Source of the DNA: Hypanus sabinus
Lineage: Eukaryota
Assembly (NCBI RefSeq): GCF_030144855.1
Contig: NC_082709.1
Location: 151,590,001 to 151,654,000, forward strand
Direction: 5' to 3'
DNA length: 64,000 nt
The translations under genes and the position numbers were made by a program. How positions within the stretch are numbered: position 1 is the stretch's first letter; the number at the start of each line of letters is the position of its first letter. Shown here piece after piece: positions 1 through 64,000 of this stretch. A model generated the notes under the pieces. It saw only the letters and a list, made by a program, of their open reading frames with translations. It searched no databases and was not told the origin of the DNA.

Positions 1-570
1 GAGGGCTCTGTCGGTCAGAGTTGACCATGGATATTGCATCCTTGCTGTCTAGATATGCAGGGCTGGGCAGTATGCTGTGGAGAGCAAGCTGTTGCCCATG
101 TAGCAAGCTCCCCCTCTTCAAGCATCTGATGAACCCAAAGGAACGGCAAAGACCTACAGTTTGGTACCTGCAGCGTCGTAGGAGTTGCCTGTCGGCGTTG
201 AATTTAATGTAGACTCTCTAAGGGACTCCAGCTCCGGATTTTTCCCTTGGAGGTTTACTTCCGAAGCCTTCCCAAGAGTGGATATAGCTGCAAGGCAGTG
301 GAGATTTGAGATCAGAGTTTTCCTTCTAGGTGAGCTGCCAACCACGGCTAATGAGCCCCATCTGCCCAAACCGGCTGGTTTTAAGGCGCCAGTAACCCGC
401 CTTTGCCCCTTCTGTCAGTAGAAGCAATTCTGCCGAGCTTAGTAGCTATGCCACACATAAAATCCAAGAGCTGGGTTTGGTTGTCTGTCGCAATATGAGG
501 CGCACGCCACTGGGAGCATTTAACAGGTAGTGGGAGCTTGACCCCGTTACCACCCTGGCTATAACAACCT
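1..570 (-). mobile_element. RTE-clade LINE-derived element, 5' region
   Basis: Minus strand carries gaaggaaaactctgatctcaaa, a motif I associate with RTE-clade 5' regions; no intact ORF. Confidence 0.45.
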
Positions 571-574
571 TAAA

Positions 575-1845
575 GGAACAAAAGTATAAAGGAGAATAAA
601 ATAACTGTTACTCTGGATTTGATACAGCAGAAAAAAAACACAGTAAGATAAAGAACTCAGTAATTATAAAAACACAATAAAATATAAATATGTAAGATAG
701 CTTGCATACATATCGCTTGTATGTCTATAAAGTGACGCTATGCTCAGGAGTGTCTGTACATATGGTGACTAATAGGAAATGATAAAGTAGTGGTGGTTGG
801 AGGTGTGGTGGGGCAAGTTAGTGGGTGAAGTTGTTAATCAACCTTACTACTTGAGAAAAGTAACTTTCTGAGTCTGCTGGTCCTGGCATAGATATTACAT
901 ATCCTTCATCCTGACGGGAGTGTGTCTAACAATCCATGAGCAAGGTGGGTGAGATACTTCATGACCTTACTGCCCCTTTTGGGCATCTTCCAGTATATAC
1001 ATCCTTGAAGATGGGTAGGGTAGTGCTGAAGATGTGTTGATGATCCATTGCAGAGCTTTCCTGTCTGCTGCAGATTGTTAGGCTGCTTGTACTGCACACC
1101 TGCTTAATGCCGTGAGTATATTTCGGATGTGCATATCCAGCTCTGTTCAGCCTCCTCAGAAAGTAGAGGCATCGGTGAGCTTTCTTGATTGTGTAGAAAG
1201 TGTTCTGGGACCATGCGAGGTTGTACAATATGTATACTGTCAAGATTTTGAAGCTGTTCGCAGCTTTCACTGCTCTGCTGCCGATGTACAGGGAGGTGTG
1301 ACTGGTGCGAGGTCTTCTGAAGTAGATAACCGTCTTTGTCTTGACATTGAGGAAGAAATTATTTGCCTGGCACCAGGCCTCAAGCTCTTCCACTTCCTGT
1401 CTATAGGCCATCTCAATGATGATGGCGATGAGCCCTACCACTGTGGTATCGTTAGCAAGCTTGACAGTGTGTTTACTTGGGTGTCTGATCTTACAGTGAT
1501 ATGTAAGCAGAGTACACAGGGCTCAGTGCACAGCCCTGAGGGGCACCCATGTGAAGGATGATGGGGAAGGAAGAATGTTGGGTTGTGCATCTTGACTATA
1601 TGAGGTCTGTTAGTTAGGAAGTCCAACGCGCAGTTGCACAGTGGTATATTTAGACTGAAGAGTAGCAGTTTGTTCACCAAGATCTGTGGGACAGTAGTGT
1701 TGAATGCCAAACTGAAATCCAGAAACAGCATTCTGACGTAGGTGTCTTTGTTTTTTAGGTGTGTTAGGGCCAGGTGCATGACAGATGCTATGGCATCTTT
1801 TGTAGAGTGGTCTGTTAGTAAGCAGATTGGTGAGTAATACTGTTT
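575..1845 (-). mobile_element. Rex1/Babar-type LINE, RT 3' part and 3' UTR (decayed)
   Basis: ORF fragments [64 protein letters not shown]. Confidence 0.85.
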
Positions 1846-2717
1846 AGTAACAGAGTATCACTGACTGAACAAAAGATAGTATAGTTCTCTTGGAATGCAA
1901 AAGGTGGAGGTGTGTTTTGTGATAAACTCTCGGTCGTGCTCGAATGTGGTGGTTTTGTCGAACTAGTGGTCCCCCAACCTTGAACACCTTAACGATCAAA
2001 TGCCGTGCATTCTATTTGCCAAGAGAGTTCTCCTCCATAATTCTGACCACAGTTTACATACCACCAGCGGCCGTCTATAATCAAGCGCTTGAGATACTGC
2101 ATCTCCAAACAAGAAACAGTCTATCCAGTCACATTTCAAATCATAGTCGGGGACTTCAACTAGGCTTGTTTGAAGAAAACCCTTCCCACCAGTATATGAC
2201 CTGTAGCACCAGTGGTCCCAACACACTAGACCACTGTAACACTAAGATAAGGATTCCATGCCAGATTGCATTTTGGTTAATTGGATCACTTGGCTGTCCT
2301 TCTGCCTGTACACAGGCAGAGGCTAAAGAGCAAAGTTTCATAGAATAGGACAACAAAGAGCTGGTCGTGGGTGGCAGAGGAGTGGCTTCGGATTGTTTTG
2401 TGTTGTGGACTGGGCCGTGTTTAAGGACCTATCTGTGGATCTGAATGAATACACCATGGTTGTAGTGGACTTTATTAGAACAGTTGTGACGAGTATGTCC
2501 CCACAAAATCATTCAGAGTCTTCCCCAGTCAGAAGCCCTGAATGAATCACGAGATCCTCAGTCGGCTGAGGGCCAGATCTGGTGTGCATTCAAGTCTGAT
2601 GACAAAGAAGGTTACAAGAATTTATGGTACGATCTCCAGAAAGCCAACTCACAGGCGAAGTGGAATTTCCAAACTAAATGAATCAACAAAGGATGCTGGA
2701 TAGTTGTGGCAGGGCTT

Positions 2718-2818
2718 CACTTATAAAGTTAATTCAAGCGACATGGGTGACAACAGGGCTTCAATGCTATCACTTATAAAGTTAATTCAAGTGACATGGG
2801 TGACAGCAGGGCTTCAAT
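2718..2818. repeat. About 53-bp tandem duplication inside the Rex1 copy
   Basis: cacttataaagttaattcaag(c/t)gacatgggtgaca(a/g)cagggcttcaat occurs twice in tandem. Confidence 0.85.
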
Positions 2819-3720
2819 TTCAGATGAGTTCAATGCCTTCTATGCTCACTTTGATCATCAACGCATGGAGGAACCATCATGAACTCCTACATCCCTTCAT
2901 GATCCTGTGATTTCAGTCTTTGAGGCCGATGTGTAAGCAGCTTTCAAGAAGGTAAACCCACAACGAGGTACCTGGCCTTATGCTGATCAACTGTCTGGAG
3001 TGTTCACTGAGATCTGTCATCTCTCACTTCAGCGGTCTGGGTTACCTACCTGTTTCACACAGGCTTCAATTATACCGGTGCCCAAGAAGAGTGTGGGGAC
3101 TTGCCTCAATGACAATCGCCCAGTAGTGCTTACATCCACAGAGGATGTGAGGTTGGTGATAAACATATCACTCCTGACTGAGAAGTGACTTGGATCCATT
3201 CCAATGTCTACTGGAGCAACAAGTCCATAGCAAATGCCATTTCATTGGCTTTTCCCTCAACCCTGGAACATCTGAACAGCAAAGAATCATACATCAGGTG
3301 CTCTTTATCAACTACAGCTCAGCATTCAATGCTATCATCCTCAAAACTAATCAATAAGCTTCAAGAACTTGGCCTTAATATCCCTTTGAGCATTTCTATC
3401 CTCGATTTCTTTACTTGCAGACTCCAGTCTGGTCGGATTGGCAACAACATCTCCATGATCTTCATCAGCATAGCTGCACCGCAAGACTGTGTGCTTACTG
3501 CCTTGCTCGACACGCTTTACACTTTTGACTGCGTGGCTAAGCACAGCTCCAATGCCATATTCAAGTTTGTTGACAACTGTTGTAAGCCGAATCAAAAGAG
3601 ATGAATGAGCATATAGGAGGGAGATTGAAAATCTGACTGAGTGGTGTCAGAATAACAACCTCTTAATGTCAGCAAGACCAAGGAGCTGATTATTCACTTC
3701 AGGAAGAGGAAACCAGACAT

Positions 3721-4378
3721 CTATATTGTTAAGAAGGCATATGCTGTGTTGACCTTCATCAACTGTGGAACTGAGTTCAAGAGCTGTGAAGTAATGTTAC
3801 AGCCATATAAGATGTTGGTTAGACCCCACTTGAAGTACTGGGTTCAGTTCTGGTCACCTCACCACAGGAAGGATGTAGATACTATAAAGAAGGCGCAGAG
3901 CAGATTTACAAGGGTGTTACCTGGATTGAGAATAGGTATTCTCATGTTTTATGAGAATAGGTTGAGTGAACTTGGTCTTTTCTCCTTGGAGTGACAGAGG
4001 ATGAGAGGTGTATAAGATGATGAGAGGCATTGATAGTTTGGATAGCCAGAGGCTTTTTCCCAGGGCTGAAATGGCTAACACAAGAGGGCATAGTTTTAAG
4101 GTGCTTGAAAGTAGGAACAAGGGGGATACCAGAAGTAAGTTTTTCACACGGAGTGGTGGGTGTGTAGAATGCACTGCCAATGACATTGGTAGAGGCAGAT
4201 ACAATAGGGTCTTTTAATTAAGAGACTATTGGATATGTATATGGAACTTTAAAAAAATAAGAGGGCTATGGTGTAGGGAAATTCTAGGCAGTTTCTAGAG
4301 CAGATTACATGGTCAGCACAACATTGTGGGTTGAAGCGTCTGTAACGTTCTGTAGATTTCTATGTTCTGTATTCTATG
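3721..4378 (+). mobile_element. CR1 LINE 3' fragment nested in Rex1
   Basis: YKMLVRPHLKYWVQFWSPHHRKDV and LFPRAEMANTRGHSFKV are CR1 RT C-terminal motifs; ends in a tctatgttct repeat tail. Confidence 0.85.
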
Positions 4379-5810
4379 TGCCAGTCTTCATTGGAGGATC
4401 AGAGGTGGAGAAGGTCAGCAACTATAAATTCTTTGGTGTTATTATTTCAGTGGACCTGTCCTCAGCCTAGCACATAAGTGCAATTATGAAGAAAGCATGG
4501 CAGTGCTTCTGCTTCCTTAGCATCTTGCAGATATTCAGCATGACATTGAAAGTTTTGATGCTTCTATAGATGTGTAGTGGAGAGTATATTGACTGAATGC
4601 AAGATAGCCTGGTATCAAAACCAGTGCCCTAGAATAGAAGTATCCTATAAAAATAGTGAATACAGGCCAGTCTGTCACTGGTAAGGTCTCCTCCACCATT
4701 GAGCACGTATACGTGAAATGCTGTTGCAGAAAAGCAGCATCCCGTCATCAGGGACCCCCACAAGCCATGACACGCTCTCTTCTCCCGGCTGCCATAATGA
4801 AGAAGGTACAAGAGCCTCAGGACTTACATCACCAGGTTCTGGAACATTTATTACCCCTCAGCCATCAGGCTCTTATGGGCGAAATGTCCTTATTCTGCTC
4901 CTATGTCTCTTGGTCTTATGGTTATGGGGAGTGGGCTGATGAGGAGGGACAAACAGGGATCAGCCATGATTGATTGGCAGAGCAAACTCACTGTACCAAA
5001 TGGCCTCATTCTGTTCCTATGTCTTTTGGTCTTCGGTCTCTTAAACCAAAAGGATAACTTTGCTCAACTTCACTTGCCCTATCAATGAAATATTCTCACA
5101 ACCAAGGACTCTTCATCTCATGTTCTTGATACTTATGGCTTAATTATCATTATTATTGTTATTTTTTTTGTATTTGCATAGTTGTTGTCTTCTGCAAGTT
5201 AGGCAGACTTTTATTGATTCTGTTATAGTTATTTTTCTATAAATTTATTAGGTGTGCCCACAATAAAAATAAATCTCAGGGTTGTACATGGTGATATACA
5301 TGTACTTGGATATTAATTTACTTTGAACTTTGAATAAAAGCTCATTGTTGCATTCCTACATACTGGCACTCTCTAATGTAGGAAAAGCAGCATTTGATGG
5401 TTGTATGAAGTGCAGTGAGTGTATTTTTTTATGCGTTCTGGAAATAAAGGATATTTTACTTTATTGTACTTGTGTCTTGTATAGATCCCAGCAAATTTAT
5501 TTCTGCCATAAGTCATTAGTGAATGAATGATGAAATGTTGGAATCCCTACCACCAAGGGAAAAATATTTTGACCATCTGCCCCATCTATGCCATATGTTG
5601 ATGATTTACCCGATTCAGCAGCAGCCTTACAGGAGTTTTCCTCAGTGCCATGTCAAGCTACTGGGAAGACATGGTAGCTGACGGATCAACAAATTAACAA
5701 GATTGAAGGGAATTTGTTATCTCAATACTAATTGAGCTGTTTCTTTATTGTAGAAGACGAAACATTTTCGGCAGACTACACTGGTGCTTAACTGTCAGCT
5801 GGTCCATGCC

Positions 5811-34750
<28,940 letters not shown>

Positions 34751-35520
34751 GCAGCCTAAAATAGGATGGGAGGGATCGGGGAAAAGGATTTAAAGAAATT
34801 ATTTTGATACTGTTTCTATTTTTCATGCAGTGTTTAAATATTTAAAATATTTTATATTTTGTATACATGGATATTTTTAAGAGCTATTCTTTGCATATGC
34901 CAGTTGTATTTTTGTCTACTTAGCAACTTCACGCTAAGTGTGTGCTTTGCTCCATATGACAAGTGCCATTTATAATCGCAATAATCAAAGTGTATTGATC
35001 AGAGGAATAAAGGATAATATGAGAAATCTATTCTTTTATGTTGTCACCTTGAGGTCATTTTAAGCTATTACTGTCTAAACATGTGAATGGAACTTGTGTT
35101 CATAGTAAATGATTACATTTATTGATGTTCAAATATGAACTTGTTTAATATATAGGGGTTTACAATGGTGTCTGTGAATAAAATACATTCTTCAGTTATT
35201 GTTTACATGATACCACCTCTTCAAAGACAAATGTATCAATAAATATGAACATTCCCAATTTGCCTTCTGTATCCATTAAATGGTTGGATTTTTTTTGCTG
35301 GTAATGAATGCAAAAGGGGTAAAATGCTTGCATTATGTAATGCTGCTAGTTTTAATATTAAATATTTTTGAAAATAAATAACTAAACCAGACAAATTAAT
35401 TCTCTCCTGCTGGATTCTCCAGTCGAGCCTCCATTTGAAGATGAATTGCACTTCTCCATAAGATGTGGTAAAGCAAGATGGAGTTAAAATTTGTTTCTAA
35501 AGCTGCCAATAAAGAGCAGA
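34751..35520 (+). other. TMEM39A: Probable TMEM39A 3' UTR with several AATAAA signals
   Basis: AT-rich and repeat-free after the stop. AATAAA at 35006 and 35177, with further copies up to about 35510. The site actually used cannot be determined. Confidence 0.55.
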
Positions 35521-35879
35521 TAAAATAAGATCTAAATTCCATTCATGTTATAGGCTTTTGCCAGTGTAACCGTGTTTAAAAGTTGAAAAATAATTGAGCA
35601 TTGCTTTAGAGAATTTATGAAATGGACAATAGAAATCTTTAACACATGGATAAGATAACACATTTCTTTACCTTTTTATAGATAAATACTATTTTTGATA
35701 AACTTTAAAATTAAACAATGCTGGATACAGTGAAACAATTAAAATTTTGGTTAATTACTTTTGAACAAAGTTAAGCTTGAATGTAAAACACGTTTGTTAA
35801 TTGGTTTATTATTGTCACATGTACTGTGGAAAATCTTTGTTGTGCATTCATACAGATATATCTGCAACATGACTTCCTT

Positions 35880-37090
35880 ACCATTCTGTTCAGCCTCCTA
35901 CCAATGTAGGCAGGCATGCCATATGCTACCTTTACCACCTTAGCTACTTTCAGTGAACTGTGAACTTGGCCCCTAAGATCATGCTATACCTCAATGCTAT
36001 TAATGGGTCTACCGTTGACTCTGTACTTTCTTCTTTTATTTGACTTCCCAAAGTGCCACACCTTACACTTGCCTGGATTAAACTCCCATCTGCTCTTTTT
36101 CTGCTCATATCTGTGATTGGTCTTTTACACTGTTCATAATTCCACTAATTTTGGTGTCATCTGCAAATTTGTTAATCCACACATATTTCCATTCAAATCA
36201 TTGATGTACAGTATATTACAAAGCAGAGGTTCCATCATTGATCTTTAAGGAATACCACTGCTCATGGATCTCCAGCCAGAATAACTGCCTTCCACCCCCT
36301 ACTCTTTGTCTTCAATGAGCAAACCAGTTCCAACTCCAAACTTATCAAATGTCTTACTTTAGTCCATATAATCCATCCAATGCCTTACCCTCATTGAGGT
36401 CTTTTGTCACTTCCTCACAAAAACTTGATTGAGTTTGTAAGACATGACCTTCCCTGCACAAAGCCATGCTGGCTGGCTTTACAAGCAGGCTGTGCCTTTC
36501 CAAATGAGCATAAATCCCACCTCTCAATATCCCCACCACCAATGGGTTTCACTGGTCTATAATAACCTGGATTATCCTAATTTCCTTTCTTGAACAAAGG
36601 CACAATATTTACTAATCTCCAGTCCTCTGGGACTTCGCCTCTCCCAATGTTCTGTGATAAATGCCCATCAGGCCCTCGGGATCGGTCCTCGACATTTTTC
36701 AGAAGAACCACCACTTTAGAATCCTAGAGTAAAATAGCACAGGAGCAGGCCCTATGACCTACTGATCTGGACTGACTGTAGCACTCTCCCTGCTATTTCC
36801 AGATACCAACAGTATGCAAAGGGGGTACACACATTAGTGAGGAGAATGGCTACAGGGAAATCCTGCTCTCTCTCTGCTCCTTACTACTTGTCTATCTGTG
36901 ACCACCTCAGTAAAACTCTCATCTATGATATCCTCATAATCCTGAGCACGTCCAGCTGTAGTTCCTTCATTTGGTCTGTCAGGAGCTGCAGCTGGGTGCA
37001 CTTCTCATAAATGTAGTTGATAGGGAGACCAGGGGGTTCCCAGACTTCCCACATCTTGTAGGAGGAGTATTTACTGCCCTGACTGCCATT
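35880..37090 (-). mobile_element. Old CR1 LINE fragments
   Basis: ttggtgtcatctgcaaatt (antisense KFADDTK), catgaccttccctgcacaaagccatgctg, and an ORF1-like gtgcacttct...ttcccacat segment. Confidence 0.7.
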
Positions 37091-37539
37091 TTATCGACTT
37101 AAGGTCTACCATTTTACAAGGAAAGAAAATCCTTACCAGATTCTTACCTGCTCCTCTTTGTGAGTTTTATTTACTTAAGGTTTGTGGCCATATCCCTTGT
37201 GAATAATGAAGACTTCACCTAAACTAACAATAGGGTGCTGGTCCTCAATTTTCTGTTAGGTTCATTGGAGCAGTGTAGGTTACTGAGAATACATCTCAGC
37301 TGAGCGTTTGACGTACAACTGGAAGCTTAAATTCAAATTAATTGACTAAATTGAAGTATTCCACAGATGTAACAACTCAAATCTGTATTTGATTTCCTTT
37401 GTCCTTCTAGGGAGAAAGGAATGTTGTAAAGTGCAAGAAAATCTCGTGGAAAAAACACATGGGGCCCTAGACCTTGGGAATAAAGGATGTAAAATTCCAG
37501 CAATTGTATAATTTTTGCTTGATAGGAAAGGAATGCTGC

Positions 37540-38330
37540 TGATTTTATACATGGACGAAGTCTGAAGGAAACTATCTCTAAATCACTGGAAGTGGAAGGA
37601 AGATTAAGATGTATTTAGTGGAGTCGGGGGAACAGAGGGGAACCTTTATGTGTTTCTGGGACAGAGGTGTGTAAGGAGGGATGGAAAAAGTATGAAGTGT
37701 AACAGTCATAGATGTGATCCCTTTCTGGTATGACTGTAAAAAGAAAGGTAGAGTGGTGGTGAAATCCTTGGTTGTGGGAAAAGGACTCTGTGTATGGGAA
37801 GCATTGGTTATGGAAGATGAGAAAGATCAGATTGTCTAATCAGATGCAGTGGAGACAGAAATTGGGAGAATGAAATTAACTCGTCGTTGGAAGATGAATG
37901 TATTTTGAATACCGCTTGTTCACTGAAATGAAGTTGAGGAAGAGATATCAGAGAGACCTAGTGATGATTAAATTGATGGAGAAGTTAATTTTAAAAATAT
38001 CGAGATTTGCTTGAGAGAAGGAATGCTACTTTAATCATGATATCCTGACAAAAGTAAGAATAGATCTTATAGAAGTATGGTATTTAAAAAGATGATTAAG
38101 ATAATGAATTCCTAGAGCATCATTGTTTATTTAGAAAACAGATGTAGAGTCAATAAGAGAGAGGAGTTGGTTTCATTCCATTCAAGAAACCAGTGAAGGA
38201 CTTGATAAAGCTGTCCTGGAGATTTGAGATGTAGGGTTGGGCAAGTCCAATGAAAATGAGACAATTATGTCCAGGAAAACTGAATACCATTCTAAAAACT
38301 GAGGAGGCATATTTGAAATATTGAGTCCAT
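37540..38330 (-). mobile_element. Very old Penelope-like RT remnant
   Basis: Purine-rich tract with aggaagagatatcagagagacc and aaattgatggagaagttaat, resembling antisense PLE RT motifs. Confidence 0.35.
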
Positions 38331-39429
38331 AGAGGCTCTATGTAAAAACAATCCAGCTAGTTCCAATCTTTTGTCACCCTGTAAATTTATTAGCTGTGTA
38401 TCTAGCTTTTATTTGATTCAATCACTACCAGTCCTAGACCTACATTCTCCTCCTAAACCACGCACTGCAATAAAAAACACGTTGTTTTATTTAAGTCATT
38501 TTGGGGGAGGCAAAGATGGAAATGGGAAGAGACCTTGTCCAGGCTCTAGAATTCTCACTCTTGCCCTTTCTTCCTGTGTTTTGAAAGAGCGGGCTATTCC
38601 TGGGTTAAAAATATCCAAGCTTACAGACACCCGTACCCACATACCTATGAATGGTAGAACTTGTTTTGTCTGTCCACTTTTTACTAATTGTTTACAATTA
38701 CACTTTCTAAGCCATTCATACTGTAGAAGTATGGTTCCATATTGAATGACTTTTGTTTATTTTTTGATTTAAAGACCAAATCAACTTGCATGTAAAAACA
38801 AAGCCCATTCATTAACTGGGGATGGCCTTTATGCAAAATGAAACTCAAACATTATAGTTCCCCTCCTTCCTGTAGTATAACTAAGGAATGTGGTAATGTT
38901 CTTAATACAGTTTATTACAGAAGAGGAAAACAATACTGCTTGCTGTAGGTAGAGAGGAAGTAAAATCAGTGAATTGGATAAGAATGGAAAGGGAGGATGT
39001 CTAAATGGGATCAGAAATTTGAGCAAACAAAATATATTTTAAGAAGTTAAGAGAAGGGAGGGAAATGAATGCTCTGATAGTTGATTTCTAATTCTCCCTG
39101 GCTACAGGAGTCATGGTACATTCCACTGAGGTTTAAAATGGGAAGAAAGAATAAATTGATCAATTACAAGTCTATTAGCTTGACTGAAATTTTTGTTGAG
39201 ATGAGGGAAGAGTTTACATGAATGTTAAAGCTTTTTGCTGATTCCAACATTAGCCTATATAAAAAGCCTATATAATTCAAGGGAGACTGGAAAATCTGAA
39301 ATAGCTTCAGTAGTAGAAAGCAAAGCTGACGGGTGTTTTTACACATGCAAGACTAAATCATTTAATACTTGGTCCCTTTCTGTTTGTAGCACAAATGGTT
39401 TTAACTTGAATAGAATATAGGGGTGATTA

Positions 39430-40185
39430 TATGGAACTCTGCAGATGGTTTGGTCAGTTAAATTCCGTTCAGTGAAATGAGGTTGGGCATTTGGTATGGT
39501 TTAGCAAGACAAGGAAAGGAAGTTTACTGAAAGGGATAGAGGAACTGAAGGTCCTTGAATATAAGAGCAGTGATCTTTAAAGCAGAAGAAGTCAAAAGCA
39601 TGTTTAAAATGCATATGGAATTCTTAATTAGCTGAGGCATAGTATGCAAGAGTGGTTAAATTTTGTTCAATCTATACACACCATTGGATAGGCTACGGCT
39701 TGGATATCATATGCAGTTCTGATCATTACACCGCATGAAGGATGTAACTACCAGGCAGACATCAGAATCAGGTTTAATAGCCAACATTTGTCATGAAATT
39801 TGTTAACTTAGTGGCAGCAGTACAATGTGATACATGATAATATAGAAAAAATAAATCAATTACAGTAAGTATATTAAATAGTTAAATTAAAAATGGTGCA
39901 AAAACAGAAATATTAACAGAAACAGGGTGTGTTCATGAGTTCAATGTCCACTTCAGAATTAAATGGCAGAGGAGAAGAAACTGTTCCTGAATTGCTGTGT
40001 GTGCACCCTTGGGCATCTGTACCTCCTTCCCAACGGTGACAGTGAGAAGCAGGCGTGTCCTGGGCGATGAGGGTCCTTAATGATGGGCGCTGCCTTTCTG
40101 AGGCACCGCTCCTTGAAGATGTCTTGGATATACAGAGGTTAGTATCCAAGATGGACGTGACTAATTTTACAAATTTCTGTAGCTA
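39430..40185. mobile_element. CR1 fragment (+, about 39430-39750) followed by a Rex1 3' end (-, about 39760-40185)
   Basis: ttggatatcatatgcagttctgatcatt (CR1); tcagaatcaggtttaat tail and SHCHRWEGGTDA..NSGTVSSP frame (Rex1). Confidence 0.65.
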
Positions 40186-40783
40186 CAGAAGGGAAAATTG
40201 AAAGAAGATGTTGCTTGAACTGGAAAATGGTAGCCACAAGGAAAAAAATAGTCTGAAGGATGTTTGGAACGAAGGTGCTGAAGGGAGGTTTAACTGAGGA
40301 TAATACAGTATAAAGGAAAGCAGGGCCAAAGACACCAATATGACAGTATTTCCCATGGATGTCAAAAGCCAAGAGGCATAGACTTAAAGTACTTGTTGTA
40401 AAGATGAAAAATGTTTTCATCAAATGGTGACAGGTATCGAGATCTTATTTTCTGAAAGAGTGATTAGGGCATTATTTGAAGAACACATGGATGAAGTGCT
40501 AAAGTATAGGTTGAGACTGTATTGCTTCTTTTGACCAGCGCAGTTGCAAGCTGTGTTGTAAATTTTTACTAATTCTAAGATCAGCTGTATCAATGTTTCT
40601 ATTCTGCTCTTTTATCTTACTTCCATATGAACTTTCAGTATTATTCACTGAATAATACTGAATTTAAAACTGAACTGTTAGTAGTCTAAATGAAACATAC
40701 TATTGATGAATAAACAATTGTGATCATGCATACCAAACAATTGAAAAAGAAAAAATTGAAAACAATTGATACTGAAAAAGTTT

Positions 40784-41437
40784 TGTAACTCCCTGGGTCG
40801 CCTCAGGCTCGCTCAGCTCGTTCTCGTCTAGGGGGAGCAGCCTTCGGCCCCCTAACTGGGTAATCAGCTGGTGTGGATGCTGTGTGATGTCCCCGCCTCG
40901 CCCAAAACCAGACAGTACACCATATGCGATTAAATGAGTACAATTTATAAAGGTTACTATAACTAAGTGATTAATAACGATACAGTATATATGAAGAGAA
41001 AATTAAAGAAAAGGCGCCAAACTTATCAAAGTCCAAACCACTTCGTACACAACTGTTGGAGCTCAATTACTGAAGTCTTCTGGCCACCATTCGATCCCCT
41101 CCGAACTCCTCGACTCGCAGCTCAGGACCCTCCGAACTCCTCGACTCGCAGCTCAGGACCCTCCGAGTGGTCAACCAAGCACATCTCACTTCATCCCCCC
41201 CCCCCCTCGGAGAATCTCCCGGCCTCGGACCCCCCTTTGGGGTCCGATCCTCGCCCAGCTTAGAGCATTGCGTCCTCTCTCTCGACCCCCTCGCGCCGAT
41301 CTGCCCAAAAGCCCGTCAACAAAAGCTTACAGACTCAGAAGAAAGAACATTAATCCCCATTTGGTTTACAAAGGAATACCATTCTCGTTATCAGTAAATT
41401 AGCATTCCTGCTAGTTAACAAAAGGAAACCCTTTACA
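40784..41437 (-). repeat. 3' LTR (654 bp)
   Basis: tgtaactccctggg...ccctttaca; immediately follows the PPT on the minus strand. Confidence 0.95.
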
Positions 41438-41450
41438 CACTTCCTCCACC
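41438..41450 (-). promoter_or_regulatory. Polypurine tract
   Basis: Minus strand GGTGGAGGAAGTG directly abutting the 3' LTR. Confidence 0.8.
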
Positions 41451-41877
41451 AAATAAAAGTCATGTCCTAATGACTACTAAATAACTCGCCACCTTTCCTG
41501 CCAACACACCGTAACCCAAGCACAAACAGTGACATCTCCTCCCCACACAGTAACCCTCACGCCCTGTTCCTCAGGCGCTACTTAGGCCAACTATCTGGGA
41601 GTTCCCTAACCCTTCTGAGGCCTCCGTACCCCCTCACCTAAACCCTTCAGGCTCGGACACAACTGGGGATACCTTGGGCCCACTACCAACTCCTCTCTCA
41701 ACCTCTCACTCATGCCCCACACTGCACACAGCTAACCCTCCCCGCTACACCTGACTCAATGGGAGAAGGGCCAAAGGTCTCTTCCTCAATCGAGGGAAAG
41801 TCAGCAAAAGGCAGCATGTATCACACATCCAGCACATCATCCATCGAATCTGTATTCTTCCTCATTCCTGTGATCGG

Positions 41878-42246
41878 TAGCTGCTGTTTGATCTTCTCCA
41901 AACGGAAACACGTGGCCTGCACTGCTCCCGCAGTCTCTTCAGCCTCCTGTTCAGTATTCACTGCACTTCTCTCCAGCTTTTTCTTCCTCATGACTTCTTC
42001 CAGATCAACTTTCAGGTTTTGCACTTCATTTGAACTGTCGATGGTCATCTTCAGGTTCCCTTCAAGCTTCCGCTTCTCTCTTCTGAGATTCGTCTGTAAT
42101 TTCTTCACCTCTGCAAACTCCCCTCTCCGGGTTCTCAGTTTGCTATTACCCTCAGTCAGACAACTTTCTTCATTCTCTCCAACTTGTAAGTCTTCCGAAT
42201 GGTTCCAGATCACTTTCTCCAGTCTCTCCGTCTTCATATCAAACTT
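41878..42246 (-). pseudogene. Captured sarcomeric myosin heavy-chain rod fragments (MYH16-like) inside the LTR element
   Basis: [20 protein letters not shown]...[50 protein letters not shown] and [24 protein letters not shown] align by eye with myosin II rod motifs DDLQAEEDKVNxLTKxxxKL...EKKLRxDLERAKRKLEGDLK and LQEAEExxEAVxAKCxSLEKTKQRL. Confidence 0.8.
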
Positions 42247-42266
42247 GATTCCGTAGAGACAGTCAC

Positions 42267-43406
42267 TCACGAGCTGCGACCTTCGCCAGCCCTGGCACGT
42301 GTCTCGGTAGTTCTCAGCTGCTCCTGCAACGACCTCACTTCATATTCTCCTGAGGCAAATCCAAGTACCAAGAGATCATCTACACACACCAAAACTCCAA
42401 ACGCCTCCACATCCCCTATCGTCTTCCACCTGCCCCGCAGAAAGGTTGCAAGGGCTCCAGATATGCCCTGTGGCATCTTTTTGGACCCGAAGACTCCTAG
42501 GGAATGTATAACGGCCTTCTTCTCCTTGTCGGCCCCACTCATCGGGATCTGGCAACATCCACTCCTCCGATCCAGCACCTTAAACCACATCGCACCACTC
42601 AGACAGGCCATCGCCTCTCTGGCCCTCAGGGCCATATTCTGGTCACTGACAGTGCGCCTCTTCAACGCAATATAATCCACACACACGCTGCCTACATCTT
42701 CCACGGCTGTAGGGGCCAGTCGCCGCAACCTCTCTCTCTCCGAGGTGTCTTCAGCAGTCAACTCCCCTCCCTTGTGGTATTTCGCAGCGTCCACGAAGAG
42801 GGTCTCACCCTCAGATACTTCCCCCAGGCCGTACCACCACTGGCTCTTGTTTGAATTCGGTATCAGCCCAATGCTGCTACACACGTCCGCACAAGCTGCT
42901 CGAAACCCTGGGTGCTTCGACAATGCCTCCAAACAACGCTCACCCGCCTCCTCCGGGCAGGCTCCCAAGCGCACCAGCAGGATTTTGGTTCTCTCTGGAA
43001 CAGAAACGCTGCCCGTCTCAACAGGGTCCGGACACATCAGCATTAACGATTCATGAACCTCAGTCTCCTCCACATTTGCCTCTAAGAACTCCATTTTCAC
43101 TGACCAACAACCGCTGTCTGGATAATCACCGGCACTGGTACCCCGAATCTCCAGTGTCCTCAATGTTGTCAAGGGTAAATGCTTCCAATAACGGTTATGA
43201 AACAAACTGTACAGCAACTTCACCGGCGCCCCGGTGCCGAGGATGGCTTTAACTTGACTTCCATCCATCCGTAACAACACCTGTGCGCATGGCCCCTCTA
43301 AGCCTTCAGGAATAGGGTCTGCTCCTTTCGGGAGTTCCTTGGTACATTGCTGGGAACGTGCTCCCCCAGAGACCCCAAGCCGTTCCCCCACTGGGCCTCC
43401 TCTAAG
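42267..43406 (-). pseudogene. Degenerate Gypsy pol: aspartic protease and partial RT, catalytic motifs mutated, frame open
   Basis: [11 protein letters not shown] (DTG to GTG), [36 protein letters not shown]...[24 protein letters not shown] (YxDD to CVDD). Confidence 0.85.
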
Positions 43407-43870
43407 TTTCCCGACACCTCTCGAATCAACGGAACAACTGATCCCCTTGGCACCACAAGCAATTTATCTGCTCCCCTAGGCAAAAAGGGATACCCTAAAA
43501 ACTTCCCACCAATCTCCTGCCACGGATATGATAAGCCCCCCAGCTGCGGCATTTGACTTCCAGTCGAACCACACGCATTTTCCCACACTTTCCCAGAACT
43601 GGCAGCGGTCACTTCGAGGTAATTGCGCCCGACAGTTCTAACAAAGTCACCAGCCCGCCTACTCAAACTTTCAACCCATCCCTGTCGCTTTCCCTCAGCC
43701 AAGCACTGCCACTCACCCAACAACTGAGAGGTCCGCTCCGCCCACGCCTCCGCCACTTTAGGGCTGGACATTATTCCAATAACCGGGCGGAGCTCACCAC
43801 TGCTGAAACATCCCAACCTGTCACTCCTCAATCTCCAAACAGTACGGACAACCCATGGTCCCACCACCAT
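43298..43870 (-). CDS. Truncated PNMA-like Gypsy Gag (frame open from 44020; first ATG at 43870)
   Basis: [38 protein letters not shown] matches the PNMA/Gypsy capsid motif EAWxEQxxQxLxEWQCSxxxKRQRLVESLRGPAADIV. ATG context gaaATGg is a strong Kozak. Confidence 0.8.
43352..43412 (-). promoter_or_regulatory. -1 programmed ribosomal frameshift signal (G GGA AAC + H-type pseudoknot)
   Basis: Heptamer at 43412-43406 in the correct gag phase; 6-nt spacer; stem 1 GAGGCCC/GGGUCUC, stem 2 GGGAACG/CGUUCCC; the -1 frame is open into pol. Confidence 0.85.
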
Positions 43871-44039
43871 TTCGTCAGCACTAGTCGGAACTCGAACAAC
43901 GACAATTGCTACCAACAGCAGCCACCCCACCCAACACACACACAACGATAACCAGCAATCACACACCCACAAAGGCACACCAGCTCTTCGCCGCAGACAC
44001 AATTTAAAGAGGGTGATCACACAGCTTCCACAGAAATCA

Positions 44040-44057
44040 ACCCCGGACGAGCCCCCA
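44040..44057 (-). promoter_or_regulatory. Primer binding site complementary to the tRNA-Pro 3' end
   Basis: Minus strand TGGGGGCTCGTCCGGGGT, 3 nt from the LTR; 17/18 match to the canonical tRNA-Pro PBS TGGGGGCTCGTCCGGGAT. Confidence 0.92.
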
Positions 44058-44060
44058 CAA

Positions 44061-44728
44061 TGTAACTCCCTGGGTCGCCTCAGGCTCGCTCAGCTCGTTC
44101 TCGTCTAGGGGGAGCAGCCTTCGGCCCCGCCAAACTGGGTAATCAGCTGGTGTGGATGCTGTGTGATGTCCCCGCCTCGCCCAAAAACAGACAGCACACC
44201 ATATGCGATTAAATGAGTACAATTTATAAAGGTTACTATAACTAAGTGATTAATAACGATACAGTATATATGAAGAGAAAATTAAAGAAAAGGCGCCGAA
44301 CTTATCAAAGTCCAAACCACTTCGTGCACAGCCGTTGGAGCTCAATTACTGAAGTCTTCTGGCCACCATTCGATCTCCTCCGAACTCCTCGACTCTCCAA
44401 ACAGCTCAGGACCCTCCGAGTGGTCAACCAAGCACATCTAGCTTCATTCCCCCCCCCCACCTCAGAGAATCTCCCGGCCTCGGACCCCCCTTTGGGGTCC
44501 GATCCTCGCCCAGCTTAGAACATTGCGTCCTCTCTCTCGACCCCCTCGCGCCGATCTGCCCAAAAGTCCGTCAACAAAAGCTTACAGACTCAGAAGAAAG
44601 AACATTAATCCCCATTTGGTTTACAAAGGAATACCATTCTCGTTATCAGTAAATTAGCATTCCTGCTAGTTAACAAAAGGAAACCCTTTCCCAACAGTAA
44701 CAAAGAAAAAAAAGAAACCCCCTTTACA
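44061..44728 (-). repeat. 5' LTR (668 bp)
   Basis: tgtaactccctggg...cctttaca; direct repeat of 40784-41437; adjoins the PBS on the minus strand. Confidence 0.95.
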
Positions 44729-44998
44729 TGTTTTTCACACCATTCACTGTAAATTCTTGATACAATGTAAGTCCCAGATACCCAAACCACCCTGTTTGGC
44801 ACCAATAACCATTCCAAGGTCCAAGTCACTAAGGTCACATTTCTTCCGAATTCTGATGTTTGGTCAGAACAGCAACAGAACCCCTTGACCAAGTATGGAT
44901 GCTTTTTTGTGTTGAGTTGCTGCCACATGATTGGCTGATAAGATATTTGTGTTAATGAGCAGGTGTAAAGATGTATCTAATAAATTGACCACTGAGTG
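44729..44998. mobile_element. Tc1-family remnant with one TIR
   Basis: Ends ...gagcaggtgtaaagatgtatctaataaattgaccactgagtg|TA. Confidence 0.65.
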
Positions 44999-45412
44999 TA
45001 TGTGTGTGCCTGTAGAACAAATAGTTATATACTGAGTAAATGCTGGCAGTTAACTATGGAACTACTGGAAAGCCCAGTAAAATCCACACCATTGTGATTG
45101 ACTGGTCAACCTTTAAATTAATGCTATTGTAGCCCTTCAACTAACTGCATATTAAGTTATTTTTCCCACACATAGAAGAAATTACTCATCATTGAACACC
45201 AATATGGTCAATGCCTGCAAATTGAAATAGTGCAGAAAATTTGCAATTGGTATATTATGTTGTATTGCTTGTCAGAACATAGCTCTCAATAACCATCAGT
45301 AGATTTTAATGAAAGTCATAACATTATCTACAACATAACCAAGAGAATTAAATAGTGTGCAGGAAATCTCCGAAATTTGTTAAAATGCTAATCATCTACA
45401 GTACTATGCAAA

Positions 45413-48310
45413 ACATAAGAACATAAGAAATAGGAGCAGAGGAAGGCAATTTGGCCCATTGAGCCTGCTTTGCCATTCAATAAGATCATGGGTGATATGG
45501 CCATGGACTCATCCCACCTACCTGCCTTTTCCCATAACCCTTAATTCCCCTACAATGCAAAAATCTATACAACCTTGTCATAAATATATTTACTGAGGTA
45601 GCCTCCACTCCTTCATTGGGCAGAGAATTCCAGAGATTTACCACTCTCTGGGACAAGCAGTTCCTCTTCATCTCCATCCTAAATTTACTCGCCCAAATCT
45701 TGAGGCTAGTTCTCGCCTCACCTACCAATGGAAACAACTTCCCTGCCTCTATCTTATCTATTCCTTTCATAATTTTATGTTTCTATAAGATCTCCTCTCA
45801 TTCTTCTGAATTCCGTCAAGTACAGTCCCAGGTGACTCAGTTTCTCCTCATAGTCAAATCCCCTCATCCCTGGAATCAACCTGGTAAACCTCCTTGAAAG
45901 CCAGTATATCCTTCCTCAAATAAGGAGACCAGAACTGCACACACTACTCCTGTAAAGTTGCAGTATAACCTCCCTATTCTTAAATTCAATCCCCCTAGCA
46001 ATGGGGGATTCCATTTGCCTTCTTGACAGCCTGCTGCACCTGCAAACCCACCTTTTGTGATTCATGCACAAATCTCTTAGCACAACAGCATACTGCAAAT
46101 TTTTACCATTTAAATAGTAATCTGTTCTTTCATTATTCCTTCCATTTACTAACATTGTACTCCATCTGCCAGAGCCTTGCCCACTCACTTAACCTACCTA
46201 TATCTCTCTGCAGACTCTCTGTATCTTCTGCACAATTTGCTTTTCCACTCAATTTAGTATCATCAGAAAACTTAGATACACTATACTCAGTCCCCTCTTC
46301 CAGATCATTAATGTATATCATGAACAGATGAGGGGCCAGCACTGTACATTAGCACATAAAACAATAATAAACCAATGTCTGTATCTCTCAACTGCCGTAT
46401 AATTCCTGCACAATCATGTACCAATGTAACATCTTCTAGAACACCTCTAATCATATTTGCCTTCACCAACACGCCAGGCAGCACATAGCAGGCACCCATC
46501 ACTTTCTATGTTAAAAACAAAAAGCCCACACTACTCATTTGAATGTATCCCTCTCACAGTAAATGCATGCCCTCTGGTATTAGATATTTCAAACCTAGGC
46601 AAAAATGTATATATATTGGCCGGCTACTCTATGCCTCCCATAATTTTATGACCTCCTACCAGCTTCTGCAGCTCCAGAAAAAAATGACCAAAATTTGTCC
46701 AACCTTTCCCTATGGTATCTGCAAAGAGCTACCTGCAAACCTCTCTGTACTCTCTTCAAAGCCTTGACATCCTTCCCATAATGGGGTGACCAAAACTGAA
46801 AATAATATTCCAGATGGAGTTTTATAAAGCTGCAAATAACTTACCAACTCTTGAACTAAATTCCTTGATGAATAAAAGCAAGCATGTGATATGCCTTCTT
46901 TGCCATCCGATCAATCTGTGCAGCCACTTTCAGGGAGCTAAAGACTTGGACCACAAGATCCCTCTACACATCAACACTATTAGAGGACTTGCTATTAACA
47001 TTGTATTGTCCATTAACATTTGCTCTCCTGAAGTGCAGCTTCTCATATTTGTCTGGCTTAAACTTCATCTGCCATTTTTAAGCTCATATCTGCAACTGAT
47101 CTATATCCCACTGCATTCTTTGTCAGTTTTCTACGCGATCTACAACATCACCAATCTTTGTAGCATTTTTAAACTTACTAACCAACACAGCTACAGTATG
47201 TTTCTCATCCAGGACATTTATATCACAACCAGCAGAATTCCTGGTATAGATCCCTGTAAAACCACCAGTTACAGACCACCAGCCAGAATAAGTTCTGTTG
47301 ACCATTACTCTCTGCCTTCAATGGGTAAGCCAGTTCTAAATCTAAACGGACAAGTCACCATGCATCTTAATCTTCTGGATGAGCCTCCCATGAGGGACCT
47401 TGTCAACCATCTCACTAAAATCCATGTAGACAACATCCACAGCTCTACCTTCATCAATCACCTTATTCACTTCCTCAAAAACCTCAGTTTATTAAGACCT
47501 GACACATGATCCCTCTATCATGTTCACTCTGAGTGCATCTGTGTTATTATCCCTGATTAATTGCATTACTCCCCCACACCCACCCCTTCCCACTTTTACT
47601 TCCTACTCTGTTTTTTCTAAGACATCAGGATCACGGAACATTTTGAATCCATTCCCATTCTTCTTGCAACCAAGTCTCTGTTATGGCCACAGTGTCATAG
47701 CTGTATGCTGTTACCTATGCACTAAGTTCATCACCTTACCCTTAAAATGCCTAGTATTAAAATAGACACATTTCATCCTGTCCATCCCATTGTATCTACT
47801 ACATAGCCCTGCTTGATCTTACTGGTCATGGCATCTACCTTCCTCTCAATCCCTCCACTTTCTGGTTCCCATCCTCCTGCCAAACTAATTTTAACCCTCC
47901 TGGGTATCAGTAGTTAGCTTCCTAGTTAGGATATTGGTTCCTCTCCAGTTATGATGCAAACTGTCTCTTTTATTCAACATTCAAGATTGTTTATTATCAT
48001 TTGTCAATCCACGTGTCACCCCTGCCCCAATAAAGTTTCCAACGATCCAAGAATCTGAAACCCTGCAGCTACCACTCATTTATCTGTTCTATCTTTCTTT
48101 GACTAGCATGTGGCACCATGAATAATCCAGAGGTGAACACTTCTGAGGTCCTTCTTTTCAGCCTCTTTCCTAACTCCCTGTATTTGCTGTACAGGACCTT
48201 TTCTCCCTTTCTACCTCGTCATTGGTGTATCACAGCCTCTGGCTGCTCACCCTCCCACTTGAAAATGTTCTAGAGCTCTGTGACATCCTCAACCCTTACA
48301 CACCATCCTG
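45413..48310 (-). mobile_element. Cluster of CR1 LINE fragments
   Basis: aacataagaacataagaaataggagc tail; LFMIYINDLEEGTEYSVSKFSDDTKLSG; a second RT fragment at about 46500-47500; ORF1-like remnant at about 47850-48310. Confidence 0.85.
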
Positions 48311-48334
48311 GGTGGACAAAATCAGTGCAGACAC

Positions 48335-48881
48335 CTATGGCAGATAATGAACTGCCTCCATGCAATGCTTTCAATGATTGTATCCTCTAAGTCTTCATTT
48401 TCATTGTAACATTCAAGATTATTGTTGATGCCTTCAAATTCCCTGTAGTCCTTAACTTGTTGAATTAGTGAAATACTGTAGTTTCATTTCCACTCCCAGC
48501 TGTTTCTGGCACCTCCAAGTCTGAATGCTTGCAACCACAGTGAGCAAAACAGTTTGGAAATGTCTTTCTGCTTATTTTTTGCCAACTATCAGTGACAAAA
48601 ATCTCTGCTTTAACACTTAAATGTGTACGAACACAAACATACGCAACTGACACTATTTAAAAACTGTTCCCCCTAAGCACACCTAGCCTCTCAAGAGTGC
48701 ATGACTGACACTAGTTAAAACCTGTTCTGCAACAGTTTCTTGCCCCAATTAAGTGGCATCAGGTCCCAAATAAGTGAAGGGAATCCCGGTAATTTTCTTG
48801 ATAAGTTTTTGTTCTTTAAGAGTTGTCCCAAATAAGCCGCTACCCCAATAAACCGATGGCCCAATGGACTGGAATCCACTG
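48335..48881. mobile_element. TcMar-type non-autonomous transposon remnant
   Basis: Right end ...gcccaatggactggaatccactg|TA with repeated cccaa(a/t)taa subterminal motifs; left end not found. Confidence 0.4.
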
Positions 48882-48989
48882 TATTTTATATCTGAAAAAA
48901 AAACTTTATCTTGGATAATGAAGAAAGAAACATATCTGGACTAAAAAGAGAAAAATAACTTGTTCCAAACTTATGAAACAATCCTGGGT

Positions 48990-49675
48990 TTCAGCCTAGT
49001 GCTGGGGAAGGAGTACTAGCTAGGAGGTCATATATGAAGCCAAGTGGGCGGGGGAAGTGATGGGTGGCAAAAGTAAAGGGCTAGAGAAGATGGAATCTGA
49101 TAAGAGAGGGGAGTGGACCATGGGAAAAAGGGAAGGGGAAGGAGACATCAGGACATCTGGGGGGGGGGAGGATGATAGGCTGGAGGAGAAGTGAGGGGGT
49201 AGTAAGAGTGGGGAATGGAAGAGGAGGGAAAGGAGATGGGGAGAAATTACTCAAAGTTAAAGTTTGTGCCATCAGTTTGGAAGCTACCCTGATGGAATAT
49301 GCGGTGGTGCCTCATTATGGCAGTAGAAGAGTTCATGTAAGAATGGAAATGGGGACTGGCTATCAGGAACTCCTGCTTTTTGCAGATGGGGCAAAGGTGC
49401 TCGATAAGGCAGTCCCCTAATCTATGAGGGGTCTCACCAATGTATAGGACGCTGCATTGGATGCAAGGGATGCAGCAGACGACCCGAGCAGATTCTCAAG
49501 TGAAGTGTTGCCTCATTTGGAAGGATGGTTGGGGGCCCTGAATAGAAATGAGAGAGGAGTTGAATGGGCAAGGTAAGTCCACTTGCAAAGATAAGTGCCT
49601 GGCGGGAGATCAGTGGGGAGGGATAAATGGATAGGTTGTTTCTCCAGATTCCAGTATCTGTAGTCTCTCGTGTCA
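48990..49675 (-). mobile_element. Penelope-like element 3' fragment
   Basis: Similar to 8960-9630 (cctcattatggcagtagaagag, gtctcaccaatgtatagg, caagtgaagtgttgcctca). Confidence 0.75.
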
Positions 49676-49879
49676 GCAATTAGGAAGTGTCATGATCAGC
49701 AATTGAATCGTTTAGTATTAGAAAGTGCCAGTAGATAGGGTTGATTCTGTGTCTCTGACCACAGGTTCTGCATTCTACTTTCACCGTGATAGTGTAATGC
49801 TATTTCAGCTCAGGGTGTTGGAAGAAGAAAGGCCCAAATTCCGAGTGGAGTTACCAGGACTCCGTCGTGACATTTTGTT

Positions 49880-50010
49880 AGCAGGCCTTCTTGTTTTTAC
49901 GAGGCCGAGTTGCTAGCTCGACACTCAACCCAGCACAGATGGAAAGCCAGCTGGATTCAAACTCAGGAGCCTTCGCTCTGAAGTCCGGCACTGATGCCTA
50001 TGCCACCAGG
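49880..50010 (-). mobile_element. tRNA-derived SINE, same family as the one at about 6595-6760
   Basis: Minus strand ctggtggcataggcatcagtgccggacttc...gagtttgaatccag (A/B boxes), then ccatctgtgctgggttgagtgtcga. Confidence 0.65.
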
Positions 50011-50235
50011 GTGTTGGAGCTCAGAGTTTAATCCCAGCACCCACTGTACTGAGTTTGTATGTCCTCCCTTTAGAATAGGTGGGTTTCCTCCAGGTGCTCC
50101 AGTTTCCCCCCACAGTCTAACGATGTATCCGCTAGTAGGTCATTTGGTCACTGTAAATTGTCCTGCGATTGGGCTAGGGTTAAAGTGGGGGTTGCTGGGC
50201 AGCGGGGCTCGAAGACCCTATTTCATGCTAAAAAA
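50011..50235 (+). mobile_element. HE1/V-SINE-like SINE; further copies at about 51560-51800 (-) and 52880-53115 (-)
   Basis: gagtttgtatgtcctccc..gggtttcctccaggtgctccagtttccccccacagtc..tgtaaattgtcc V-domain-like core. Confidence 0.7.
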
Positions 50236-50329
50236 AATATAAATAAAATCTGGTGCTGCCTGAGCTGTTGGGTGTTTCCAGCATTTTTTTCTCAGGCTGC
50301 TAATTTTTTAAAACATGCGCCATTAAGAC

Positions 50330-50640
50330 TAGTCCACGTTGTTGAAAACGAGAGGGAGCATGAGTCATCGACCATGAGTGTGAGCGCAAAGCAGGAACCA
50401 ACACAGCGAGGCGCCAGCCAGCGAGCGAGCGAGCGGGGGAACGTCACGGAGCATGCGTCAGAGAGCGAACGGCAGGCCGCGAGCTGGGGAACGTTACGTC
50501 AGCGGAGCGAATGAACGCAGGAGCCGCTGCTCCCGGGACCCAATTACCCAGCAAGCTCGTCGGCGGCGTGTGGGCATGCGCGGGTGGGTGGCCCCGAGAT
50601 TCTGAAAGCGCCGGGCGGTGAGGGCGGCTGTCGGCAGAAA
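50330..50640 (+). promoter_or_regulatory. CpG-island promoter of a downstream gene
   Basis: The only non-repeat CpG-dense stretch in the window. AP-1 TGAGTCA at 50361-50367, CRE-like ACGTCA / TTACGTCA, NRF1-like GCATGCGC and GC boxes. Confidence 0.75.
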
Positions 50641-50681
50641 TACTGGCCATATATTAAAATTAACAGAAGACACGGTAACAG
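50580..50681 (+). other. Probable non-coding first exon of an unidentified gene (start approximate; donor after 50681)
   Basis: Consensus donor CAG|GTAAGT at the 3' edge of the CpG island; no recognisable coding exon downstream in the window. Confidence 0.55.
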
Positions 50682-52186
50682 GTAAGTTGAAACTGTCTTA
50701 CTTTGTTTTAATGTGTTAAATAAGAGTAAAAGTAATTGGTTTGATGGTGGAAGTCCAGATATCCTAAGTCCTGCTGCTTTTGAATGGTGTGGGGTGTTAT
50801 CACTTCCAATGAGGCCTAAAGTTAATGGAAACCGAGGACTTGTCATATATATACTGTAGCGAATGTGTTTCTGAGAACGTCTTGATCCCAGGCTTCCGGT
50901 GTCTATAATTTTCCAAATTGTTCAGTAGTACTATTTTAGGCTTCAGTAACGTTGGCGAATTGTAGAATATAGTCAAGCAGATAAACAGTGCATTTCCTAA
51001 ATTTTATTTGCAGCCTTGCACAGAAGGATGTGCTTTCTGAGATAACTAATTCAATTTTTACCGATTTATAGGACCTAATCGGTTTTACTAATTATTATTT
51101 TGAGTGAGCTGTCGTCCAGATGTATAAAGGTCATGTAGTATTGTAAGATTCCATCGAAGGAGATGTAGAGGAAGTAGAACCACTGAAAAATAGTTTCTGT
51201 GTCACATATTATAACAACAACTGTGACAGGTGCACAAAAAGCTATTACAAAAGGTAAGAGTGGATTAAGAAAAATAGGGGAGTTGCTCGTTACTGTTATG
51301 TGCCGTGTCAGAGTGGTGGCTATCCAACAGAAAAGAGAATTAAACTAGATGGATCGTTTTTGGATTGGTCATCTGTAACTAGTGGATTGCTACATATGAT
51401 CTATTTGAAGTGTGCATGAAGGGAGCAACAGTACTGTAGTAGAACTTTATGCTGATGCAAAGAGAGATAGGCTTAGTACGTTATGAGGAAGGCAGGATGA
51501 GCCCTGAAAGAGATACACGAGAGGTTAACTGAGTCATAGAAACAGCATTGAAACAAGAATCTGTACTGGCCATTGCCCATCTGTTTACACTTTACAGAAA
51601 TGAATCCCATCAATTCCACCCCCACCCCACATTGTACCACTCTCCCACAAACTAGGGGCAATTTACAGTAGCCAGTTAACCTACAAACCCACATGCCTTT
51701 GGGAAATGGAAAAGAATTGGGCAATCTGATAGTTAGGCAAACATCGCACACAGCACCCAAGGTTGAGATTGAACCCAGGTCTTTGGTGCTATAAGACAAG
51801 CATCTCTATGAGCTCTGTCATAGCACTGTCCCTAGGACTAGCAAGAAAGTGGCAGATACAATATGATGGTAAATACAGAGTCATTGACATTGGAAAGAAC
51901 AGTGAGAAACCATTATTTAAAGGGAGTAAAACTGCAAAAATCTGCCTCAAATGGATGAAGGGTTGTTAACACAAAAAGCTTGTACAGATACAGCAAATAG
52001 AAAGGTTATTGAAATTGTAATTTTTTATTACTGTGAGTATGGGGTATAAAACTAAGGGAATCTTGATGCAACTTTAGAATGCTGCTGAGACCATGGCAGA
52101 AGTATTGGATTACAGTTTAAGGAACAATGAGGCTGTCCTGAGAAGGTTCATTTGGTTGATTCCTGGAATTGAAGAATGAAGGGATA

Positions 52187-52812
52187 CAGTCGGCCCTCCT
52201 TATCCGCAAGGGATTGGTTCCGGGACCCCTCGCAGATACCAAAAAACGTGGATGCTCAAGTCCCTTATTCAACTTGTCTTAATGCAGTGGACCTTAGGAC
52301 CCAGCAGAACCCCAGACCTTATTTAACCGTTCTCAGTGCAGTGAACATTAGGACCTGGCAGTAGAACTCTGAATCCGCAGTGTTTCTGTTCACGAAAATA
52401 ATCACGATCACAATCAAAAATAAAGTGGAAATAATAAAGCGATCAGAAAAAGGTGAAACACCATCAGTTATTGTAAAAGCGTTAGGCTACTTCGGTCAAC
52501 AATTGGAACAATTTTAAAGGATAAAAGTGAGAAAGGCCCTGCCCCAATGAAAGCTACAATTATTACTAAGCAATATAGTGGTTTAATTACTGGGTTTTGG
52601 GGTTTTGAGTTNNNNNNNNNNNNNNNNNNNNNNNNNNNNNNNNNNNNNNNNNNNNNNNNNNNNNNNNNNNNNNNNNNNNNNNNNNNNNNNNNNNNNNNNN
52701 NNNNNNNNNNNNNNNNNNNNNNNNNNNNNNNNNNNNNNNNNNNNNNTGAAGAGCAGTTCCGTGTTTTCTCGATTCATGGTTGGTTGAATTTTAGGATAAG
52801 GAGGGCCGACTG
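52187..52812 (+). mobile_element. Non-autonomous TcMar-Tigger element with an HTH fragment, spanning an assembly gap and inserted in an old CR1
   Basis: TA|cagtcggccctccttatcc ... ggataaggagggccgactg|TA perfect TIRs. Confidence 0.85.
52612..52746. other. Assembly gap (135 N)
   Basis: Run of n characters. Confidence 0.99.
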
Positions 52813-53519
52813 TATTGGATTATTGATATAGAAGAAAGCCATTTGCCACTGACTCCATACTGGCTGTTGGAGCAATCCCATTCGTTCTCTTTTTCTTACT
52901 TATTTCCCAAATATCTATTCTGGATGTGCCCACTAACATTGAGCCAGTTCTCCCAACAGATACAAAAACTAGGTGGAATTGACAGCAGCCAGTTAAGCTA
53001 AGAACCTGTGTAGCCACAGGAAAATGTGCAAACTCTGCACAGACAGCAGCAAAAATCTGTACTGAATTGTTGCTGGTGCTTAGAAACAGCTGCTTTACTA
53101 GCTGTACCACTCTGCCATCTATACATATAAGAGTATAGAAGACTGGGAAATGATCCTTTTGAAGCTTCTGAAGGGTATGGTGTAGATGCTGATAAGCTAT
53201 TGCCTCAAGTGTTGTTGCCTGGCTGTAGGTGGCATTGTTTTAGAGAAGGGAGCCATACACTTTAGAAAGAGATGATGAAGGCTTTCATATGACGATCGTG
53301 AATCTTTAGAGCTCTTTACCCCATATATTCAAAATGGTGAAGTTATGCTGGAATGGAGATTTATGGGAAAGTGGTTTTTGATGCCAAGATTGGATCAGCT
53401 TTGATCTCATTGGGGATTAGCTGAGCATGACTGAAGAGTCAAATGGCCTGCTCCAGCTTCAGGTTTACATATTTCGAGAAAGATAATTTCATCCTTTAGT
53501 TCCATTGATATAGAAGAGA

Positions 53520-55500
53520 AAAACAATAACAGGTGTTGTAGTTACAGAGAAATGGCAGTGCACACAGGCAGTATGGTGCAAGGGCATAATGAGTTATATT
53601 GTGAGATCGAGTCCGTCTTATCACATTCTTTGATTATGTTGGCTGCTGTACCTCACACAGAGTTCATGGAAGAGAGGCTGGTTTCTGTGATGTGCTTAAC
53701 TGTGTCCACAACTCTCTGCATTTCCTTGCAGTCTTGGGTATATCAGTTGACATAACAAGCTGTGATGTATGTTTTCTGTGGTGTATTGATAAAAATTGTT
53801 GAGTATCAAAGGGGACATGCCAAATTTCTTTAGCCTCTTGAGCAAGAAGAGGCACAGGTGTGGTTTCTTGGCCAGGGTATCTGTGTGTTTAAACCAGGAT
53901 AGGCATTGTTGATGTTCATTCCTAGGAACTTCATATAAATAGGAGCATGTGCTCCCCCCACCCCTCCAAGCTGTTCCTGAAGTCATTGACCATTGCTAGT
54001 GCTTTTTGTTAACTTTGGTCGTGGTTGTGAAATCATGTTGCTAGATTATCTCTATTTCCTATATTCTGGCTTACTGTTACTTCAGATGCTCATAAGAGAA
54101 TTGAGAATGGTGCTTAAAGTGCAATTACTAAGAAAGCATGATAGCACCTCTATTTCCTTAGAAGTTTACGAAGAATCATTATGACAGGTAATGCTTTGAC
54201 AAACTTCTATAATGTGTAGCAACAGATACAAAATGCTGGTAGAACTCGGCTGGTCAGGCAGCATCTATGAAACTGAATAAATGGTTGATATTTTGGGACA
54301 AGACCCTTAAGGAGCAGAAAAGATGGTGGGGCGGGGGAGCGGGTGGGGGAAGAAGGTGATAGATGAAGCCAGGTGGATTGAAAGGTAAAAGGATAGTGAG
54401 CAAGGAATCTGCTAGGAGACTATAGATGTATGGTGTAGCATTTATTGACTAGTTGCATCATGGCCTGCAGTGGAAACACCAAAGCCTTAGAATGGACAAT
54501 CCTACAAAAAAGTATGGATACAGCCCCTTCACTGAACTGTTCCCACTACATATGAACTCGCTTTTAAGACCTCATGTCATGTTCTCTATATTTTGCGTGA
54601 TTAGGCCCAAGCTAGACATGTGGTTTAAGTCTGTTAAAATGTACAATATTGCACTCTGGTACAAACAATTCTTCCTACCTATGTGTCTGACCCAACCTGC
54701 CATTCAGATCATTACTTTTACTGTACCCTGGAACCTGTGTTTTCGTTAATTTTAAGCCCAAATGCAGTTTCAAGGACTCTTTATCTCACGTTCTCAATAT
54801 TTATTACTACTTTTTTTGTTTTTTTGTTATTACACAATTGTCATTGGTTGTTTGAGCTGTTGGGTGTGGTCTTTCATTGATCACATAAGGATTCTTGGAT
54901 TTACCCTGCCCACAAGAAACGTATCTCGAGAATGTATATGTGAATGTGTATGTGTATGTTATCTATAATAAAGTTACTTTGAACTTTTGAGATCTGGCCC
55001 ACTTCAGTGGTGTTATCTGCAAACTTAGACATGATGTTAGTGTAGAATCTGCCAGAGTACTTAAGGAGTAAGTAGGGAGCAGACTTGTGGGCACCAACAT
55101 TGAGCACAATTATGGCAGAGGTGTTGCTGTCTATTCTCATTATTGCAATCTGTTGGTCAGGAAGTCAAGGATCCAGTTGCAAAAAGATGTGTTGAGTTCC
55201 AAGGCTAGAAATTTAGAGATGAATTGGCAAGGAATAATAATGTTAAAGGTGGAGCTGCAGTCAATAAATGATAGTTTAAAATATGTGACTTCACTGTCCA
55301 GTTGCTCCAGAGCTGAGTGTGTGGTATTTTCTGTGGGCCTGTTTTTGTAGGAGCATTGCTGCGGATCAAGGTTGGCTGAGAGGCTGGAGTTAATGCATGC
55401 TATGGCCACCCTCTCGAAGCACTTCCTGATGTGGATGTCGGAGCCACTGGGGCATTGACATTAAAGCACATTACCTTAAGGATGATAGTGGTCTTAATGC
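53520..55500. mobile_element. Mosaic of Rex1 fragments (mostly - strand) and a Penelope terminal fragment (about 54215-54420)
   Basis: KKPHLCLFLLKRLKKFGMSP; [44 protein letters not shown]. Confidence 0.75.
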
Positions 55501-55519
55501 AGTTAGGAACTTCAGATTA

Positions 55520-57055
55520 AACCTGTACCAGAAAACCAGGTATGATTTGGAGAGGGTTAGTTCAAGGACAAAGAAACAATTTTGAACAAGATTGGAGGTG
55601 ACGTCAGATGCACAGCAACTCTGGCAGAATCTGCAGGACATTACTTACTTCAAAGTGAAACCCAATAGCATTAATGGTAGTGATACTTCACTCACTGCCT
55701 TCTATGTATGCTTTGAAAGGGAGAACAAAACTACAGCTGTGAAGATCCCTGCTGCACCTGATGACCCTGTGATCTCCATCTCAGAGGCTGATGTTAGGCT
55801 CTCTTTAAAGAGAGAGAACCCTCTCAAGGCAGACGGTCCTGATGGAATACCTGGTAAGGCTTTGAAATTCTGTGCCAACCAACTAGGGGAGTATTCAAGG
55901 ACATTTTCAACCTCTCACTGCTATGGGCGGAAATTCCTTCTTGCTTCAACAAGGCAAAGATTATACCAGTGTCTAAGAAAAATAATGTAAGCTGCCTTAA
56001 TGACTATTGCCTGGTAACACTCACATCAACAGTGATGAAATGCTTTGAGAGGTTTGTCATGACTAGACTGAACTCCTGCCTCAGCAAGGACCTGGACCCA
56101 TTGCAGTTTGCCTATCGCCACAATAGGTCGATGGCAGACAGAATCTCAGTGGCTCGCCACACGGCTTTAGACCACCTAGACAACGCAAACACCTATGTCA
56201 AGATGCTGTTCATTGACTATAGGTCAGCATTTAATACCATCATTCCCACAATCCTGATTGAGAAGTTGTAGAACCTGGGCCTCTGTACCTCCCTCTGCAA
56301 TTGGATCCTTGACTTCCTAATCGGAAGACCACAATCTGTGCGGATTGGTGATAACATGTCCTCCTCACTGACGATCAACACTGGGGCATCTCAAGTGTGT
56401 GTGTGCTTAGCCCTCTTCTTTACTGTCTATACCCATGACTGTGTGGCTAGACATGGCTCAAGTACCATCTGTAAATTTATTGATGATACAGCTATTGTTG
56501 GTAGAATCTCAGATGGAGACAAGAAGGCGTACATGAACGAGATACGCAAACTAGTGGAGTGGTGTTGCAGCAACAGCATCACACTCAACATCAGTAAAAC
56601 GAAAGAGCTGATTATGGACTTCAGGAAGGGCAAGACGAAGGAACATATACCAATCCTCCTAGAGAGATCAGAAGTGGAGAGAGTGAGCAGTTTAAAGTTC
56701 CTGACTGTCAAGATCTCTGAGGACCTAACCTGGTCCCAGCATATCAATGCAACTATATAGAAGGCAAGACAGTGACTATACTTCATTGGGAGTTTGAAGA
56801 GATTTGGTATGTGAACAAAAACATTCAAAAATTTGTATAGATGTACTGTGCAGAGCATTCAAACAGGCTGCATCACTGGTATATAGAGGGCTACCTCACA
56901 TGACTGAAAGAAACTGTAAAGGGTCTTAAATTTTAATCTATTCAGTATACATATGCTGTTATTATTTTTCTTCTATATTATGTTTTGCATTGAACTGCTA
57001 TTGCTAAGTTAACAAAATTTCATGAAACATGCTGGTGGTAATAAATCTAATTCTG
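55520..57055 (+). mobile_element. Rex1/Babar LINE RT region
   Basis: [65 protein letters not shown]. Confidence 0.9.
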
Positions 57056-57059
57056 TATC

Positions 57060-57440
57060 AAGATGTTTTACTGTCACCTGAAGCTGAGTAATAGTTGGAT
57101 AATGCAAAAAGGCATTGATCCAAAAGACAAGAGTAAATCAACAACAGAATGGTTTAAAAAGAAGAAAGTTTGTATTTTGGAATGGCAGAGTCAAAGTCCT
57201 GTCCTTAATCCTATGGAAATGTTGTGGAAGGACCTGAAGCAAACAGTTCATGCAAGGAAGCCCACCAACATCTCAGTTAAAGCAATTTTGTAAGGAGGAA
57301 TGAATAACCTAAAACTCTCTCAAGCCTATGTGTAGGACTGACCAGAAATGTTTGTTTGAAGTTATTGCTGTATGGAGGGGGGGGGTGGGGGGTTCACACC
57401 AGTTAGTGAAAACAAAGGTTCACATATTTTTTCCAACAAA
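57060..57440 (+). mobile_element. Tc1 transposase C-terminal fragment
   Basis: WIMQKGIDPKDKSKSTTEWFKKKKVCILEWQSQSPVLNPMEMLW, corresponding to QQDNDPKH..W..SPDLNPIENLW. Confidence 0.85.
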
Positions 57441-58408
57441 TTGGATCTTTAAATAGTAATTGTGCCTATTATAGCATGACACATTTCTGTATTTGCAACA
57501 GTAGGCAAATATATTACCAGTCATAATATCATGATGCTTAGATTTTTAAGAGATAATAGGTTTAATTAAGAAGTAAAATACGTGAAATTGTTCGATAATT
57601 GTTGATCTCATGAGTTATATGAAGGGAACGCATGAAGTGTTGAGAGGAAAGCCATCTCCCAAGTTTGTCAAATTAAGTTGTTAAAATAGGGAAATCTTGT
57701 AGTTTTTGATCCTCCTATACCCCAGTAGGATGTGCAGACAGTGCTTCAGCAAACCTTTTATTTATGTTGATATTTGTTAGTTTTGGAGCATTGCATCTGA
57801 TGACTTGATTTCATAAAGCTTAGTCTCTCTTATGGAGCTGCAGAGAATTGACTGGTCTTAGTGAACTTAGTGGTTGAGCTTTGAAATTTAACTAGAAGAA
57901 CTTGGATTTTGTTACTCGAATAATGAAGTATTTGGTTGCAATGAAAAAGAAAAGGAAGTAAAAGGGAGGGTGGGAAAGAAATTAGTGTCTGTTATGAAGG
58001 TGAATCTCTGGACTGGTTGAACTTTATCAATTCTTTTTAGTACATGTTGGGAATTGCCTCATTGATCTGGATCAATGGAAAGAAAATAATTAGGAGTATT
58101 AACCTGATAGAAATGCTTGTAATATATTTTAGTTGAGAACAGATTTTAGTATAGCTATAGTGGATGTTTGAGAAAGTTATGTACGCATAGAATTTAAAGA
58201 ATTCATTCATTTAAAGAATGCAAATATCCACTGTTACCTGGATGTAGCCTTAGATTCTCCTTGCCATATTGGTCATAGATCAGGGTTTAAGCTAGAAGTC
58301 TTCCTTGGTTACATTCATTATTTTAACAGTTGGGGATGTGTACAGGTGCCTGGAGTTCCATGTTAAAATTAGCCAGAGAATCTTGAAGTATTCACTTATT
58401 CCATAGGG

Positions 58409-60351
58409 CAGGGGTGTCAAACTCAAATACACAGTGGGCCAAAATTTAAAAATCGGTACAAGTCGAGGGCCAGACTGGTTCAGCGTTTATTGCAAAACTT
58501 ATTGAAATGAATTTATTACACATATTAACCTGGAACTAACAAAGCTTAGGTTATTGCCTACAAAAACAACATTGAACATTAAATAAATAAAAAATCAGTT
58601 GCATTTATTTCTTATGGCTTTATCTGCAGCTTTTCCGGAGTAATTTCTAATGAAAACTTTTTTCCACAGGCCAACACTCTGTGATTCACACTTGTCTAAG
58701 CCAGATACTTGGCATCTCATCTTGGATGCAAGTTCATCAATGTTTGGAATCAGGCTCTGAGCTGAGGAAATCCTCAGAATTGAGTGAAGGTGTTCATCAG
58801 AAAGAAGACTCCTGTGTGATGTTTTGTTTATCTTCATCAAAGAGAACAGTTGTTCACACAGATATGTGCTGCCAAACATAGAGAGCATTTGAGCAGCTTG
58901 GGTACGCAGCTGGGGCATTGTGTGGGGAATGAAACGTAGAAACTGCAGCGCCCACCGAGTCATACTTTGCCTTGAGTGTGTCACTACATTGGAGTTCAAT
59001 CAGCTCCATTTGTATGTTGGTTGGTGCGCTTTCCACGTCAGCTGCAAATGGATTACTGAGCAGTTCAAACCTGCTTTTTTTGGGCTTCAAAGTCGGCAAA
59101 TCACCGTGTGAAGTCGGCACCAAGTATGCTACGTTTTTCAGCAAACTTTGCACATGGGAACACTGCGGTAGAAACCTGCTCTTTCATAGTTTGGCAACAC
59201 GGAAAATGGCTCAAGTTTTCTTGCTGCATCTGCTTCTCCCACAGGCGCAGCTTGGTTTTAAAAGCCCTCACTGCAGCGTACATGTCTGTGATCACACGAC
59301 CCCGCCCCTGAAGCTGCAGGTTGAGCGCATTGAGATGGCTTGTGATGTCACACAGAAACGCCATTTCACAAAGCAACTTTTTATCCCGGAGCTCTGTTGT
59401 GTTTTTCCCTTTGCTTTCCATGAACTGACAGATCTCCTCACACAACTCGAAACATCTTTTCAGCACTTTTCCTTGGCTTACCCATCGCACCTCTGTGTGA
59501 TAGGGCAAATCATTATATTCCTGAACCCAACTCCTCCAGAAACGACTTGAACTCGCGGTGATTTAAACCTTTGGCTCTTATGAAGTTAACTGCTCGTGTT
59601 ATGGTGCTCATTATATGTTCCATTTTCAAGGCTTTGCCACACAACGATTCCTGGTGTATGATGCAGTGATAAGCTGTCAGCTCACCTGCGCCGTTTTCCT
59701 CCCGCATCTTCTCCCGGATCCTGCCCACCAATCCACTCTTTTGACCGCACATCGCGGGCTTCTGTTTCTTGTCCAGATGCTTGTATTTGTCGTGGTGTTT
59801 CGTTTCATAGTGTCATCTTACGTTATATTCTTTAATTACAGCCACACTGTCTCCGCACACAAGACAAACAGGTTTGCCCTTTATATCTGTGAACATATAC
59901 TCTGCCTCCCACCTGCCTTGAAAACCCCTGTTTTCAAAGTCCACCTTTCGTTCAGCCATTTTTGGGGTGAGGGATAGCTGAAAGTTGACCACACGTGACT
60001 AGCGCCATAAGGATGCTGATGAGAGAGTAAGGCAAGCGTGAGCAATGCACTGGCAGTGCATTGTGGGATTTGTAGTATTAGTGGTGCATGCAATATACCG
60101 GCGGGCCAGCTCTAATAGAAAAAAAATTTATTCATTAATGATATTCAGGAAATAAACCAGGGAAACCGAATAAACACTAAAAACCCTGAAAACCTGGTAC
60201 CTGAATAAACTCAGCATTAGCCATATCATATGCCATAGGCGCTTCGATTACTGGGGCCAGCTTTAATAGTAATTAGATATTATCTCGCGGGCCAAAGATA
60301 ACTCCACCGCAGGCCGGATTTGGCCCGTGGGCCTTGAGTTTGACATATATG
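58409..60351 (-). mobile_element. hAT-Charlie (GTF2IRD2/SPIN-related) DNA transposon, internally deleted, 8-bp TSD
   Basis: Perfect TSD ccataggg (58401-58408 and 60352-60359); TIRs caggggtgtcaaactca / tgagtttgacatatatg. Transposase from ATG 59959: MAERKVDFENRGFQGRWEAEYMF..PVCLVC, HCIIHQESLC, YHTEVRWVS, SMFGSTYLCEQLFSLMK. Confidence 0.93.
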
Positions 60352-60629
60352 CCATAGGGAGATTCACTGAGACACCAGACTAACTTGACTGTAATTAGGG
60401 AGTGTGTTTTGCTGTCAGAAATAGTGTTCCTTTTGTTTGCACTTCCAAACAAATTTCTTAGAACTGGAAATCATCTGCCCATTCTGTCTCATTTAGACTG
60501 GCAATGTCAGTGTAAGAGAGTCTGAGTTCCATGGTCATTGTCTGAATAGGTTCAGTTTTATTCAGTTCATTGTCAGTACACAAGTACATATATGCACAAG
60601 TGCAATGAAAAACTTACTTGCAGCAGCTA

Positions 60630-63600
60630 AGACTTGAGAGCAGTTAGGCCATTCAGCCCATTAAGTCTGCTCTGCTATTCAATCATGCCTGATTTATTAT
60701 TCCCTCAACCACATTCTTCTGCCTTCTCCCTGTGGCCTTTGACACCTTTACTAATAAGAAAATATCAACCTCTACTAAGTGAACTCAATGGCTTGGCCTC
60801 CACAACCGTCTATGGCAATGAATTCCACAAATTCATCATCCTCTGACTAAAGGAATTCATTATCAGTCCTAAAGGGATGTCCTTCTAATTTGTGTCTATG
60901 CCCTCTGGTCCTAGATTCTCCCACTACTGGGAACATTATCTCCATGGTCACTCCATTTGGCAGGTTTCAGTTAGAGTTCGCCCCATCCTCCTAACCAGGT
61001 CAAGAGCTATGAAATGCTCCTCATACGTTAACCCTTTGACCCTGGGATTTTTTTTTTGCAGGCTTCCCTTAGACCCTCTTCAAATCCAGCATATCCATCC
61101 CAGAACTGCTCACAGCATTCCAAGTGCAATCTGATGCCTTATTAAACTCAGCATTACATTCTTGCTTTTATATTCTAGTCCTCTTGAAATGAATGTTAGT
61201 ATTGCATTTACATTCCTTATGACTGACTCACCTGCAAGGTGACATTTATGGAATGCTGGGCTAGAAGATTCAAGTCCCTTAGGACCTCCAGTTTCTGAAT
61301 TCCCAACCCATTTAGAAAATATACACTTCACCATGCTGTTTTCTGTCTGCCACTTTTTTACCCATTCTCCCAAACTGTCCAAGTCCTGCAGACTCTCTGC
61401 TTCCTCAACACTACCTGCCCCCTTCACTTATCTTTGTACCAACCACAAAGCCATCAATTCCATCAACTAGATCATTAATATATAACATGAAAGTAGCGTC
61501 CCCATCACTGACCTCTGTATTAGCATGGAGTAAAGGGCATTACAGAGGCATGAGAGAGGAGCTGGCCAAAATTGATTGGAAAAAACACTCGCAGGAATGA
61601 TGGCAGAGCAGGAAAAGTCAGAGTTTCTGGAAGCAATTCAGAAGGTGCAAGATATATACATCCAAAAGAAGTAGTATTCTATAGGCCAGATGACACAACC
61701 GTGGCCATCAAGAGAAGTCAAAGCCAACATAGAAGTCAGAGAGGACATATAATAAAAATTAATGGAAAGTTAGATGAGTGGGACGTTTTCAAAAGCCAAC
61801 AGAAAAGAAGGCAACTTAAAAAATTCAAGATGGAATACAAAGGTAAGCTAGCCAATAATAGAGGATACAAAAAGTTTCTTCAAATACATAAAGTGTAAAA
61901 GAGAGGCAAGAGTAGATATTGGATCACTGTAAAATGATACTGGAGGACAAACTCAGTAGTGTCAGGGGACAGAAGTATGTGAAGTTGCCATTACTAGGGA
62001 GAGGGTTCTTAGGAAGCTCAAAGACCTGAAGTTAGATAAGTCACCTGGACAGGATGGTGTACACCCTAGGGATTTCGAAAGAGGTGGCTCAAGAGATTGT
62101 GGAGGAATTATTAATGATCTTTCAAGAATCAGTTGATTCTGGTATGGTTCTGGCAGAATGGAAAATTGTAAATGTCACTCCAATCTTGAAGAAGGGAGAG
62201 AGGCAGAAGAAAGGAAATTACAGGCCAGTTAGTCTGACATCACTGGTTGGGAAGATGTTGGAGTAAATTAAGGATGCGGTTTTGGAGTACTTGGAAGCAG
62301 CATGGTTTCCTTAAGGGAAGCTCTTACCTGGCAAATCTGTTGGAATTCTTTGAAGAAATTACAGACAGGATAGTCAAAGAAGAATTGGTGGATGTTGTTT
62401 TCTTGGATTTTCAGAATGCCTTGAACAATGTCCCACATGAGGTTGCTTAACAAGTTAAAAGCCCATGGTATTACAGGAGAGACGCTAACATGGATAAAAC
62501 AGTGGCTGATTGGCAGGGGACAAAGAGTAGGAATAAAGGGAGCCTTTTCTGATGGCTGCCGGTGACTAGTGGTCTTCCACAGGGTCTGTTAGAACCACTT
62601 CTTTTTACGTTATACATCAGTGACTTGGATCACAGAATTGATGGCTTTGTGGCAAAGATTATGGGTGATATGACAATGGGGGAGGGGCAGGTAATTTTGA
62701 GGAAGTAGAGAAGCTACAGAAGGACTTGGATTAGGAGAAGGGCCATAGTAGTGGTAGATGACATACCAAGCAAGGAAGTTTATGGTCATGCACTTTGGTA
62801 GAAGAAATAAGAAAGGGTTGACTATTTTCTAAATGGAGAGAAAATATAAAAAACTGAGATGCAAAAGGACTTGGGGATCCTCATGCAGGATTCCCTAAAG
62901 GTTAATTTGCAGGTTGAGTTGGTAGTGAGGAAGGCAAATGCAATGTTAGCATTCATTTTGAGAGGACTAGAATATAAAAATAAGGATTTAATGCTGATGC
63001 TTTATAAAGTAGCAATGAAGCTTCACTTGGAATTTTGTGAGCAGTTTTGGGCTCCTTATCTAAGAAAGGATGTGCTGACATTGGAGAGAGTTCCAGGGAT
63101 TCACAAAAATTATTCTGGTTTGAAAGGTTTGTCAAATGAAGAGCATTTGATGGTTCTGGGCCTTTAACTCACTGGAATTCAGAAGAATGACTGTAAACTT
63201 ATTGAAATCTATTGACTGTTGAAAGTCCTCTATAGTGGATGTGGAGGGGATGTTTCTTATAGTGGAGGAGTCTAAGATCAGAGGATACATAATCAGAATT
63301 GAGGGGCATCATTTTAGAATGGAGAAAAGGAGGAATTTCTTTACCAAAGAGTGGTGAGTCTGTGGAATTTGTTACCATTTGTGGTAACAAATTTGTGCAG
63401 GAGAAGTCATGACATTGGAGCTGAGGAAAATTAGACCAGCCGCAATGAAATGGCGGAGGAGTTGATGGGCCAAATGGCCCAATTCTGCTCCTATATTCCC
63501 TGGTCTTATGGCCTCTGGGTACCCACTAGTCATCAGTAGCCACCCAAAAAGGCAGTTTTTATACCCACTCTTTGCTCTCTGCCAGTCAACCAATCTTCTA

Positions 63601-63860
63601 TCTTTGCTGGTACCTTTTCTCCAATACTAATAGTTACCATCTTGTTCAGCTTCACAAGTGGCATCTTGTGAAAGGCCTTTTGAAAATTGAAGTAAACAAT
63701 ATCCACTGACTGCTTCGTCTATCCTTGTTACTTCCTCGAAGAATTCCAATAGATTTGTCAGGCAGATTGCCCCTTAAGGAAACAATGCTGACTTCAGCCT
63801 ATTTTATCATTTCCTAAAAAGAAGCCTCATCTTTAATAATGGACTCAACTCTTACTGATG
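60630..63860 (-). mobile_element. CR1 LINE (-) split by a younger CR1 (+)
   Basis: The antisense RT is continuous across the insertion: ...actgacctctg | ggtacccactagtca... Confidence 0.8.
61518..63511 (+). mobile_element. CR1 LINE (+), 5'-truncated, with TSD cctctg
   Basis: WKIVNVTPILKKGERQKKGNYRPVSLTSLVGKMLE, QHGFLKG..NLLEFFEE, HLEFCEQFWAPYLRKDV; cctctg at 61512-61517 and 63512-63517. Confidence 0.88.
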
Positions 63861-64000
63861 TGACTGACTTAAACTGAGCCACACGGAAGCTGTAACTGGG
63901 GATATAAAAGTCTTTATTCACATAGCAAACTTTCAGGAGAGGGTCAAAGGAATCCAAAAGAATCTCACTGTCCTGACGTTGTTTTATATTTCAACTAACT

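Follow-up and report, generated by a model that had tools for sequence, protein, structure and literature searches.

The window (the whole 64-kb stretch of Hypanus sabinus DNA that was analysed) contains, on its minus strand, an LTR element that extends from position 40784 to position 44728. A sequence-only reading of the same DNA had listed two LTRs, a PBS, gag, a frameshift signal, protease, RT, a coiled-coil ORF, a tail and a PPT, and each of these parts is present at its position on that strand. In the order in which they are read, the features are:

40784-44728, minus strand: the whole LTR element.
44729..44733, minus strand: candidate 5' target-site duplication, AAACA (sequence read).
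44061..44728, minus strand: 5' LTR, 668 nt, TG..CA (direct repeats, alignment, divergence, ends read).
44042..44057, minus strand: PBS, complementary to the 3' end of tRNA-Pro, 3 nt past the 5' LTR (match to a published probe).
43298..44020, minus strand: PNMA-type gag remnant, with detectable homology confined to 43490-43795.
43406..43412, minus strand: slippery heptamer G_GGA_AAC (GGGAAAC) in the gag frame (sequence and ORF frames).
42263..43405, minus strand: pol remnant, one broken gene (-1 frame and alignment of relatives).
about 42831-43295, minus strand: protease-like stretch.
about 42263-42755, minus strand: partial RT, ending at the palm/thumb border.
41878..42262, minus strand: captured myosin-II rod ('cargo'), in sense orientation and without introns (PDB, profile, shuffles, exon borders).
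41451..41877, minus strand: tail between cargo and PPT, common to Hypanus and Mobula sister copies.
41440..41450, minus strand: PPT, 11 nt, abutting the 3' LTR (sequence read).
40784..41439, minus strand: 3' LTR, 656 nt (direct repeats, alignment, divergence).
40779..40783, minus strand: candidate 3' target-site duplication, AAACT (sequence read).

The two LTRs both end in TG..CA and are 97.1% identical, with a K2P divergence of 0.029 (18 substitutions and 3 indel runs; 625 aligned bases); they are similar, and their earlier description as 'nearly identical' was too strong. The 3' LTR contains a 31-nt unit repeated 2.3 times at 41097-41166, and the 5' LTR has one unit fewer and opens with an additional, imperfect duplication of about 34 nt. 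The candidate target-site duplication (AAACA vs. AAACT) agrees at 4 of 5 positions and lies in an A-rich context. Because the 64-kb window has no tRNA gene (and no Rfam family was found in it), the proposed tRNA-Pro PBS was checked by matching its 16 nt to the literature. They coincide letter for letter with positions 1-16 of the 17-nt probe for 3'tRF-Pro(AGG) in PMC4688932, a probe in antisense to the 3' terminus of zebrafish tRNA-Pro(AGG), and the same string is also the PBS of the probe in PMC4587795; the assignment to tRNA-Pro is thus borne out. The PPT, purine at 10 of its 11 positions, directly adjoins the 3' LTR, as had been proposed. No second copy of the element, and no solo LTR, was found elsewhere in the 64-kb window.

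The gag nature of the first ORF is supported by comparison with a related complete element, L005; a search of 5.8 billion proteins with the ORF itself returned no homologues. In this comparison (tblastn), residues 165-269 of the 381-aa PNMA_N+PNMA_C gag of L005 (105/381) align to the remnant with 31% identity (E=4e-9). The match of the ORF to Pfam PNMA is weak and under the cutoff (E=1.1e-3), and it is the alignment with the relative that supports the earlier description of a PNMA-like gag, as a remnant. The pol frame is -1 relative to the gag frame and is open from GGGAAAC into pol, in agreement with the -1 frameshift signal that had been read at this position. A hairpin begins 5 nt 3' of the heptamer; the RNA after the heptamer folds no better than shuffles (z=0.63), and the heptamer alone shows no enrichment across the window.

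The pol remnant retains two recognisable parts, both proposed previously: the protease-like stretch, with 36% identity to the relative P0007 (E=2e-27), and the partial RT, with 42% identity to P0007 (E=5e-37). Significant PDB matches of the pol ORF are only Ty3 RT (E=2e-9) and Ty3 Gag-Pol (E=1.4e-8), an alignment of family members shows where the likeness to RT ends, an exact look-up of the window pol ORF returned no record, and a Pfam search with the window pol and cargo ORFs returned no family at E<=1. Relatives of the element carry RT_RNaseH_2, Integrase_H2C2 and rve domains, and in the related complete element (L005/L006) the order is PNMA-type gag, PR-RT, RH-IN. The window matches the gag, PR and RT of this relative, but not its RH-IN: the relative's RH-IN protein finds no match anywhere in the window, as expected from the earlier statement that RNase H and integrase are missing, and the complete pol order PR-RT-RH-IN is not found in the window copy. 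Direct repeats, LTR alignment, the Ty3 RT match and the comparison with the complete relative agree in identifying a Ty3/Gypsy-type LTR element on the minus strand. Because pol is reduced to a protease-like stretch and part of the RT, and because there is no match to RH-IN, we regard the window copy as a non-autonomous derivative and not as a complete Ty3/Gypsy member.

The sequence that had been proposed to be a myosin rod in place of RNase H and integrase lies after the truncated RT and ahead of the PPT, in the position that RH-IN occupies in relatives. The coiled-coil ORF spans 41821-42270, with the sequence quoted in that proposal. Searched alone against the PDB, it matches Myosin-7 at about residues 998-1102 (E=2e-6), with a second piece at about 1397-1421; other rod segments score negative, and lamin, dynein and SNAP-25 match only at E>0.1. 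A profile of 15 family members matches Myosin-4 (E=1.6e-15) and Myosin-7 (E=3.5e-14) in three collinear pieces (about 991-1114, 1145-1182 and 1394-1425), and the same profile also matches Ty3 RT (E=6.7e-13); in the Mobula copy P0024, the cargo reaches back to about rod position 922. The likeness to myosin exceeds that of composition- and heptad-preserving shuffles by z=17-18. The cargo is 58-70% identical to a myosin-like protein of Narcine, P0021 (58% for the window copy), which itself matches Myosin-7 964-1130 with E=2e-23. Rod matches comprise vertebrate Myosin-4 and Myosin-7 and invertebrate striated-muscle myosins, and no smooth-muscle or non-muscle chain occurs among the cargo matches at E<=0.01. 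Because of the PDB searches, the family profile and the shuffle tests, we conclude that the coiled-coil ORF is a real sarcomeric class-II myosin rod, in line with the class II rod that the homology check suggested with the original proposal was to look for.

Other searches place this result in context. A search of 1.84 billion representative proteins with the single ORF yielded nothing but members of the ray family and short fragments that resemble myosin, and no full-length myosin at E<=1e-3. Pfam Myosin_tail_1 gives nothing above the gathering score with the window ORF or with ten family members (these ten sister proteins give weak RVT_1 only), and Narcine P0021 reaches 28.9 bits against a cutoff of 38.1. 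The cargo fragments are short, deleted and diverged. The label 'MYH16-like' for the cargo has indirect support only, from names and a motif and not from phylogeny: five family members bear the NCBI name 'putative uncharacterized protein MYH16' (others are 'myosin heavy chain, striated/cardiac/skeletal-like'), and a motif around LKMTID is common to the genomic exons P0022 and P0023 and Narcine P0021 and is absent from Myosin-7 and Myosin-4. The best non-batoid matches of the cargo are genomic exons with the same motif. MYH16 has been reported in sharks (PMC6402096).

In genomic contig L001, a 1.1-kb intron separates two consecutive myosin exons, whose borders are AG/GT. Genomic contigs L001 and L003 together define two exon borders, and the cargo runs continuously over both; it is thus free of introns at the two borders tested. 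Because both borders are crossed without interruption, we consider the cargo to derive from spliced RNA. Two internal deletions of the cargo are common to all copies, one of them at a ..LEE.. motif that occurs at both myosin sites. Exon skipping was considered as their origin and set aside, the one comparable border lying a few codons inside an exon and another lying at the repeated ..LEE.. motif; for the same reason, deletion at short homologies is the favoured explanation. The tail that follows the cargo was delimited by alignment of P0001, P0016, P0004, P0017 and P0010, with the match to P0016 extending to 41636 (tblastn), and shows no likeness to myosin or to the ORFs of L005.

The chimeric structure is not confined to the window. 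The RT-cargo and cargo-tail junctions recur, at the protein level, in gene models of Hypanus sabinus and Mobula hypostoma, which lie on at least 6 and at least 5 chromosomes, respectively, counted as contigs of different length. Hemitrygon akajei and M. birostris contribute one family gene model each; in all, at least 14 gene models, distributed over many chromosomes and four ray species, have the same two junctions. RT and cargo lie in one ORF, with the same junction, in P0005, P0006 and P0008 (H. sabinus) and in P0010, P0019 and P0024 (M. hypostoma), and the cargo-tail junction is common to the five proteins used to delimit the tail. Cargo identity is 85-98% among dasyatid copies and 45-70% between these and Mobula copies. 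Recurrence of the same junctions on many chromosomes in several rays points to one ancient capture, followed by amplification, and the multi-copy family that had been predicted from the single copy is thus observed in protein-level gene models. A protein search covering 0.55-1.75 times the query length (up to 654 aa) found no autonomous partner with matching LTR ends or PBS; L005, the complete relative that comes closest, shares only 36-42% identity and does not have the tRNA-Pro PBS of the window copy but a different one. Mobilisation would have occurred in trans.

Taken together, the results lead us to interpret 40784-44728, with a probability of roughly 85%, as an old and decayed member of a non-autonomous family of LTR retrotransposons (Ty3/Gypsy, Metaviridae-type) that resides in myliobatiform rays and in which the part of pol after the RT palm has been swapped for a spliced myosin rod. 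The window copy is now inert. According to this interpretation, everything in the pol of the founder past the RT palm (thumb, RNase H and integrase) would have been exchanged for spliced sarcomeric class-II myosin rod sequence, corresponding to about rod residues 920-1425 and joined in frame to RT. The capture would have proceeded via RNA: a host or chimeric transcript could have been packaged and then joined by non-homologous template switches as it was reverse-transcribed, or a rearranged provirus could have been read through. The capture would have occurred once, prior to the dasyatid-mobulid split, and the two internal deletions present in all copies would have arisen early. The chimera would have retained the cis signals (LTRs, PBS, PPT and leader/gag region) and would have been copied by the proteins of a complete partner element, giving rise to lineage-specific subfamilies that then lost more pieces. 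The window copy itself, with its LTR K2P of 0.029, inserted long after the capture.

Four other readings of the locus are less probable, to different degrees. That the RT-myosin-rod fusion is functional and kept by selection is unlikely, although it is the strongest of the four: selection could act for the element, with the coiled coil aiding oligomerisation or the entry of product or RNA into the partner's particles, or for the host, through domesticated, expressed copies, and the long persistence across ray lineages would then reflect selection on the cargo. Several copies do keep RT and cargo in a single open frame of 250-400 codons, copies are predicted as genes by NCBI (in one SDHAF3 isoform model, the terminal coding exon comes from a copy), and the family persists over deeply diverged ray lineages. 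However, gene models are a sample biased by selection for open frames, and the antisense strand across the cargo is likewise open, for 165 codons; the openness of the cargo therefore follows from base composition. Moreover, the copies show many independent internal deletions, each removing different parts of the cargo, and, in comparison with its sisters, the window copy is interrupted by stops and by a change of frame. Very unlikely, in our judgement, is a capture directly from DNA, in which a copy of the element and a myosin gene recombined or underwent gene conversion; the one general point in its favour is that the 5' junction of retroviral transductions is classically formed at the DNA level, but introns are missing at both tested exon borders, one of them the site of the 1.1-kb intron in the genomic contig.

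Two further readings are already contradicted by the data, and we give them hardly any credence. Were the coiled coil a native retroelement ORF, or its likeness to myosin merely one of coiled-coil composition, the absence of Pfam Myosin_tail_1 from the cargo copies would be accommodated, and coiled coils do often yield spurious matches; the matches, however, fall at fixed collinear rod positions with other rod segments negative, far exceed the shuffled controls, and do not extend to lamin, dynein or SNAP-25, and the related complete element has nothing like the cargo. Were the structure a one-off accident, in which a processed myosin pseudogene or fragment landed in an already dead element and founded no family, a single copy within the 64-kb window would be expected, as is found, but the recurrence of both junctions on many chromosomes of four species speaks directly against it. 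With respect to the family reading that we prefer, horizontal transfer between ray lineages may have taken the place of one ancestral capture.

Plants and acutely transforming retroviruses provide well-documented cases in which LTR retroelements captured host genes; for vertebrate germline retrotransposons, to our knowledge, such capture has been reported only occasionally. A 2014 study listed in PMC6431247 reportedly described host gene sequence within germline LTR retroelements of a vertebrate; those elements are retroviruses (ERVs) and not Ty3/Gypsy, and both cargo and host clade differ from those of the ray family. Literature searches found no description of a myosin-carrying ray element family, in line with the earlier statement that none was known, and the ray element seems not to have been described before. 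It represents a type of gene capture that is already known but of which vertebrate examples are rare.

Among known systems, maize Bs1 and other plant LTR retrotransposons carry transduced host gene fragments (reviewed in PMC13317346). Like the ray family, Bs1 is non-autonomous, keeps LTRs and part of gag, and has, between its LTRs, pieces of host coding sequence that make up a hybrid ORF together with sequence of the element; other elements mobilise it, and read-through transduction or aberrant template switching has been proposed as its route of origin (PMC13317346). Bs1 has a plant host and carries pieces of three genes, whereas the ray family is a Ty3/Gypsy family with a PNMA-type gag, resides in several genera of cartilaginous fish, and carries a single source gene, the myosin rod, in frame with a truncated RT. 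In acutely transforming retroviruses (Stehelin et al. 1976, as cited in PMC6431247), spliced host cDNA likewise takes the place of part of pol (and env), which requires two non-homologous junctions, and the resulting genomes are replication-defective, depend on a helper and encode element-host fusion proteins. Such viruses are exogenous and short-lived, with cargo selected for growth promotion in somatic cells; the ray family, in contrast, is a germline retrotransposon of long persistence that carries a fragment of a structural protein, with no sign of function. LARDs and TRIMs (PMC6431247, PMC13317346) also keep LTR, PBS and PPT, have lost coding capacity and are copied in trans, but no host coding sequence can be recognised in their internal regions. 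LTR retrotransposons of bdelloid rotifers (PMC5408684) are animal elements that gained extra ORFs; they stay autonomous with ORFs added, whereas the ray cargo replaces essential pol domains.

The ray family thus consists of a Ty3/Gypsy derivative with a spliced myosin rod fused to a truncated RT, present on many chromosomes in at least four ray species, and would show, as a record left by nature, how a defective element that carries cargo survives through a partner's proteins. The nested series of deletions shows how captured cargo erodes with time. The family also bears on genome annotation: pipelines label its copies as MYH16 or myosin-like genes, and at least one host gene model, the SDHAF3 isoform, contains a piece of the element.

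The 149-aa coiled-coil ORF of the element has the sequence quoted in the sequence-only reading, which assigned it to a host myosin rod captured by the retrotransposon, and protein comparisons bear that assignment out. Against all PDB sequences, the ORF matches Myosin-7 at residues ~998-1102 (E=2e-6, about 36% identity) and a second short ORF piece matches Myosin-7 at ~1397-1421; other segments of the same myosin rods give negative scores, and unrelated coiled-coil proteins give E>0.1. A profile built from an alignment of 15 family members matches Myosin-4 (E=1.6e-15) and Myosin-7 (E=3.5e-14) in three collinear rod pieces, ~991-1114, ~1145-1182 and ~1394-1425, and also matches Ty3 RT (E=6.7e-13). 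In one Mobula copy, P0024, the cargo reaches back to rod residue ~922. The nearest non-family protein, P0021 of Narcine bancroftii (modelled as "myosin-6-like isoform X4"), matches Myosin-7 at 964-1130 (E=2e-23) and is 58% identical to the window cargo and 70% identical to a Mobula copy. When the ORF is aligned locally to P0021 and to two myosin exon translations, P0022 and P0023, its scores exceed those of shuffled sequences by 14-18 standard deviations, and for P0021 the value is 17-18 standard deviations with composition-preserving and heptad-preserving shuffles alike. The Pfam model Myosin_tail_1 does not detect the cargo, and a related complete element (contigs L005 and L006) contains nothing resembling it. 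The results indicate that the coiled-coil ORF is myosin. The narrower label proposed for it, MYH16-like, is suggested by the NCBI names of five family members and by a cargo motif that also occurs in unnamed exons; MYH16 occurs in sharks (PMC6402096).

Genomic myosin exons point to the form in which the sequence was captured. A Logan contig, L001, carries two consecutive myosin exons with canonical AG/GT borders and a 1.1-kb intron between them, and a further contig, L003, carries the same first exon. Relative to these contigs, the cargo is uninterrupted both where the first exon begins and at the exon-exon junction. We therefore infer that the captured myosin sequence came from processed RNA.

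The cargo lies in a 3,945-bp minus-strand element that a direct-repeat search and alignment show to be bounded by two direct repeats. Its terminal and priming features, with the cargo and the segment that follows it, are as follows.

Features of the element in the window
44061-44728, minus strand: 5' LTR, a direct repeat that starts with TG and ends with CA
44042-44057, minus strand: primer-binding site (PBS), 16 nt, 3 bases past the 5' LTR
41878-42262, minus strand: myosin cargo
41451-41877, minus strand: tail, from the cargo to the polypurine tract
adjoining the 3' LTR, minus strand: polypurine tract (PPT), an 11-nt purine-rich tract
40784-41439, minus strand: 3' LTR, a direct repeat that starts with TG and ends with CA

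The two LTRs had been described as nearly identical; they are alike, but with 18 substitutions and 3 indel runs in 625 aligned bases (97.1% identity, K2P 0.029) that description is too strong. If substitution rates between 0.5 and 2 x 10^-9 per site per year are assumed, the insertion of the window copy would date to roughly 7-30 million years ago. The 5-base flanks read AAACA on one side and AAACT on the other. The 3' LTR contains a 31-nt unit repeated 2.3 times (41097-41166), of which the 5' LTR has one fewer, and the 5' LTR starts with an imperfect duplication of ~34 nt (44694-44728); these length changes are copy-specific. The 16-nt PBS exactly matches a northern probe from the literature that is antisense to the zebrafish tRNA-Pro(AGG) 3' end (PMC4688932), in agreement with the tRNA-Pro PBS proposed from sequence, and the probe used in PMC4587795 has this string as its PBS.

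To identify the coding remnants, we used as anatomical comparator only (36-42% amino-acid identity to the window copy) a distant complete relative reached through the protein P0007, present in two copies on different contigs (L005, 5340-14892, and L006) of assembly GCA_977066275.1. The relative is a full-length Ty3/Gypsy element with LTRs of ~960 bp (pairs 98-99% identical) and three genes: a 381-aa gag (PNMA_N and PNMA_C), a 554-aa PR-RT and a 649-aa RNase H-integrase. The window gag ORF (240 codons, no internal stops) aligns to residues 165-269 of the relative's gag (31% identity, E=4e-9); about one quarter of the full protein is recognisable, both ends being lost or unrecognisable. In this copy pol is read in the -1 frame with respect to gag, and a canonical heptamer, G_GGA_AAC, lies in the gag frame at 43406-43412 with the -1 frame open from there on, as expected for the frameshift signal noted previously; the RNA downstream of the heptamer has an unremarkable predicted fold. 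A protease-like stretch aligns to residues 2-158 of the relative's PR-RT (36%) with no stops or frameshifts; one substitution sets its active-site signature apart from the conserved form, and Pfam gives no match for this stretch. The RT aligns to residues 315-491 (42%) and matches Ty3 RT in the PDB (E=2e-9). It has two internal deletions relative to the proteins P0007 and P0013, one of the deletions common to sister copies; it shows one frame change and one stop near its end relative to sister copies; and it is cut off at the palm/thumb border. RNase H and integrase are entirely missing from the window copy, as had been claimed: the relative's RNase H-integrase protein finds no match anywhere in the window.

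The window copy keeps the cis signals for reverse transcription, and host sequence without introns, in sense orientation, stands in place of the enzymes that would follow the RT palm. Capture may have occurred by non-homologous recombination between host and element RNA while reverse transcription was under way, or a chimeric transcript may first have arisen by read-through; both routes are known from gene transduction by retroviruses and by plant LTR elements (PMC13317346, PMC6431247). In one of the shared deletions, the two rod sites brought together each carry an ..LEE.. motif, which fits a template jump at short homology. Later copying would have relied on a complete partner element, which our protein searches did not find. 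Gene capture by LTR elements is already known as a kind, from maize Bs1 and other plant cases (PMC13317346), and from acute transforming retroviruses and crocodilian ERVs (PMC6431247). Our literature search found no description of this ray element family or of any retrotransposon that carries myosin sequence.

Protein searches recovered family gene models in four ray species, Hypanus sabinus, Hemitrygon akajei, Mobula hypostoma and M. birostris, on contigs of six different lengths in H. sabinus and five in M. hypostoma. RT and cargo are joined in one open frame at the same junction in six models (P0005, P0006, P0008, P0010, P0019 and P0024), and the cargo-tail junction is common to five (P0001, P0016, P0004, P0017 and P0010). 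P0001 and P0024 are single-exon models, the latter antisense within another gene. In the cargo, dasyatid copies are 85-98% identical to one another (98% for the window copy and P0001) and 45-70% identical to Mobula copies. Compared with the rod, every copy has the same two internal deletions, and most have also lost sequence at the 5' end; the window copy, P0001 and P0005 have one further in-frame cargo deletion, and the window cargo has one stop where sister copies read through. At the protein level, the shared junctions in models from four species uphold the earlier suggestion of a propagating family and argue against a single accident. The simplest reading of these sequences would be a single capture that predates the split of these ray lineages, after which the family amplified and decayed over a long time; horizontal transfer between ray lineages is a conceivable alternative.

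An open cargo frame is no evidence of selection, since stops are absent from both strands because coiled-coil coding sequence is purine-rich; a 165-codon ORF is open opposite the cargo at 41759-42256 (plus strand). Copies from Hypanus and Mobula share a conserved tail, which matches neither myosin nor the ORFs of the relative on L005; it may derive from the 3' region of the parent element, from out-of-frame myosin sequence or from another source. P0004, an H. sabinus protein encoded outside the window and named by NCBI "succinate dehydrogenase assembly factor 3 isoform X1", combines an LYR-domain N-terminus with a piece of another element copy, made up of the tail and the 3' portion of the cargo; it looks like exonisation of that copy or an annotation artefact.

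Elsewhere in the window, an ORF at 27087-27647 (plus strand) forms one exon of a gene of the TMEM39 type (Pfam Tmp39, E=3.6e-31). The element is ~13 kb downstream of this exon in the opposite orientation and may sit inside or adjacent to the host gene. Short minus-strand ORFs at 45486-46188 and 959-1441 look like LINE-type reverse transcriptase tails; the two ORFs at 45.5-46.2 kb have no Pfam match, and the sole tool support is a weak, below-cutoff ALKBH8_N match at 962-1441 (E=7e-4). The window also contains a run of 135 N at 52612-52746 and, at 2717-2818, a 53-nt tandem repeat of 1.9 copies with 95% matches.
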